From an uncultured Planctomycetales bacterium (GTDB taxonomy: Bacteria; Planctomycetota; UBA1135): 64,000 nucleotides of DNA. The stretch lies in NCBI GenBank assembly GCA_964482495.1, contig CAYZXS010000002.1:20856-84855 (forward strand), given 5' to 3'. Each line of letters begins with the position of its first letter. Position 1 is the stretch's first letter. The notes under the pieces were generated by a model that saw only the letters and a program-made list of their open reading frames with translations, was not told the origin of the DNA and searched no databases. This document shows positions 1-64,000 of the stretch, piece by piece. The translations under genes and the position numbers were made by a program.

Positions 1-44
1 CGGCGCGGCAGCCCGAGCAGGGCGAAGGGGTCGGACGTCGGCAT
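1..44 (-). CDS. hscB: 5' end of a J-domain co-chaperone (HscB-like); the gene runs off the left edge
   Basis: The minus-strand ATG at 42-44 gives MPTSDPFALLGLPR..., a typical HscB/J-domain N-terminus. It lies 22 nt downstream of iscA in an isc operon. Only 14 codons are visible. Confidence 0.4.
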   Translation of the reverse strand, partial: MPTSDPFALLGLPR

Positions 45-66
45 GCTCGCCGGGCCGGGAAGGGGC

Positions 67-423
67 TCAGACCGAGAAGGACTCGCCGCAGCCGCAGGTG
101 CCCTTGGCGTTGGGATTCTGGAAGTGGAACCCCTTGCCCTGCAGGCCGTCGGTGTACTCCAGGGTGGTGCCCCGGAGGTAGATCATCGACTTCGGGTCGC
201 AGAAGACGCGGACCCCGTCCTGCTCGATGATGGCGTCGCCCTCGGCCGGCTTGCGGTCGAAGTTCAGGGTGTAGCTGAAGCCGCTGCAGCCGCCGCCCTG
301 CACGCCGACGCGGACGCCGGCGGTCTCGGGAAGCTGGTGCTGCTCCATCAGCCGCCGGATCTCCTCGACCGCGGCCGGGCTCAGGCTCAGGTCCTGGGTG
401 TTCGGAGTCGTGTCAGTGCTCAT
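67..423 (-). CDS. iscA: Iron-sulfur cluster insertion protein, IscA/ErpA (HesB) family
   Basis: The internal ATG (cat at 421-423) gives MSTDTTPNTQDLSLSPAAVEEIRRLM...GVQGGGCSGFSY...GTCGCGESFSV, which carries the C-x(n)-C-G-C signature. It has an ATGA overlap with the iscU stop. Confidence 0.9.
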   Translation of the reverse strand: MSTDTTPNTQDLSLSPAAVEEIRRLMEQHQLPETAGVRVGVQGGGCSGFSYTLNFDRKPAEGDAIIEQDGVRVFCDPKSMIYLRGTTLEYTDGLQGKGFHFQNPNAKGTCGCGESFSV

Positions 424-824
424 CCTTGCGTCCCGGCTTCCGCCTGTTGCTCTTGCTTCTTCTGGTAATCGGCGATGGCCTGCTTGATGGCGTCCTCCGC
501 CAGCACCGAGCAGTGGATCTTGACCGGCGGCAGCGCCAGCTCCTCGGCGATGTCGGAGTTGCGGATCTCGGTCGCCTCGTCGAGCTTGCGGCCCTTGAGC
601 CACTCGGTCGCCAGGCTGGAGGAGGCGATCGCCGAGCCGCAGCCGAAGGTCTTGAACTTGGCGTCGACGATGACGCCGTCCTCGACCTGGATCTGCAGCT
701 TCATGACGTCGCCGCACTCGGGGGCGCCGACGACGCCAGTGCCGACCTCGGCGGCGTCCTTGTCGAGCGAGCCGACGTTGCGCGGGTGCTCGTAGTGATC
801 GATGACCTTGTCGCTGTAAGCCAT
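420..824 (-). CDS. iscU: Fe-S cluster assembly scaffold IscU
   Basis: MAYSDKVIDHYEHPRNVGSL...GAPECGDVMKLQI...FKTFGCGSAIASSS...LPPVKIHCSVLAEDA shows the canonical IscU motifs. The start codon is at 822-824. Confidence 0.95.
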   Translation of the reverse strand: MAYSDKVIDHYEHPRNVGSLDKDAAEVGTGVVGAPECGDVMKLQIQVEDGVIVDAKFKTFGCGSAIASSSLATEWLKGRKLDEATEIRNSDIAEELALPPVKIHCSVLAEDAIKQAIADYQKKQEQQAEAGTQG

Positions 825-829
825 GACTG

Positions 830-2050
830 TTAGTGGTGGGTCCAGTCCACGGTCTTGAGGTCGACGCCCTCGAGAGCCATCTCGTAGAGCGGCGACATCT
901 CGCGTAGCCGCCTGACCGCGGCGATGGTGCGGTCGGCGACGCGGTCCACCTCTTCCTCGGTGTTGAAGCGGCCGAAGCTGAAGCGGATGGAGGAATGCGC
1001 CAGGTCGTCGCCCCGCCCCATCGCGCGCAGCACGTGGGAGGGCTCGAGGCTGGCGGAGGTGCAGGCCGAGCCGGAGCTGACGGCGATGCCGTCCAGGCCC
1101 ATGAGCATCGACTCGCCCTCGACGAATTCGAAGCTCAGGTTCAGGCTGCAGGCCAGCCGCTGCTCGCGGTGGCCGTTGAGGTGGGTGTAGTCGAGCTCGC
1201 CCAGCAGCCGCCGCTCGAGCTGGTCGCGCAGGGCGCGGACCCGGGCCTGCTCGCCCTCGCGGTCCTCCAGGCACAGCTCCAGGGCCTTGGCGAAGCCGAC
1301 GATGCCCGGCACGTTCAAGGTGCCGGAGCGGAAGCCGCGCTCGTGGCCGCCGCCGAAGACGATCGGCTCCAGCCTCACCCGCGGCCGGCGGCGGCGGACG
1401 TAGAGCGCGCCCGCGCCCTTGGGGCCGTACATCTTGTGGCTCGAGAAGCTCAGCAGGTCGATGCACTGGGCCTCGACGTCCACCGGCTCCTTGCCGACGG
1501 TCTGGGTGGCGTCGCAGTGGAACAGCGCGCCGCGCTCGCGGCAGGCGGCCCCGATCTCAGCGACGGGGTGCAGCGTGCCGACCTCGTTGTTGCCGTGCAT
1601 GATCGACACCAGGGTGGTGTCGTCGCGCAGGGCGGCGCGCAGCTCGGCCGGGTCGACCATGCCGTCGGCGTCGACGCCGAGGGTGGTGACCTCCCAGCCC
1701 TGGGCCTGCAGCGCCAGCATCGGGTCGAGCACGGCCTTGTGCTCGGTGGCGCAGGTGATCAGGTGGCGGCCCTTCTCGCGGTACATCCGGGCCACGCCCA
1801 GGATCGCCATGTTGTTGGCCTCGGTCGATCCCGAGGTGAACACCAGCTCGCGCGGGCTGGCGCCGATGCCATCCGCCAGGCCCCGCCGGGCGGCGTCGAC
1901 CGCCTTCTCGGCGGCCCAGCCGTAGGCGTGGTTCCGGGAGGAGGCGTTGCCGTAGGCCTCCCCGAAGTAGGGCAGCATGGCCTCGACCACGCGCGGGTCG
2001 ACGCGCGTCGTCGCCTGGTTGTCCAGGTAGATCAGGGGCTCGCCGCTCAT
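830..2050 (-). CDS. iscS: Cysteine desulfurase IscS/NifS (class V aminotransferase)
   Basis: [25 protein letters not shown]...SGSTEANN...[17 protein letters not shown]...SSGSACTS contains the PLP-lysine motif and the active-site Cys loop. It has an ATGA overlap with the iscR stop. Confidence 0.95.
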
Positions 2051-2514
2051 TCCTGGTCGCCGGCTGCGGCCTGCGGGACGCCGATCGAGGCCTGGTGGTC
2101 GCCGTTCCTGGCGTTCCGGGCCCGGACGATGTCCGCCAGGGTGTAGCCGTCGAGCACCGTCTGGATCTTGGAGGCGACCTCGCCGATCCCGTCCTGGATG
2201 GTGCAGATGTCCTGGAAGTCGCAGCCGTGGTCGCTGGCGCAGCGGGCGACTTGGACCGGACCCTCGAGGATCGAGATGACCAGGGTCAGGCTCAGCTCCT
2301 CGGCAGGACGCTTGAGCCGGTAGCCGCCGCCCGGGCCGCGGGTGGCTTCCACCACCTTGGCTTGGGAGAGGGCTTTGAGCACCTCCGCGAGCAGTCGGCG
2401 GGGCGTGCCCAGGCGTGCGACGATCTCGCGCACGCTGCAGTACACCCCCGGCCGGGCCGCCAGGTAGGCGAGAGCCATCAGGCCGTACTCGGAGCGCTTC
2501 GTCAGTCTCAGCAT
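2047..2514 (-). CDS. iscR: Rrf2-family transcriptional regulator (IscR-like)
   Basis: [23 protein letters not shown]...SVREIV is an Rrf2 winged helix, and Cys residues follow ([13 protein letters not shown]). It is the first gene of the isc operon. Confidence 0.85.
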
Positions 2515-2528
2515 GACCCTCGTAATTT

Positions 2529-2545
2529 AGCACTTATATAGTGCT
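2529..2545. promoter_or_regulatory. Candidate Rrf2/IscR operator: inverted repeat AGCACT-TATAT-AGTGCT
   Basis: This is a perfect 6-bp inverted repeat with a 5-bp AT spacer in an AT-rich island. It sits 15 nt upstream of the iscR start codon. Confidence 0.4.
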
Positions 2546-2556
2546 CTTTCAAGGGC

Positions 2557-2580
2557 GAAAATCGAGGGTCGCCCCGACCC
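2557..2580 (-). terminator. Intrinsic terminator downstream of the thioesterase gene
   Basis: On the minus strand the sequence is GGGTCG-GGGC-CGACCC followed by TCGATTTTCG. That is a 6-bp GC stem, a 4-nt loop and a T-rich tail. Confidence 0.5.
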
Positions 2581-2593
2581 ATGGGGGCTACTA

Positions 2594-2607
2594 GTCGATT
2601 AATCGAC
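2594..2607. repeat. Perfect 14-bp palindrome GTCGATTAATCGAC (copy A of the TCGATT..AATCGA element family)
   Basis: Read directly from the sequence. It lies in the 3' UTR between the thioesterase stop (2620) and its terminator hairpin. Related elements occur at 10315-10375 and 49561-49627. Confidence 0.6.
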
Positions 2608-2619
2608 CCTATTGCAGGG

Positions 2620-3063
2620 CTAATTTCCGCTCAGCCGCCGGTAGCGGGCTTCCGGGGCCTTCCGCTCCATGAGCTCCCGGTAGGGGCCGGGGAGGCGGGT
2701 GGGCTTCCAGTTCTGGACCCCGACGCAGCCCAGCTCGACCCCGCCGGTGGCGCACAGGACCCCGCTCTCCGCGTCGTAGACCTCGTGGCGGAAGCTGAGG
2801 GTGGAGAGGGTCCAGCCGTAGACGACGGTGTGGATCTGGGCCAGGGCGTCGAAGCGCAGCGGAGCCTGGTAGTGGCACTCGGCCCGGATCACCGGCAGCA
2901 TGCGGCCCTCCTGCTCCTCCATGTCCCGGTAGCGCAGGCCCTCGTCGCGCAGCCACTCGGTGCGGCCGAGCTCGAACAGCTCCAGATAGCGGCCGTAATA
3001 AAGCACCCCCATCGAGTCGGTGTCCCGGTAGAGGATGCGGTACTCGGTGCGGTGGCTCTCCAT
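2620..3063 (-). CDS. Acyl-CoA thioesterase, YbgC/4HBT (hotdog fold) family
   Basis: MESHRTEYRILYRDTDSMGVLYYGRYLELFELGRTEWLR... is the typical YbgC-type N-terminus with the catalytic Asp region. The start codon is at 3061-3063. Confidence 0.85.
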   Translation of the reverse strand: MESHRTEYRILYRDTDSMGVLYYGRYLELFELGRTEWLRDEGLRYRDMEEQEGRMLPVIRAECHYQAPLRFDALAQIHTVVYGWTLSTLSFRHEVYDAESGVLCATGGVELGCVGVQNWKPTRLPGPYRELMERKAPEARYRRLSGN

Positions 3064-3115
3064 CCGAGGGATTCTAAGCTGTCGCCGCCGGGCTCTCTCT
3101 GCTAGAAAACGCCGC

Positions 3116-3940
3116 ATGGACGCGCTCGCTCCGCCCGAAGAGACCCGCAATCGCATCGGCGTCGCGGTCGGGCTGTCGATCCTCCTGCCGGGGCTCGGGC
3201 ACCTGGCGGCGGGGCGCAAGGGCTGGTGCCTGGGCTGGTTCCTGGTCTGCCAGGGTTGCCTGTACCTGGGCCTCCAGCTGGCCGGCGCCACCCAGCTCGA
3301 CTACGGCACCTGGTTCCATCTGGGTCAGGTCCAGGCCCTGTTCCTGCTCCTGCCCGAGGTCACCAACCTGCTCGGCCTGCAGGTCGCGGCCCAGCTCTTC
3401 ACCAGCGTCGAGAGCGGCGGCGTCGACCCGACCGCCCTGCCTTGGCGCGACCTCGGCCACCTCCTGAGCGGCGCCTCCGGGGTGCTCGCCGGCTTCGCGG
3501 CCGCCCACGCCGCCGGCCTGGTCCTGGCCCGAGACCTGCCGCGCCCGGGCCGCAAGGTCCACCCGGGCACGGCCGCGCTCGCCACCTTGCTGCTGCCGGG
3601 CGCCGGCCACTGGATCACGGGCCGCCGCTTCAAGGCCTGGCTGCTCGGCGGCACCGTGCTCGGCCTGTTCCTGGTCGGCATGCTGCTCGGCGACTTCGCC
3701 GACTTCGACCGCCAGCGCCACCCCTACTACTGGGCCGGCCAGATGTTCGGCGGCGGCAGCTTCTGGCTGGTCTCCCTGGCCAGCGCCGGCGCCCGCTTCA
3801 CCGAGGTGCTGCGCTTCATGGACGCCGGCCTGCTCTTCACCACCTCCGCCGGGCTGTTCAACGTGGTCGTCGCCTTGGACGCCTACCACCGGGCGCAGCA
3901 CGACTGGCTGGCCGACGACGGACGGGGAGGGGCGGCATGA
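3116..3940 (+). CDS. Polytopic membrane protein of unknown function with an internally repeated LLPGxGHxxxGR motif
   Basis: The ATG is at 3116. The protein has several hydrophobic segments. The motif SILLPGLGHLAAGRKGW recurs as TLLLPGAGHWITGRRFKAW. Confidence 0.7.
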   Translation: MDALAPPEETRNRIGVAVGLSILLPGLGHLAAGRKGWCLGWFLVCQGCLYLGLQLAGATQLDYGTWFHLGQVQALFLLLPEVTNLLGLQVAAQLFTSVESGGVDPTALPWRDLGHLLSGASGVLAGFAAAHAAGLVLARDLPRPGRKVHPGTAALATLLLPGAGHWITGRRFKAWLLGGTVLGLFLVGMLLGDFADFDRQRHPYYWAGQMFGGGSFWLVSLASAGARFTEVLRFMDAGLLFTTSAGLFNVVVALDAYHRAQHDWLADDGRGGAA

Positions 3941-4131
3941 GTGGCGACCTGATCGGCCTGTTCCTGCTGCTGGTGGTCTTCAGCCTGGCCCTGGCCGTGG
4001 TCGTCAGCGGCTACCGGGACGACGACCCGAAGCTCATCCTGCGCGGCGTCGTGCGCCGGTCGCTGAGCTTCCTGGGCGCGGTGGTGGCGATCGGCCTGTG
4101 CTCGCTCGGGGTCAGCTGGTTCCTGTCCTGA
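3937..4131 (+). CDS. Small two-helix membrane protein (64 aa)
   Basis: MSGDLIGLFLLLVVFSLALAVVV...LGAVVAIGLCSLGVSWFLS. It has an ATGA overlap with the upstream stop, which indicates translational coupling. Confidence 0.6.
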   Translation: MSGDLIGLFLLLVVFSLALAVVVSGYRDDDPKLILRGVVRRSLSFLGAVVAIGLCSLGVSWFLS

Positions 4132-4153
4132 GCCGGGCGGCGGCCCTCCTGGC

Positions 4154-5848
4154 TCAGTAACCCAGCTCGCGCAGCGCCCGCGCCAGCTCCTCGCTGAGCG
4201 CCGCTTCGGGCCCGGTGCCGGCCACCGCCTCGGCGGGCCCGAGCTCCTCGCTCCGCCCGGTGGCGACGTCGAAGCGCCGGCCGGCGCTGGACGAGGGGTA
4301 GTAGGTGCTCGAGCTGGTGGTGCTGCCGCGGCGGTCGAAGAGGTCGCGGCTCCAGCCATCGGGCCGGGGCAAGCCGGCCAGCCGCAGCAAGGTGGGGGCC
4401 ATCCAGTGGGCGCCGACGGCTTCGGCGCGGCGCTCGGCGTCGATCTTGCCGGGCCAGACCAGGGCGGCCGGCACTCGGACGACGGCGTCGTGGAAGCTGT
4501 GGCCGTGCTCGAAGGAGCCGTCGTCCCAGAGCTCCTCGCCGTGGTCGGCGTGGAAGGCGAGCAGCGGCGCCGGCGTGGCCTCGAGGCGCTCCCGGAGCCA
4601 GGGCCCCAGCTCACGGTCGAGGGCGGCGACCTCGGCGCGGTAGCGGCGCGCCACCTGGCTCCGGTCGGCCTCGGACAGGTCGAAGAAGCGCCGCCGCTGG
4701 GCCGGGCTGTGCTCGGCCGAGAAGAAGGCCTCCAGGTCGAGGGCGGCGAGCGGATCGGGGCCGAGGTCGCCGGCCCCCGGCGGCGCGTAGGGGAGGTGCG
4801 GCGCCATCAGGTGGACGACCAGGAAGCGCGGCCGGTGGTCGTTCCGCCGCCACCAGTCGCCGGCCAGGCTCAGGGCCAGGCCGGTCTCCTCGCGGCAGCG
4901 CTGATAGACCTCGAAGCCGCGGTCCAGCCCGGTCCAGGGCTCGAGGAAGGGATTCTGGTGCACCATCGCCGTGGCGTAGCCGGCGCTCCGGAACTGCTCG
5001 GCCAGGGTCGGCAGCTCCGGGCGCAGGCCGCGGTAGTCGCGCTGGGACGCGGCCCCGTCCAGGCCGCGCGCCCGGCCCGCGCCGTGGGCGGCGGGGTCGA
5101 GGCCGCTCAGCAGGGAGGCGTAGGCGGGCAGGGTCCAATTCGAGGGCGCCACGGCCGCCGTCCAGAGGCAGCCCTGGCTCAGCAGCTCCTGGAGCTCCGG
5201 CGCCTGCTCCAGGGCGTCGGCGCGGAAGGTGTCGACCGTGACCAGCAGCACGTCGGGCGGCCCCTCGCGGGCCTGCGTTGCCGGGGCCAGCACCGGGCTG
5301 CCCCAGGCCACCTCGGTCTCCGGCGGGGTCAAGGCCCCGGTCTGCTCCCAGCGGAGGCGGAAGAGCAACTCGCCGGCCGGGCCGGGCGGCAGCTCGAGGC
5401 GGAGCTCCTGCCAGGCGCGGGCGGCGGGGTCGAGCGCGACGCTCGCAAGCACCTGGACCCCGTCGGCGCTGCGGCTGCGGACTTCGGCCCGGATCCGGCT
5501 GCGGCCGGTGGTCCGCCGGTCTCCGCTCTGGGGCACCGGGAGCAGGGCGGTGGTGAGCCGCCGCGGCTCGTCGCTGGCCGGGACCGGCGCCCGGATTTCG
5601 CTCGGCACCGTGGCCACCAGGGCGTCGCGGGTGTCGCCGAGCCGGTCCGGCGCCGGCTGCGAGAGCTCGTGGACGTCGCGGCCGAACCAGGCGCTGACCT
5701 GGTGGGCGCGCTTGGCCTGGGCGGCCCCACGCTCGAGCCGGAAGGGGTGGCCCTGGCCGCAGGGGTCCCAGTCGGCGAGGGCGGCTACCTCCGGTTCAGG
5801 GCCGCAGGCCGTCAGCGTCGTCAGGAGCAGGAGGAGCGCGATTCTCAT
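4154..5848 (-). CDS. Sulfatase-like hydrolase/transferase lipoprotein (alkaline phosphatase superfamily)
   Basis: The lipobox is LLLLTTLTAC. The core includes LLVTVDTFRADAL and HLMAPHLPYAPP. The nucleophile region reads SNWTLPAYASLLSG, a Thr-x-Pro type rather than the C/S-x-P-x-R motif of true sulfatases. Confidence 0.85.
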   Translation of the reverse strand: MRIALLLLLTTLTACGPEPEVAALADWDPCGQGHPFRLERGAAQAKRAHQVSAWFGRDVHELSQPAPDRLGDTRDALVATVPSEIRAPVPASDEPRRLTTALLPVPQSGDRRTTGRSRIRAEVRSRSADGVQVLASVALDPAARAWQELRLELPPGPAGELLFRLRWEQTGALTPPETEVAWGSPVLAPATQAREGPPDVLLVTVDTFRADALEQAPELQELLSQGCLWTAAVAPSNWTLPAYASLLSGLDPAAHGAGRARGLDGAASQRDYRGLRPELPTLAEQFRSAGYATAMVHQNPFLEPWTGLDRGFEVYQRCREETGLALSLAGDWWRRNDHRPRFLVVHLMAPHLPYAPPGAGDLGPDPLAALDLEAFFSAEHSPAQRRRFFDLSEADRSQVARRYRAEVAALDRELGPWLRERLEATPAPLLAFHADHGEELWDDGSFEHGHSFHDAVVRVPAALVWPGKIDAERRAEAVGAHWMAPTLLRLAGLPRPDGWSRDLFDRRGSTTSSSTYYPSSSAGRRFDVATGRSEELGPAEAVAGTGPEAALSEELARALRELGY

Positions 5849-6917
5849 TCCGGACGGGCCGGGGCCCGCACCGATGATAGACCCCCCCGGGCCGCCGGGT
5901 CAGCCAGCCGCGCAGCTCGTGCTGCACCAGCTGGAGCAGCAGCGAATCCCCCGGGCGTCCAAGCAGCGCCGACAGCTCGTCCAGGCTCAGGTCCTCCTCC
6001 GCCAGCGCCTGGAGCAGCGGGTCTTCCTCCGGCTCGGCCTCGATCGGGCGGAAGTGGTTGAGGACTTGGACCGGCGACACCGCCAGATGGGCGCCGTCGA
6101 GGACCAGGCTCAGGGGCCCCAGGGAGACCACGGAATCGACCGCCCCGGCCAGGCCGAAGATCTCGCGGCCGAGTTGATTCGCCAACGCGGCGGTGATCAT
6201 GCTGCCCGACTTCTCGGTGGCCTGGACCACGACCACGCCGTCGCATAGGGCGGCGATCAGCCGGTTCCGGCGCGGGAAGTTGCCGCGCATCGGCGCCGTG
6301 CCACAGGGGAACTCGCTGACCACCGCCCCGCCGGCCTCGGTGATCCGGCGGAGGAGGGGGCCGGCGTCGGGCGGGTAGGGCCGGTCCAGGCCCGATCCGA
6401 TCACCGCCACCACCCGGCCGCCGCACTCGAGCGCCCCGCGCATCGCCTCCTGGTCCACGCCGCGGGCCGCCCCGCTCACGACCACCGCGCCCTCGGCGGC
6501 GAAGCCGGCCCCGAAGCGCCGCGCCTGCTCCCGGCCGTAGGCGCTGCAGGCGCGGGCGCCGACGACCGCGATCCTACGCTCGGGCCCCTCGAGGGCGCCC
6601 GGGTCGCCGAGCACCGCCGCCACCGGCGGCGGGTGGTCGAGGTGTCGGAAGCGCTCCGGAAAGCGCGCCGGGTCCGCCTCGCTGAGCAGCGTGGCGTCCA
6701 GTCGTCGCAGCCGCTCCCGCTCCTCGCGCGCATGGGCGGTCATCGCGGCGGGGTCGTCGAGCAGCACGCTGCGCCGCCACGGGAATCGCCAGCGCCGGCG
6801 CGCCGCGACCACCGCCTTGGCCGAGCCGCCCTGACGGAGCAGCTCCCGGATGCCCACCGCGCCGAGCTGCGGGCGGCAGTTCAACGCCAAGAGCGCCAGC
6901 TCCTCTTCCTGGTCCAT
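5796..6917 (-). CDS. dprA: DNA-processing protein DprA (Smf)
   Basis: GARACSAYGREQARRFG...VVSGAARGVDQEAMRGALECGGRVVAVIGSGLDRPYP is the Rossmann-like DprA core. The 3' end overlaps the downstream start by 53 nt. Confidence 0.9.
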   Translation of the reverse strand: MDQEEELALLALNCRPQLGAVGIRELLRQGGSAKAVVAARRRWRFPWRRSVLLDDPAAMTAHAREERERLRRLDATLLSEADPARFPERFRHLDHPPPVAAVLGDPGALEGPERRIAVVGARACSAYGREQARRFGAGFAAEGAVVVSGAARGVDQEAMRGALECGGRVVAVIGSGLDRPYPPDAGPLLRRITEAGGAVVSEFPCGTAPMRGNFPRRNRLIAALCDGVVVVQATEKSGSMITAALANQLGREIFGLAGAVDSVVSLGPLSLVLDGAHLAVSPVQVLNHFRPIEAEPEEDPLLQALAEEDLSLDELSALLGRPGDSLLLQLVQHELRGWLTRRPGGVYHRCGPRPVRNENRAPPAPDDADGLRP

Positions 6918-6973
6918 GCCGGGGAAGACGGAGCGGGCGCTCCTGGGTTACGCGGCTTCCGCCGCGCGCGGTC

Positions 6974-7591
6974 TTAGTGGATGTCGAGCGCCATCAAGGC
7001 CTCGCGGATCGCCGGGAGCATCGCTTCCATGTCCTCGATCGGACCGGCGACCTTGAGGTAGACGTCGTTGTGCAGCGGAGTGCCGGAGATCCCGGCGCCG
7101 ACCAGCATCCAGCCCTCGCGGGGCGGGCCGCCGCCGATGACCTTGGTGGCGACCAGGGTGCCCTTCAGGGTCACCAGCTTGGTCGGGTACTTGCAGCCCT
7201 CGAGCTCCTCGACGGTCATGTTGGCGTCCGCGTCGCCGTCGGCGAACAGGAACTGGCCGGGCGTGGCCCAGCGGTCGAGGTTGGCGTCGACGCCGCCGCC
7301 GACCACGCTCAAGGTGCCGCCGCCGCCGCTGGGGAAGTCCCAGACGACCTCGGCGAACATCACGTCGCGGTCGGACTCGGCCCAGCCTTCCGGCGCCGAG
7401 AAGTGGATCGGGCTCGAGCCGGCGTGCTGGTGGCCATCGTCGGCCGGGGGCGTGGCGGCGCCGGCGCCCGGGTTGGCCGGGGCGGCCGGGCCGGCCTGCG
7501 GGGCGGCCGGGGTGGTGTTGACGGTGGGGGCTTCCGGGGCCCGCATGCAGGCGGCAGCGAGCGGAAGAAGGAGGCAGAGGACCCTTCGCAT
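6974..7591 (-). CDS. Hypothetical lipoprotein
   Basis: The internal ATG (7589-7591) gives MRRVLCLLLPLAAAC, a lipobox. A Pro/Ala linker and a His-rich stretch (DDGHQHAG) follow. I recognise no family. Confidence 0.65.
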   Translation of the reverse strand: MRRVLCLLLPLAAACMRAPEAPTVNTTPAAPQAGPAAPANPGAGAATPPADDGHQHAGSSPIHFSAPEGWAESDRDVMFAEVVWDFPSGGGGTLSVVGGGVDANLDRWATPGQFLFADGDADANMTVEELEGCKYPTKLVTLKGTLVATKVIGGGPPREGWMLVGAGISGTPLHNDVYLKVAGPIEDMEAMLPAIREALMALDIH

Positions 7592-7634
7592 GGCGGGGAG
7601 TCTACTCGCGCGGCCCAAGGCTATCCTGTCCCCT

Positions 7635-8957
7635 ATGAAGGCGCGCGCCTGCCTGATGGCCCTGCCCCTGGTTGCGGCCTCCTGCCTCTCGACCAAGGTC
7701 GAGCTGGACACCGAGGTCTACGCGGACGGCACCGTCCAGCGGCGGCTGGTGGTCACCAGCAGCGACGACGGCGAGGCCGCCGAGCACCCCGCCATGCTGC
7801 GGCTCGGCGGCGCCGGCTACGGGCTGCTTCGGCAGGAGACGGGCAGCTTCGAGGCCTCCGGGGTCTTCGGCCCCGGCCAGCCGATCCCGCCGGCGCTGTC
7901 CTTCCACGCCGATTCGCTCGACCGCAGCGCCCCGGCGGCCGCCAGCCTGGTGATCCAGGACTGGGGCCTGTTCCGGCGGTTCCGCTACCGCGAGCGGCTG
8001 GCTGACGTGGTCGACCCGGACGAGATCCGGCTGGTGGTCGAGGAGGCCGCCGTCCTGTTGCTGGAGAACGCCGACGACACCCTGGAGCGGCTGATCGGGC
8101 CGCACTACCTGCGGACGCGCCTCCACGCCGAGGTCTCGGGCGGGCTCGGCGAGCTGGCGCGGGAGCTGGCGCTGCAGCTGTGGCGGGCGACCGCCCTGGA
8201 GGACTTCGACGAGGAGCGGGTGGTCCGGCGCGCTTGCGCGATTTGCCGGAGGGCCGGGATCCCGGTGGACGCCGACCTGGTGCTGGCGGCCTTCGAGCAG
8301 GGCGAGGAGAGCGAGGCCTACTTCCGGCTGCGCCGCGAGCTCGGGGACTGGGCCGCCGGCATGCTCGAGATCGTCGACGAGGAGGAGACCGGCGGCCGGC
8401 GGCCTGCTTGGCCGGACATGAAGGCCCTGCTCTTCGACGGGCCGCTGGAGCTGGCCTTTCAGGAGGAGCTGGTGCGGCGCTTCGGCGGCGAGCAGGGCCT
8501 GGAGGAGTGGGCGGGGAAGACCTGGACCCGGATCTTCGGCCTGTTCGGCAGCGGCGCCGGCGACATCGACTTCCACCTGCGGGTGCGGCTGCCCGGGGAC
8601 CCGTTGAAGAGCAACGGTTACCTGAGCGGCGACGGCGCCGCCTTCCTCGAGTTCCCGGCCAGCGCCATCTACCCCGGCGGGGCCGGCCTGAGCTCGGAGT
8701 CGGTGCTGTGGGAGCCGGGGGTGACCGGGGCGCTGCCCGGCTTCCGGCGGCTGCCCACCAACGAGCTGGCCGTGCGATGGACCTGGCTGGCGGGGGAGGG
8801 CCCGGCGTCGGCGCCGGACCCGGCGCTGGTGGAGCTGCTGAAGCGCTGCGCGCTGGCGCGGTCCTGGGCGCCCTTCGAGGAGCGGCTGCGGCAGGAGCCG
8901 GCGCGCGCCGAGCGCTGGGCGGAGGCCCTGGCTTGGCTCAAGGGTGAGAAGGATTGA
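7635..8957 (+). CDS. Hypothetical lipoprotein (440 aa)
   Basis: The ATG at 7635 gives MKARACLMALPLVAASC, a lipobox. G/C at third codon positions is strong throughout. I recognise no family. Confidence 0.7.
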   Translation: MKARACLMALPLVAASCLSTKVELDTEVYADGTVQRRLVVTSSDDGEAAEHPAMLRLGGAGYGLLRQETGSFEASGVFGPGQPIPPALSFHADSLDRSAPAAASLVIQDWGLFRRFRYRERLADVVDPDEIRLVVEEAAVLLLENADDTLERLIGPHYLRTRLHAEVSGGLGELARELALQLWRATALEDFDEERVVRRACAICRRAGIPVDADLVLAAFEQGEESEAYFRLRRELGDWAAGMLEIVDEEETGGRRPAWPDMKALLFDGPLELAFQEELVRRFGGEQGLEEWAGKTWTRIFGLFGSGAGDIDFHLRVRLPGDPLKSNGYLSGDGAAFLEFPASAIYPGGAGLSSESVLWEPGVTGALPGFRRLPTNELAVRWTWLAGEGPASAPDPALVELLKRCALARSWAPFEERLRQEPARAERWAEALAWLKGEKD

Positions 8958-10336
8958 GTCCTGAGCCGGGCGCCCGGGTGGGCATCCTGCGGCTCTCGGC
9001 GCCGCTGGTGGCCTCCTTCTGGCTCCGCTCTGCCTTCGCCTGGATCGACCCGATCTTCGCCCACCACCTGGAGGACGAGGCCGGGCGCTCGATCGGCGAC
9101 GAGTCGCTGGCGGCGATCGGTCTGACCCTGCCGCTGGAATTCCTGATGATCGCGGTCTGGGTCGGCAGCTCGAACGGCCTGACCTCGCGGCTGGCGGCGG
9201 CGATGGGGGCCGGCGCGCACGGCCAGGTGGAGCAGCTGAAGCGGGCGGCGCGGGGCATCATCGTGGCCCTGTGCGGCGCCTTCCTGCTGCTCGCCGCGGC
9301 CGCCTGGGCCTTCGCCGAGTCCTACATCGACGACCCCGTGGTGGCGCGGCAGTTCCAGGTCTACGCCGCGGTGTTGCTCGGCGGCTCGGCCTTCACCAGC
9401 TTCTGGTCGATCCTGCCGGACTCGGTGATCAAGGCGCACCACGACACCCGCTCGACGATGTGGGCGGGCATCCTGTCGAGCCTGACCAACGTCGGCCTGA
9501 ACACCCTGTTCGTTTTCGGGCTCGGCTGGGGCATCTTCGGCATCGGCCTCTCGACCGTGCTGGGGCGGATCGCCGGGCTGGTCTATGCCCAGAGCCGCGC
9601 CGCTCACCACGAGCGGCGGCGGCGGGCGGCGGCGGCGGGGGTGGAGCCCGGCGACGGCGAGGCGCTGGCCGCCCCGGTGAAGGCGATCCTGGCCATCGCC
9701 GTGCCCAGCGGTCTGGCCTACGTGCTGATGGCGCTCGAGTCCCAGGCGGTCAACCTGCTGCTGAAGCGGCTGCCGGACGCGACCTCGCTGCTGGCGGCCT
9801 GGAGCATCTTCGACCGCTCGGCGCGCTTCCTGGCCATGCCCCTGATCGCGTCGGGGGTGGCGCTGCTGCCGCTGGCGGCGCGCGCCTGGGGTTCGGGGGA
9901 CCGGGCCGGGGTGCGCCGCGAGATCCGCGTCGGCGGCGTCGCCGGCGCCCTCTACGCAGTGATCTTCGTCGCGCCGGCCGCCTTCCTGCTCGGCCCCTGG
10001 GTGGCGGACCAGCTCAGCGAGGCGGCCCGGACCCGCGAGCTGGCTCAGTCGACGATGCCCGTGCTGCCGCTGGCGGTGTTGGCCATGGTCCCGGTGCTCC
10101 AGCTCCGGCCGGTCTTTGACGGCATCGGCCTGCCCAAGACGGGTCTCTTCCTGTCCCTGGTCCGGAGCGCCGTCTTCGTCGTGCCCCTGGTGGCCGCCGG
10201 GGTCTGGTTCGCGCCGTCCCTCGGCCTCTCCGAGGTCGCGGGCGCCAGCTGGGGCTTCACCGCCGGCCTAGCCCTGTCCTCCGCCGCCCTGACCCTCTTG
10301 CTGCAGAAGAAACTGGGGTCAGACATCGATTGTTAA
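8954..10336 (+). CDS. MATE-family efflux transporter
   Basis: The TTG start overlaps the upstream stop. The protein has a 12-TM-like profile, and ILRLSAPLVASFWLRSAFAWID is a MATE-type N-terminus. The last 8 codons and the TAA stop lie inside palindromic element B. Confidence 0.85.
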   Translation: MSPEPGARVGILRLSAPLVASFWLRSAFAWIDPIFAHHLEDEAGRSIGDESLAAIGLTLPLEFLMIAVWVGSSNGLTSRLAAAMGAGAHGQVEQLKRAARGIIVALCGAFLLLAAAAWAFAESYIDDPVVARQFQVYAAVLLGGSAFTSFWSILPDSVIKAHHDTRSTMWAGILSSLTNVGLNTLFVFGLGWGIFGIGLSTVLGRIAGLVYAQSRAAHHERRRRAAAAGVEPGDGEALAAPVKAILAIAVPSGLAYVLMALESQAVNLLLKRLPDATSLLAAWSIFDRSARFLAMPLIASGVALLPLAARAWGSGDRAGVRREIRVGGVAGALYAVIFVAPAAFLLGPWVADQLSEAARTRELAQSTMPVLPLAVLAMVPVLQLRPVFDGIGLPKTGLFLSLVRSAVFVVPLVAAGVWFAPSLGLSEVAGASWGFTAGLALSSAALTLLLQKKLGSDIDC

Positions 10337-10375
10337 TCGAGGTACGACCTCGATTAACAATCGACGTCTGACCCC
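10315..10375. repeat. 61-bp nested palindrome (copy B): 29-bp arms with one mismatch and a 3-nt centre; each arm contains TCGATTnnnAATCGA
   Basis: The sequence is GGGGTCAGACATCGATTGTTAATCGAGGT-acg-ACCTCGATTAACAATCGACGTCTGACCCC. It is an AT-rich island between the convergent MATE and clpC genes. Confidence 0.85.
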
Positions 10376-10380
10376 GAATT

Positions 10381-10404
10381 GGGGCGGCGCTTGCGCACCG
10401 CCCC
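10381..10404. terminator. GC-rich hairpin between convergent genes (possible bidirectional terminator)
   Basis: The sequence is GGGGCGGCGC-ttgc-GCACCGCCCC, giving 9 of 10 stem pairs. There is no clear U-tract on either strand. Confidence 0.35.
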
Positions 10405-10439
10405 GGGGTGAGACTTGGCCGGCGGAACGCCAGCCGAGA

Positions 10440-12983
<2,544 letters not shown>

Positions 12984-13056
12984 CGTCTGAATTCCTACCT
13001 AGCCAAGTCTCCCCAACATCATCGGCCCTCGCGCGCTCGGATCCTTAGCCATTGGC

Positions 13057-13581
13057 TCAGAATTCGAGCTCCTCGGTCTCCTCCACGCGCTGTTCGAGGC
13101 TGCGGATCCGGTCGCGGAGGGCAGCGGCCGTCTCGTAGTCCTCGCAGCGAATGGCGTCCTCCATCTCGGCGCGCATCCGGGTCAGTTCGGCCTCGTCGGC
13201 GTTGACCGGGTGCTCGCTGGTGCCGTGGATCCGCTCCAGGACCTCGTCGACGAATTCGGAGAAGACCTCATAGTCCTTGGCGCAGCCGAAGCGGCTGGTC
13301 TGGCGGAAGTCCCGGAGGGTCCAGCCGCAGTCGGGGCAGCTCTGCTCGGCTTCCGGTGAGCCCTCGGGCTGTTTGGCGGCCTGGGCGCCCAGGAAGGCCT
13401 TGCTCAGCATGCTGACGACGTTGGAGTAGGTCGGGACCTTGCCCGGCAGCGGCAGCCCGCGCTGCTTGGCGCAAGGAGCGCACAGGTTGAGCACCTTGAA
13501 CTGGGAGCCGCCTTGTTCGTCGTAGTGGAGGTCGAACTGGTGGACACTCGCCTGGTGTTTCTGGCAGGACTGGCACAGCAT
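13057..13581 (-). CDS. UvrB/UvrC-motif protein, McsA-like ClpC partner
   Basis: The N-terminus has Cys pairs (CQSCQ and CAPC, then CPDC). The C-terminus has the UVR motif EDYETAAALRDRIRSLE. It lies directly upstream of clpC. Confidence 0.8.
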   Translation of the reverse strand: MLCQSCQKHQASVHQFDLHYDEQGGSQFKVLNLCAPCAKQRGLPLPGKVPTYSNVVSMLSKAFLGAQAAKQPEGSPEAEQSCPDCGWTLRDFRQTSRFGCAKDYEVFSEFVDEVLERIHGTSEHPVNADEAELTRMRAEMEDAIRCEDYETAAALRDRIRSLEQRVEETEELEF

Positions 13582-13615
13582 GGTCGGTCCTTACTAGTAC
13601 GTCAGGGGGGCGGTG

Positions 13616-15028
13616 TCACAGTGGCTTAATCGCCAGGGCCGTGGAATTGGCGCAAAGATCCTGGAACCGGCTCGCCCGGTCGCGGAAGTTGCGGTACTCG
13701 TCGAAGGAGGAGAAGGAGGGGGAATAAAGAAGCGTTCCCGTCTGCTTTTCCACGGTCGCGAGGGCCGCCGCCATGGCGGCCTCGGCCCCGCCGTGGAGCT
13801 GGTGGCGGACGCCGCGGCCGGCCAGCAGCTCCGCCAGGCGAGCCCCGCCCGGTCCAGAGAGGTGGACCACGCGGCAGCTCCGGCAGGCCTCCGCCAGGCC
13901 CTCGAGGGGCAGCCCTTTGTCGTAGCCGCCGGCGCACAGCACCGCGCCCCGCGGCAACTCCCCGAGGGCCGCCGCGGTCGGGTCGGGGTGGGTGGCGACG
14001 CCGTTGTCGATCAGGCGCACCCCGGGCGGGGCCGGCAGCTCCTGCATCCGGTGCGGCAGGCCGGGCCAGCTCCGCAGAGCCGGGCCGACGGCCTCGGCGG
14101 TGAGACCGAGCCGGCGGGCGCCGGCGACGGCTCCCAGCAGCGAGGGCAGGCGGTAGGGCTCGCGGAAGGGGGCGTCGGCCAAGGCGGCGATCGGGCGCTC
14201 CTGGCCGTCGAGCCGCTCGACCAGGTCCTCGCCTCGGGCGAACCAGCCCTCCCGGTCGGGCGGCAGGGGGGTAGCGGCGGTCCAGAGCACCCTGCCGAGG
14301 GCCTGCGTGGCCCAGGTCTCGGCGCCGTCGACCCCGAGCGGGAGGACCGCGGCCTGCTCCCGGTCCTGGAACGCCAGCAGGCGGCGCTTGGCGGCCCAGT
14401 AGCGCTCGCGGTCGCCGTGGCGGTCGAGGTGGTCGTCGCCGAGGGAGGTCAGGACCGCGGTCGCCGGCCAGCCGGCGGGCGCCTCGAGGCGTTCCAGCTG
14501 GAAGGAGGACAGCTCGAGCACGAAGGCGCTGTCCTCCGGGGCGTCCAGGGCCCCTTGCAGCAGGGAGCCGCCGAGGTTGCCGCCGAGCTGGGCCGGGACC
14601 CCGCCTTCCTTCAGCAGGTGGGCGGCCAGGGAGGCGCAGGTGGACTTGCCGTGGGTGCCGGTGATGGCCAGGGCGGGGCGGGGCCCGAGGGCCTCCAGGG
14701 CCAGGTTGACCTGGGTGGTCAGGGTGCAGCCCCGGCGCCGGGCCAGCGCCAGCACCGGCGCCTCGACCGGCACGGCCGGATTCACCACCACGAGCTGGCC
14801 GCGGAACAGCTCCTCCGGGTGGCCGCCGAGGGCGAAGCGGAGCCCGAGGCCGTCGAGGGCGGCCAGGCCCTCCGCGAGCTGTTCGGCCGGGCGCAGGTCG
14901 GTGACCGTGACCTCCGCTCCGAGCCGGGCCAGGGCAGCCGCGCAGCCCGCGCCGCCGCCGAAGGCCCCGAGGCCGAGGACCAGCACCGGCTGGCCGGCGA
15001 GCGGGGAGGGCAGAGGGCCGGGCTTCAT
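13616..15028 (-). CDS. murD: UDP-N-acetylmuramoylalanine--D-glutamate ligase
   Basis: The internal ATG (15026-15028) gives MKPGPLP...VLVLGLGAFGGGAG (Rossmann fold). The Mur ligase P-loop is ITGTHGKST. Confidence 0.9.
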   Translation of the reverse strand: MKPGPLPSPLAGQPVLVLGLGAFGGGAGCAAALARLGAEVTVTDLRPAEQLAEGLAALDGLGLRFALGGHPEELFRGQLVVVNPAVPVEAPVLALARRRGCTLTTQVNLALEALGPRPALAITGTHGKSTCASLAAHLLKEGGVPAQLGGNLGGSLLQGALDAPEDSAFVLELSSFQLERLEAPAGWPATAVLTSLGDDHLDRHGDRERYWAAKRRLLAFQDREQAAVLPLGVDGAETWATQALGRVLWTAATPLPPDREGWFARGEDLVERLDGQERPIAALADAPFREPYRLPSLLGAVAGARRLGLTAEAVGPALRSWPGLPHRMQELPAPPGVRLIDNGVATHPDPTAAALGELPRGAVLCAGGYDKGLPLEGLAEACRSCRVVHLSGPGGARLAELLAGRGVRHQLHGGAEAAMAAALATVEKQTGTLLYSPSFSSFDEYRNFRDRASRFQDLCANSTALAIKPL

Positions 15029-15035
15029 GCGGGGC

Positions 15036-15126
<91 letters not shown>

Positions 15127-15199
15127 GCGCGGGCGGGAGTTTACGGGCGCCCGGCGGTCCCGTCCAGGCGCGCGCGGCCCCGGGGCGGGGGCGAGGCGG

Positions 15200-15288
<89 letters not shown>

Positions 15289-15299
15289 GCAGGGCGGGC

Positions 15300-15719
15300 T
15301 CAGGCGCGCTCGGCGCCCGCCTCGGCCATGACCTTCTCGGACACGAAGACCGGGCTGCCCGCCCGCAGCGACAAGGCGATGGCGTCGCTGGGCCGGCAGT
15401 CTACCTTGACCTCGCCGGCCGGCCCACGGACCGTCATCTCGGCGAAGAAGGTGCCCCCCTGGAGGTCGTGGATGACGGTGCGCTCGATCTTGCCCCCGAG
15501 CTGGGTGGCCAAGCTCAGCGCCAGCTGGTGGGTCAGCGGCCGGGGCGAGTCTGCCGCCTGGATGCAGCGGCTGATCTCGGCCGCCTCGGCGGGGCCGATG
15601 ACCAGGGTGAGCACGCGCCGCGCCTGGCCGTCGCGGGCCTGGCTCTCCTCGAGCCGCACGATCTGGCTGTCGTTGTCCTTGATCACGACCAGCTGGTTCA
15701 GCCGCACTTCGATCATCAT
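15300..15719 (-). CDS. Bifunctional nuclease (BFN/DUF151) family protein
   Basis: [25 protein letters not shown]...[15 protein letters not shown]...RPLTHQL...[12 protein letters not shown] matches the DNase/RNase BFN domain pattern. Confidence 0.8.
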
Positions 15720-15764
15720 CGTTATCCTACTCCGGCGCCTTCACGAGCCGGCGCGGAAAGGCCT

Positions 15765-16262
15765 ATGACCCCCGCTCCCGACGTCGCTTTCGCCGAATTC
15801 CAGGACAGCCCGGTCGGCCGCCTCTGGTTCGCCTACGCCGCCGACGGCGAGCTGCTGGAGCTGCGGCTGCCGGTCCCTGGCCGCCGCTACCGCGCCCGGG
15901 GCGCGCGCCCGCCGGCCGCGCCGTCGTCGTCGGCGGTCCAGGCCTGGGTGGAGGCCTTCTTCGGCGGCGGCCGTGCCGCCTTCCCCGGGCGCTGGCGCAT
16001 GCCCGGCGGCACGCCCTTCTCGCGCCGGGTCTACGAGCGCGTCGCCGCGATCCCGGCCGGCCAGACCCTGACCTACGGCGAGGTCGCGGCCGCCTGCGGC
16101 TCGCCGGGGGCCTCGAGGGCGGTGGGCAACGCCATGGCCCGCAACCCGATGCCGCTGGTCGTTCCCTGCCACCGGGTGCTGTCGGCGGCCGGCATGGGCG
16201 GCTTCGGCGGCGGCCTGGAAATGAAGGCCGAGCTGCTCGCCGGCGAGTGCGCCGCGGTCTGA
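15765..16262 (+). CDS. ogt: Methylated-DNA--protein-cysteine methyltransferase
   Basis: The ATG is at 15765. The C-terminal domain includes IPAGQTLTYGEVA...NPMPLVVPCHRVL, which contains the PCHR active site. Confidence 0.9.
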   Translation: MTPAPDVAFAEFQDSPVGRLWFAYAADGELLELRLPVPGRRYRARGARPPAAPSSSAVQAWVEAFFGGGRAAFPGRWRMPGGTPFSRRVYERVAAIPAGQTLTYGEVAAACGSPGASRAVGNAMARNPMPLVVPCHRVLSAAGMGGFGGGLEMKAELLAGECAAV

Positions 16263-16268
16263 ACCCGC

Positions 16269-17546
16269 CTAGACGCCGGCCAGGGCCCGGCCGGCCCCGT
16301 AGCTCAGGGCCAGCAGCAGGGCCGTGCCGAGCAGCGGCAGCAGCGGGCTGCCGTCGGGCGCCTGGCGGCGGCGCAGGCCCGCGGCGAGCAGCCCCGCCAG
16401 GACCAGCTCGGCTGCGGGGGCGGCCCAGACCGAGGCCGGGTCCAGCCAGCGCTCCGCCACCACCTCGCCGCAGAGCACGAAGCCGAAGGCGCCGAGCAGG
16501 ACGCCGCCGTAGCGGCGGACCGCAGGCAGCAGCTCGGCCCGGAGCAGCGCCAGACCGGAGCCGGCCGCCACCACCGGCAGCACGAAGGCGAGCTGCCCGA
16601 CTTCCACGCCGAGGTTGAAGCCCAGCAGGGCCGGGACCTGGGCGTGGGGCGGCAGGCCGATCTCCCCGAGCACGCCGGCGAAGCCGAAGCCGTGCAACAG
16701 GCCGAAGGCGAAGGCCGGGATCCAGGGCCGGGCGCGGCCGGTGCCCTGCGCCAGGTGCAGCCACAGCACCAGCACGACGCTGAAGGCGATGCCCGGCTCG
16801 ACCACCGCCGGCGGCAGGCGCAGGAGCTGCAGGGCCGACAAGGTCAGGGTCAGGGTGTGGGCGAGGGTGAAGGCGGTCACCGCCGCCAGCAGGCTGCCGA
16901 GGCGCCCGACCCCGAACAGCAGCGCCAGCACGAAGGCCAGGTGGTCGACGCCCTCGAGCACGTGCTGGAAGCCGAAGCGCAGGTAGCCGCCGAAGGCCTC
17001 ACTCTGGAAGTCGCAGGTCCGCGCCGGCGCCGAGATCATGCCGTAGAGCTCCGCGCCGGCCAGGCCACGGACCGCCACGAACATCCGGTGGTCGGGGTTG
17101 CCGTGCTCGAAGAACAGCTCGCTCGCGGCCAGGATCCGCCGCGGCGGCGCCTGCCCCTCCAGGCTCCCGCTCATGGTCATCCACTTGAAGGAGTCCGAGG
17201 CCTCGCCCACCAGCTCGCTGCCGCCGCCGCCGAAGCGCCAGTCCTGGAACAGCAGCGGCGTCCCCTCGCCGTCGAGCTCGAGCTGCAGGCCGTCCGCCAG
17301 GTAGCCGGTGAGGGCCTGCCAGCCGGCCGCGACCTCGCCCTCGGAGAGCTCCTCGTCGCCGTCGAGGTCGAGGCCCAGCGCCGTCACCTCGACCAGGGTC
17401 AGGGTCTGCAGGGTCAGCTCGAAGTCGATCCGGTCGCCGCCCACCTCCACCTGGAGGTGCGAGACCGACATCGGGTGGGGGACCGGCGCGCCGGCCGTCG
17501 CCGGGAGCAGGCCGGCCAGGAGCAGGACCGCGGCCGCCCGGAGCAC
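16269..17546 (-). CDS. Long-form HupE/UreJ-family membrane protein with an extra N-terminal periplasmic domain
   Basis: The C-terminal half has HupE-type TM helices (FQHVLEGVDHLAFVLALLF...GLLHGFGFAGVL). The proposed GTG start at 17544-17546 gives the signal peptide LRAAAVLLLAGLLPATAG and overlaps the upstream stop by 1 nt. The N-terminal domain has an EF-hand-like loop, DLDGDEELSEGE. The start position is uncertain. Confidence 0.75.
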   Translation of the reverse strand: MLRAAAVLLLAGLLPATAGAPVPHPMSVSHLQVEVGGDRIDFELTLQTLTLVEVTALGLDLDGDEELSEGEVAAGWQALTGYLADGLQLELDGEGTPLLFQDWRFGGGGSELVGEASDSFKWMTMSGSLEGQAPPRRILAASELFFEHGNPDHRMFVAVRGLAGAELYGMISAPARTCDFQSEAFGGYLRFGFQHVLEGVDHLAFVLALLFGVGRLGSLLAAVTAFTLAHTLTLTLSALQLLRLPPAVVEPGIAFSVVLVLWLHLAQGTGRARPWIPAFAFGLLHGFGFAGVLGEIGLPPHAQVPALLGFNLGVEVGQLAFVLPVVAAGSGLALLRAELLPAVRRYGGVLLGAFGFVLCGEVVAERWLDPASVWAAPAAELVLAGLLAAGLRRRQAPDGSPLLPLLGTALLLALSYGAGRALAGV

Positions 17547-18559
17547 TAGACCTCGCGCGGCTCGGGCAGCTCGGGCAGGACTTGCTCGAAGACAGGCACC
17601 AGCTGCGGGTCGAATTGGCTGCCGGCGCCGGAGCGCATGACCTCGAGGGCGTCGGCCTTCGACAGCGCCTTGCGGTAGGGCCGGGTCGAGCAGACGGCGT
17701 CGTAGGTGTCGGCGACCATCACCAGCCTGGCGCCGAGGGGGATCTCCTCGCCCTTGATCTGGTCGGGGTAGCCGCGGCCGTCCCAGCGCTCGTGCTCGTG
17801 GCGGACGATGCGCTGCACCTCGGGGTAGGAGCGGGACAGCGGCTCGAGGATCCGGTGGCCGTCCTCGGGGTGCTGCTTCACCACCTCCCACTCGTCGTCG
17901 GTGAGCGGCCCCTGCTTGTGCAGGATCGACAGCGGGATGCCGATCTTGCCGATGTCGTGGAGCAGCGCGCCGACCCGGATCTCGCGCAGGCTGCGCCGGG
18001 ACAGGTCCATCGCCCGGCCCATCAGGACCGAGATCTCGGCCACCTTCTTGGAGTGGCCGTGGGTGTAGGGGTCCTTGGTCTCGAGCGAGTTGACCAGGGC
18101 CTGGACGCCGCGCAGGTAGCCGACGAAGGGCGCCAGGTCGGCCTGCTTGGCCCGCTTGACGCTGCTCTCGATCTGCCGCCGGCGCTCGATCGAGCTCAGC
18201 AGGCTCTCGGCCAGCTTGCGCGGCAGCACCGGCTTGACCAGGTACTCGTCGGCGCCGTCGCGCATGCTCTGGACGGCCGTCGAGACGTCGTCGTGGCCGG
18301 TGAGCATGACGAAGGACACGGCGTCGCTGGAGAGGCGGACGTAGCGCAGCAGCTCCTGGCCCGACATGTCGGGCAGGCCGAAGTCGCACAGCACGGCGTC
18401 GTAGTCGTCGCCGTTGAAGTGGCGCACCGCGGCGCGGGCGTCGTCACAGGCGGTGACCTGGAAGCCCTGGTCGAGCAGGGCGTAGCGGGCGACCTCCTGC
18501 TGTTCGAGGTCGTCCTCGACCAGGAGGATGGAGAAGCCAGAACCGGGGCCGGCGTTCAC
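17546..18559 (-). CDS. Response regulator with an HD-GYP phosphohydrolase domain (RpfG-like)
   Basis: The GTG start has a GTGA overlap with the cysE stop. The receiver domain is ILLVEDD...LCDFGLPDMSG...YLVKP. The HD-GYP domain is HGHSKKVAE...LLHDIGKIGIP...HHERWDGRGYP. Confidence 0.9.
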   Translation of the reverse strand: MNAGPGSGFSILLVEDDLEQQEVARYALLDQGFQVTACDDARAAVRHFNGDDYDAVLCDFGLPDMSGQELLRYVRLSSDAVSFVMLTGHDDVSTAVQSMRDGADEYLVKPVLPRKLAESLLSSIERRRQIESSVKRAKQADLAPFVGYLRGVQALVNSLETKDPYTHGHSKKVAEISVLMGRAMDLSRRSLREIRVGALLHDIGKIGIPLSILHKQGPLTDDEWEVVKQHPEDGHRILEPLSRSYPEVQRIVRHEHERWDGRGYPDQIKGEEIPLGARLVMVADTYDAVCSTRPYRKALSKADALEVMRSGAGSQFDPQLVPVFEQVLPELPEPREV

Positions 18560-19374
18560 TGTTCGGATTCGGGGGGGGATTCGAAGGAACCATCGCCCTG
18601 GCGGTCGCGCCGCAGGAGCGTGGGCGTCTTCTGCACCACGAGTGTTCCGGCGGGAACGCTCTCCGTCAACCAAACGTTGGCGCCGATGATGCTGCCGCGG
18701 CCAATGATGGTGTCGCCGCCAAGGATGGTGCTGTTGGAATAGACCACCACCTCGTCCTCCAGGGTGGGGTGCCGCCGCTCGACCCGGAGCACCTTCCCGG
18801 AGCCGTCTCGGGGGAAATTGAGGGCCCCCAAGGTGACCCCCTGGTAGAGGGTCACGCCGGCCCCGATCCGGGTGGTCTCGCCGATCACCACGCCGCCGCC
18901 GTGGTCGATGAAGAAGCGCGGGCCGACCGCGGCGCCGGGGTGGATGTCGATGCCGGTGGCGGTGTGGGCGTACTCGCTGAGCATGCGCGGCAGCATCGGC
19001 ACCCCGCGCCGGAGCACCTCGTGGGCCAGCCGGTGGGCGGCGACGGCGCGGAAGCCGGGGTAGCAGGCCTCGACCTCCTCCCGGGAGGCGGCGGCGGGGT
19101 CGTGGTGCAGGGCGGCGTCGACGTCCTCGCCCAGCAGCCGCCGCAGCCGGGGCAGCTCCTCGAGCACCTCGGCCGCCACCCGGTCGGCCTGCGGCTCCTC
19201 CAGGCCGGCGCGCTGGCAGGCCTCGGCGAGCTCGAGGCCGAGCAGCTGCCTCCGCCGCGCCGGCGAGGCCGGCAGGTGCAGCCCGGAGGGGGCGGTGAAG
19301 CCGTCGGCGACCAGCGACTGGAACTGGTCGAGGATGCGGCCGACTTCCCGGAAGCTCGGGTGCATGGGGCCCAT
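18556..19374 (-). CDS. cysE: Serine O-acetyltransferase (long form)
   Basis: The left-handed beta-helix hexapeptide repeats are GIDIHPGAAVGPRFFIDHGGGVVIGETTRIGAGVTLYQGVTLG...HPTLEDEVVVYSNSTILGG. Confidence 0.9.
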   Translation of the reverse strand: MGPMHPSFREVGRILDQFQSLVADGFTAPSGLHLPASPARRRQLLGLELAEACQRAGLEEPQADRVAAEVLEELPRLRRLLGEDVDAALHHDPAAASREEVEACYPGFRAVAAHRLAHEVLRRGVPMLPRMLSEYAHTATGIDIHPGAAVGPRFFIDHGGGVVIGETTRIGAGVTLYQGVTLGALNFPRDGSGKVLRVERRHPTLEDEVVVYSNSTILGGDTIIGRGSIIGANVWLTESVPAGTLVVQKTPTLLRRDRQGDGSFESPPESEQ

Positions 19375-19419
19375 TCTGTCCTCCTGCGGGGGGCGACCTC
19401 AAGCGGATAGAATGGGCGG

Positions 19420-20019
19420 ATGGAGCGCTACCGCCGCACCACCTTGCTCGACCGCGACGGCCTCTCGCGCGGGCTCGACGCCCTCGCCGACCGGCTGCGG
19501 CCGCGCCTGGAGGGCCGCGAGGTCACCGTCATCCCGATCCTCGGCGGCGCCCTGATCTTCGCCGCCGACCTGATGCGGCGGCTGCCGCCTGGGCTGGTGC
19601 TCGACTTCCTGCGCATCCAGACCTACGGCGACGCTCAGTCGCCGCAGCGCCGGCCCAAGGCCGACTGGAAGCCGCACCCGGAGAACGTGCGCGGCAAGAC
19701 CGTGCTGCTGCTGGACGACATCCTCGACACCGGCCGGACCATGGAGGAGGCCCGCCGGCTGCTGCTCGAGGACTTCGGCGCCGCCGAGGTGATCGTCGTG
19801 GTGCTGATCGACAAGCCGGTCCGGCGCGCCAACGGCGTCCAGGCCGACGACCGGGTCCTGCTGCTCGAGGAGGACCTGTTCCTGGTCGGCTACGGCCTCG
19901 ACCTGGCGGGCCGGTACCGCAACCTCCCGGAGCTGCTGGCCCTGTCGCCCCGCGAGCCGGAGGCGCCGGCGGTCCAGGCCGAGGCGGAGCCGCTGCGCGA
20001 GCACGGCGCCGAGCAGTGA
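19420..20019 (+). CDS. hpt: Hypoxanthine phosphoribosyltransferase
   Basis: The PRPP-binding motif is VLLLDDILDTGRT, and the C-terminus has VGYGLDLAGRYRNLP. Confidence 0.9.
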   Translation: MERYRRTTLLDRDGLSRGLDALADRLRPRLEGREVTVIPILGGALIFAADLMRRLPPGLVLDFLRIQTYGDAQSPQRRPKADWKPHPENVRGKTVLLLDDILDTGRTMEEARRLLLEDFGAAEVIVVVLIDKPVRRANGVQADDRVLLLEEDLFLVGYGLDLAGRYRNLPELLALSPREPEAPAVQAEAEPLREHGAEQ

Positions 20020-21008
20020 GCCGCTACTTCGAAGTCCCCGACCAATTCGTCGGCGTGCCGCTCGACGAATTCGTCGCCAGCCACTGGCCCCGGGTGGCCA
20101 AGGGCCGGCTGCGCGAGCTGATCCGGGCCGGCCAGATCTCGATCGGGGGCACGCCGGTGCAGCCGGCGCAGCGGCTCCGGCCCTCCGACGTCGTGGTCGT
20201 CGACGCCGACCCCGGCAAGCTGCCCCAGGTGGCGGTGGCCGGCTTCGAGCCGCGCGTGATCTACCAGGACGAGCACCTGGTGGCCGTCGACAAGCCGCCG
20301 GGCTTCCCGGTGGAGCCGGGGCGGTGGGGGGAGCACCCCGTGACCCTGACCGGGGCCCTGCTCGACTGGGCCGCGGCGCGCCCCGGTCCCGACGGCGCTC
20401 CGCCGCCGCGGCCGCGGGCGCTGCACCGGCTCGACCTCGGCACCAGCGGCGTGCTGCTCTACGCCCTGAGCTTGGAGGCGGAGCGCTACTACCGCGAGCT
20501 GTTCTCCTCGCGCCAGGTCGAGAAGGTCTACCACGCCCTGGTCATCGGCGAGGTTCGCGAGGCCGGCGTGATCGACCAGCCGCTGGCGCCCGATCCTCGC
20601 GACGGCGGCCGGATGAAGGTCAGCCGCGGCGGCAAGGCTTCGGTCACGGAGTACACGCCGCTGCGCCGCTTCCGCGGCTACAGCCTGGTCGAGTGCCGGC
20701 CGCGCACCGGCCGCACCCACCAGATCCGGGTGCACCTGGCGAGCCTCGGCCACCCGCTGGCGGTCGATCCTCGGTACGGGGGCCGTGATAGAATGCTGCT
20801 CTCGGAGATCAAGCCCGGCTACAAGGCCAAGGCCGGTCGCGCCGAGAGCCCCCTGATCGAGCGCCTGACGCTGCACGCCGCCGAGCTGCAGCTGGTCTCC
20901 TTCCAGGGCGACGAGCTCCGCATCGCGGCGGAGCACCCCAAGGACCTGCGGGTCCTCCTCAGCAAAATGGAGAAGTGGCGCCGTGCGCCTGAAGAGAATC
21001 CAAGATGA
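20016..21008 (+). CDS. RluA-family (RluD-like) pseudouridine synthase with an S4 domain
   Basis: The GTG start overlaps the hpt stop. The catalytic motif is HRLDLGTSGVLLYA, followed by GRTHQIRVHLASLGHPL. Confidence 0.9.
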   Translation: MSRYFEVPDQFVGVPLDEFVASHWPRVAKGRLRELIRAGQISIGGTPVQPAQRLRPSDVVVVDADPGKLPQVAVAGFEPRVIYQDEHLVAVDKPPGFPVEPGRWGEHPVTLTGALLDWAAARPGPDGAPPPRPRALHRLDLGTSGVLLYALSLEAERYYRELFSSRQVEKVYHALVIGEVREAGVIDQPLAPDPRDGGRMKVSRGGKASVTEYTPLRRFRGYSLVECRPRTGRTHQIRVHLASLGHPLAVDPRYGGRDRMLLSEIKPGYKAKAGRAESPLIERLTLHAAELQLVSFQGDELRIAAEHPKDLRVLLSKMEKWRRAPEENPR

Positions 21009-22838
21009 CTTCCGGGTCTTCGAAGTGCTCGATGAAGAGGCGCTGCTCGGACCCGGGCCCTACACCCTCTACCGGGTCACCAAGCGCGGCCTGACCACCC
21101 ACGAGGCGGTCGACGTCCTGGCCAAGGAGGCCAAGGTGACGCGCAATGAGGTCGCCGTCGCCGGCCTCAAGGACAAGGACGGCATCACCGGCCAATTCAT
21201 GACCGTCGAGGGCGGCAAGCCGGTCCAGTACAAGGACCGCCAGCTGACCCTGCGCGGCATCGGCCCGGCCCGGCGGCCGATCGAGAGCGGCGACAACCGC
21301 GGCAACAGCTTCGAGATCGTGGTGCGCGACATGGAGGCGGCCGACATGGCCCGCATCCGGCGCAACATCGCCTCGGTGCGCGGCGCTGGCCTGCCGGCCT
21401 ACTTCGACGACCAGCGCTTCGGCTGCCTGCGCCACGGCCAGGGCTTCATCGTCCGCCAGCTGCTGCGCGGCGACGCCGAGGGCGCGGTCCGGGCGCTCTT
21501 GTGCGCGCCGTCCAAGTACGGCACCGAGGCGATCGAGAAGTTCAAGGCCGGCATCAACCGCCGCTGGGGAGACTGGGAGGAGCTGTGCGGCTACTGCCGC
21601 GGCCGGCGCGGCGCCTCCTTGTTCGAACACCTCCGCGACCACCCCGAGGACTTCACCGGGGCGCTGGTCCGTGGCGTCGCCACCCGCGAGCGCACCATCC
21701 ACCTGTTCGCCTACCAGTCGCACCTGTGGAACCGGGCCGCGGCGCTGTGGGTGCGGTCGCTGGCGCCGGCCGAGAACATCGGCTGGCTGCCGGGCGACGA
21801 CGGCGCGCTGCCGGTCTTCCGCGAGCTGTCGCCGGAGCAGCTGCGCGAGCTCAAGCAGGCGCGGCTGCCGCTGTTCGGCCACGGCGCCGAGCTCAGCGCC
21901 GAGGCCGAGCGTCACTACCAGGCGGTGTTTCGGGCCGAGGGCATCGACCCGGCGGCCTTCCGCGACCTCGACATCTCCGGCTTCCGGCCGCAGGGCGAGG
22001 ACCGGCCGCTGCTGATGATCCCGGAGTTCCTGCGCGCGGCCCCTGCGGAGCGCGACGACCTCTACCCGCGCCGCAGCAAGATGCGGCTGCGCTTCACGCT
22101 GCCGCGCGGCCAGTACGCCACCCTGGTGGCCAAGCGGCTGGCGATGCCGACCTCGGAGAGCGACCCGGCGCCGCGGCTGTACGTCTCCCGCCACCGCCTC
22201 GACTTCCCCGACAAGGACGGCCGCATGCCCGACGAGGACGAGCGCAACCGCCGCGACGACGAGCGCCGCTGGCACGCGCGCCGCTTCGAGCAGAAGAAGG
22301 AGAAGGAGCGCGGCGGCGGCCGCGGCTACGGCGGCGGGGGCGGCCACGGCGGCCCGCGCCGGGACGACCGCGGCCCCCGTCGGGATGACCGGCAGGAGGA
22401 CCGCCGCCCCCGAGGGGACGACCGGCGGGACGGCCGGCGGCCGCGGCGGGAGGACGACCGGCGGCCCCAGAGCCCCTGGAAGAAGCGCCGCGACGACGGC
22501 GCCGGCAAGGGCGGCCCGTGGAAGGGCAAGCCGCGCGACTCCGGCGAGCGGCGCGGCTCCTGGTCTCCGGGCAGCAAGCCCGGCAGCAAGCCCGACGGGA
22601 AGCCCGCGAGGGGTCCGGGCAGCAAGCCCTCGCCTTGGAAGTCGAAGCCTGAGAAGCCCGGGAAGCCGGCCTCGAGCTGGGGCGGTCGGGACGGCAAGGG
22701 CGGCCGAAGCGGGGCCGGCGGCGGCAAGACCGGCGGCGGCGACAAGCCGGCGTGGGGCGGCAAGTGGAAGCCGCGCCCCGACCGGGACCAGGATCAGGGC
22801 GATGACCCGAAGCCGCGGCCGCGCCGCGAGGACGAAGA

Positions 22839-22842
<4 letters not shown>
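20983..22842 (+). CDS. truD: tRNA pseudouridine synthase TruD with a ~210-aa low-complexity basic C-terminal extension
   Basis: The TruD core includes MRLKRIQDDFRVFEVLD...VAVAGLKDKDGITGQFMTV...YFDDQRFG. From about nt 22200 the frame encodes an R/D/G/K/P/W-rich tail that runs to the stop at 22842. Confidence 0.85.
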
Positions 22843-23699
<857 letters not shown>

Positions 23700-23700
23700 G

Positions 23701-24312
23701 GTGGCCGAGGGCGACCGCGTCGTTCCGGGGCAGGAGGGGCTCGGCGAGCACGAGGACCGCGGCTCGCGCTTCCTGGCCTGGGTCTTCCGCGCCGCCGACG
23801 AGCAGGCCCTGAAGGCGCGGCTGGAGGCCATCCGCGCCGAGCACCCCAAGGCCCGCCACTCCTGCTGGGCCTGGTTCGGCGGCCCCGGCGCCTACCGCTT
23901 CTTCGACGACGGCGAGCCCGGCGGCACCGCCGGCCGGCCGATGTTGCAGGTGCTCGAGGGCTGCGGCATGAGCGAGGTGGGGGCGGTCTGCGTCCGCTAC
24001 TTCGGCGGCGTCAAGCTCGGCACCGGCGGCCTGGCGCGGGCCTACGGCGGCGCCACGGCCCGCGCCGCCGACGCCACCGGTCGCCTGACCGTGCCAGCCA
24101 CGACGGAGTACTGGCTGCGGCTGCCCTTCGACCTGCTCGGCTTGCGCAACGAGATCGAGGCCCTGTGTCCCTCCTGCCGCTTCGACGGCGCCTACACCAA
24201 CGACGGCTGGGAAGGCCGGCTGGTGCTGGTGCTGGCCGACTCCGCCCGCTTCGAGGAGCTGCTCGAGGAGAAGGGCGCCGGCCGGGCCCGTTGGACGCGG
24301 GCCGGCGGCTGA
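23701..24312 (+). CDS. YigZ/IMPACT-family (UPF0029) protein
   Basis: The GTG at 23701 lies directly after the mtnP stop. The sequence includes EDRGSRFLAWVF...ARHSCWAW...DDGEPGGTAGRPML...VVRYFGGVKLGTGGLARAYG. The upstream in-frame start at 23665 is less likely. Confidence 0.8.
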   Translation: MAEGDRVVPGQEGLGEHEDRGSRFLAWVFRAADEQALKARLEAIRAEHPKARHSCWAWFGGPGAYRFFDDGEPGGTAGRPMLQVLEGCGMSEVGAVCVRYFGGVKLGTGGLARAYGGATARAADATGRLTVPATTEYWLRLPFDLLGLRNEIEALCPSCRFDGAYTNDGWEGRLVLVLADSARFEELLEEKGAGRARWTRAGG

Positions 24313-24355
24313 GCCGCGCTATCGTGGGCCGGCCCCCTGCGGACCCATCCGCGCC

Positions 24356-24937
24356 GTGACCGCCCACCCTGAGGACCTCGCCCTGGCCCGCCGCATCGCT
24401 GTCGGCGACGAGGCCGCTGCCGCCGACTTCTTCCGCCAGCACAGCGGCGAGATGTACGGCTACGCCCGCAAGATGCTCGGCGAGGCCGAGGCCGCCGAGG
24501 ACGCCTTGCAGGAGGCGATGCTCGGCGCCCTGCGCTCGATCGAGCGCTACGACGGCCGCGTCGCGCTGCGCGCCTGGGCCTTCGGCATCCTGCGCCACAA
24601 GATCACCGACGCCCACCGCAAGCGCGGCCGCGACTTCGTCGTCAGCAGCGCCGACCCGGAGGCCGAGCGCTTCCAGGCCGGCGGCGGCTGGAAAGATGAT
24701 GTCACCTTCCAGCCCTGGGACGAGAAGGCGGAGCTGATGGAGATCGTCCGGAGGTGCATGGATGAGCTGCCGCACAACCAGCGGGAGGTGCTGCTGCTGC
24801 GGGCGCTGGAGGGGCTCTCGACCCGCGAGGCGGCCGAGCTGCTCGAGCTCTCCGAGGACAACCTGCGCCAGGTCTTACACCGGGCCCGGGCCTCGGTGCG
24901 GCGATGCACCGACCGGAAGGCGGGAGAGGCGGCGTGA
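24356..24937 (+). CDS. ECF-type RNA polymerase sigma-70 factor
   Basis: Region 2 is EDALQEAMLGALRSIERYDGRVALRAWAFGILRHKITDAHRKR. Region 4 is LPHNQREVLLLRALEGLSTREAAELLELSEDNLRQVLHRAR. Confidence 0.9.
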   Translation: MTAHPEDLALARRIAVGDEAAAADFFRQHSGEMYGYARKMLGEAEAAEDALQEAMLGALRSIERYDGRVALRAWAFGILRHKITDAHRKRGRDFVVSSADPEAERFQAGGGWKDDVTFQPWDEKAELMEIVRRCMDELPHNQREVLLLRALEGLSTREAAELLELSEDNLRQVLHRARASVRRCTDRKAGEAA

Positions 24938-25185
24938 ACCCCGGCATCCTGATGAAGTGTCGCGAGTCCTACGGCGTGCTCAGCGCCTACTTGGACGGCG
25001 AAGTGGGTCTGGTGGACCGCATGTGGCTCAAGGGCCACCTGATGATGTGCGCCAAGTGCAGGGTGTACTTCGAGCAGTTCCGCAGGGTGCACGAGCTGAC
25101 CGGCGCGCCGCTGCCGGAGGACCTGCCGCAGGACTTCGACGCGGTCCTGGCCGCGGTGCTGCGGCGCTGGAAGGACCAGTCCTAG
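24934..25185 (+). CDS. Anti-sigma factor (zf-HC2 type), small cytoplasmic form
   Basis: The GTG start has a GTGA overlap with the sigma factor stop. The H-x3-C-x2-C motif is HLMMCAKCRVYFEQF. An alternative ATG lies at 24952. Confidence 0.7.
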   Translation: MNPGILMKCRESYGVLSAYLDGEVGLVDRMWLKGHLMMCAKCRVYFEQFRRVHELTGAPLPEDLPQDFDAVLAAVLRRWKDQS

Positions 25186-25252
25186 GCGCCGCTCGGAGCG
25201 GAGGCACAGCGGGAACGGCGAATCCCAGCGCGGATGGTGCCGCGGGAGAGAA

Positions 25253-25268
25253 GTTAGAAATATCTAAC
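25253..25268. promoter_or_regulatory. Candidate operator: near-palindrome GTTAGAAATATCTAAC
   Basis: Seven of 8 half-site positions pair. It sits in an AT-rich island 30 nt upstream of the membrane-protein/XRE operon start at 25298. Confidence 0.35.
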
Positions 25269-25297
25269 AATGGGCGGGGTCGACGGCGCATAGCCTG

Positions 25298-25735
25298 ATG
25301 CAGCCCAAGATCACCATGGACTCCAATCGCCTGCTCCCTCTCCTGCTCGGCACGGTCGGCCTCGCCCTGGTCGGGGCCGGGCTGCTCCGCTGGACCTCCG
25401 CCGGCGCTCTGGCGCTGGACTCCAGGATCCTGCTCGGCGCGGGCCTGGCCCTCGTCCTGGGCGTCGTCTTCGCTGGCAATCGCCGGCGGAGGGAGCAGCG
25501 TCGAGAGGCGGGCTTTCCGGCCGACGACGAGCTCTCTCTCAAGTGGAAGCACGAGGCCGGCTACATCGCCCTGCACCTGTCCTTCTTCCTCTGGATGGCG
25601 ATCTTCTTCTTCCAGGACCACTTCGGCGAGCGCGAGACCATGCTCGGAGCGGGGCTCCTGGGGTCGGCTGGCCTCTATGGCCTCACCCTGCTGATCCTCC
25701 AGAAGCGGACCGCGCGCGATGAAGACCCGCATTAA
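25298..25735 (+). CDS. Four-TM membrane protein (DUF2178-like), partner of the downstream XRE regulator
   Basis: Four hydrophobic helices are visible. The 3' end overlaps the XRE gene start by 17 nt. This pairing is a commonly seen gene pair. Confidence 0.7.
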
Positions 25736-25907
25736 GGAGCTGCGGGCGCGCTTCGAGCTGACCCAAAGCCAGCTGGCGCTGAAGGTCGGCGTGCGGCGCG
25801 AGACCATCGTCTTCCTCGAGAAGGGCAAGTACATGCCGTCGCTGAAGCTGGCCCGCGACGTCGCCCAGGTCTTCGGCCTGCCGATCGAAGAGGTGTTCTT
25901 GTTCTGA
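25719..25907 (+). CDS. XRE-family helix-turn-helix transcriptional regulator (62 aa)
   Basis: [60 protein letters not shown] is a complete HTH_3-type domain. Confidence 0.85.
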
Positions 25908-25928
25908 CGGGGCGGCGGCCAGCCGCGC

Positions 25929-26540
25929 TCAGCGATGTTCCAGGTCGCTCGCGGTGTCGACGTCGGCGATCGGAGGGAGGAGGGTCGTCCGCAAGTCTGC
26001 GGCCGCCGCCGCGGCGAGGGTGAGCCGCGCCACCTGGTCAGTGCTCCACGGCATGCTCCGGAACAGCGCCGGGTGGGCGCCGCGGGCAGCCAGCAAGGCG
26101 TAGCCGCCGTCGTGGGCCGGCACGAGGGCGAGGTCGGTGCCTGCCGTGGCGCCGCCGGCGGGGGAGGCGAGGTCCGCGGCGGCCCCGCGGATCCGCGCCG
26201 CGTCCAGCTCCGGAGCGTCGGTGCCCGCTACCGCCGCCCACGGCGCGCCCGCGGCCTCGGAGGCCTCGAAGGCCGCCAGCATGCGCGCGCCGAGGTCGGC
26301 GCCGGCCTGCCCGAGCACGCGGTCGGCGCCGGCCAACCATGCCCGGCAATCCTCCACGCGGTCGGCCGGCTCCACCCACAGCCACCGCTGCCACTCCGGA
26401 TCCTCGTAGCCGGCCCAGCAGCGCTCCGCCAGCTGCCGGTAGATCTCGCGCGCTCGCTCCTGCCCGAGGTCCGCCGCCAGCCGGGTCTTCACCGGCCCCT
26501 CCGCCCACCAGCGGGCGAAGACGTGCAGCACCGGCTTCAC
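25929..26540 (-). CDS. DUF2064 / TIGR04282-type nucleotidyl-glycosyltransferase-like protein ('transferase 1, rSAM/selenodomain-associated')
   Basis: The GTG start has a GTGA overlap with the upstream gene. The N-terminus is VFARWWAEGPVKTRLAADLG (KTRL motif), followed by VAGTDAPEL...VPAHDGGYALL. Confidence 0.8.
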   Translation of the reverse strand: MKPVLHVFARWWAEGPVKTRLAADLGQERAREIYRQLAERCWAGYEDPEWQRWLWVEPADRVEDCRAWLAGADRVLGQAGADLGARMLAAFEASEAAGAPWAAVAGTDAPELDAARIRGAAADLASPAGGATAGTDLALVPAHDGGYALLAARGAHPALFRSMPWSTDQVARLTLAAAAAADLRTTLLPPIADVDTASDLEHR

Positions 26541-27082
26541 GCCAGCCCCTCCTCGGGGTCGATGCCGAGGCCGTCCGCGATCCGGTTGATGTAGTTGAAG
26601 TAGGCCACCACCTGGCAGATGTCGCTGACCCCGCGGTCGTCCCAGCCGGCCTCGCGCAGCGCCACCACGTCGCGCTCGCTCATTCGCTCCGGGGCGCGAG
26701 TCAGCTTCTGGGCGTAGGCGCAGGCGGCCTTCTCGGCGTCGCCGAGGGGCGCGTCCATCCAGCCGCGCTCGACCAAGTGCGTCGCCAGCTCCTCTTCTCC
26801 GACCTCGACACGGAGGTCATGGGCGTGGGCCTGCACTCAGTAATGGCAGTCATTGGCCCGGCTGACGACCACCGCCAGGGTCTCGCGCAGGCGCGGCTCC
26901 AGGCTGGAGTCGGCCTGCATCACCGAGGCGTAGAGCCCCATCGAGGCCCGCAGCTGGCGCGGGTTCTGGCCCATGATGCGGACCACGTTCCAGACCCGGC
27001 CGGCGCGCTGGACGGCGTCGGCGTAGATCTTCTTCAGCAGGCCTTCGGCCTCGTCGTCGGGAATCTGGCGGATCCAGGCCAT
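26537..27082 (-). CDS. AhpD-like 'peroxidase-related enzyme' (carboxymuconolactone decarboxylase family) with an in-frame TGA at 26837-26839; candidate selenoprotein (C-H-Y-U)
   Basis: Two same-frame ORFs are split by one TGA. Joined, they read ...LAVVVSRANDCHY[TGA]VQAHAHDL..., placing the TGA at the second Cys of the family's CxxC motif. A hairpin lies 18 nt downstream. The frame continues with good codon bias to a stop that overlaps the next gene's start. Confidence 0.65.
26801..26818 (-). promoter_or_regulatory. Candidate SECIS hairpin for the AhpD-like gene
   Basis: The mRNA reads GACCUC-CGUGUC-GAGGUC, starting 18 nt after the UGA. The stem is 6 bp and the apical loop has G at position 2 and a GU. 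Confidence 0.5.
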
Positions 27083-27815
27083 GGCGAATCGTAGGGCGAG
27101 TCTACCCTGCTCTCCTCCTGCTTTCGCCGCCGCTCTGGTGAACCGCCTCCATCACCCCGCCCGCGCCCGCCGCGCGGTCCTCGCCGCCGCCCTGCTCGCC
27201 GCCTGCGCCGCGCCCGAGCGTTCGGTGCCGCCGGTGGAGCACCCCGACGGCGGCTGCTCGCTCTGCGACCTAGCCCGGGACAAGCGCGGTTCGGTGGTCC
27301 GGATCCAGACTCCGCAGGGCTCGGGCACCGGCACCGTCGTCAGCGACCGCGGCCGGATCCTGACCAACGCCCACGTCGCCCGCCGGCTCGGGCCGGTCTG
27401 GATCGGCACCCACGACGGCGAGCTGGTGCGCGGCCGGGTGGTCCGGCTCGACCGGGACGAGGACCTGGCGCTGATCCAGGCCGACGCGCCCTGGGTGCTG
27501 TGGCGGCCGATCCAGATCGCCGCCGAGGAGGCCGCGCCCGGCAGCTTCGCGACCTCGATCGGCTACCCGGCGGAGGACGGCTGGCTGGTCGACCACGGCC
27601 GCGTCGAGGGCTTGCTCCCGGCCGGAGGCTTCGCCGACGTCAGCTACCTGCAGAGCGACGTGGCGATCTTCCCGGGCGGCTCCGGCGGCCCGCTGCTGGA
27701 CGCCCGCGGCGAGCTGGTCGGGTTGATGACCGGCCGGCGGAAGGGCGACGCCGAAGGCCCGAGCTACGCCCGCCCGGCCGCGGCGCTGCGCCGCTTCCTC
27801 GAGATTTCTGGGTAA
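27081..27815 (+). CDS. Trypsin-like serine protease (S1 family) lipoprotein
   Basis: The lipobox is LAAALLAAC. The catalytic His region is GSGTGTVVSDRGRILTNAHVA and the catalytic Ser is GGSGGPLL. The ATG at 27081 overlaps the divergent gene's start codon, so the GTG at 27138 is a plausible alternative. Confidence 0.8.
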   Translation: MANRRASLPCSPPAFAAALVNRLHHPARARRAVLAAALLAACAAPERSVPPVEHPDGGCSLCDLARDKRGSVVRIQTPQGSGTGTVVSDRGRILTNAHVARRLGPVWIGTHDGELVRGRVVRLDRDEDLALIQADAPWVLWRPIQIAAEEAAPGSFATSIGYPAEDGWLVDHGRVEGLLPAGGFADVSYLQSDVAIFPGGSGGPLLDARGELVGLMTGRRKGDAEGPSYARPAAALRRFLEISG

Positions 27816-27845
27816 CGGCCGGGCCGCGGGCGCGAAGGTGTCGGC

Positions 27846-28889
27846 ATGAAGACGACCCCGCTGTCCATCGCCGCGCTCGCGCTCCTGGCTCCGGCCGCCG
27901 CCGCCCAGGAGATCTTCAGCGAAGCGGACTACGACGCCAACGCCCGCCAGGTGGTCGACCGCGACTACTTCCCGGTCTTGGACCACCCCGAGATGAGCTC
28001 CGCGGCCGCGGCCGAGGAGTTCCTCGGCGACGACGAGCCGGTGATCGGCGTGGTCCTGAACGGCGACGCCCGCGCCTACCCGGTGCCGGTCATGGGCAAG
28101 CACGAGCTGGCCAACGACACGGTCGGGGGGGTGCCGGTCGCGGTCAGCTGGTGACCGCTGTGCCAGACGGCCATCGTGTATGGCCGGACCCTGGGCGAGC
28201 GGGTGCTGGACTTCGGGCACGAGGGCGTGCTCTACCGCAAGTCCTTCATGATGTACGACCGCCAGACCGAGTCGCTGTGGCTGCACGTCACCGGCCAGGC
28301 GCTGAAGGGCGAGCTCAAGGGCGCCCAGCTCGACTTCCTGCCGGTGGAGGTGGTGCCGTGGTCGGATTGGCGCGAGCGCTACCCGGACACCAAGGTGCTG
28401 GTGGGGGAGAAGGCCGAGGGTTTCATGGGCGACTTTCAGCTCTGGAAGCACACCGCCGACTACGGCCTCAGCGTCGGCGAGGGCCGCGAGGTGGCGCTGT
28501 TCGAATTCGAGATGCTGGTCCGGGTTCCGGTCCTGAACGACCGCGGCGGCCCGCGGCCGCTGGTGGTGGCCTACGACCCGCGCCGGACCACCGCCGCCGC
28601 CTTCTTCGCCCGCGTCGAAGGCGTCGACGGCGGCGTGGAGCTGCACTTCGAGGCGGTGGTGGACCCCGAGTACCCGAGCCCGCTGATGCGCGACGTCGAG
28701 ACCGGCAGCCTGTGGGACCGCGGCGGCGGCCGCTGCCTAGCCGGTCCGCTCGCCGGGCGGGCGCTCGAGCGCGCCGTCTCGGTGCCGTGGCTGAATCGCC
28801 GCTGGCAGGGCTTCTTCCCCGAGGGCCGGCGGGTGACGCTGCCGCAGCTCGAGAGCGACGCCGATTCCGAGGACGAACGGGAAGATTGA
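27846..28889 (+). CDS. DUF3179-family secreted protein with an in-frame TGA at 28152-28154; candidate selenoprotein (U-P-L-C)
   Basis: The signal peptide is MKTTPLSIAALALLAPAAAAQ. Same-frame ORFs flank a single TGA: ...GGVPVAVSW[TGA]PLCQTAIVYGR.... As I recall it, the family motif is (T/S)-(Y/W)-C-P-L-C. A hairpin lies 14 nt downstream. Confidence 0.65.
28169..28185 (+). promoter_or_regulatory. Candidate SECIS hairpin for the DUF3179 gene
   Basis: The mRNA reads GGCCAU-CGUGU-AUGGCC, starting 14 nt after the UGA. A possible lower stem pairs CCAG with CUGG. Confidence 0.5.
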
Positions 28890-28935
28890 GCCTGGATTCG
28901 CCGTCACAAGCAGCGTGCCGGGTCGAAGCCCGGGT

Positions 28936-29244
28936 ATGAGAGGGATTCGAAAGGGGATTCTGAGAGTTTTGGTGGCCTGCGCGCTGCTGACCGGGGGGGT
29001 CGGCGCGGCGCAGGCCACCGCCTCTTTCGACCACCACCCCGCCGCCTGGGCCGCGGCCTCGGAGCAGCGGGTGCACCCCGGCGGCCTGCGGACCTCGAAG
29101 ATCTTCGACGGGGCGGAGGACGAACTGGAACAATATCCCGTAGGCATCCACGCCATCCCCCGCGAGTCCGGGCCGAAGACCTGGACCGCGACGATGCCTT
29201 CCCCCGCGCCAAGCGGAAGTACCGCAGCTCCGGCTGGTCCCTGA
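28936..29244 (+). CDS. Small secreted protein of unknown function (102 aa)
   Basis: MRGIRKGILRVLVACALLTGGVGAAQA is a clear signal peptide. The stop lies 4 nt before the arsM-like start. Third-position G/C is high in the middle of the ORF but weaker at both ends. Confidence 0.45.
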   Translation: MRGIRKGILRVLVACALLTGGVGAAQATASFDHHPAAWAAASEQRVHPGGLRTSKIFDGAEDELEQYPVGIHAIPRESGPKTWTATMPSPAPSGSTAAPAGP

Positions 29245-29248
29245 ACCG

Positions 29249-30343
29249 ATGGTCGCCGAAAGACTCGAATCGCTAGACCCCGCGTCCGTCACCGACGCGG
29301 TCTCCGCCACCTACGCCGAAGGCGCCAAGGCCGTGCAGCCCGAGCTGTGCTGCCCGGTGGATTACGACGCCCGTTTCTTGGAGGTCCTTCCCGCCGAGGT
29401 GCTCGAGCGCGATTACGGCTGCGGCGATCCGTCGCGGTGGCTGCGCCGGGGCGAGACCGTGCTCGACCTGGGCTCGGGCGGGGGCAAGATCTGCGCCATC
29501 GCCAGCCAGGTGGTGGGGCCGGAGGGGAGCGTGATCGGGGTCGACATGACCCCCGACATGCTCGAGCTGGCGCGGCGTTGGCAGCCGGAGATCGCCGGGC
29601 GCATCGGCTGGGACAACATCGATTATCGCCGCGGCCGGATCGAGGATCTGGCCTTGGACCTGGACCAGCTCGACCTGTGGCTGAAGGCCAACCCGATCGA
29701 CGGCCTGGCCGGCTACGAGGCGCTGCAGGCCGAGACCGAGCGCCTGCGCCGCGACGCGCCGATGGTGGCGAGCGGCAGCGTCGACGTCGTGGTCTCCAAC
29801 TGCGTGCTCAACTTGGTGGCGCCGGAGCTGAAGCGGCAGCTCTTCGCCGAGACCTTCCGGGTGCTCAAGCCCGGCGGCCGAGCGGTGATCAGCGACATCG
29901 TCAGCGACCGCGAGGTGCCGCTGGCGCTGCAGAAGGACCCGGAGCTGTGGGCGGGCTGCGTCAGCGGCGCCTACCAGGAGGCCGCCTTCCTCGAGGCCTT
30001 CCGCGCCGCCGGCTTCCACGGGGTCGAGGTGCTGGTGCGGCAGGCCGAGCCGTGGCAGGTGGTCGAGGGCATCGAATTCCGCTCGGTCACGGTGGCGGCC
30101 TACAAGGCACCCGAGGGCGGCTGCCGGGATCTCGGGCAGTCGGTGGCCTACCGCGGCCCCTACGCCGAGGTCACCGACGACCACGGCAACCGCTTCCCGC
30201 GCGGGGAGCGGGTGGCGGTGCGCGAGAGCGCCTTCGCCCGCCTCGGCCGCGAGCCCTACGCCGGCGCCTTCACTCGCTTCGAGGCCGACGGCGGCTCTCC
30301 TGATTCCGACGCCGGCGCCGACGCCGACGGGGGCTGCTGTTGA
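29249..30343 (+). CDS. arsM: ArsM-type SAM-dependent (arsenite) methyltransferase
   Basis: The SAM motif is VLDLGSGGGKIC. Four Cys are placed as in ArsM: PELCCP, YGCGDP, VVSNCVLNL and WAGCVSGA. The C-terminus is GGCC. Confidence 0.85.
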   Translation: MVAERLESLDPASVTDAVSATYAEGAKAVQPELCCPVDYDARFLEVLPAEVLERDYGCGDPSRWLRRGETVLDLGSGGGKICAIASQVVGPEGSVIGVDMTPDMLELARRWQPEIAGRIGWDNIDYRRGRIEDLALDLDQLDLWLKANPIDGLAGYEALQAETERLRRDAPMVASGSVDVVVSNCVLNLVAPELKRQLFAETFRVLKPGGRAVISDIVSDREVPLALQKDPELWAGCVSGAYQEAAFLEAFRAAGFHGVEVLVRQAEPWQVVEGIEFRSVTVAAYKAPEGGCRDLGQSVAYRGPYAEVTDDHGNRFPRGERVAVRESAFARLGREPYAGAFTRFEADGGSPDSDAGADADGGCC

Positions 30344-31416
30344 GCCCGGGCGGCAGCGACCTCGGCCCCGCGCCGGCCTTCCGTGACGCCGCGGAGGACT
30401 TCCCCTACGTCGCCAAGACCCAGGTCGAGACGCTGCAATTCAACCTCGGCCGGCTCTGCAACCAGGCCTGCCTGCATTGCCACGTCGACAGCTCCCCGGC
30501 GCGCAGCGGGCCGGAAGACAACGCCTCGGCGGCCCTGATCGACCAGGTCCTCGAGCTGCTGCGCCGCGAAGACGGTCTGCGGGTGCTGGACCTCACCGGA
30601 GGCGCCCCGGAGCTGAACCCGCACTTCCGGCGCCTGGTCGAAGGCGCGCGCCGGCTCGACCGCACCGTCTACGTCCGCCACAACCTGACCGTGCAGGAGG
30701 AGCCGGGCCAGGCCGACCTGCCGGCGTGGTTCGCGGAGCAGGGGGTGGTGCTCTACTGCTCGCTGCCGTGCTACCTGGAGGACAACGTCGACGCCCAGCG
30801 CGGCGACGGCGTCTACGCCAAGAGCCTGGCGGCGCTGCGGCGCTTGAACGACGCCGGCTTCGGCCGCGGCGACGGCCTGGAGCTGAAGCTGGTCTACAAC
30901 CCGCTCGGCCCGGCGCTGCCGCCCTCGCAGGCCTCGCTCGAGGCGGACTACCGCCGGCGGCTGGCCGAGGACCACGGCGTCGTCTTCGACGCGCTGCTCA
31001 CGATCACCAACCAGCCGATCCACCGCTTCCGCGACGCCCTGGCCCGGTCGGAGCAGCTCGACCCCTACCTGCGGCTGCTCAAGGACCACTTCAACAAGGC
31101 CACCCTCGGCGGCCTGATGTGCCGCAGCGCGGTCTCGCTGCGCTGGGACGGCCGGCTGTACGACTGCGACTTCAACCTGGTCCAGGGGCTGGAGCTGCGC
31201 GGCCCTGGCGGCGATGCCATGAGCCTCGCCGACCTGCTGGCGGCCCCGGCCGGCCTGGCGTCGTTCCGCGAGCTGGCCGTCGCCACCGCCGAGCACTGCT
31301 TCGCCTGCACCGCCGGCTGCGGCTCCAGCTGCGGCGGCGAGCTCAGCGCCGAGTCGGTCCAGGACCTCGAGATTCCGAGTCACAGGCTCTCCTGTGCCCC
31401 GAACTTCGAGGTGTGA
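30340..31416 (+). CDS. arsS: Radical SAM / Cys-rich-domain protein (ArsS / TIGR04167 type)
   Basis: The TTG start has a TTGA overlap with the arsM stop. The radical SAM motif is CNQACLHC. The C-terminal Cys-rich domain is MCRSAVSLRWDGRLYDCDFN...HCFACTAGCGSSCGG, with Cys (not Sec) at the position that carries Sec in some homologues. Confidence 0.9.
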   Translation: MSPGGSDLGPAPAFRDAAEDFPYVAKTQVETLQFNLGRLCNQACLHCHVDSSPARSGPEDNASAALIDQVLELLRREDGLRVLDLTGGAPELNPHFRRLVEGARRLDRTVYVRHNLTVQEEPGQADLPAWFAEQGVVLYCSLPCYLEDNVDAQRGDGVYAKSLAALRRLNDAGFGRGDGLELKLVYNPLGPALPPSQASLEADYRRRLAEDHGVVFDALLTITNQPIHRFRDALARSEQLDPYLRLLKDHFNKATLGGLMCRSAVSLRWDGRLYDCDFNLVQGLELRGPGGDAMSLADLLAAPAGLASFRELAVATAEHCFACTAGCGSSCGGELSAESVQDLEIPSHRLSCAPNFEV

Positions 31417-31542
31417 TTCTCGCGCCGGCCACAGTCACTCTCCCACGGCGACGCTACCTCGGCTGAGCTCGGGGCCGCCGGCGCGGCGTTAGGCTGCCGA
31501 TTCAAGCCGTCACGGGTGGCCGCCTGGGACGAAGCCGAGGAC

Positions 31543-32250
31543 ATGACACGAGTACTGCTGTTGCTGCTGATCGCCTCGGCGGTCTCGGCCGTGCTCTGGC
31601 TGCCGACCGAGCGGCTGCCCGAGCTGGGCGAGTGGCTGCGAGGCCAGGGCTTGGCCGGAGCTCTGCTGATCGGCGCCGGATACGCTGCCGCCACCGTGCT
31701 GATGATCCCCGGCTCGTTGATCACCCTGGTGATCGGGGCCGTCTACGGCCCTTGGATGGGGCTGGCGCTGGTGTCGCCGGCGAGCGTGCTGGGCGCCACC
31801 CTGGCCTTCCTGCTCGGTCGCGGCGCCTTCCGGCCGGCGATCGACCGGCGCATGGCCGGCAGTGCGCGCTTCCAGGCGCTGCAGGCGGCGATGGCCAAGG
31901 AGGGCCTGAAGATCCTGACCTTGGTGCGGCTGTCGCCGGTGTTCCCCTTCACCGTGGTGAACTACGCCTTCGGTCTGACCCGGATCCCGCTGCGCCACTA
32001 CGTGCTCGGCTCCTTCGTCGGCATGCTGCCGGGGACGCTGATGTACGTCTACCTGGGTTCGACCGTCGGCGACCTGGCCGACCTGGGCGCGGGCGCGCCG
32101 GAGGGTGGCGCCGCCGGCGCGGCCCTGAAGTGGCTCGGCTTGGCGGCGACGGTGGTCGTGACGGTGCTGATCACCCGGACCGCCAAGCGAGCGCTGGCCG
32201 AGGCCGCGCCCGAGGTCCTCGAGCAGCGCTCCGGCGGCGCGGAGGTCTGA
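31543..32250 (+). CDS. TVP38/TMEM64 (DedA-superfamily, SNARE-associated) membrane protein
   Basis: The ATG at 31543 gives MTRVLLLLLIASAV.... The sequence includes IPGSLITLVIGAVYG...LTLVRLSPVFPFTVVNYAFGLT. A GTG at 31516 is an alternative start. Confidence 0.8.
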   Translation: MTRVLLLLLIASAVSAVLWLPTERLPELGEWLRGQGLAGALLIGAGYAAATVLMIPGSLITLVIGAVYGPWMGLALVSPASVLGATLAFLLGRGAFRPAIDRRMAGSARFQALQAAMAKEGLKILTLVRLSPVFPFTVVNYAFGLTRIPLRHYVLGSFVGMLPGTLMYVYLGSTVGDLADLGAGAPEGGAAGAALKWLGLAATVVVTVLITRTAKRALAEAAPEVLEQRSGGAEV

Positions 32251-32251
32251 G

Positions 32252-33778
32252 GTGGCCCAGCCGATCCTCCTCGCCGACGACGACCACGACCGGGAGCTGC
32301 TCCAGCAGGTGGCGCCCGAGGACTGGCGGCCGCCGGCGCCGGCCGACCGCTATGACCTGGTGGTGCTCGGCGCCGGCACCGCCGGCCTGATCGCCGCCGC
32401 CGGCGCGGCCGGCTTGGGCGCCAAGGTGGCCTTGGTGGAGCGCTCGTTGATGGGCGGCGACTGCCTCAACCACGGCTGCGTGCCGAGCAAGGCGATCCTG
32501 CGGGCGGCCAAGGCGCTCGGCGCAGCGCGGCGTGCGGAGGAGCTGGGCCTGCGCGTCCCCGAGGCCGAGGCCGACTTCGCCGCGGTCATGGAGCGGATGC
32601 GGCGACTGCGGGCCGGCATCGGCCAACACGACGGCGCCCAGCGTTACACCGAGCTGGGAGTGGACGTGTTCTTGGGCGACGGCCGCTTCACCGGGCGCGA
32701 TCGGCTGGCGGTCGAGTGCCACGGCGGCGCGTCCGTCTCGCTGCGCTTCAAGCGCGCCGTGATCGCCACCGGCGCCCGGCCGCGGGTGCTGGAGGTGCCC
32801 GGCCTGGCCGAGGCCGGCTACCGCACCAACCACACGCTCTACACCCTGACCGAGCTGCCGCATAGCCTGGTGGTGGTGGGGGCGGGGCCGATCGGGGTCG
32901 AGATGGCGCAGGCCTTCGCCCGCTTCGGCAGCCAGGTCTCGATCGTCGGCCTGGATGAGCGCGTCTTGCCGCGCGAGGACCCCGACGCCGCGGCCATCGT
33001 GCGGCGTTCGCTGGAGCGCGACGGCGTGCGCTTGGAGCTCGGCGCCGGCCTGAGCGAGGTGCGGGTGGAGGGCGGCCGCAAGCGGGTCGTGGCCGCGCGC
33101 GGGGAAGAGCGGGTCGAACTCGCCGGCGCCGAGCTCCTGATGGCGGCCGGCCGCGCCGCCAACGTCGAGGGGCTCGGTCTGGAGTTGGCAGGGGTGGACT
33201 TCGACCGCCGCGGGGTGCGGGTGGATGACTTCCTGCGTACCACCAACCGCCGGATCTTCGCCGCCGGCGACGTCGCCAGGCGGTGGCAGTTCACCCACGC
33301 CGCCGACGCCATGGCGCGGATCGCGCTGCGCAACGCCTTCTTCTTCGGCCGCGCCCGAGTCAGCGCCCTGACCATGCCGTGGTGCACCTACACCATGCCC
33401 GAGGTGGCCCACGTCGGCCTCGACGAGCGCGAGGCGGCCGAGGCCGGGGTCGGGCTGGAGTCGCTGCGCATGGACTTCTCCGAGGTCGACCGCGCCCGGC
33501 TGGACGGCGAGACCGAGGGCTTCGCCAAGCTCGTGTTCGAGAAGCGCAGCGGCCGCTTGCGCGGCGCCACCGTCGTCGCGCCGCAGGCTGGAGAGCTGAT
33601 CGGGGCGGCGCTGGTGGCGGTGAGCAAGCGCTTGAAGGTGGGGGAACTGAGCGGCGTGATCCACCCCTATCCGACGCAGGGGGCCGTCTGGGGCCGGCTC
33701 GGCGACCTGGCGATGCGGCGCAAGCTCACCCCCGGCGCCGCCCGATTGCTCCGCGGGCTGATCCGGATGCGGCGCTGA
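32252..33778 (+). CDS. FAD-dependent pyridine nucleotide-disulfide oxidoreductase, mercuric-reductase-like
   Basis: The start is a GTG. The FAD motif is YDLVVLGAGTAGLIAA and the redox disulfide is GGDCLNHGCVPSK. A dimerisation domain is present. There is no N-terminal HMA domain and no C-terminal Cys pair. Confidence 0.85.
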   Translation: MAQPILLADDDHDRELLQQVAPEDWRPPAPADRYDLVVLGAGTAGLIAAAGAAGLGAKVALVERSLMGGDCLNHGCVPSKAILRAAKALGAARRAEELGLRVPEAEADFAAVMERMRRLRAGIGQHDGAQRYTELGVDVFLGDGRFTGRDRLAVECHGGASVSLRFKRAVIATGARPRVLEVPGLAEAGYRTNHTLYTLTELPHSLVVVGAGPIGVEMAQAFARFGSQVSIVGLDERVLPREDPDAAAIVRRSLERDGVRLELGAGLSEVRVEGGRKRVVAARGEERVELAGAELLMAAGRAANVEGLGLELAGVDFDRRGVRVDDFLRTTNRRIFAAGDVARRWQFTHAADAMARIALRNAFFFGRARVSALTMPWCTYTMPEVAHVGLDEREAAEAGVGLESLRMDFSEVDRARLDGETEGFAKLVFEKRSGRLRGATVVAPQAGELIGAALVAVSKRLKVGELSGVIHPYPTQGAVWGRLGDLAMRRKLTPGAARLLRGLIRMRR

Positions 33779-34467
33779 TGCGGATCTCCGTCATCATCCC
33801 GACCCTGGAGGAAGAGGCCGCGATCGGCGGCTGTGTCGCCGCGGTGCGCGCCCTGGCGGGGGACTGGGAGGTGGTGGTGGTCGACGGCGGCAGCCGCGAC
33901 CGGTCCCTGGAGCGGGCGGCCGAGGCGGGCGCCGACCTGAGCTTGCTGGCGCCGGCCGGCCGCGGCCACCAACTGGCGGCCGGGGCGGCCGCCGCCACCT
34001 CGCAGGCGCTGCTGTTCCTGCACGCCGATTGCCGTCTGCCGGCCAGCGCCGCCGCTGAGGTCGGCGCGACCTTGGAGGACTCGCGCTGGTCCGGCGGCGC
34101 CTTCGCCCTGCGCCACGAGTGCGGCCCGGCCGCTGGTCCGCTCGCCCGCCGCCTGGTGCGGATCGCCGACCGCCGCTCGCGCCGGGCCCGGCTTCCTTAC
34201 GGCGACCAGGCCCTGTTCACCCGGCGGGAGACGCTGGAGCGCGCCGGCGGCGTGCCCGAGCAGCCGCTGATGGAGGACCTGGAGCTGTCCCGGCGGCTCG
34301 ACCGCCTGGGGCCGATCCGGCGCCTCCCGGCCGAGGTCCGCACCGACGCCCGGCGCTTCGAGCAGCGGCCCGTCCACTCCTTCCTGTGCTGGATGAGCTT
34401 CCCGCTGCTCTTCCGGCTCGGGGCCTCCCCCGAGCGGCTGGCCCGGTGGTACGGTTCCCAGCGATGA
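33778..34467 (+). CDS. GT2-family glycosyltransferase, TIGR04283 type ('transferase 2, rSAM/selenodomain-associated')
   Basis: It has a TGATG overlap with the upstream gene. The sequence includes ISVIIPTLEEE...VVVVDGGSRDRS...GRGHQLAAGA...LLFLHADCRLP. Confidence 0.85.
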   Translation: MRISVIIPTLEEEAAIGGCVAAVRALAGDWEVVVVDGGSRDRSLERAAEAGADLSLLAPAGRGHQLAAGAAAATSQALLFLHADCRLPASAAAEVGATLEDSRWSGGAFALRHECGPAAGPLARRLVRIADRRSRRARLPYGDQALFTRRETLERAGGVPEQPLMEDLELSRRLDRLGPIRRLPAEVRTDARRFEQRPVHSFLCWMSFPLLFRLGASPERLARWYGSQR

Positions 34468-35417
34468 TCGCGCTGCTCTCCGCTCTCGGGCTCACCCTCG
34501 CCGCGCCGCCGCCTCAGGACCCGAGCCCAGAGCAGCAGGCGCTCGACCAGGTCCGCGCCGCCTTCACCGGCAGCTTCCTCGGCGTCGAGCGCAAGGACGG
34601 CCGGGAGGGGCAGGGGCACATCGTGGCCTCGGCGCTGCCCGGCGGCTTCATCGGCCGCGACTACTGGTCCGAGGGCGGCGGCCGCCGCCTCTACGCCGGC
34701 CACGACGTGCTCGAGCTCCTGGTCGACGGCTCGGCCCGTCACTGGTGGTTCGGCAGCCGCGGCGACGAGGCCTACGCCGAGGGGCGATGGACCGCCGAGC
34801 AGCTGGCCCTCTACGTGCTCGACGACGACGGCGACCGCATCCGCCGCTACACCTACGACCTGGTGAGGGAAGCGGCGCCGGCCGCCGAGGGGGATGCGCC
34901 CGCCGCCGAGCCGCCGCTCGCCTTCCGTTTCCGCAACGACCACGCCGACGGCGACGGCTGGGAGTTCTTCATGGGCACCGATTGGCGCCGCGCCGCCGCC
35001 CGGCTGCCGGCCGACTTCCAGCCGGACGAGGACGACGCGCGTGGGTCATGGCGTCAGCACTACGTCGGCGACTGGACCGGCGCCTCCGGCCGCCACCGCG
35101 GCCGCTGGCTGTTCGGGGACTGGCTGGTGCTCGACACGCCGCGCGAGCACGCGGTCCTGTCGAAGAGCTGGCTCGGCAAGTTCCGGCTCCGGAGCTGGGG
35201 GGACGACGGCCGCTTCCGGCTGCTGGAGGGCAAGGAGAAGCGGGACCGGCTCCGCCTGCGCCCGGTGCCCGGTCCCGGCGCGCCGGCCCGCAGGGGAGCC
35301 GGAGGGAGCGCTCCCGATGAGGCCGCCGTCGAGCTCCGGACCGACCAATGGCTGCCGGACGGCTATCGCAGCGAGCACCGGGGCCGCGTACTCGATTTCC
35401 AGCGCTCCGGGGACTGA
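34464..35417 (+). CDS. Hypothetical secreted protein (317 aa), last gene of the cluster operon
   Basis: It has an ATGA overlap with the GT2 gene. The signal peptide is MIALLSALGLTLAAPPPQD. The protein is rich in Trp, Asp and Gly (DGDGWEFFMGTDW). I recognise no family. Confidence 0.65.
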   Translation: MIALLSALGLTLAAPPPQDPSPEQQALDQVRAAFTGSFLGVERKDGREGQGHIVASALPGGFIGRDYWSEGGGRRLYAGHDVLELLVDGSARHWWFGSRGDEAYAEGRWTAEQLALYVLDDDGDRIRRYTYDLVREAAPAAEGDAPAAEPPLAFRFRNDHADGDGWEFFMGTDWRRAAARLPADFQPDEDDARGSWRQHYVGDWTGASGRHRGRWLFGDWLVLDTPREHAVLSKSWLGKFRLRSWGDDGRFRLLEGKEKRDRLRLRPVPGPGAPARRGAGGSAPDEAAVELRTDQWLPDGYRSEHRGRVLDFQRSGD

Positions 35418-35639
35418 ATCTCCTCGCCGGCGCGATCCGGCGGCGCCCACGAGGCGGGAAAGCGCGGAACCCAGGCTGAGAGCGTCCCGTCCGATCAGGG
35501 GGAACGACAGTCTCGTCCTGCATCAGAGAATCGGATCCTTCCCTCTTCGGGGTGCGCGATCTGATCCCCATCCCCTTTTCTGGTGCAGGGCGTTTTCCCT
35601 CCCCGCTCACGCCCGCGGCTGGCTGCTAGATTGGCTCCC

Positions 35640-36728
35640 ATGAGCCGATCCCCCCTGACCCGGCGCGGTTTCCTCGGCGCCACTGGCGCCGCCGCCGCCG
35701 CTTTCGCCTCCCGCGCCGCCGCCACCCCCTCCGCCAGCCCGGGTGTAGCTCCCGCTTTGGGGCCGCCTGCCGCCGCGGTCGCGATCTCTTCGCTCAACGG
35801 CCTGCGCACGGTCGAGAAGGCCTGCGCCCTGGTCGCCGAAGGCACGCGGCCGGTGACCGCCGCGGTCCAGGGCGTCGCCATCGTCGAGGCCGACCCCAAG
35901 GACATGTCGGTCGGCTACGGCGGCCTGCCCAATGAGGACGGCGTGGTCCAGCTCGACGCCGCCTGCATGGACGGCCCGCGCCACAACGCCGGCTCGGTCG
36001 GCTGCATCGAACGCGTCAAGCACCCGGCGCAAGTGGCGGAGGTGGTCATGGACCAGACCGACCACGTCAACCTGGTCGGCGAGGGCGCGACCCGCTTCGC
36101 CCACGACCTCGGCTTCCCCGACGAGGACCTGCTGACTCCGGAGGCGCGCAAGGTCTGGCTGCGCTGGCGCGCTTCGCATAGCAAGGACGACGACTACCTG
36201 GCGCCGCAAGGCGGGGGCACGACCAACGCCGACCTCGAGCGCATCTACGGCACCATCCACTGCTCGGTGCTGAACGCCGACGGCGACCTCGGCTGCTGCA
36301 CGACCACCAGCGGCCTCAGCTTCAAGATCCCCGGCCGCATCGGCGACTCGCCGCTGATCGGCTGCGGTCTCTACTGCGACAACGAGGTCGGCAGCGCCGG
36401 CGCCACCGGCCGCGGCGAGGCCGCGATCCACTCCGGCGGCTCCTGGCTGGTGGTCGAGCGCATGCGCGCCGGAGACACCCCCGAGGAGGCCTGCCTCTAC
36501 GCCCTGCGCCGCGTCGCTGAGCAGGTCCAGCGCCAGAAGGCCTGGCAGCCCGGCCTGTGGAACGAGGACCGCAAGCGCCCGTCCTTCAACCTCAGCTTCT
36601 ACGCCGTGCGCAAGGACGGCCTCTACGGCAGCGCCCGCATGCTCGGCAAGCCCGGCAACCCCACCTTCGCCGTCTGCGACGCCCAGGGGGCGCGCAAGGA
36701 GGCCGGGGCCATCGCTTTCCCCAATTAA
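35640..36728 (+). CDS. Tat-exported N4-(beta-N-acetylglucosaminyl)-L-asparaginase / isoaspartyl peptidase (Ntn hydrolase)
   Basis: The Tat signal is SRSPLTRRGFLGATGAAAAAF. The autoprocessing and nucleophile region is YGTIHCSV...TTTSGLSFKIPGRIGDSPLIGCGLY. Confidence 0.85.
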   Translation: MSRSPLTRRGFLGATGAAAAAFASRAAATPSASPGVAPALGPPAAAVAISSLNGLRTVEKACALVAEGTRPVTAAVQGVAIVEADPKDMSVGYGGLPNEDGVVQLDAACMDGPRHNAGSVGCIERVKHPAQVAEVVMDQTDHVNLVGEGATRFAHDLGFPDEDLLTPEARKVWLRWRASHSKDDDYLAPQGGGTTNADLERIYGTIHCSVLNADGDLGCCTTTSGLSFKIPGRIGDSPLIGCGLYCDNEVGSAGATGRGEAAIHSGGSWLVVERMRAGDTPEEACLYALRRVAEQVQRQKAWQPGLWNEDRKRPSFNLSFYAVRKDGLYGSARMLGKPGNPTFAVCDAQGARKEAGAIAFPN

Positions 36729-36793
36729 GCGACGCCACCTCCGCCGCGTCCCTTCCCGTGGGTTGGATCCGGCCGCCGGGGGAGAATCCAGGC

Positions 36794-39700
36794 ATGTTGC
36801 TGGTGACGCTCGGGTTGTTTTGCTTGGTCCAGGGGGCAGAGGCGGCGGGCGCCGTCCGGGCGGGGGAGGTGGATGCGGGATGGAGGCCGGTCCAGGTCCC
36901 GGGGCGGTGGGAGGACTCCCAGGTCGGCGGCGGGGGCAAGCCCTTCGCAGGCCTGGATGGAGTCGCTTGGTATTGGGCGGAGGTCGACTTCCCTTCGGAG
37001 TGGGCGGGGCAGGAACTGGTGCTGGAGCTCGGCACCCTCGACGACGCCGATGAGACCTACTGGAACGGCAGGCTGATCGGGTCCACGGGCGTCTTTCCGC
37101 CCAACGCCCAGTCCGCTTGGAGCGCGCCCCGCGCCTATCCACTCGTGGTGCCCGACGAAGGCGGGGCGGCCTGGAACTTCTTGGCGATCCGGGTTCACGA
37201 CTCCGGCGGCAAGGGCGGCTTCGGCGACCAAGTCCCCGTCCTGCGCGGGCCGGACGGGATCTTGAAGCTCGACGGGCTTTGGATGCTCCACCCTGGAGAC
37301 GAGATCGACCGGGAAGTCCTGGCACCCTCTTCGGAGCATGCCTGGAAGCCCCTCGTCTCCTCCCACCGGATGGCCTCCGATGGGCGGCGCGTCGGGCGCC
37401 GAAGCCCCGTGATCACGCCGCTCGAGCAGCACCCCGGCGCTGGGGATGGCAGCCATCTTCTTTGGTACCGGCAGCCGGCGGCCCGTTGGACCGAAGCGCT
37501 TCCGGTGGGCAACGGCCGGCTCGGGGCGATGGTCTACGGCGGGGTCGATGAGGAGACCCTGCAGCTCAACGAGGATTCGGTCTGGGCGGGATCGCCGCTC
37601 GAGCGGGAGGCCGGAGGCGGGCCGGCCGACCTTGCGGCGGCGCGGGAGCTCTTCTTCGCTGGCGAGGTCCAGGAAGGCCAGCGGCTCATGCAGGAGAAGT
37701 TCATGAGCGAGCGGCTGATCCGGAGCCACCAGACCCTGGGGGAGCTGACGCTCTCGATGGCCCCGACGGCGCGCGCCGGCGAGTATTCGCGCTCTTTGGA
37801 CCTGAGCAGCGGCGTCGCCACCACCGAGTGGACCGCGGACGGGGTCCGCTTCGTGCGAGAGGTCTATGCCTCCGCCGTCGACCAGGTGCTGGTCGTGCAC
37901 CTCCGCGCGGACCAACCGGGGGCGCTCACGCTCGACGTCGAGCTCGGGCGGAGCGAGCTGCCCCACGGCTCGATCGAGTCGGATCGCGAGCGCGGGAGGA
38001 TCTGGATGAACGGCCGAGCGGTCAACGGCGACCACTACGGCGTGAGCTTCGCGGCGGTCGTCGATCTGCTTCCGGTGGGGGGCAGCCTGAACGCCCTGGG
38101 CGATTCCGGCCGCGGCCTCCACGTCAAGGGCGCCGACGAGCTGCGCATCCTGGTCGCCGCCCGGACCGACTACCGCGGCGGCGACGACCCCATGGCCGCG
38201 GCGGTGGCGGACACCGAGCTGGCGGCCTGGAACAAGGACGCCGCCGCCTCGCGTCAGCGGGCGGTCGACGCCCACCGCGAGCCCTATCAGCGCTGCGCTC
38301 TGACGCTGCCGGCGGGCGAGAGCGCCGGCCTCCCGACCGATGAGCGCCTGCGCGCCTTCGCCGCCGGCGGCGAGGACCCGACGCTGCTGGCGCTCTACTT
38401 CCACTACGGCCGCTACCTGCTGATCGCCTCGTCGCGGCCGGGCACGCTGCCGGCCAACCTGCAGGGACTCTGGAACGAGCACACCGCGGCGCCGTGGAAC
38501 GCCGACTACCACATCAACATCAACCTGCAGATGAACTACTGGCCGGCGGAGGTCACCAACCTCGCCGAGTTCCACCTGCCCTTCTTCGAGATGCTCGACG
38601 GCATCCGCCGCCGCGGCGCCGTCACCGCCGAGAAGCTCTACGGCGCCGAGGGCTGGGTCGCCCACCACACCACCGACGCCTGGTGGCCGAGCGTGCCGAT
38701 CGGGCGCACGGTCTGGGGCCTGTGGCCGGTCGGCGGCGCGTGGTGCGCGCGCCACGCCTGGGAGCACTACCTCTACACCGGGGACCTCGACTTCCTGCGC
38801 GACCGGGCTTGGCCGGCGCTGCGCGGGTCGGCCGAGTTCTTCCTCTCCTACCTGGCCGAGGACCCCGCCACCGGCAAGCTGGTCTCGGGCCCCTCGTCCA
38901 GCCCGGAGAACACCTTCCTCACGCAGGACGGCCAGCGCGCCGACACCTCGATGGGGGCGTCGATGGACCAGCAGGTGATCTGGGACCTGTTCACCAACTT
39001 GATCGAGGCGGCCGAGCCGCTGCAGCTGCAGCACGACCCGGTGGTAGCGGCGGTGCGCGAGGCCCGCGCCCGGCTGCTCGGGCCGCAGGTGGGCGAGGAC
39101 GGCCGCCTGCTGGAGTGGGCGCAGCCCTACGGCGAGGCCGAGCCGGGCCACCGCCACATGTCGCACCTCTACGGTTTGCACCCGGGGCGGCAGTTCACGC
39201 TGCAGCGGACCCCGGAGCTGGTGGCGGCGGCGCGGGCCTCGCTGGAGCACCGGCTGGCCCACGGCGGCGGCCACACCGGCTGGTCGCGGGCCTGGATGAT
39301 CAACTTCTGGGCGCGGCTCGGCGAGGGGGCCGAGGTCGAGCAGAACCTGCGGGCGCTGCTCACCAAGTCCACCCTGCCCAACCTGTTCGACAACCACCCG
39401 CCGTTCCAGATCGACGGCAACTTCGGCGGCACCGCCGGGATCGCCGAGGCGCTCTTGCAGAGCCACGAGCGGGTCGCCAGCGAGGGCAACGAGCCCGGCC
39501 ACTTGGTCCGGCTGCTGCCGGCGCTGCCGCCGGGCTGGCCGGACGGCAAGATCAGCGGCCTGCGCGCCCGCGGCGGCCTGGAGCTGGACCTGAGCTGGGA
39601 AGGCGGCTTGCTGCGGCAGCTGCTGGTCGACTGGCCGGCCCGCGAGCCGCTGCGGCTGCAGCTCCCGCCCGGGGTCGCCGTGGCCGAGATCGTCGACTTC

Positions 39701-39802
39701 TCCGGCAACGACTGGATCGAATTCGTCGAGGGCGACCGGGTCGAGCTGCCCAGCGCCCTCGGCCAGCACCTGATCCGGATCACCCTCGTGCCGCGCTCAT
39801 GA
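36794..39802 (+). CDS. GH95-family alpha-L-fucosidase with an N-terminal galactose-binding-like domain
   Basis: The signal peptide is MLLVTLGLFCLVQGAEA. The GH95 signature is LWYRQPAARWTEALPVGNGRLGAMVYGG..ETLQLNEDSVWAGSP, followed by NADYHININLQMNYWPAE. Confidence 0.85.
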   Translation: MLLVTLGLFCLVQGAEAAGAVRAGEVDAGWRPVQVPGRWEDSQVGGGGKPFAGLDGVAWYWAEVDFPSEWAGQELVLELGTLDDADETYWNGRLIGSTGVFPPNAQSAWSAPRAYPLVVPDEGGAAWNFLAIRVHDSGGKGGFGDQVPVLRGPDGILKLDGLWMLHPGDEIDREVLAPSSEHAWKPLVSSHRMASDGRRVGRRSPVITPLEQHPGAGDGSHLLWYRQPAARWTEALPVGNGRLGAMVYGGVDEETLQLNEDSVWAGSPLEREAGGGPADLAAARELFFAGEVQEGQRLMQEKFMSERLIRSHQTLGELTLSMAPTARAGEYSRSLDLSSGVATTEWTADGVRFVREVYASAVDQVLVVHLRADQPGALTLDVELGRSELPHGSIESDRERGRIWMNGRAVNGDHYGVSFAAVVDLLPVGGSLNALGDSGRGLHVKGADELRILVAARTDYRGGDDPMAAAVADTELAAWNKDAAASRQRAVDAHREPYQRCALTLPAGESAGLPTDERLRAFAAGGEDPTLLALYFHYGRYLLIASSRPGTLPANLQGLWNEHTAAPWNADYHININLQMNYWPAEVTNLAEFHLPFFEMLDGIRRRGAVTAEKLYGAEGWVAHHTTDAWWPSVPIGRTVWGLWPVGGAWCARHAWEHYLYTGDLDFLRDRAWPALRGSAEFFLSYLAEDPATGKLVSGPSSSPENTFLTQDGQRADTSMGASMDQQVIWDLFTNLIEAAEPLQLQHDPVVAAVREARARLLGPQVGEDGRLLEWAQPYGEAEPGHRHMSHLYGLHPGRQFTLQRTPELVAAARASLEHRLAHGGGHTGWSRAWMINFWARLGEGAEVEQNLRALLTKSTLPNLFDNHPPFQIDGNFGGTAGIAEALLQSHERVASEGNEPGHLVRLLPALPPGWPDGKISGLRARGGLELDLSWEGGLLRQLLVDWPAREPLRLQLPPGVAVAEIVDFSGNDWIEFVEGDRVELPSALGQHLIRITLVPRS

Positions 39803-41217
39803 ACATGATGAACCGAAGGAAATTCCTGGTGGCGGGCGCCGGGGCCGCAGCGGGCCTGGCCCTGCCCTCCTGGCTCCCGGGCCGAAACTCGGGCGGAGGC
39901 AGCGCCGCTCCGACCGGGGGGCTGCCAAAGCCGACACCGGCCCAGCTCGCTTGGCAGCGCGCGGAGCTCGGGGCGGTCTTCCACTGGGACCTGCACGTCT
40001 TCGACGGCGAGCGATACTCCCAGGGCGCCAACCGCAAGGCGGCCATCTCCGACCCGCAGATCTTCGCCCCGGACCGCTACGACATCGACCAGTGGTTCGA
40101 GTCGGTGGTCGGCATGGGCGCCCGCTTCGCCCTGCTCACCGCCTGCCACGAGACCGGCTTCCGCCTGTGGCAGTCGGACGCCAACCCCTACTGCATGAAG
40201 ATGCTGGAGTGGGGCGACGGCAAGGCCGACATCGTCCGCGACTTCGTCGAGGCGGCGCGGCGGCACGGGGTCGCGCCGGGGCTCTACCACGGCGCGCGGT
40301 GGAATTCGCAGCTGGGCGTCTACGACCACGAGGTCACCGAGCGCTCGCCGCTGAGCCAGGAGCAGTACCGGGCCCTGATCGAGGCCGAGTGCGAGGAGCT
40401 GGCCACGCGCTACGGCGAGCTGTTCGAGATCTGGTTCGACGGCGGCATCCTGTCGCCCGAGCAGGGCGGCCCGGACGTGCTGCCGATCTTCGAGGAGCAC
40501 CAGCCGGGCATCCTCTACTACCACTCCGACGAGCGCCGCGACGCCCGCTGGGGGGGCAGCGAGTCGGGCACGGTGCCCTATCCCTGCTGGTCGACGGTCG
40601 ACCCGGAGCGGACCCGCACCGGCCCGCCCAACTACCCGATGCTGAAGCACGGCGACCCGGACGGAGAGGCCTGGTGCCCGGCGATGAGCGACGCGCCGCT
40701 GCGGGGCGCGAACGGCCGCCACGAGTGGTTCTGGGAGCCGGAGGACGAGGCCGCGGTCTACCCGCTGCGCAAGCTGGTCGAGATGTACGAGAACTCGGTC
40801 GGTCGCAATTCGACCCTGATCATGGGGCTGACCCCGGACCCGCGCGGGCGCGTGCCGGAGCTGGACACCGCGCGCTGCGTCGAGTGGGGGCGGGCGATCC
40901 GTAGCCTCTACGGCGCGCCGGCGGCGACCACCGCCACCGAGCGGCGGCGCGAGGACCTGGCGCTGCCAGCGCCCACCGTGGTCGACCGGGTGGTGCTGCG
41001 CGAGGCCATCGAGGACGGCCACCGAGTGCGGCGCTATGCCCTCGACGGCAAGCGCCGGAACGGCTCCTGGGTCAAGCTGGGGGAGGGCAGCTGCGTCGGC
41101 AACCGCCGGATCCACCGGCTGCCGCCGGTCGAGCTGACCACGCTGCGCCTGAACCTGGAATTCGCCGGGGCCGAGCCGGCCAGGATCACCGAGTTCTCGG
41201 CCTTCGCCGCCCCCTAG
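39799..41217 (+). CDS. Tat-exported GH29-family alpha-L-fucosidase
   Basis: It has an ATGA overlap with the GH95 gene. The Tat signal is NRRKFLVAGAGAAAGLA. The sequence includes WQRAELGAVFHWDLHVF...ARFALLTACHETGFRLW and a C-terminal F5/8-like domain. Confidence 0.85.
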   Translation: MNMMNRRKFLVAGAGAAAGLALPSWLPGRNSGGGSAAPTGGLPKPTPAQLAWQRAELGAVFHWDLHVFDGERYSQGANRKAAISDPQIFAPDRYDIDQWFESVVGMGARFALLTACHETGFRLWQSDANPYCMKMLEWGDGKADIVRDFVEAARRHGVAPGLYHGARWNSQLGVYDHEVTERSPLSQEQYRALIEAECEELATRYGELFEIWFDGGILSPEQGGPDVLPIFEEHQPGILYYHSDERRDARWGGSESGTVPYPCWSTVDPERTRTGPPNYPMLKHGDPDGEAWCPAMSDAPLRGANGRHEWFWEPEDEAAVYPLRKLVEMYENSVGRNSTLIMGLTPDPRGRVPELDTARCVEWGRAIRSLYGAPAATTATERRREDLALPAPTVVDRVVLREAIEDGHRVRRYALDGKRRNGSWVKLGEGSCVGNRRIHRLPPVELTTLRLNLEFAGAEPARITEFSAFAAP

Positions 41218-41281
41218 CGGCGACTCTGCCCCCGATTCCGCCCCGGCGGGAGGCCGGCGATTCCGGACCCGGGCCGCCGCG

Positions 41282-41310
41282 TGGACAAAATGTAAGTAAA
41301 TACCTACAAT
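41282..41310 (+). promoter_or_regulatory. Near-consensus sigma70-type promoter: TGGACA-N17-TACAAT
   Basis: Read directly from an AT-rich island 20 nt upstream of the 41330 start codon. It would drive the secreted-protein/TetR operon. Confidence 0.5.
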
Positions 41311-41329
41311 TGCCGGCCCCGCCATCGGA

Positions 41330-41905
41330 ATGAGGAGCATCATGAACCGCACCCCCGCACGACTTGCCTTCCTCGCCGCCGCCGCCCTGGTGGTCGGCGC
41401 CATCGCCCCCGCCGCCCTGTCCCTGGGCGGCGCCGCGCCGCCGCAGGACGAGGCCCCGGCGATGGTCGTCGGCAGCTTCGACTCGCGCGCCGTGATGGTC
41501 GCCTACATGCGCTCGGAGCGCTTCAAGGAGGACCTCGCCGGCGTCAAGCAGGAGATGGCCAGCGCCGTGGAGGCGGGCGACCAAGCCGCCCAGGACGCCA
41601 TCAACGAGCGCATGCGCGCGCGCCAGGAGAAGGCGCACCGCCAGGTCTTCAGCAACGCTCCGGCGCCCGAGGTGGTCGCCCTGCTCGCTGAGCAGCTGCC
41701 CGGCTTCGCCGAGCAGGCCGGCGTCGACGTCATCGTCTCGAAGTGGCGCCTGGCCTACGTCGGCCCGGGGGCGCGCTTCGTCGACCTCACCGACCGCATG
41801 GTGGCGGCCTTCGGGCCCGACGCCGAGACGCTAGAGGTGGTCGAGCAGATCAAGGCCACCGACCCGGTGCCGCTCGAGCAGCTCGAGGGCGGTCACGAGC
41901 ACTAG
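41330..41905 (+). CDS. Hypothetical secreted protein (OmpH/Skp-like coiled region possible)
   Basis: The signal peptide is ARLAFLAAAALVVGAIAPAALSLG. A charged helical region follows (KQEMASAVEAGDQAAQDAINERMRARQEKAHRQ). An alternative ATG lies at 41342. Confidence 0.65.
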   Translation: MRSIMNRTPARLAFLAAAALVVGAIAPAALSLGGAAPPQDEAPAMVVGSFDSRAVMVAYMRSERFKEDLAGVKQEMASAVEAGDQAAQDAINERMRARQEKAHRQVFSNAPAPEVVALLAEQLPGFAEQAGVDVIVSKWRLAYVGPGARFVDLTDRMVAAFGPDAETLEVVEQIKATDPVPLEQLEGGHEH

Positions 41906-41914
41906 GCCGGCGGC

Positions 41915-42538
41915 GTGCCCCGTCCCGACACCAGCCCGCAGCGGCGGCGCGAGTTCGCGCCGCTGCTGGCGGCCGCCTTCGCCGAGCTCGGCTACCGCCG
42001 CGCCACCACCGCGGTCTTGGCCCGGCGCTGCGGCGTGCGCGAGAACATCCTCTACCGGCTCTGGCCCGATAAGCAGGGCATGTTCATCGCCGCCCTGGAC
42101 TTCGTCTACCAGCACTCCGAGTCGGTCTGGTCGGTGCTGCTGGCGGAGCCCGACGGGGACGCCAGCCCGGCCGAGCGCATCTTGGGCTACGAGGCCGCGC
42201 ACCACGGGGAGCACGGGCTCTACCGGCTGATCTTCGCCGGGCTCTCGGAGACGGACGAGCCGGAGATCGCCCGGGCCCTGAAGCGGCTCTACGGCCGCTT
42301 CCAGCGCTTCGTGCGCCGGCAGGTGGAGGCGCACCGCGGCGAGGCGCGTGCCGGCAGCGGCTCGGGCGCCGGCGCCGCGCTCGACGCGGAGATGGCCGCC
42401 TGGGCCATCGTCGGGCTGGGCACCGTGGCCAACGTCGGCCGGGAGCTCGGCCTGCTGGGCGCCGCGCGCCGCCGGCGGCTGATCCTCGAGGCCGGGGCGG
42501 CGCTGCTCGGCCCGCGGGGCGGAGCGGCACCGGGCTGA
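41915..42538 (+). CDS. TetR/AcrR-family transcriptional regulator
   Basis: The start is a GTG. The HTH region is FAELGYRRATTAVLARRCGVRENILYRLWPDKQGMF. Confidence 0.85.
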   Translation: MPRPDTSPQRRREFAPLLAAAFAELGYRRATTAVLARRCGVRENILYRLWPDKQGMFIAALDFVYQHSESVWSVLLAEPDGDASPAERILGYEAAHHGEHGLYRLIFAGLSETDEPEIARALKRLYGRFQRFVRRQVEAHRGEARAGSGSGAGAALDAEMAAWAIVGLGTVANVGRELGLLGAARRRRLILEAGAALLGPRGGAAPG

Positions 42539-42596
42539 GCGTCCGCTCGGGCGGCGCGGGCCAACGCCGTCGATGGTCGGCCCGTAGAGTCCGCCC

Positions 42597-43736
42597 GTGA
42601 TGGAACCGACCTCCCGCCCGGCCGCCCCGCGACCCTCCCGCCTGCCGCTGCTGCTGGCCTTCGCGGCCCTCGCCTTGGCGCTGGTGGCGGGCTGGCAATC
42701 GGGACTCTTCGGCGGCCTGCCGCTGCTCGACCCCGCGGCGGGGCCGCGGCTCGTGGCCGCCCGCGGCGAGCTGGCCGCCGACGAGCGCTCCACGATCTCC
42801 TTGTTCCAGGCGGCGGCGCCGGCGGTGGTCAACATCCGCACCACCGAGCTGCGCCGCAACCCGTGGAGCCGCCGGGTGGTGGAGTCGGCCCAGGGGCAGG
42901 GCAGCGGCTTCGTCTGGGACCAGGCCGGCTACGTCGTCACCAATTACCACGTCGTGCGCGACGCCGACCGCGCCTTCGTCAGCTTCGCGGACCGGCGCGA
43001 GTTCCCGGCTCGCCTGGTCGGCACCGACCCCAGCGCCGACCTGGCGGTGCTCAAGATCGACGGCGCCGGCGCCCTGCCGGCGCTGCCGCTGGGCGAGAGC
43101 GGCGGCCTGGCGGTGGGGCAGAAGGTCTTCGCCATCGGCAACCCCTTCGGCCTCGACCACACCCTGACCGCTGGCGTCATCTCCGGCCTCGGGCGCGAGA
43201 TCATCGGCGTCGCCGGCAACCCGATCCGCGACGTGATCCAGACCGACGCCGCCATCAACCCCGGCAACTCAGGCGGCCCGCTGCTGGACAGCGCCGGGCG
43301 GCTGATCGGGGTCAACACCGCCATCCAGAGCTCCACCGGCCACAACGGCGGCATCGGCTTCGCCGTGCCGGTGGACGCCGTCAACCGGATCGTGCCGGAG
43401 ATCATCCGAACCGGCAAGCCGCCGCGGCCGGTGCTCGGCATCACCATGCTCGACGACGACCTGGCGCGCGCCAACCGCATCGACGGCGTGGTCGTGTCCG
43501 AGGTCGTCGCCGGCGGCCCGGCCGAGCGCGCCGGCCTGAAGCCGCTGCGCGAGAGCGGCGACGGCCGCACCTTCCTCGGCGACGTCATCCTCCAGGTCGG
43601 CGGTCAGCGGGTGCGGCGCCAGGAGGAGCTGCTGGCGGCGCTGGGCGCCTTCCAGCCCGGCGACGAGCTCGAGCTGGTGGTGCTGCGCGACCGCCGCGAG
43701 GTCGGGGTGCGGGTGGTGCTGGAGGAGGGGAGCTGA
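42597..43736 (+). CDS. HtrA/DegP-family serine protease with one PDZ domain
   Basis: There is a TM anchor. The catalytic residues sit in VVTNYHVV, DLAVLKI and GNSGGPLLD. The PDZ domain includes GVVVSEVVAGGPAERAGLK. The start is either the GTG at 42597 or the ATG at 42600. Confidence 0.9.
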   Translation: MMEPTSRPAAPRPSRLPLLLAFAALALALVAGWQSGLFGGLPLLDPAAGPRLVAARGELAADERSTISLFQAAAPAVVNIRTTELRRNPWSRRVVESAQGQGSGFVWDQAGYVVTNYHVVRDADRAFVSFADRREFPARLVGTDPSADLAVLKIDGAGALPALPLGESGGLAVGQKVFAIGNPFGLDHTLTAGVISGLGREIIGVAGNPIRDVIQTDAAINPGNSGGPLLDSAGRLIGVNTAIQSSTGHNGGIGFAVPVDAVNRIVPEIIRTGKPPRPVLGITMLDDDLARANRIDGVVVSEVVAGGPAERAGLKPLRESGDGRTFLGDVILQVGGQRVRRQEELLAALGAFQPGDELELVVLRDRREVGVRVVLEEGS

Positions 43737-43787
43737 GCGGCCCCTTCTGAAGCAGAGACTCGAGGGGCGGCTAGGCTGGACCGCAAG

Positions 43788-45002
43788 ATGCGTGGCGCCC
43801 TGCCCATTCTCGCCGGCCTGATCGCCCTGCCGGCCCTCTCCTCGCCGATTGGCGCCCAGGCCGATTACAAGAAGCACTACCGCTCCGACATGGAGGCCTT
43901 CGTCGACGAGGTCCAGAAGAGCTACCCGTTCTTCGACCTCAAGGGCATCCGCAAGGACTGGAAGGCGACGTCCAAGCGGCTCGAGAAGGCCGCCAAGAAG
44001 TGCAAGAGCGACGCCGAGTTCATGGCGCTGGTCGGCGAGGGCATCGCCATCCTGCGCGACGCCCACATGTCCGTCACGGAGTGCGCGGTGGAGCTGCCCG
44101 AGCGGGAGCCCGAGTTCTACCCCGGCGTCAGCTTCCTGCCGGCCACCGACGACCGCGTTGTCGTCATGTTCCCGCCCGAGGGCCAGGGCGCCAGCTCGCT
44201 AGCGACCGGGACCGTGGTGCTGCAGATCGACGGCAAGGACGCCCGCAAGGTGCTGGAGCAGCGCGCCGAGGACACCTGGGCCGCGGGCGGGTCCTTCTCG
44301 ACCCTGCAGCGGGCGCGGCTGTTCGAGTACCGCATCCCCCTGCGCGGTGAACGCGGCGACAAGCACGTGCTGACGGTGCAGGACGGGCGCAAGAAGAAGA
44401 AGGTGACCGTGTCGGCGCGCCAGGAGGTCTCGGGTTGGCCGCGCAGCTACCACATGCCGGAGGGGCTGGAGCAGGCAGGCCGGTCGGTCTGGTTCGCCCG
44501 GCTCGAGAGCGGCGCCGGCTACCTCTATCTGCGGCGCGTCGACTCCGGTCTGCCGGACGGCATCGCCAAGGCGCTGGCCGAGGTCGGCGACGCCCGCGGC
44601 TGGGTGGTCGACCTGCGCGGCAATTCCGGCGGCGGCTACGGCAGCGAGCTGCTGGGCCAAGTGGACGCCATGCCCGGCCCGGTGGCGGTGATCCTCGACG
44701 CCGGCTGCATCTCGGCGGGGGAGACCTTGGCGCGCGACTTCGTCAACCGCAAGCAGGCGCGGCTGTTCGGGCTGCCGACCGCGGGCTCCTCGTCCTCGAA
44801 GCGCGATTGGAGCTTCCCCAGCGGCATCGCCACGATCAAGTTCTCTACCCGGAGCCGCGGCGGCGTCGGCGGCAAGCCGATCGAGGGCAGCGGCATCCAG
44901 CCCGACGAGGTGGTCGAGGTCGTGCCCGAGGAGATCCAGGCCGGCCAGAACTCCGCGATCTTGCGGGCGGAGGCGTGGCTGCTGGAGCAGGCCGACGGCT
45001 GA
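43788..45002 (+). CDS. S41-family (tail-specific-like) peptidase, secreted
   Basis: A signal peptide is present. The sequence includes VVDLRGNSGGGYG...VAVILDAGCISAGETLA...GLPTAGSSSSKRDW, which resembles the S41 Ser/Lys region. Confidence 0.8.
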   Translation: MRGALPILAGLIALPALSSPIGAQADYKKHYRSDMEAFVDEVQKSYPFFDLKGIRKDWKATSKRLEKAAKKCKSDAEFMALVGEGIAILRDAHMSVTECAVELPEREPEFYPGVSFLPATDDRVVVMFPPEGQGASSLATGTVVLQIDGKDARKVLEQRAEDTWAAGGSFSTLQRARLFEYRIPLRGERGDKHVLTVQDGRKKKKVTVSARQEVSGWPRSYHMPEGLEQAGRSVWFARLESGAGYLYLRRVDSGLPDGIAKALAEVGDARGWVVDLRGNSGGGYGSELLGQVDAMPGPVAVILDAGCISAGETLARDFVNRKQARLFGLPTAGSSSSKRDWSFPSGIATIKFSTRSRGGVGGKPIEGSGIQPDEVVEVVPEEIQAGQNSAILRAEAWLLEQADG

Positions 45003-45025
45003 GCGGGCCGCTATCCTCTGCCGCC

Positions 45026-47053
45026 ATGGCCACCGCGCGCGTCGGCGTCGACACCGGAGGGACCTTCACGGACGCGGTCCTCGCCGCGGGCCCGGGAGAG
45101 TGGCGCGTCGCCAAGCTGCCGACGACGCCGCGGGCGCCGGCGGTGGCGGTGCTCGGCGGTCTGCACGCGCTGGTGCCGCGCGGCTCGACGCCGGTCGAGC
45201 TGGTGCACGGCACCACCCACGCCACCAACGCGCTCCTGACCGGGCGGGTGGGCAAGGTCGCGCTGGTGACGACGAAGGGCTTCGCCGATGTCTTGGCGAT
45301 CGGACGCCAGGAGCGCGACCAGCTCTACCAGCTCGAGCCTCGGCCGCCGCGGCCGCCGCAGCCGCGCCGGCGCATCGTCGAGGTGGCGGAGCGGCTCGAC
45401 GCATCGGGCCGGGTGGTGGAGGAGCTGACTGGCACCGAGGTCGATCGGGTGGTCGCCCGGGTCGCCCGGCTGAAGCCCGAGGCCGTCGCCGTAGCGTTGC
45501 TGCACGCCTGGCGCGAGCCCAAGCACGAGCGGCGGCTGGCGCGGGCGCTGCGCAAGCTCGGGGTGCCGGTGGTGCTGTCGAGCGAGGTCGCGCCCGAGCT
45601 GCGCGAGTACGAGCGCTTCACCACCACCTGGGCCGACGCCGGGCTGCGGCCGGTGGTCGGGCCGGCGCTGCAGCTGCTCGACCTGGCGCTGCGCGAGGGG
45701 TGGGGCACGGACTCGCGGCTGTCGATCATGCGCAGCGACGGCGGCACCTGCGCCGCCGCCGCCGCGGCCACGCGGCCGGTGTCGCTGGCCTTGAGCGGGC
45801 CGGCCGGCGGGCTGTCCGCGGCGCGCACCCTGGCTGACGCCCGCGGCGACGGCACGGTGCTGACCCTGGACATGGGCGGCACCTCCACCGACGTCGCCTT
45901 GCTACCGCCCGGCGAACTGCCGCTCGAGCCGATGAGCCTGGCCGGGCTGCCGTTGCTGGCGCGCGGGCTTCCGCTGCACACCGTCGGCACCGGCGGCGGC
46001 AGCCTGGCGAGCTGGGACGCCGGCGGCGCCTTGTGCGTCGGACCCGACTCCGCCGGCGCCGAACCGGGCCCGGCCTGCTACGGCCGCGGCGGCGAGCGGG
46101 CGACCGTGACGGATGCCCACCTGGTCGCGGGCCGGCTGCACCCCGAGGAGTTCCTCGGCGGTGACTTCGCGCTCGATCCGGCGGCCGCCGAGCAGGCCCT
46201 CGCCGCGCTCGGCCGCCCCGCTGGCCTGAAGCCGGCCGCCGCTGCCCGCGCCGTGCTCGAGGTCGCCACCACCGGCATGGAGCGGGCGCTGCGCCGGGTC
46301 AGCCTGGCCGAGGGCCACGACCCGCGCGGCCTGGCGCTCTACGCCTTCGGCGGCGCCGGCGGCCTGCACGCGGCTTGGGTGGCGGCGCGCATGGGGATGA
46401 AGCGGGTGGTGATCCCGCCCTTCCCTGGCGCCTTCTCGGCCCTCGGCCTGCTGGCCGCGCCGCCGCGGCGGACCCTGGCGCACAGCGTGCTCGAGCCGTT
46501 GCCGACGGCGACCGCGCGCCGGGCGTTGTTCCAGCCGCTGGTCGAGCGCGCGCGCGCGGAGCTGGCCGCCGAGGGCGTGGCCCGCTCCCGGATCCGCGTC
46601 CGCCGCGTGCTCGAGCTACGCGGCGAGGGCCAGGCCGGGGATTTCGCCATCCCCGAAGGCCCGCGGCCGCTCGAGCGCTTCCACGCCGAGCACCGCCGCC
46701 GCTTCGGCTACGCCCGCGAGGACCGGCCGGTGGTGCTGGTCGCGGTGCGGGTGCAGGCCGACGGCCGGAGCGTGGCGCCGTGGGCGAAGGCCCGGCTGCG
46801 GTCGCGGGCGGCCAAGCCGTTGTTCGAGGACCGGGCGCTGCTGCCTGAGTGCGGGGCAAGCGGTAGCCGCTCCCGCGTCGCCAGGGCCACCTCCAGCGGC
46901 GTCGGCTGGTTCCGCCGCGAGCAGCTCTCCCCGGGCCACCGCCTCTCCGGCCCGGCGGTGGTCGCCGAGTACTCCGGCACCACCGTGGTGCCCGCCAGCT
47001 GGACCGCGCGCGTCGACGGCTTCGGCGCGCTCGAGCTGGAGGCTGGCTCATGA
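45026..47053 (+). CDS. hyuA: Hydantoinase/oxoprolinase family protein, A subunit
   Basis: The ATG at 45026 gives MATARVGVDTGGTFTDAVL...HGTTHATNALLTG...DMGGTSTDVAL. Confidence 0.9.
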   Translation: MATARVGVDTGGTFTDAVLAAGPGEWRVAKLPTTPRAPAVAVLGGLHALVPRGSTPVELVHGTTHATNALLTGRVGKVALVTTKGFADVLAIGRQERDQLYQLEPRPPRPPQPRRRIVEVAERLDASGRVVEELTGTEVDRVVARVARLKPEAVAVALLHAWREPKHERRLARALRKLGVPVVLSSEVAPELREYERFTTTWADAGLRPVVGPALQLLDLALREGWGTDSRLSIMRSDGGTCAAAAAATRPVSLALSGPAGGLSAARTLADARGDGTVLTLDMGGTSTDVALLPPGELPLEPMSLAGLPLLARGLPLHTVGTGGGSLASWDAGGALCVGPDSAGAEPGPACYGRGGERATVTDAHLVAGRLHPEEFLGGDFALDPAAAEQALAALGRPAGLKPAAAARAVLEVATTGMERALRRVSLAEGHDPRGLALYAFGGAGGLHAAWVAARMGMKRVVIPPFPGAFSALGLLAAPPRRTLAHSVLEPLPTATARRALFQPLVERARAELAAEGVARSRIRVRRVLELRGEGQAGDFAIPEGPRPLERFHAEHRRRFGYAREDRPVVLVAVRVQADGRSVAPWAKARLRSRAAKPLFEDRALLPECGASGSRSRVARATSSGVGWFRREQLSPGHRLSGPAVVAEYSGTTVVPASWTARVDGFGALELEAGS

Positions 47054-48630
47054 GCGCCGCTCGCCGCAACAGGGGCCGGCGGACGGCTGCCGACCCCGCC
47101 GAACTCGGCGTCTTCCGCCACCTCTTCGCCAGTGTGGCCGAGGAGATGGGGGAGGCGCTGCGGCTCAGCTCGGTGTCGCCGAACATCAAGGAGCGGCGCG
47201 ACTACTCCTGCGCCCTGCTCGACGCTGAGGGGCGGCTGGTGGCGCACGCGGCGCACATCCCGGTGCACCTCGGCAGCGCCCACCTGACGGTGCCGGCGGT
47301 GCTGGCCGAGCTGGATCCCGGCCCGGGTGACGTCGTGGTGCTCAATGATCCGCACCGCGGCGGCACGCACCTCAACGACGTCACCGTGGTGGCGCCGCTC
47401 TACGCCGGCGGCCGGCGGCTCGGCTTCCTGCTCGACCGCGCCCATCACGCCGACGTCGGCGGGGCGGAGCCGGGCAGCCTGGCGGGGGCCAGCGACCTCT
47501 ACGGCGAGGGTCTGATCCTGCCCCCGGTGCACCTGGTGCGCGCCGGCGCGCCGGTCGAGGAGGTGTGGAAGTTGTTCCTCGCCAACACCCGCGAGGCCGA
47601 GGCCCGCCGCGCCGATCTGCAGGCGCAGCTGGCGGCGCTGCACCGCGGCGCCGAGCGCTTCGCCGACCTGGTCGAGCGCTTCGGCGCCGCCGGGGTGCGG
47701 CGCGGCATGGACGGCCTGATCGAGCACGGCGCCAAGATGACCGCAGCGCTCTTGCGGGCATGGCCGTCGGGCGAAGCCCGGGCCGAGGACGCGCTCGACG
47801 GCGCCGGCACGCCGAAGATCGTGGTGAGGCTGCGCAACCGCGGCGGCCGGCTGCGGGTCGACTTCACCGGCAGTTCGCCGCAGGTGGCGGGGTCCTGGAA
47901 CACCCACCGGGCGGTGGTCTGCTCGGCGCTGTTCTACGTCCTGCAGGCGCTGGCGCCGGAGCAGCTGCCGGAGTCGAGCGGGGTGCTCGAGCGGGTGGAT
48001 TTGGTGCTGCCGGAGGCCTCGGTGGTGTCTTCCTCCTTCCCGGCCGGGGTCGCGGCGGGCAACGTCGAGACCAGCCAGCGCGTCACCGACGTGCTGCTGG
48101 CGGCCCTGGCCGGGCTGCTGGGCGAGCGGGTGCCGGCGGCCAGCCAGGGGACGATGAACAACTGGACCTGCGGCGGCGCGCGGGCCGACGGCAGCGACTG
48201 GGTCTACTACGAGACCGTCGGCGGCGGCGCCGGCGCCGGGCCGGGCGGCGACGGGGCGGACGCGGTGCAGGTGCACATGACCAACACCCGCAACACCCCG
48301 GTCGAGGTCATGGAGGTCGAGCTGCCGGTCCGGATTCGCGAGCTGCGGCTGCGGCGGGGCAGCGGCGGCGTCGGCCGGCACCGCGGCGGCGATGGCCTGC
48401 TCAAGGAGATCGAGTTCCTGGTGCCAGCGCGGGTGGCGGTGATCGCGACCCGGCGGCTGAGCGCGCCCGCCGGCCGCGCCGGCGGCGGGGACGGCAGCCC
48501 GGGGCGGGACCAAGTCGTGGCCGGCGGCCGCCGACGCGACCTCGCGGCCGGTGAGAGCGTCAGCCTCCAGGCGGGCGACCGGATCCGGATCGCCACCCCT
48601 GGCGGCGGCGGCTGGGGCCGGCCGGCCTGA
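47050..48630 (+). CDS. hyuB: Hydantoinase B/oxoprolinase family protein
   Basis: It has an ATGA overlap with hyuA. The sequence includes FRHLFASVAEEMGEALRLSSVSPNIKERRDYSCALLDAEGRLVA...LNDPHRGGTHLNDV. Confidence 0.9.
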   Translation: MSAARRNRGRRTAADPAELGVFRHLFASVAEEMGEALRLSSVSPNIKERRDYSCALLDAEGRLVAHAAHIPVHLGSAHLTVPAVLAELDPGPGDVVVLNDPHRGGTHLNDVTVVAPLYAGGRRLGFLLDRAHHADVGGAEPGSLAGASDLYGEGLILPPVHLVRAGAPVEEVWKLFLANTREAEARRADLQAQLAALHRGAERFADLVERFGAAGVRRGMDGLIEHGAKMTAALLRAWPSGEARAEDALDGAGTPKIVVRLRNRGGRLRVDFTGSSPQVAGSWNTHRAVVCSALFYVLQALAPEQLPESSGVLERVDLVLPEASVVSSSFPAGVAAGNVETSQRVTDVLLAALAGLLGERVPAASQGTMNNWTCGGARADGSDWVYYETVGGGAGAGPGGDGADAVQVHMTNTRNTPVEVMEVELPVRIRELRLRRGSGGVGRHRGGDGLLKEIEFLVPARVAVIATRRLSAPAGRAGGGDGSPGRDQVVAGGRRRDLAAGESVSLQAGDRIRIATPGGGGWGRPA

Positions 48631-48651
48631 GGCGCGGCGGTCCTCCGGGGC

Positions 48652-49431
48652 TCAATCGACGGCTTCCGCCGCCGGCCACGGCAAGTACGGCGCCGTGCGT
48701 GGACTCAGCCGCTGGCGACGGACCTGGCCTCGAGGCGGGTCCTCCTCGACGGGGTAGAGGCGCAGCGCCAGCAGCTCGACCTCGTCGTCGCCGGCCAGCG
48801 GCGGCAGCTGGTAGAGGCGGACCAGGCCGCGGTCGGACTCGACCTGGATCTCCGATTCGGCCAGGGCCACGGCCGGCAGCTGGGTGGTGATGGAGCTGTC
48901 GTAGCCGGCCAGGCGGCTCTCCTGCTCGATCATCCGCGCCAGCTCACTGCGGTGGATGCGCACCCGGCCGCGGAAGTCGCGGCCGTCCAGCGCGTCGACC
49001 TGGGCGTCGACCCACAGGCCGGTCTGGAGCACGCCCACCGTCGGGTCGGCGATCATCGCGTGCGCGGTCTCCTCGACCACGAAGTCGGCCACGTAGGAGG
49101 TCTGGTTGACCATCATCACCGAAGCGGGCTGGCCGGCGAGCATGAGCACGCTCGGGGCGGCGGCGTGGCGCCACTGTTCGGGCCGCTCGAAGGGGGAGTC
49201 CGCGTCGAAGGGTCCGCGCAGCAGGATCAGGTCGAGCCGGAATTGGCCGCTGCGCTGGACCGTGGCCGGATCCGGGTGTTCCGGCATCGTCGCCGGGTCC
49301 GGCTTGGTGGTGGCCAGGCCGGTGTCGAGCAGCGACCAGAGGTCCTGTCCGGGGTCGAGCGGCTCGCCGTAGCGTTCCGAGGCGGCGCAGGCCAGGGCGA
49401 AGAGAGGCAGCAGGCAGAGGAGGATGCGCAT
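48652..49431 (-). CDS. Hypothetical lipoprotein
   Basis: MRILLCLLPLFALAC is a lipobox. Codon bias is consistent along the ORF. I recognise no family. Confidence 0.65.
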   Translation of the reverse strand: MRILLCLLPLFALACAASERYGEPLDPGQDLWSLLDTGLATTKPDPATMPEHPDPATVQRSGQFRLDLILLRGPFDADSPFERPEQWRHAAAPSVLMLAGQPASVMMVNQTSYVADFVVEETAHAMIADPTVGVLQTGLWVDAQVDALDGRDFRGRVRIHRSELARMIEQESRLAGYDSSITTQLPAVALAESEIQVESDRGLVRLYQLPPLAGDDEVELLALRLYPVEEDPPRGQVRRQRLSPRTAPYLPWPAAEAVD

Positions 49432-49512
49432 GGTCGGGGCGCGGCGGTCGCCGCGGGCCGACCCGTTCTACCACCGGTCCGGCCACCCTCTCCTCGGAGC
49501 TTGCCGCCCGCC

Positions 49513-49554
49513 CCCAAAGGAAAGCGGGGCCGCCTGCAACCACAGGCGGCCCCG
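49513..49554 (-). terminator. Intrinsic terminator of the NYN-domain gene
   Basis: On the minus strand the sequence is CGGGGCCGCCTG-tggttg-CAGGCGGCCCCG followed by CTTTCCTTTGG. That is a 12-bp GC stem with a T-rich tail. Confidence 0.55.
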
Positions 49555-49560
49555 GTCAGT

Positions 49561-49627
49561 AACGGGGTCAGACGTCGATTACTAATCGATGTCGTACGTC
49601 GAATAACAATCGATGTACGACCCCGTT
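49561..49627. repeat. 67-bp nested palindromic element (copy C), homologous to copy B
   Basis: The outer stem is AACGGGGTC...GACCCCGTT. The interior holds two ~23-nt direct-repeat units, ACGTCGATTACTAATCGATGTCG and ACGTCGAATAACAATCGATGTAC, each with a TCGAnTAnnAATCGA core. It lies between the NYN stop (49638) and the terminator. Confidence 0.8.
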
Positions 49628-49637
49628 CTTTCGCTTC

Positions 49638-50405
49638 TCAGTACAGGTGCTCCTCGGTGAGGACGTGGTACTGGTCGACGGCGCGGAGCAGCAGGTCGCT
49701 CATGCTCTCGCGGAAGGCGCAGCACTCGAACTTGCAGCCCTTGGCGCGGACGGCGTCGGCGACGTCGGCGAAGACGCCGTTGCCGCTGACGGCGATGATG
49801 ACGTCGACCTTCTCGGCGACGCGCAGCATGTCCATGGCGATGCCGAGCTCCCACTCGGCCTTGCGGGAGCCGTCCATGCGCTCGATGACCTCGCGCTTCT
49901 TGACCTCGAAGCCGCAGTAGCGCAGGTGGTCGAGGAAGCTGACCTGGTCGATGCCTTCGCGGTCGATGACGTAGGCGATCGCCCGGCCGAGCCGCCGGCT
50001 GCGCACGCACTGGCGTAGCATCTTGGCGTAGGACAGGTTGCGGCCGTAGGTCTTCTTCGCCGAGTGGTACATGTTCTGCACGTCGATGAAGACCGCCACC
50101 CGCTGGCGCTTGAGGAAGCCGCCGGGCGAGGCGTAGCCGCCGTTGCTCGGAAGCTCACCCGTGGCGGGGTTGAGGTTCAGCTGACGCCGCAGGCGCCAGA
50201 CCTCGTCCTTCATGTCGAGGTACTTGTCCTCGAGCTCTTCACGCTCGAGATCCTCGATGCCCTCGTTCTGGTCGATCGTGGGGTGATCGCCGGAACCGGG
50301 CGGGGTGGAGGAGCCAGGGCCGCCCGCGGGGAAGGCCGGCTGGGTCGCACTCGGCGCGGCTTCCGGAGCGGTCGGCTCCGGCGGAATGATGTCAGTGTCG
50401 GACAT
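49638..50405 (-). CDS. NYN-domain (LabA/DUF88-like) protein with a disordered acidic/Pro-rich N-terminus
   Basis: The internal ATG (50403-50405) gives MSDTDIIPPEPT.... The NYN core is RVAVFIDVQNMYHSAKK...EWELGIAMDML...VDVIIAVSGNGVFADV. Confidence 0.85.
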   Translation of the reverse strand: MSDTDIIPPEPTAPEAAPSATQPAFPAGGPGSSTPPGSGDHPTIDQNEGIEDLEREELEDKYLDMKDEVWRLRRQLNLNPATGELPSNGGYASPGGFLKRQRVAVFIDVQNMYHSAKKTYGRNLSYAKMLRQCVRSRRLGRAIAYVIDREGIDQVSFLDHLRYCGFEVKKREVIERMDGSRKAEWELGIAMDMLRVAEKVDVIIAVSGNGVFADVADAVRAKGCKFECCAFRESMSDLLLRAVDQYHVLTEEHLY

Positions 50406-50455
50406 GGTGATGCTGGGGTTAAACGCCACCGATGGGGGAAGGTGGTGACGGTCCT

Positions 50456-50494
50456 TTCTTGCCCATACATACCGGGGCAAGAACCCTCATTATA
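50456..50494 (-). promoter_or_regulatory. TATAAT -10 box plus a 9-bp inverted repeat (TTCTTGCCC-N10-GGGCAAGAA) at the predicted transcription start of the NYN gene
   Basis: The minus-strand TATAAT lies at 50489-50494. The perfect inverted repeat at 50456-50483 begins 5 nt downstream of it. No good -35 box is visible. Confidence 0.4.
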
Positions 50495-50508
50495 GGTCAA
50501 TAGGCCGC

Positions 50509-50525
50509 GGAAACCCTCGGTTTCC
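50509..50525 (-). terminator. Short hairpin after the exonuclease gene: GGAAACC-gag-GGTTTCC
   Basis: This is a perfect 7-bp stem 10 nt after the stop. There is no U-tract, so it may be a weak terminator or a processing site. Confidence 0.3.
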
Positions 50526-50534
50526 GACCGATCC

Positions 50535-51371
50535 TCAGCCTCGCGGCCGGCGCCTCACGACGGCCGGCAGGGCGTCCGGGCAGGGGTGCGCCTGGACCAC
50601 CTTGTCGAGCCTATAGGACTTGTAGAAGTAGTCATGGTGGCAAAGGGCTTCCATGACCAGGGAGTTGCCGCGGCGGAAGAAGAAGCGCGGGCTGACCCGG
50701 AGCGGGATCACCCGCTGGTCCCGCATCATGTAGTGGATATCCACAACTTCGTGACGATCTGCCGCCTCCCGCAACACCTGGCGCTTGGCGTTCAGGCGCG
50801 GCGGATCCGGGGCGTAGCTCGACAGCGGCCGCCCCCGGCCGAAGGCGCCCTCCTCGTTCTCCTCCGGCGCCGTGTCCAGCAGGTGCAGCAGCAAGTGGTA
50901 GGCGTGGCTGGCGTCGTCCAGGGCCCGGTGGTGCTGCGCCGGCGGCAGGCCGAGGTTCTGGACCAAGTTCACCAGCGAGTAGGAGGGCTGCCGCAGCAGC
51001 CGGCGCGCCCCGCGGAGGGTGCAGAGGACCCGGTTCCCGGGCGGCTCGAGCCCGAGCCGCAGGCACTCGGCGGCGATCATCGCCGCGTCGAAGGAGGCGT
51101 TGTGGGCCACCAGCGGCCGGTCCCCGCACCACTCGAGGAAGCGCGGCAGGACCGCGGCGGCGCTCTCCTCGTCGGCGACGTCGTCGTCGGTGATGCCGTG
51201 GACCCGGATGACCTCGGGCGGGATCGGGCACTCCGGGAAGACCAGCGCCTCGAAGCGCTCGACGACGGTGCGGCCGCGGACCCGCAGGGCGCCGATCTCG
51301 ACCAGGCGGGCGCCGGGAGGAGCGCCGGTGGTCTCGGTGTCGAAGACGACGAAATCCCGCGGGAAGGCCAT
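50535..51371 (-). CDS. DEDDh (DnaQ-like) 3'-5' exonuclease fused to a C-terminal WYL-like domain
   Basis: Exo I is FVVFDTETTG, Exo II is LVAHNASFDAAM and Exo III is HRALDDA. The C-terminus reads HEVVDIHYMMRDQRVIPLRVSPRFFFRRGNSLVMEALCHHDYFYKSYRLDKV, which resembles a WYL domain. Confidence 0.8.
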   Translation of the reverse strand: MAFPRDFVVFDTETTGAPPGARLVEIGALRVRGRTVVERFEALVFPECPIPPEVIRVHGITDDDVADEESAAAVLPRFLEWCGDRPLVAHNASFDAAMIAAECLRLGLEPPGNRVLCTLRGARRLLRQPSYSLVNLVQNLGLPPAQHHRALDDASHAYHLLLHLLDTAPEENEEGAFGRGRPLSSYAPDPPRLNAKRQVLREAADRHEVVDIHYMMRDQRVIPLRVSPRFFFRRGNSLVMEALCHHDYFYKSYRLDKVVQAHPCPDALPAVVRRRPRG

Positions 51372-51381
51372 CCCCCGCAGT

Positions 51382-52083
51382 CTACTCGCTGGCGCCGCCG
51401 GCCGGCCCGTCCAGGTGCCGCTTCAGCAGGTGGGCGCCGGCGTAGAACAGCGGCGTGTCCGCCAGCGCCACCAAGGCCTTGAACAGCCACAGGTCGAGGA
51501 TCGTGGCCACGATCTGCTCCGCTGGCCAGACGCCCGCGAACAGCACCAGCACCACTAGGGTGGAGTCCAGGAACTGCGAGAAGACGGTGGAGGCGTTGTT
51601 GCGCAGCCACAGGTGGCGGCCGCCGGTCAGCCGCTTCCAGAAGTGGAAGACCCGGATGTCGACGAGCTGCGCCGCCAGGTAGGCCGTCATGGACGCGGCG
51701 ATCACCCGCCAGGCGTTGTGGAAGACCTGGTCGTAGGCGGCGTCGCTGACCGGCGAGTCCGCCAGGGCCGGGAATTGCGCCCCGAGCCAGAGCACGAACA
51801 GCACGAACAGCGACACCACGAAGCCGGTGCGCACCACCTGGTTGGCGCGGCGCTGGCCGTAGACCTCGGAAAGCAGATCGGTGACCAGGAAGGTCACCGG
51901 ATAGGCCAAGGCGCCAGCCGAGAGCACGAAGCTCTTGAAGCCCAAGTCCACGGTCAGGAACTTGTTCGCGACCAGGTTGCAAACCACCAGCGAGCCCAGG
52001 AAGAGCCCCGCCAGCAGCAGGAAGGCGGCGTCGGCGCGCTCGCGCCGCGGGTCTACTTCGCCGGATAGGTGGCCTTCACCCAC
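51382..52083 (-). CDS. Queuosine-precursor transporter family protein (YhhQ/DUF165)
   Basis: The sequence includes VCNLVANKFL...LAYPVTFLVTDLLSEVYG...RVIAASMTAYLAAQLVDIRVFHFWK...LRNNASTVFSQFLDS. The proposed GTG start at 52081-52083 overlaps the upstream gene, and the start is uncertain. Confidence 0.8.
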   Translation of the reverse strand: MGEGHLSGEVDPRRERADAAFLLLAGLFLGSLVVCNLVANKFLTVDLGFKSFVLSAGALAYPVTFLVTDLLSEVYGQRRANQVVRTGFVVSLFVLFVLWLGAQFPALADSPVSDAAYDQVFHNAWRVIAASMTAYLAAQLVDIRVFHFWKRLTGGRHLWLRNNASTVFSQFLDSTLVVLVLFAGVWPAEQIVATILDLWLFKALVALADTPLFYAGAHLLKRHLDGPAGGASE

Positions 52084-53243
52084 TCCTTCCACTCTGCCTC
52101 GGCCTTGGCCAAGGTCCAGCCGAAGTGCTCCTTGAAGCCGTTCCGCTGCGCCTCGTCCATCTTCCTCCCGTCCGGGAAGCCCTTCTCGTCGCGCCGTGTC
52201 TTCAGCGCCGTCAGCCAGGCGCCGAAGGCCTCCGGCTTGTGCTGGATCAGGAAGTCGATCTTGGACCAGGAGATCAGGTGGTCCTGGAAGTCGATCTCGG
52301 CCAGCGAGTTCTTGCGGACCAGCTGGGCGAAGCTGGAGCCGCGGCCCTTCAGGACCAGCTTGCGGACCTCGGCCTCCCAGTTGTCGGTGGACTTGCCGAC
52401 GTTGATGTTGCCCTCGATGGAGCAGAAGGTGTTGAAGCGGCCGTCGAAGTCGCGCTCGGTCCAGTGGCCGACCCCGGCGTAGATCCACACCGGCATCTCA
52501 TAGCTGTAGTGCATGTAGCCGTTCAGCATGTTGTGGCCGACGTTGTGCATGACCACCGCGGCGACGTGCTTGTCGTGGTGGATGTCCTCGGTCTCCATGT
52601 TGAGCCCGAACCACAGCGAGCTGCGGTCGACGTTGTTCCAGCACTGCGGCTTCAGGTAGCCGAGCCCCCAGGTGTTGCGCATGTACTCGCGGTAGGGGCT
52701 GGCGTCCTCGAACACCATGACCTCGTACTTCTCCTTCATCCCCATGTAGCGGCCGATGCCGCGCATCAGGTTCCGCTCGGGGTCGAGGAAGTCCTCCTCG
52801 GTGGTGCCCGCGATCTCCAGGAAGCGGGAGTAGGCGGCCTCGAGGCGCTCGCCGAGCAGGTGCACCCGGTACCAGGGGTCGAGCGAGCTCTGCTTGGGCT
52901 TGAGCCTCGGCCAGCGGTCGGCGATGGCCTCGAGCTCGGCGCGGTAGGCCTTGATCTCCTCGGTCGGGATCTTCCACTTCGGGAAGTCGCCCAGGATCCG
53001 GAAGTGCTCGGTCTCGAGCAGCGTCGGCTTCCAGACCCCCTCGTCGGCGATCGCCTGGCTGTTGGTGCGGCCGAAGGGGAAGGGCCCGTGGTGCATGCCG
53101 TTGGCGGCCAGGACCTCGGGGTCGTGGTCGCAGACGCTGCAGCGGTCCTTGCGGCGCTTGGGGCGCTCGCCCTGGGCCGGCAGCTCCGGCGCCAGCACCA
53201 GCGCCGCGAACCCGAGCAGGAAGAGGCGGCTCCAGCCGCTCAA
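52053..53243 (-). CDS. Hypothetical secreted protein (396 aa), possibly DUF1570-like
   Basis: The signal peptide is MSGWSRLFLLGFAALVLAPELPAQG. The protein is rich in Lys, Trp and His, and MHNVGHNMLNGYMHY may be a metal site. It has an ATGA overlap with the upstream gene. Confidence 0.7.
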   Translation of the reverse strand: MSGWSRLFLLGFAALVLAPELPAQGERPKRRKDRCSVCDHDPEVLAANGMHHGPFPFGRTNSQAIADEGVWKPTLLETEHFRILGDFPKWKIPTEEIKAYRAELEAIADRWPRLKPKQSSLDPWYRVHLLGERLEAAYSRFLEIAGTTEEDFLDPERNLMRGIGRYMGMKEKYEVMVFEDASPYREYMRNTWGLGYLKPQCWNNVDRSSLWFGLNMETEDIHHDKHVAAVVMHNVGHNMLNGYMHYSYEMPVWIYAGVGHWTERDFDGRFNTFCSIEGNINVGKSTDNWEAEVRKLVLKGRGSSFAQLVRKNSLAEIDFQDHLISWSKIDFLIQHKPEAFGAWLTALKTRRDEKGFPDGRKMDEAQRNGFKEHFGWTLAKAEAEWKEWVKATYPAK

Positions 53244-54100
53244 ATCTTGGCCTCCCAGCTGCGGCTGAGCTCGATGATCTGCATCACGGAGGCGGTGTCG
53301 ACCAGGTCCTCGCCGCTGATCGCCTGGCAGGCGTTGATGGCGGCCAGCTTGATGACGTTGTCCGGGTCCCGCAGCACCGGCTTCAGGCCGGCGAGCTGGG
53401 TCGGGCCGCCGACCAGCTCGAACAGGCGCAGGGCAGCCAGCTTGTCCGCGCGGCCCTTGGCGGCCCGGATCAGGCCTGCGGCCTGGACCGACAGCGGGCC
53501 GCGCTCGATCTTGGCGAAGTCCGCGCGCAGCCGGTCGCGGTTCTCGCCCCAGTCGTCGGCGGTCGCGGCGAGCAGCGCCGGCAGGCCGCGGTCGTCCTCG
53601 CGCCAGGCCAGGCCGCGGGCGGCCTCGTAGGCCTCGCGGCCGCCCGCGGGCGCCCCCTCCAGCCGGGCGGCGAGCAGGGCGCCGGCGTCCTCGCGGCGGC
53701 TGTCGGCGATCCGCCGGACCAGGTAGACCCTGGCCTCGGGGGCGGTCTTCTTGCCGACCTCCTTCCAGGCCAGGTCGAGGTCGGCGTCCTCCAGCACGCC
53801 GTCGAGCACCGCGACCAGGTAGGGCAGGCGCTTGGCGTCGACCTTGCTCCAGTAGGCGATCGCCGCCGGGACCACGGCCGCGCCTTCCGCGATCAGGGAG
53901 TCGCGAGCGGCCTCGGCGGTCGGCAGCTTCTTCGACTTGCGGACCTCGTAGAGCCAGCCCTCGACCTTCTTCTTGGCCGGGCCCTTGAGCTTGGGGAAGG
54001 CGCGCTTCTCGGCCTTCTTCGGCGCCTCGGCGGCGGGCGGGTCCTGCGGCGGAGCCAGCAGCGGTGCGGCGGGGAGAGCGAGCAGGAGGGCGGCGATCAT
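53240..54100 (-). CDS. Hypothetical secreted alpha-helical (HEAT-like) protein
   Basis: The internal ATG (54098-54100) gives MIAALLLALPAAPLLAPPQD. The rest looks like a helical repeat. There are ATGA overlaps at both ends. Confidence 0.65.
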   Translation of the reverse strand: MIAALLLALPAAPLLAPPQDPPAAEAPKKAEKRAFPKLKGPAKKKVEGWLYEVRKSKKLPTAEAARDSLIAEGAAVVPAAIAYWSKVDAKRLPYLVAVLDGVLEDADLDLAWKEVGKKTAPEARVYLVRRIADSRREDAGALLAARLEGAPAGGREAYEAARGLAWREDDRGLPALLAATADDWGENRDRLRADFAKIERGPLSVQAAGLIRAAKGRADKLAALRLFELVGGPTQLAGLKPVLRDPDNVIKLAAINACQAISGEDLVDTASVMQIIELSRSWEAKI

Positions 54101-54762
54101 GAGGACTCCGCGGCCACGCGGCCGTTCCGGAAGTGGAAGGGGAGGCGCCGGATGCGCTCCGGCGAGCCTCCCAGGGGCAGTGTATTCCAAGCCTGGCGGG
54201 CGCGCTCCCGGGCCGCGTCGTCGCCCACGGGGAAGCGCAGGCGGATCAGGGTGACGCTGGCGCGGTTCCGCGGGCCCTCGCCGCGCTCCTCGAGCCGCAG
54301 CACCTCCCAGCCGTGGACCGTCATCACCGGCCCGGTCCACTCGCCGGGCTCGAGCGCGGCGAGGGCGGCCGCCGTCCGGCCGCTGCGCAGCTCGAAGGGG
54401 CTGGGGGCGGAGGGGCCCTCGACGATCGCCTTCTCGGGATCCAGCTGGCGCTCCCGGGCCAGGTCGGCGAAGTCCTCCCCGGCGGCCACCCGGCCGGCCC
54501 AGCGCTCGGCCTCGGCCCGGGCCGCGGCGCTCTGGTCGGCGAATTCGCCGTGGAGCAGCCAGGCGGGCCCGAATCCGCCGTTCAGGATGTGCCAAGTCAG
54601 GGAATCTTCGCCCCACTGGGGAAAACTCCCCTTCATCTCCTGGACCGCGGTGTCGATAGCTACACCAGGAATCCAAGCGTCTCCGAGGGCGATTCCGTCC
54701 CGCTCGCCGCTACAGGCGGCGAGCAGGGGCGGGAGGGTCAAGAGGAGGGTGGCCGTTCTCAC
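54097..54762 (-). CDS. Lipoprotein with a degenerate parvulin-like (PpiC) domain
   Basis: The lipobox is LLLTLPPLLAAC. GEDFADLARERQ...LEPGEWTGPVMTVHGWEVLRLEE resembles the PPIC rotamase pattern. Confidence 0.6.
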   Translation of the reverse strand: MRTATLLLTLPPLLAACSGERDGIALGDAWIPGVAIDTAVQEMKGSFPQWGEDSLTWHILNGGFGPAWLLHGEFADQSAAARAEAERWAGRVAAGEDFADLARERQLDPEKAIVEGPSAPSPFELRSGRTAAALAALEPGEWTGPVMTVHGWEVLRLEERGEGPRNRASVTLIRLRFPVGDDAARERARQAWNTLPLGGSPERIRRLPFHFRNGRVAAESS

Positions 54763-54827
54763 GGAATGCCATTATCGGTTCTGCGGAAGCTCCGTAGAAT
54801 GTTGCGCTTCCCTGGTTTCGAGAAAGC

Positions 54828-56486
54828 ATGTCGACCCGCATCCTCCACCATTTCGCCGCCGCCCTGCTGGGCGGAATCGCTCTCCTCAGCGGCCCCGCTG
54901 CCGCTGCCGCCCCTCAGGGCGTCGACCTCGGGATCTCCGCTGAGCAGGCGGCCCAGGTCGGCCCCGAAGGCATCCGCTACGACGAAGACGTCAAGCGCGC
55001 CCTGATCTTCTCAGCCGGCTCCCAGCTGCTGATGCAGTCCACGGTCCAGGCCCTGATCGAGGGCGAGGTCGAGCGCCGCCGCGCCGCTGGCATCGACGTC
55101 TCGCACTGCGTGGTCGACGAGGCCACCATCGACGCCCGGATCGCGGCCCTGATGAAGGCCTTCACCGAGAAGAACCCCGGCGTGGACTTCTGGAACACGG
55201 TCGAGGCCATGGGCAACACCCGCGAGACCTACCGCGAGGAGATCTCCCGGATGATCCTGGTCGACCAGCTGTTCTTCCCGGCTGACCCCGCCAAGTGGCC
55301 CATGGACCTGCTGCAGGAGATCTTCGGGCCGCCCGAGGCCGAAGACGGCGCCGACGCCGCGGAAGCGGCCGAGGGGGAGGAGGGCGGCTTCGCCGCCGCG
55401 CCCCAGGCCCAGGACATGATGACCCAGTCGGTCATGCCGACCTACGAGGAGGCCAAGAAGGCCTTCGAGGCCGGCGAGCCCTTCGAGGTCGGCGGCTTCG
55501 TCGCCCAGTACATCCTGCGCCCGGGCGTCATGCGCTGGCTCATGGAGAAGGCCGAGATCGTCGAGCCCTTCGAGGGCCTGCCCGCCGGCGTCGCCCTGCG
55601 GGTGAACGGCAAGGACTTCACCACTGACGCGCTGCTGGCGAAGATCGAGCCGCTGGTCGGCCCCGTCGAGCTCGAGCGTTCGCGGATGCTGGTGGACGTG
55701 CTCTGGAGGGTCCAGGGCGCGCTGGCCGCCAAGGGCGCCCTCTTGAGCGTCGAGCAGTGCCAGGAGCGGATCGCCGCCGAGCGCAAGGAGTACGAGGGCT
55801 CGGTGATCGGCTACGAGCAGATGCAGCTGCAGTTCCTCGGCTTCCCGTCGATGGAGGTCTTCCACCGCATCTTCCGGCTGCGGCAGTCCTACAAGGACCT
55901 GATGGGTGAGATCACCCCCGAGCAGTTCTCTGCCCACATCGCGGCCCGGGAGAGCTTCCTCGCCCAAGGCAAGGCCGACGCCGAGGTCATCTACTTCGCC
56001 GCCCGCGACATGAGCAACGGCACCTACGCCAAGGAGGGCGACCCCTTCGGCGAGGCCAAGGCCCGCGCCGACAAGGCCGCCTCCGAGCTCGCCGCCGGCG
56101 CCGACTGGGCCACGGTGCTGCTCAAGTACTGCGACCTGCCCGAGGCCTTCCCCGGTTCGCAGCCCGGCATGCCGGCGCCTAACCGCGGCCGCTTCGGCGC
56201 CATGCCGCGCAACCAGGTCCGCGACTTCCTGGGCGAGAACGACTACTTCGACTTCCTCTACGGCATGTCCGTCGGCGACCTGGTCTTCTTCGACGCCGAG
56301 CCGGGCACGATCTACGGCCCGGTCATGGGCCCGACCGGCTGGTGCATCTACAAGCTGAACCGCCGGGTGCCGCCGGAGACCGCCCTGGACTTCGCCAACA
56401 ACCCGCGTCATCAGTACCTGGTGAACGACGACCTCCTGAACGTGCGCTTCTTCGGCTTCGTCGACGAAGTGATGGCGTCCGAGTAA
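54828..56486 (+). CDS. Secreted SurA/PrsA-like chaperone with a C-terminal parvulin-type PPIase domain
   Basis: A signal peptide is present. The C-terminus reads AGADWATVLLKYCDLPE...RGRFGAMPRNQVRDFLG...GDLVFFDAEPGTIYGPVMGPTGWCIYKL. Confidence 0.7.
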   Translation: MSTRILHHFAAALLGGIALLSGPAAAAAPQGVDLGISAEQAAQVGPEGIRYDEDVKRALIFSAGSQLLMQSTVQALIEGEVERRRAAGIDVSHCVVDEATIDARIAALMKAFTEKNPGVDFWNTVEAMGNTRETYREEISRMILVDQLFFPADPAKWPMDLLQEIFGPPEAEDGADAAEAAEGEEGGFAAAPQAQDMMTQSVMPTYEEAKKAFEAGEPFEVGGFVAQYILRPGVMRWLMEKAEIVEPFEGLPAGVALRVNGKDFTTDALLAKIEPLVGPVELERSRMLVDVLWRVQGALAAKGALLSVEQCQERIAAERKEYEGSVIGYEQMQLQFLGFPSMEVFHRIFRLRQSYKDLMGEITPEQFSAHIAARESFLAQGKADAEVIYFAARDMSNGTYAKEGDPFGEAKARADKAASELAAGADWATVLLKYCDLPEAFPGSQPGMPAPNRGRFGAMPRNQVRDFLGENDYFDFLYGMSVGDLVFFDAEPGTIYGPVMGPTGWCIYKLNRRVPPETALDFANNPRHQYLVNDDLLNVRFFGFVDEVMASE

Positions 56487-56511
56487 GGCGCAGGCGACAA
56501 TCGCCCGGGCT

Positions 56512-58380
56512 TTGGCCCGCCAGAAGACCGGATTCCGAGACACCTACCGCCGGATGCTGCCGTACTTGCGGCGGTACCGGCGGCAGGCCGTTCTGACCAT
56601 CGTCCTCGGGGCGGTGGCCGCCCTCGGCGGGCAGGCGAACCTGGCGCTGGTCAAGCCGCTGGTGAAGCGGCTGTTCCCGGACGTCCCGGCCGCGGCCACC
56701 GGCGAGGCCACGGTCCTTGAGAGCTTCGACCTGTGGGTGGACGAGCGCCTCGCCGGGGTGCAGCTGTTCGGCCTCAGCCCCGACGGCAGCGCCGTGGTGG
56801 CGGTCGCCTCCGCCCTGCTGCTGAGCGCGCTGGTCTTCTCGCTGATCCAGTACGCCTTCCTGCGGCTCTCGCGCATGCTCGGGGTGTGGATGATCGCCGA
56901 CCTGCGCCAGGACCTGGCCCGCCACGTGCTCCGGCTGGGCATGCGCTACCACTCCGGGCGCCGGCTCGGCGACCTGCTGTCCCGGCTCACGGCCGACGTC
57001 GGCACCAGCCTGCGCCTGCTGACCCTGATCGTGGAGGAGCTGATCCAGGAGCCCTTCAAGATCCTCGGCGCCCTGACCATGGCCTTCTTCGCCGCGCCGG
57101 CGGCCACCCTCGGCATGCTGCTGTTCCTGCCCATCCTGGCGCTGCCGGTGCTGGTACTGGGCCCGAAGGTGCGCAAGCGCAGCCAGAAGTCGCTGGCCAA
57201 GCTCGGCGACACCACCCAGGCGATGACCCAGATGTTCTCCGGCATCCGGGTGGTCAAGGCCTTCCGAATGGAGGAGCGGGAGACCGAGGAATTCCGCCGC
57301 GTCAATCAGGAGTTCGTCCACCAGACCGAGCGCATGGTCAAGGCCCAGGCGACCAGCCTGTCGGTGACCAACTTCCTGGCCCAAGGAGGCATCGGCGTCG
57401 CCATCGGCCTGATCGCGCTGGCTAACCACATGATGGACGGCGGCCTGTTCACGGACACCAGCTCCCTGATGGTGTTCTTCCTCGCCACGGGCTTCCTGTT
57501 CACCGGCGTCAAGCGGCTGACCAAGGCGGTGTCGATCATCTACACCTCGATGGGCGCCACCGAGCGCGTCTTCGAGGTCCTGGACCTGGAGCCGGAGATC
57601 CCGGAGAAGGGCGAGGACCGGCCCTTCGCCGGCCTGGAAGGCGAGATCCGCTTCGAAGCCGTCGGCTTCGACTACGGCACCGGCGACGGCCCGGCGGTGC
57701 AGGACATCAGCTTTAGGGTGAAGCGCGGCGAGCGGGTGGCCCTGGTCGGCAGCTCCGGCGCCGGCAAGAGCACCCTGATGGACCTGGTGGCGCGCTTCTA
57801 CGACCCGACCGAGGGCCGGATCCTGGTCGACGGCGTCGACCTGCGCGAGCTCAAGGTGGCCGACTGGCTGGACCGAATGGCGATGGTCGGCCAGCAGCCC
57901 TTCCTGTTCCAGACCAGCCTGCGCGAGAACGTGCGATACGGCCGCCCAGAGGCCTCACCGGAGGAGGTCGAGCAGGCCTGCCGCGCCGCCAACCTCGACG
58001 ACTTCGTCGCCAGCCTGCCGCAGGGCCTGGACACCCAGGCCGGCGAGGCCGGCACCCGGCTCAGCGGCGGCCAAGCGCAGCGGGTGACGATCGCCCGCGC
58101 CATCCTGCGCGACGCCGACGTGCTGCTGCTGGACGAGGCCACCAGCGCCCTCGACTCCGAGTCCGAGCGACGGGTGCAGGCGGCGCTCGAGGTGCTGATC
58201 GCTGGCCGGACGACCTTCGCCATCGCCCACCGCCTCAGCACCATCCGCAGCGCCGACCGGATCCTGGTCCTGGACCAGGGCCGGATCGCCGAGGACGGCA
58301 GCCACGACCAGCTGGTCGCCCAGGGCGGCATCTACGCCAAGATGTGGCAGCTCCAGGCCGAAGGCGGCGGAGCGGACTGA
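56512..58380 (+). CDS. ABC transporter, fused permease/ATPase (MsbA-like exporter)
   Basis: The start is a TTG (an alternative ATG lies at 56554). A six-TM domain is followed by Walker A GSSGAGKST, the signature LSGGQAQRVTIARA and Walker B LLLDEATSALD. Confidence 0.9.
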   Translation: MARQKTGFRDTYRRMLPYLRRYRRQAVLTIVLGAVAALGGQANLALVKPLVKRLFPDVPAAATGEATVLESFDLWVDERLAGVQLFGLSPDGSAVVAVASALLLSALVFSLIQYAFLRLSRMLGVWMIADLRQDLARHVLRLGMRYHSGRRLGDLLSRLTADVGTSLRLLTLIVEELIQEPFKILGALTMAFFAAPAATLGMLLFLPILALPVLVLGPKVRKRSQKSLAKLGDTTQAMTQMFSGIRVVKAFRMEERETEEFRRVNQEFVHQTERMVKAQATSLSVTNFLAQGGIGVAIGLIALANHMMDGGLFTDTSSLMVFFLATGFLFTGVKRLTKAVSIIYTSMGATERVFEVLDLEPEIPEKGEDRPFAGLEGEIRFEAVGFDYGTGDGPAVQDISFRVKRGERVALVGSSGAGKSTLMDLVARFYDPTEGRILVDGVDLRELKVADWLDRMAMVGQQPFLFQTSLRENVRYGRPEASPEEVEQACRAANLDDFVASLPQGLDTQAGEAGTRLSGGQAQRVTIARAILRDADVLLLDEATSALDSESERRVQAALEVLIAGRTTFAIAHRLSTIRSADRILVLDQGRIAEDGSHDQLVAQGGIYAKMWQLQAEGGGAD

Positions 58381-58385
58381 GCGGC

Positions 58386-58874
58386 TCAGGCCCCGGAGGA
58401 CCCGACCAGCACCACGGCCTGGACGTCGACCCGGCCGCCGTCCCCGCCCTCGGTGGTCTTGCCCTTCAGGTTGACCCGGTCCAGCGGCAGGTCGAGCAGC
58501 GCCGCGAGCGCGGCCCGGATCCGCGGCCGCGCCGGCGCGATCTTCGGCCGGTCGCAGATCACCACGAGGTCGGCCGACAGCGGCCGCAGCCCCCGCTCGC
58601 CGAGCTGGCGCAGCGCCTCGGTCAGGAAGGCGGCGGAGTCCGCGTCCTTCCAGGCCGGGTCGGTGTCCGGGAACAGGCTGCCGAGGTCGTCCAGGCCGGC
58701 GGCGCCGAGCAGGGCGTCGGTGAGCGCGTGCAGCACGGCGTCGCCGTCGCTGTGGCCAGCCGGTCCGACCGGGCAGTCGAGGTCGACGCCGCCGAGGCGG
58801 CAGGGGCGGCCGGCTTCGAGGCGGTGGCGGTCCCAGCCGAGGCCGATGCGGGGGGCGTGGGGGAGGTCGGTCAT
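58386..58874 (-). CDS. ispF: 2-C-methyl-D-erythritol 2,4-cyclodiphosphate synthase
   Basis: The sequence is RIGLGWDRHRL...GHSDGDAVLHALTDALLGAAGLDDLGSLFPDTD. It has an ATGA overlap with ispD. Confidence 0.9.
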   Translation of the reverse strand: MTDLPHAPRIGLGWDRHRLEAGRPCRLGGVDLDCPVGPAGHSDGDAVLHALTDALLGAAGLDDLGSLFPDTDPAWKDADSAAFLTEALRQLGERGLRPLSADLVVICDRPKIAPARPRIRAALAALLDLPLDRVNLKGKTTEGGDGGRVDVQAVVLVGSSGA

Positions 58875-59578
58875 CCGGGCTGGGCGCGGGCGCGGCTCTG
58901 GAGCAGGGCCTCGGCGAGGGCCAGGTCGGCGGCGGTGGTGATCTTGGCGTTGTCGGTCGGGGCGGGGACCAGGGCGGGGGGGTGGCCGGCGGCCTCCAGC
59001 AGCATGGCCTCGTCGGTGGGCAGGCCGTCGCCGGGCTGCCAGCGGGCGAAGGCCTCGAGCAGCCAGTCGCGGCGGCCGCCCTGCGGGGTCTGGGCCGCCC
59101 ACAGGCCGTCGCGGTCCACCGTCGCGGCGACCGCGCCGTCGCCGCCGGCCCGCTTGAGGGTGTCGGCCACCGGCGCCGCGGCCAGGGCGGCGCCGCGTTC
59201 GCGCGCGGCGGCGGCGACGGCGTCGAAGAGCTCGGCACGGACCAGGGCGCGGGCGGCGTCGTGGACCAGCAGCAGCGGCAGGCCAGGGTCGGCGGCTTGG
59301 CAGCCGGCGCGGCTCGACAGCCAGCGCTCCTCGCCGCCGCTCACCACCCGGTCGGCGCCGAGCTGCGCAGGGCTGCAGCGCCAGCGCTGCTCGAGGGCAG
59401 CGACGTCCTCGGGCATCATCACCAGCACCACCTCGGCGACGGCGGCGGCCTCTCGGGCCGCCCGCAGCGAGCGCGCCAGCAGCGGCTCGCCGCCGAGCTC
59501 GAGCAGCGCCTTGTTGCCGCGGCCGAGCCGGCGGCCGCGCCCGGCGGCGAGCACGATGACGGCGGTGTCCGGCTCCAT
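58871..59578 (-). CDS. ispD: 2-C-methyl-D-erythritol 4-phosphate cytidylyltransferase
   Basis: AVIVLAAGRGRRLGRGNKALLELGGEPLL... and VLVHDAARAL match IspD. Confidence 0.9.
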   Translation of the reverse strand: MEPDTAVIVLAAGRGRRLGRGNKALLELGGEPLLARSLRAAREAAAVAEVVLVMMPEDVAALEQRWRCSPAQLGADRVVSGGEERWLSSRAGCQAADPGLPLLLVHDAARALVRAELFDAVAAAARERGAALAAAPVADTLKRAGGDGAVAATVDRDGLWAAQTPQGGRRDWLLEAFARWQPGDGLPTDEAMLLEAAGHPPALVPAPTDNAKITTAADLALAEALLQSRARAQPG

Positions 59579-59614
59579 GGCCGGGATTCTAGCGGGATGG
59601 GCTAGGATGCCGGG

Positions 59615-60157
59615 GTGACTGCCCTCCGCGTTCTCGGCGTCGACCCCGGCACCGTCGTCGCCGGCTGGGGCGTGCTGGAGGCCGCGCCGCCCACGCCCGC
59701 CGTTCGCCTCGGCTCGGGCGTCTGGAAGCTGGGCGGGCGCCAGGCCTCCGCGGACCGCCTGCTGGTCCTCCGGCGCGAGCTGGAGCAGGCCTTGGAGCGT
59801 TGGCAGCCCGACCTGCTGGCGGTCGAGGCGGCCTTCTTCGGCCGCAACGCCCGCTCGGCCCTGCGGCTGGGGGAGGCCCGCGGAGTGATCCTGGTGGGCG
59901 CCGCCGCCGCCGGCGTCGCCATCGAGGAGATCCCGCCGGCCCTGGTCAAGCGGCGGGTCGGTGGCAGCGGCGTCGTCAGTAAGGAGGGCATGGCCGCCCT
60001 GGTCGCGGCCCAGCTCGGGATGGAACCCCGCTTCGCCTCCTTCGACGAGTCCGACGCCCTCTCGGTGGCTCTTTGCGCGGTCCTAGAACGGCAGGTTCCC
60101 GAGGCGGATTTTGGGCATAATGGAGGGGGGCTTCCGCGTGGGGCGGGGTTCCAATGA
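59615..60157 (+). CDS. ruvC: Crossover junction endodeoxyribonuclease RuvC
   Basis: The start is a GTG. The sequence includes VLGVDPGTVVAGWGVLE...LAVEAAFFGRNARSALRLGEARGV...SKEGMAALV...ESDALSVALC. Confidence 0.9.
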   Translation: MTALRVLGVDPGTVVAGWGVLEAAPPTPAVRLGSGVWKLGGRQASADRLLVLRRELEQALERWQPDLLAVEAAFFGRNARSALRLGEARGVILVGAAAAGVAIEEIPPALVKRRVGGSGVVSKEGMAALVAAQLGMEPRFASFDESDALSVALCAVLERQVPEADFGHNGGGLPRGAGFQ

Positions 60158-60158
60158 G

Positions 60159-60902
60159 ATGCCTGAACACTGGAGCGCTGAGGATTTGCTGCGCAGCCTG
60201 CGCCGCCGGCCGGCCGCGCTCGAGCCGGGGCTGCGCTTCCTCGACGAGCCGCTGATCTACGCCCCCGAGCTCCGCGTCGAGCTCTGCGGCGAGGACCTGC
60301 TCGGCCGTCCGGTGATGGTGCTGCCGGTGGAGTCCCAGGACGGCAGCCTGTGCGACCGGCTGCTGGCCCTGGTGGCCAAGCAGCGCAGCCAGCAGCACCG
60401 CTTCTCGGCCTGGTTCTCGCGTCCCGGCGAGCCGCGGGCGCTGCTGATCGGCGAGCACTACTCCTCCCACCTGCTGGACCGCTTGGAGCTGCTGCGGGCG
60501 GCGGTCCCGGTGCGCTCCTACCTGGTCGAGGTCGGCGGCTCGGAGGAGGAGCCGGAGCCGGTCTTCCGGCTCCACGCCGAGGGCATCGCGGAGGACTGGG
60601 ACGGGCTGCTCGCCGGCCTCGACCCGACCCAGCAGCGCCTGGCCCGGCGCCTGGTCCACGCCGCGGACGCGATCCACCCGCCGGTCCAGATCGTGGGCGA
60701 CGCCTGGCCGTTGTTGCTGGCCGGCCGGCACGGCCTCTTCGCCAGCCTGCACCGCGCCGGCGAGGGCCTGCAGCTGGCATGGCTCGGTGAAGGTCGCCAG
60801 CGCCAGGTGCTCGAGCTGCTCGACGACGCCGCCGTGGACCTGGCGATCGATGTCCTGCTCCGGGTCCAGTCCGACCCGATCGCGGTCCAGGTCGAGGCGT
60901 AA
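60159..60902 (+). CDS. Hypothetical protein (247 aa) immediately downstream of ruvC
   Basis: The ATG lies 1 nt after the ruvC stop. Codon bias is consistent along the ORF. I recognise no family. Confidence 0.6.
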   Translation: MPEHWSAEDLLRSLRRRPAALEPGLRFLDEPLIYAPELRVELCGEDLLGRPVMVLPVESQDGSLCDRLLALVAKQRSQQHRFSAWFSRPGEPRALLIGEHYSSHLLDRLELLRAAVPVRSYLVEVGGSEEEPEPVFRLHAEGIAEDWDGLLAGLDPTQQRLARRLVHAADAIHPPVQIVGDAWPLLLAGRHGLFASLHRAGEGLQLAWLGEGRQRQVLELLDDAAVDLAIDVLLRVQSDPIAVQVEA

Positions 60903-60932
60903 CCGCCAGCCCTCGAGACCGTCTGCCTCGGC

Positions 60933-61283
60933 GTGGCAGGGTCTCGGCGAGCGGAGCGGGCGCTGGCGGCGGTGCTCTTGGTGGCCGCGGTCCGGGGCTT
61001 GGCGCTGGAGCTCGCGCCGCCCCCGGCCGACCTCCTGGACCCGGTGGGCGGCGCCGACGGCGTCCTGCCCGACCTCGACCACGACGGCTGGATCCCGCTG
61101 AGCTGGTTGCCCGGGGTCGGCGCCGACCGGGCCCGGCAGGTGGTCGCCCAGCGGGCCCAGCTGGGCCTGCCGCTGACCCCGGCGAGGCTGCGCCTGCTGG
61201 ATGGCATCGGCGATCAGACCGCCCTGGAAGTGGAGCAGTGGTACCGCCGCGCCGGTCGCGGCCCGCCCCTCGAGCCGGGCTAG
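60933..61283 (+). CDS. ComEA-like helix-hairpin-helix DNA-binding protein
   Basis: The start is a GTG and an N-terminal TM anchor is present. SWLPGVGADRARQVVAQR and LRLLDGIGDQTALEVEQW look like two HhH motifs. Confidence 0.55.
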   Translation: MAGSRRAERALAAVLLVAAVRGLALELAPPPADLLDPVGGADGVLPDLDHDGWIPLSWLPGVGADRARQVVAQRAQLGLPLTPARLRLLDGIGDQTALEVEQWYRRAGRGPPLEPG

Positions 61284-61284
61284 A

Positions 61285-62142
61285 ATGGCCCGGATGGAGC
61301 CGCCTCCTGACGTCCTTCGAGCGGTGCTGAGCGCCCTGGCCGAGGACCGGACCGACCACGATGCGACCACCCTGGCCCTGGTGCCGGCCGAGCGCCGAGC
61401 CCGCGGCCGGGTCGTGTGCCGGGCGGACGGGGTCCTGAGCGGCTGCGACTACGCGGCCGCCGCCTTCTCGGCCTGCGACCCGGCGATCGAGCTGGAGTGG
61501 CTGGCGGGGGAGGGTTCGGCGGTCCAGGACGGCGAGGAGGTGCTGCGCGTGGCCGGCCCGGCCCGGGGCCTGCTGGCGGCCGAGCGGACGGCCCTGAACT
61601 TCCTGCAGCAGCTCAGCGGCGTCGCCTCCGCGACCGCGGCGCTGGTGGCCGCCGTCGGCCCCGGGGTCCGGGTGCTCGACACCCGCAAGACCGTGCCCGG
61701 CCTCCGTGACGCCCAGAAGCGGGCCGTGCTGGCCGGCGGCGGGGTCAATCACCGGCGCGACCTCGAGGACCAGCTCCTGCTGAAGGAGAACCACTTCGCG
61801 ATGTCCGGCCTGGGTTATGCCGAGGCCGTGCGCCAGGCCCGCGAGGGCGCCGGCGGTCGGCCGGTCGGGGTCGAGGCCGACACCGAGGAGCAGGCGGTGC
61901 TAGCCCTCGAGGAAGGCGCGGACTACGTGCTGCTCGACAACTTCGAGGCCGAGACCCTGCCGGAGGTCGCCGCCCGGCTGCGCCGCCGCTTTCCGGACGC
62001 CCAGCTCGAGGTCAGCGGCGGCGTCCGGCTGGAGAGCGCCGGCCGGCTGCGGGGCGCCGGGGTGGACCGGGTCTCGGTCGGCTGGCTGACCCACTCGGCG
62101 CCGGCCCTCGACCTGTCCTTCTACCTGGAGCCCGCTCCTTGA
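61285..62142 (+). CDS. nadC: Nicotinate-nucleotide diphosphorylase (quinolinate phosphoribosyltransferase)
   Basis: The ATG is at 61285. The sequence includes LAAERTALNFLQQLSGVAS...VLDTRKTVPGLRDAQKRAVLAGGGVNHR...LLKENH...VSVGWLTHSAP. Confidence 0.9.
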   Translation: MARMEPPPDVLRAVLSALAEDRTDHDATTLALVPAERRARGRVVCRADGVLSGCDYAAAAFSACDPAIELEWLAGEGSAVQDGEEVLRVAGPARGLLAAERTALNFLQQLSGVASATAALVAAVGPGVRVLDTRKTVPGLRDAQKRAVLAGGGVNHRRDLEDQLLLKENHFAMSGLGYAEAVRQAREGAGGRPVGVEADTEEQAVLALEEGADYVLLDNFEAETLPEVAARLRRRFPDAQLEVSGGVRLESAGRLRGAGVDRVSVGWLTHSAPALDLSFYLEPAP

Positions 62143-62576
62143 GCGAGGCCTGGGTCGCCGCCTTCTCCGCTCCCGCCCGCGGCGAGGAGCTGCCCGGGCT
62201 GCGGCGGCGGGTCCAGGCCCGGTTGGCTGCTGAAGGCGCCGCCCGCCAGGTGGTCGAGCGGGTCGGGGTCCTGGTCTCGGAGCTGGCGCACAACGCCGTC
62301 GAGGCCGACTGCCGGCGCGGCCGCGTGCACGTGGTGCTGAGGCGGGAGCCCCGGCGGCTGCGGCTGAGCGTCGAGTGCTGCGATAACCACGACTTCGAGC
62401 GCCTGGCCCGCGGACTGGCGCGCGCCGAGCGGCCGCCCCGGCCGGAGCAAGAGCGCGGCCGCGGCCTCTGGCTGGTGCGCGGCATGTCGCGCGAGCTCCG
62501 GGTCGAGAAGGGCCGCGGCGGCTGGGTGCGGCTGGCCATGGTGGTGCGCGAGGACGGCGACGGGGAGGGCGCGTGA
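62139..62576 (+). CDS. HATPase_c-type anti-sigma regulatory factor (RsbW/SpoIIAB-like Ser kinase)
   Basis: The TTG start overlaps the nadC stop. The N-box is SELAHNAVEA and the G-box is GRGLWLVRGMS. Confidence 0.6.
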   Translation: MSEAWVAAFSAPARGEELPGLRRRVQARLAAEGAARQVVERVGVLVSELAHNAVEADCRRGRVHVVLRREPRRLRLSVECCDNHDFERLARGLARAERPPRPEQERGRGLWLVRGMSRELRVEKGRGGWVRLAMVVREDGDGEGA

Positions 62577-63076
62577 CCGGCTCGCTGTTCGCCCGGCTGT
62601 GCGGCTTCGCCTGGTGGCTGCGCCTGGCCGGCTTCGCCTCCTGCCTCGGGCTGCTGGTGCTGGCTTCCTTCCTGGCGCCGGAGGGCGCCGCCGAGGTCGC
62701 CACGCCTTACCTCCGGAACCTGGCCCACGCGCCGCTGTTCGGCCTGTTCGCCCTCAGTTTCCTGGTGCTCTCCGGTCCGCAGGCCCCGCTCCGGCCCCGG
62801 AGCTGGGCGCTGGCCATGGGCCTGGTGCTGGTCGCCGGCTTCCTGGACGAGTGGCACCAGCTCTACGTCCCCGGCCGCGGCTCCGACGCCAAGGACGTCG
62901 TCACCGACCTGCTCGGCGGGCTGATCAGCCTGCTGCTGGCGGCCTGGGCGGCGCGCACCCCCCTGTGCTTGCGCCGCGGCCTGCTGCCCCTGGGAGGCGC
63001 CGTCGCCGCCTTGTTCTTGTGGGGGTTGGTCGTGACTGACGGCCCCTTGACCCCGCTGCCCTTCGTCCAGCCCTGA
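62573..63076 (+). CDS. VanZ-family membrane protein
   Basis: It has a GTGA overlap with the upstream gene. There are four TM helices, and the VanZ motif is GFLDEWHQLYVPGRGSDAKDVVTDLLGG. Confidence 0.75.
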   Translation: MTGSLFARLCGFAWWLRLAGFASCLGLLVLASFLAPEGAAEVATPYLRNLAHAPLFGLFALSFLVLSGPQAPLRPRSWALAMGLVLVAGFLDEWHQLYVPGRGSDAKDVVTDLLGGLISLLLAAWAARTPLCLRRGLLPLGGAVAALFLWGLVVTDGPLTPLPFVQP

Positions 63077-63098
63077 AACCACGACCGCGCTGAACCCG

Positions 63099-64000
63099 AT
63101 GAGCGATCCCGACACCCGCTACTCCTCGCCCCTGGCCGCCCGCTACGCCAGCAAGGTGATGCAGGAGAACTTCTCCGCCCGGCGCCGGGCCCTGGTCTGG
63201 CGCGACCTCTGGATCGCCCTCGCCGAGAGCGAGCGCGAACTCGGCCTCGAGATCAGCGAGGAGCAGCTGCAGGCCCTGCAGGACGCCCGCGAGGACCTCG
63301 ATCTGGAGCGGGTGGCCGAGCTGGAGCGGGAGCTGCGCCACGACGTCATGGCCCACGTCCACGCCTTCGGCGAGAAGGCGCCCGCCGCCCAGGGAATCCT
63401 GCACCTGGGGGCGACCTCCTGCTACGTCGCCGACGGCGCCGACCTGGTCCTGATCCAGGAAGGCTTGCGGATCGTGCGGGCGCGGATCGTCGGCGTCGCG
63501 CGGGCCCTGAACGACTTCTGCCGCGAGCAGCGCGACCAGCCGATCCTGGGCTTCACCCACTTCCAGCCGGCCCAGCCGACCACCCTCGGCAAGCGCGCGG
63601 CGCTGTGGCTGCAGGACTTCCTGCTCGACCTCGAGGAGGTCGAGTCGCTGCTCGACCGCTTGCCTTTCCGCGGCGTCAAGGGCACCACCGGCACCCAGGC
63701 CAGCTTCCTGCAGCTCTTCGACGGCGACCATGACAAGGTGCGCCAGCTCGACCGCATGGTCACCGAGCGCATGGGATTCACCCGCTCCGTCGCCGTCTGC
63801 GGCCAGACCTACCCGCGCAAGTGGGACGGCCTGGTGCTGCACGCGCTGGCCGGGCTGGCGGCCTCGGCGGCCAAGTTCGCGGTCGACATCCGGCTCCTGG
63901 CGCACCGCCGCGAGGTCGAGGAGCCCTTCGGCAAGAAGCAGATCGGCTCCTCCGCCATGCCCTACAAGCGCAACCCGATGCGCAGCGAGCGCATCGGCGC
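63099..64000 (+). CDS. purB: Adenylosuccinate lyase (5' portion; runs off the right edge)
   Basis: This ORF is not in the supplied track because it is open at the window end. The ATG at 63099 gives MSDPDTRYSSPLAARYASKVMQENFS...HLGATSCYV...GFTHFQPAQPTTLGKR...GVKGTTGTQASF...IGSSAMPYKRNPMRSE. Confidence 0.9.
   Translation, partial: MSDPDTRYSSPLAARYASKVMQENFSARRRALVWRDLWIALAESERELGLEISEEQLQALQDAREDLDLERVAELERELRHDVMAHVHAFGEKAPAAQGILHLGATSCYVADGADLVLIQEGLRIVRARIVGVARALNDFCREQRDQPILGFTHFQPAQPTTLGKRAALWLQDFLLDLEEVESLLDRLPFRGVKGTTGTQASFLQLFDGDHDKVRQLDRMVTERMGFTRSVAVCGQTYPRKWDGLVLHALAGLAASAAKFAVDIRLLAHRREVEEPFGKKQIGSSAMPYKRNPMRSERIG

Follow-up and report, generated by a model that had tools for sequence, protein, structure and literature searches.

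An AhpD-like gene with a probable in-frame selenocysteine codon beside an ArsS-type cluster in an uncultured planctomycete

A gene on the minus strand of an uncultured planctomycete most probably encodes, as a single unit, a 181-residue AhpD-like thiol/selenol oxidoreductase of the CMD fold (TIGR01926), in which the internal TGA at codon 82 very probably encodes selenocysteine (Sec). It lies in the window, the whole stretch of 64 kb that was analysed here (Table 1). The gene belongs to a bacterial selenoprotein family that is both established and abundant and has been known since 2005, and as a find it is ordinary. AhpD-like CxxU selenoproteins were described from the Sargasso Sea in 2005 (PMC1088965), ranked fourth in abundance among the selenoprotein families of GOS in 2008 (PMC2398784), and appear as 'AhpD-like protein TIGR01926 CxxU' in a 2026 review (PMC13188914), so the initial annotation was right to call them a known bacterial selenoprotein class. 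The main value of the present result is one of annotation, and knowledge of selenoproteins is unchanged by it.

Table 1. Features of the AhpD-like gene and its surroundings, in window coordinates
Feature	Position	Strand	Remarks
AhpD-like (TIGR01926) predicted selenoprotein gene, complete	26537..27082	-	181 codons + stop; ATG 27082..27080; stop TGA 26539..26537
In-frame UGA, codon 82, probably read as Sec	26837..26839	-	motif C79-H-Y-U82-x-x-x-H86
Cys79 codon (TGC), first residue of CxxU motif	26846..26848	-	C79 invariant
Glu67	26884..26882	-	predicted part of AhpD-type relay with Tyr81 and His86
His86	26827..26825	-	CA of the His codon invariant in 79 sequences
Putative bacterial SECIS-type hairpin	26801..26818	-	6-bp stem, 6-nt loop; starts exactly 18 nt after UGA
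Hairpin 5' arm GACCUC	26818..26813	-	
Hairpin loop CGUGUC	26812..26807	-	
Hairpin 3' arm GAGGUC	26806..26801	-	
TIGR04282-family (DUF2064) 'arsenosugar biosynthesis glycosyltransferase', downstream, co-oriented	25929..26540	-	TIGR04282 153.7 bits, cut-off 134; Pfam DUF2064
GTGA overlap	26537..26540	-	AhpD-like stop (26539..26537) / DUF2064 GTG start (26540..26538)
GGAGG, Shine-Dalgarno-like motif	26548..26552	-	7 nt upstream of DUF2064 GTG; read from sequence
DUF3179 gene, divergent; second candidate selenoprotein	27846..28889	+	in-frame TGA 28152..28154 (W-U-P-L-C); ~1 kb away
ArsS-type cluster, adjacent	29249..34467	+	five genes
ArsM-like methyltransferase	29249..30343	+	all ArsM models below cut-off
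ArsS radical SAM	30340..31416	+	TIGR04167, 377 > 300
VTT/DedA	31516..32250	+	ArsS-type cluster member; Pfam
FAD oxidoreductase	32252..33778	+	NF004991, 654 > 620
TIGR04283 glycosyltransferase	33778..34467	+	196 > 182

The joined reading frame and its redox motif

Two minus-strand ORFs, 26837..27082 (81 aa) and 26537..26836 (99 aa), share one frame and have a TGA as their sole separator, as the initial annotation had described with coordinates that proved correct: 81 codons (27082..26840, ending in SRANDCHY) are followed by the TGA at 26839..26837 and by 99 codons and a stop (26836..26537). The joined product had been expected to be an AhpD-fold 'peroxidase-related' protein of normal length, and it does match the TIGR01926 'peroxidase-related enzyme' profile from end to end (protein residues 3–177 against profile positions 2–176 of 178), with 132.1 bits against a cut-off of 81.8. 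The Pfam CMD family (PF02627) is matched with 41.4 bits against a cut-off of 23. By sequence, the joined protein matches the solved structures 6k40, 2oyo, 3c1l, 2pfx and 2prr with E-values of 1e-20 to 1e-27, the first three of them at 1e-24 to 1e-27 and 6k40 at 2.4e-27 over residues 9–177. The GC3 of the gene is 0.95 upstream of the TGA and 0.94 downstream, so that both halves look coding in the joined frame. The 181-residue protein is predicted to contain the all-helical CMD/AhpD domain that marks members of the AhpD-like selenoprotein family.

The TGA falls on the second Cys of the CxxC motif, in agreement with the initial annotation. When the protein is aligned to its Cys homologues, the TGA column holds Cys in 6k40, 2oyo and 3c1l, and the motif N-x-C-x-Y-C-x-x-x-H of the solved homologues lines up in every column; a true Cys orthologue, L090, has TGT at this position. 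The relay motif E-11-C-x-[HY]-C/U-3-H is present as E67, C79, Y81, U82 and H86, and the spacing E-11-C-x-Y-C-3-H is the same in PA0269 and in M. tuberculosis AhpD (MtAhpD) (PMC3141380). Among the orthologues E67 and Y81 are each conserved in at least 90%. By analogy, E67, Y81 and H86 together with C79-x-Y-U82 are predicted to form an AhpD-type relay and redox centre.

Like the AhpD-like selenoproteins of COG2128/TIGR01926, the window protein would carry Sec at the second CxxC position, with a small G-containing SECIS loop downstream (PMC1088965, PMC2398784, PMC13188914). Nothing essential differs between them, and the window gene is an unannotated member of that family. What is specific to the lineage is the local pairing of the gene with a TIGR04282 transferase, next to an ArsS cluster. 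Deinococcus radiodurans DR1765 (6k40) and its structural-genomics relatives 2oyo, 3c1l, 2pfx and 2prr have the same length and fold family, but carry Cys instead of Sec and lack the SECIS-encoding D-L-R-x-E-V (A-L-R-E-F-S in 6k40). Deletion of DR1765 renders D. radiodurans H2O2-sensitive, and complementation needs the CxxC motif (PMC8945050). MtAhpD, a lipoamide-dependent reductant of AhpC, has the CMD fold, the CxxC motif and an identically spaced Glu/His relay in common with the window protein (PMC3141380, PMC6626918), whereas its sequence identity is very low and His stands in place of Tyr81. Next to the window gene, neither ahpC nor a partner from a lipoamide system was identified. Membership in NF041238, the AhpD_rel_CFYUT (seleno)protein (Sargasso Sea 'hypothetical protein 1'), which is AhpD-related and likewise has Sec second in C-x-Y-U, was rejected at 57.3 bits against 175, the match covering only the C-terminal domain of the 357-position model.

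Conservation of the TGA and of the downstream hairpin

Gene callers give split ORFs of 81 aa and 99 aa, and Sec machinery is not seen in the window. Both facts would suit a TGA that is a real stop, arisen by nonsense mutation or by a sequencing or assembly error, in a pseudogene whose downstream half is decaying. This explanation is effectively refuted by comparison across assemblies and species. The same 546-nt gene, TGA included, recurs unchanged in six contigs that were assembled independently from different samples, and the homologous codon is TGA in all 80 of the 80 best orthologous loci, each from a different species and together covering at least 10 phyla (Planctomycetota, Chloroflexota, Gemmatimonadota, Acidobacteriota, Actinomycetota, Latescibacterota, Verrucomicrobiota and others). 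Therefore, the TGA is not an error, and a shared-reference artefact is excluded by the independent assemblies, which come from many studies. Nor do the orthologues show the C-terminal half as dispensable or degraded, a prospect that the initial annotation had raised together with that of a sequencing error: the frame after the TGA is open for 97–128 codons at every orthologous locus, the mean identity among orthologues is 48% in the C-terminal half against 50% in the N-terminal half, and the high downstream GC3 likewise speaks against decay. An in-frame UGA that aligns to Cys, with conserved coding on both sides, is a mark by which bacterial selenoproteins are recognised.

The two ORFs might otherwise be two small genes, one for an 81-aa N-terminal CMD fragment and one for a 99-aa protein that starts from the GTG directly after the TGA, with the two products possibly assembling non-covalently. 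GTG is a possible start, and databases hold many 'proteins' of ~100 aa that begin there. However, the codon in question is no start in 72 of 79 orthologues (ACG, ATT, ATC, ATA, ACA and others) and a possible one in only seven; once split off, the N-terminal piece would hold a lone Cys, and C79 would be parted from H86; the solved homologues are single chains; and a plain gene boundary explains neither the invariant TGA nor a covarying hairpin behind it. We regard two separate genes as very improbable, and the single frame read through the UGA is retained in what follows.

The hairpin GACCUC-CGUGUC-GAGGUC, noticed already in the initial annotation, was confirmed at its position. Its RNA lies within the codons for D-L-R-V-E-V, which in the family reads D-L-R-x-E-V. 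Across 79 sequences 91.1% of cells are paired, compared with 28–55% for slid controls, and compensatory C-G/U-A changes occur: pair 24–37 is CG in 54 sequences, UA in 14 and UG in 3, and the observed value was reached by none of 500 shuffles, while GAC pairs with GU (51 sequences) and GAU with AU (10 sequences), and GAC never occurs together with AU. The loop follows the pattern CGKGNN across orthologues, and RNAalifold recovers the inner four pairs of the stem. Codon choice within the hairpin is strongly skewed (CTC in 68 of 71, CGG or CGT in 74 of 74, GTC or GTT in 51 of 53) relative to the rest of the same genes (31%, 39% and 54%, respectively), with p-values that treat species as independent, which species are not. 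When folded as a single sequence, the stretch that follows the UGA has a stability no greater than that of its shuffles, with z of −0.85 for 76 nt and +0.22 for 49 nt in a context of 73% G+C, so the support for a SECIS element is purely comparative. Judged by this comparison, the hairpin is a putative SECIS stem-loop with the small G-containing apical loop that characterises bacterial selenoprotein genes. The 79 sequences with their compensatory changes make a clean comparative set for a bacterial SECIS inside coding sequence.

The 120 database hits include 70 fragments that begin just after the TGA, 10 that end in C-x-Y, 21 with 'W' at the site and 3 with Cys, and public gene calls split the window gene as well, P0001 being the 99-aa C-terminal piece. 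The 21 full-length entries could suggest that the UGA is read through without Sec, whether by near-cognate insertion of Trp or Cys or under a reassigned code (table 4 or 25), and a search of the window and of 10 kb to either side gave no Sec genes. Yet the DNA of these 'W' entries has TGA at the site and fails to translate under table 11; the entries are thus an artefact of code-4 gene calling, and their reading as Trp homologues was rejected. TGA also serves as a normal stop in the window, where it ends 43 of 64 high-GC3 ORFs. In addition, the site is that of the catalytic Cys of CxxC, where Trp or Gly would abolish the redox chemistry, and it is followed by a conserved SECIS-type hairpin with a typical G-containing small loop. 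Since the family is moreover a recognised selenoprotein family (PMC13188914) and one orthologue lies inside a selC-selB-selA locus, we hold read-through without Sec to be improbable, if somewhat less so than two separate genes, and decoding as Sec is preferred. In public protein collections, dozens of orthologues are stored wrongly, and so is the window gene: as 'peroxidase' fragments of ~100 aa, as N-terminal stubs that stop at C-x-Y or as full-length proteins with a spurious Trp; the C-x-Y-U pattern and the putative SECIS encoded with D-L-R-x-E-V allow such misannotated orthologues to be repaired.

Decoding and predicted chemistry

No tRNA-Sec, selA, selB or selD gene was found in the 64-kb window or within 10 kb beyond each end, and Rfam at gathering thresholds gave two tRNA-Ser genes in the window and nothing else, so that we infer Sec insertion at the UGA in the organism itself from the conservation of the gene and its hairpin. 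The orthologue in the selC-selB-selA locus mentioned above is that of an actinomycete (L076), where it sits between tRNA-SeC and selB/selA. In the proposed mechanism, SelB-GTP-Sec-tRNA(Sec) would decode the UGA of codon 82 as selenocysteine, with SelB recruited by the mRNA hairpin of a 6-bp stem and a 6-nt CGUGUC loop. Which SECIS a given SelB recognises is specific to the lineage.

The chemistry can be modelled on MtAhpD, in which the second Cys, Cys133, is exposed and attacks AhpC, and Cys130 is its buried partner (PMC6626918). The selenolate of U82 would then be the exposed nucleophile, with a peroxide or an oxidised partner (a peroxiredoxin-type sulfenate or disulfide) as its target, and the Se-S bond so formed would be resolved by Cys79. 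Because the second Cys is the exposed attacker in MtAhpD, Sec most likely occupies the attacking position here, not the resolving one to which the initial annotation had assigned it (PMC6626918). For AhpD of B. thailandensis, it is the first Cys that is reported as more important (PMC6626918), so the assignment of attacking and resolving residues is not universal in the family. What U82 and C79 do in catalysis, and which substrate the enzyme has in the cell, we infer from this analogy.

Gene neighbourhood

In this planctomycete lineage, the AhpD-like gene and the TIGR04282 transferase gene form a two-gene unit beside an ArsS/ArsM-like cluster. The GTGA overlap between the end of the downstream half and the DUF2064 start is as first annotated. 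The further claim, that translational coupling to DUF2064 needs read-through of the UGA, does not hold in its strict form, since the DUF2064 start has its own GGAGG at a spacing of 7 nt and read-through is not strictly required for its translation. The pairing is retained at the loci L007, L096 and L097, the two genes overlapping by 4 nt in L096 and standing 2 nt apart in L097. Near the AhpD-like gene, a scan for promoters gave no sigma-70-like site, which is uninformative for a planctomycete.

Small CMD proteins of TIGR04169, the 'arsenosugar biosynthesis-associated peroxidase-like protein', usually occur with ArsS (TIGR04167), and the window protein shares with them the CMD/AhpD superfamily and a gene position beside an ArsS / TIGR04282 / TIGR04283 cluster. 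However, it is ~70 residues longer and reaches only 19.1 bits where the TIGR04169 cut-off is 120, and despite its place beside an ArsS-type cluster its membership in TIGR04169 had to be rejected; the initial annotation had proposed a comparison with arsenosugar-cluster peroxidase-like proteins. A functional link of the whole family to the arsenosugar cluster was rejected too. Across 78 orthologous loci no conserved neighbour is common to more than eight species; DUF3179, ArsM-like and ArsS genes are absent near the orthologues at the 80 loci, where DUF2064 occurs in L007 only; and in at least 76 of the 80 other species the orthologue lies away from an ArsS / TIGR04282 / TIGR04283 cluster. The link holds in the close clade only (L096 and L097), and not in L098. 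It is conceivable, though on balance unlikely, that in this lineage an ArsS/ArsM-type organoarsenical (arsenosugar-like) pathway has recruited the AhpD-like selenoprotein, otherwise widespread and normally stand-alone, as its dedicated partner in redox chemistry, in the role that a TIGR04169 protein usually fills. If so, the stop/start overlap with the TIGR04282 gene could tie expression of part of that pathway to selenium and make it sensitive to selenium supply.

The neighbouring DUF3179 gene has its in-frame TGA at a Cys position, with a hairpin, GGCCAUC-GUGUA-UGGCC, 16 nt downstream, and DUF3179 figures as a UxxC/T selenoprotein in a published list (PMC13188914); the gene is split in L097, too. 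With at least two candidate selenoprotein genes within 1.3 kb, the host planctomycete is marked as a likely Sec user. The loop of the DUF3179 hairpin resembles that of the AhpD-like one (CGUGU).

An AhpD-like reading frame interrupted by TGA

The 81-aa and 99-aa ORFs of the mechanical ORF listing are parts of a single 181-codon frame with one internal TGA at codon 82. This frame, the TGA, the hairpin behind it and the GTGA shared by the terminal TGA and the GTG start of the next ORF were all found where the initial annotation, which proposed selenocysteine (Sec) at this codon, had placed them. The joined protein, searched with Cys written at the TGA position, gives a full-length match to the NCBIfam family TIGR01926 'peroxidase-related enzyme' (residues 3-177 aligned to positions 2-176 of the 178-position profile) at 132.1 bits, the cut-off being 81.8; this bears out the proposal that the two ORFs form one AhpD-fold protein. 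The AhpD core domain profile and Pfam CMD (41.4 bits, cut-off 23) match as well. Neither the N-terminal nor the C-terminal half reaches a family threshold when searched singly.

Coordinates of the AhpD-like gene, its neighbors and the sel locus L076 (window positions unless L076 is named)
Feature	Position	Strand	Remark
AhpD-like, N-terminal frame	ATG at 27082, to TGA 26839..26837	-	MAWIRQIP...SRANDCHY
AhpD-like, C-terminal frame	after first TGA, to second TGA 26539..26537	-	VQAHAHDLRVEVGEE...GIDPEEGLA
Hairpin	26818..26801		begins exactly 18 nt past the UGA
GGAGG	26552..26548		7-nt spacing to the DUF2064 GTG
DUF2064 gene	25929..26540	-	TIGR04282-family transferase, 153.7 bits (cut-off 134)
DUF3179 gene	27846..28889	+	in-frame TGA at 28152-28154
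ArsS cluster	29249-34467	+	
L076 tRNA-SeC	2649-2742		
L076 AhpD-like gene	3670-4188		C-H-Y-TGA
L076 selB	about 5712-7330		TIGR00475, 354 bits
L076 selA	7331-8608		TIGR00474, 513 bits

A sequencing error at the TGA is ruled out, as six contigs from independent assemblies of different samples carry the 546-nt gene in identical form, with the TGA. Reassignment of TGA in this organism was likewise rejected, since TGA terminates 43 of the 64 high-GC3 ORFs within the window. One genome per species was scanned, yielding more than 596 species-level relatives; among the best 80 of them, the homologous codon is TGA in 80/80. These come from Planctomycetota, Chloroflexota, Gemmatimonadota, Acidobacteriota, Actinomycetota, Latescibacterota, Verrucomicrobiota, Marinimicrobia, Calditrichota, Myxococcota and other phyla. 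The frame stays open for 97-128 codons after the TGA in every orthologue, and mean identity to the window protein is 48% after the TGA versus 50% before it, so the C-terminal half is conserved to the same degree as the N-terminal one. A possible start codon directly follows the TGA in only 7 of 79 sequences. We consider it very probable that the gene is a Sec-decoded AhpD-like gene; the interpretation of the initial annotation is supported, with three corrections.

The hairpin downstream of the UGA

Folded singly, the post-UGA region (in 73% G+C DNA) is not more stable than shuffled sequence, and therefore the hairpin GACCUC-CGUGUC-GAGGUC proves nothing as a single sequence. The comparative evidence for a SECIS element is strong. 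Across 79 sequences aligned without gaps, 91.1% of cells at the six proposed stem pairs are paired; sliding the 3′ arm by 1-3 columns as a control gives 28-55%. The observed covariation was reached by 0/500 shuffles. Of the sequences, 54 have C-G at stem pair 24-37, 14 have U-A and 3 have U-G. The U-A variants combine a synonymous change of Asp (GAC to GAU) with a change of Val GUC to Ile AUC on the opposite arm; GAC with GU is found in 51 sequences, GAU with AU in 10 and GAC with AU in none. RNAalifold, unprompted, predicts the inner four stem pairs.

Codon choice within the hairpin is set by RNA structure. CTC encodes the stem Leu in 68 of 71 sequences (31% elsewhere in those genes), the stem Val is GTC/GTT in 51 of 53 (54% elsewhere) and the loop Arg is CGG/CGT in all 74, never CGC/CGA (39% elsewhere), the p-values of these skews ignoring phylogeny. 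Variants reading D-F-R-x-E-S retain a 6-bp stem one base out of register (GACUUC/GGAGUC). The usual bSECIS model allows about 16-37 nt between UGA and loop, and the distance here is 24 nt. Bacterial SECIS elements, those of AhpD-like genes included, have been described as having a small G-containing apical loop a short distance past the UGA (PMC1088965), and the window hairpin fits this description.

Redox center and family membership

[quoted passage not shown] In alignments with these Cys-bearing proteins the TGA falls in the column of the second Cys of N-x-C-x-Y-C-x-x-x-H, as the initial annotation had it. Glu, Cys, His/Tyr, Cys and His, which make up the relay of M. tuberculosis AhpD and of PA0269 (PMC3141380), are all found here with equal spacing as E67, C79, Y81, U82 and H86, and are conserved in the family alignment.

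The single frame, the conserved UGA and the covarying hairpin are established; SelB on the hairpin would then bring Sec-tRNA(Sec) to this codon, and a C79-x-Y-U82 center would result. Sec had been assigned to the 'resolving' Cys, and here the M. tuberculosis enzyme gives the opposite: its second Cys, Cys133, lies at the cleft base and is the residue joined to AhpC in the mixed disulfide, with Cys130 partly buried (PMC6626918). By this analogy U82 would attack and C79 would resolve, an assignment kept tentative because the roles are reported to be reversed in B. thailandensis AhpD (PMC6626918). DR1765, the nearest characterized homologue, guards against H2O2 in a CxxC-dependent manner (PMC8945050), and our best guess by homology is a thiol/selenol peroxidase or peroxiredoxin-reductase role.

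AhpD-like (COG2128) CxxU proteins entered the literature in 2005, when 27 Sargasso Sea sequences were described as a new selenoprotein family (PMC1088965); in the GOS survey they ranked fourth in abundance among selenoprotein families (299 sequences, 37 samples; PMC2398784). A 2026 review includes 'AhpD-like protein, TIGR01926, CxxU' in its list, alongside DUF3179 and the TIGR04167 radical SAM protein (PMC13188914), and a 2026 database carries a browsing page for the family (PMC13326102). The class was thus rightly called known, and the gene is therefore an unannotated member of a published family. Against this background the new content of the present analysis is modest, comprising the SECIS covariation record with the D-L-R-x-E-V coding constraint, the predicted Sec form fixed in all 80 best species-level orthologues, the clade-specific placement beside the ArsS cluster and the Trp artefact described below.

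The 120 best database matches include 70 C-terminal fragments starting right after the TGA, 10 N-terminal stubs with a C-x-Y end and 21 'full-length' proteins with Trp at the TGA site; Cys occurs there in only 3 and Ser in 2. Genuine Trp homologues were rejected: the DNA behind these entries (proteins P0002, P0003, P0005-P0007, P0010-P0014 and P0016-P0024; loci L087-L089) reads TGA, and table 11 translation does not reproduce the stored proteins. The Trp residues therefore stem from gene calling under genetic code 4 on short contigs; this is a systematic artefact of the databases, and it hides selenoproteins behind apparent Trp variants.

The database protein P0004, with TGT at the Sec codon, is a genuine Cys orthologue and the only close Cys form among those examined. 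In this gene the codons of the stem have partly decayed (GACCUU ... GAGGGA), and its loci (L090, 930-2889; L091, 36-1603) hold an operon-like row with an ArsR-type HTH protein, MerT/HMA and a second small CMD protein. Another entry, P0041 (236 aa, 3.2-kb ENA contig), is 98% identical to the C-terminal half of the window protein over its first 64 residues and unrelated beyond, which probably reflects either a chimeric assembly or a rearrangement in a strain variant.

Genomic neighborhood and Sec machinery

The AhpD-like gene is flanked by the DUF2064 gene and the ArsS cluster. The divergent side carries a trypsin-like protease, the DUF3179 gene, an ArsM-like methyltransferase scoring under every ArsM equivalog cut-off, and ArsS (TIGR04167, 377 bits, cut-off 300), with a VTT/DedA protein, an FAD-dependent disulfide oxidoreductase and a TIGR04283 glycosyltransferase farther out. 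NCBIfam names this gene set 'arsenosugar biosynthesis'; in the arsenosugar pathway the adenosyl C-S bond of SAM is cut by the radical SAM enzyme ArsS (bioRxiv 10.1101/2024.02.01.577332). Here ArsS is the Cys form (C-terminal ...CTAGCGSSCGG), although its family includes selenoproteins. The AhpD-like gene adjoins this cluster, yet membership in TIGR04169 'arsenosugar-associated peroxidase-like' was rejected, the score being only 19 bits against 120.

The AhpD-like-DUF2064 pair facing the ArsS cluster is retained in the nearest relatives, the planctomycete contigs L096 and L097 (80% and 66% identity in the C-terminal half of the AhpD-like protein), and the related locus L007 retains the DUF2064 partner. 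The arrangement was found neither in the related locus L098 nor in the other 79 species, among which no neighbor of the AhpD-like gene is shared by more than 8. The family overall is thus a stand-alone redox gene, its tie to the arsenic cluster being a local trait of this planctomycete clade. Translational coupling to the DUF2064 gene had been said to require read-through; given the GGAGG ahead of its own GTG, that gene can probably initiate without a ribosome coming through the UGA.

No tRNA-Sec, selA, selB or selD was detected in the window or 10 kb past either end on the 189.6-kb source scaffold, and these roughly 84 kb of a multi-megabase genome say little for or against Sec decoding. Indirect help comes from two loci. 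The DUF3179 gene, 1 kb away, belongs to a listed UxxC/T selenoprotein family (PMC13188914); its TGA falls on the first Cys of the CPLC motif (VAVSW-U-PLC), followed after 16 nt by the hairpin GGCCAUC-GUGUA-UGGCC, whose CGUGU loop is much like that of the AhpD-like gene. In L076, an Actinomycetes MAG contig (JANMJY010000279.1), the orthologous gene lies between tRNA-SeC and selB-selA.

All three Candidatus Actinomarina single-cell genomes (L066, L072, L081; about 4514-4857) have a tmRNA gene some 1.2 kb upstream of their TGA-containing AhpD-like gene. The DUF3179 gene of L097 is broken at the matching position. At about 28890-29250 of the window, in the DUF3179-methyltransferase gap, the strain variants L001 and L003 of this locus seem to be unequal in length by about 170 bp, which looks like an indel segregating in the population; in L001 gene coordinates are shifted and a 102-aa small ORF is called in place of the 90-aa one.
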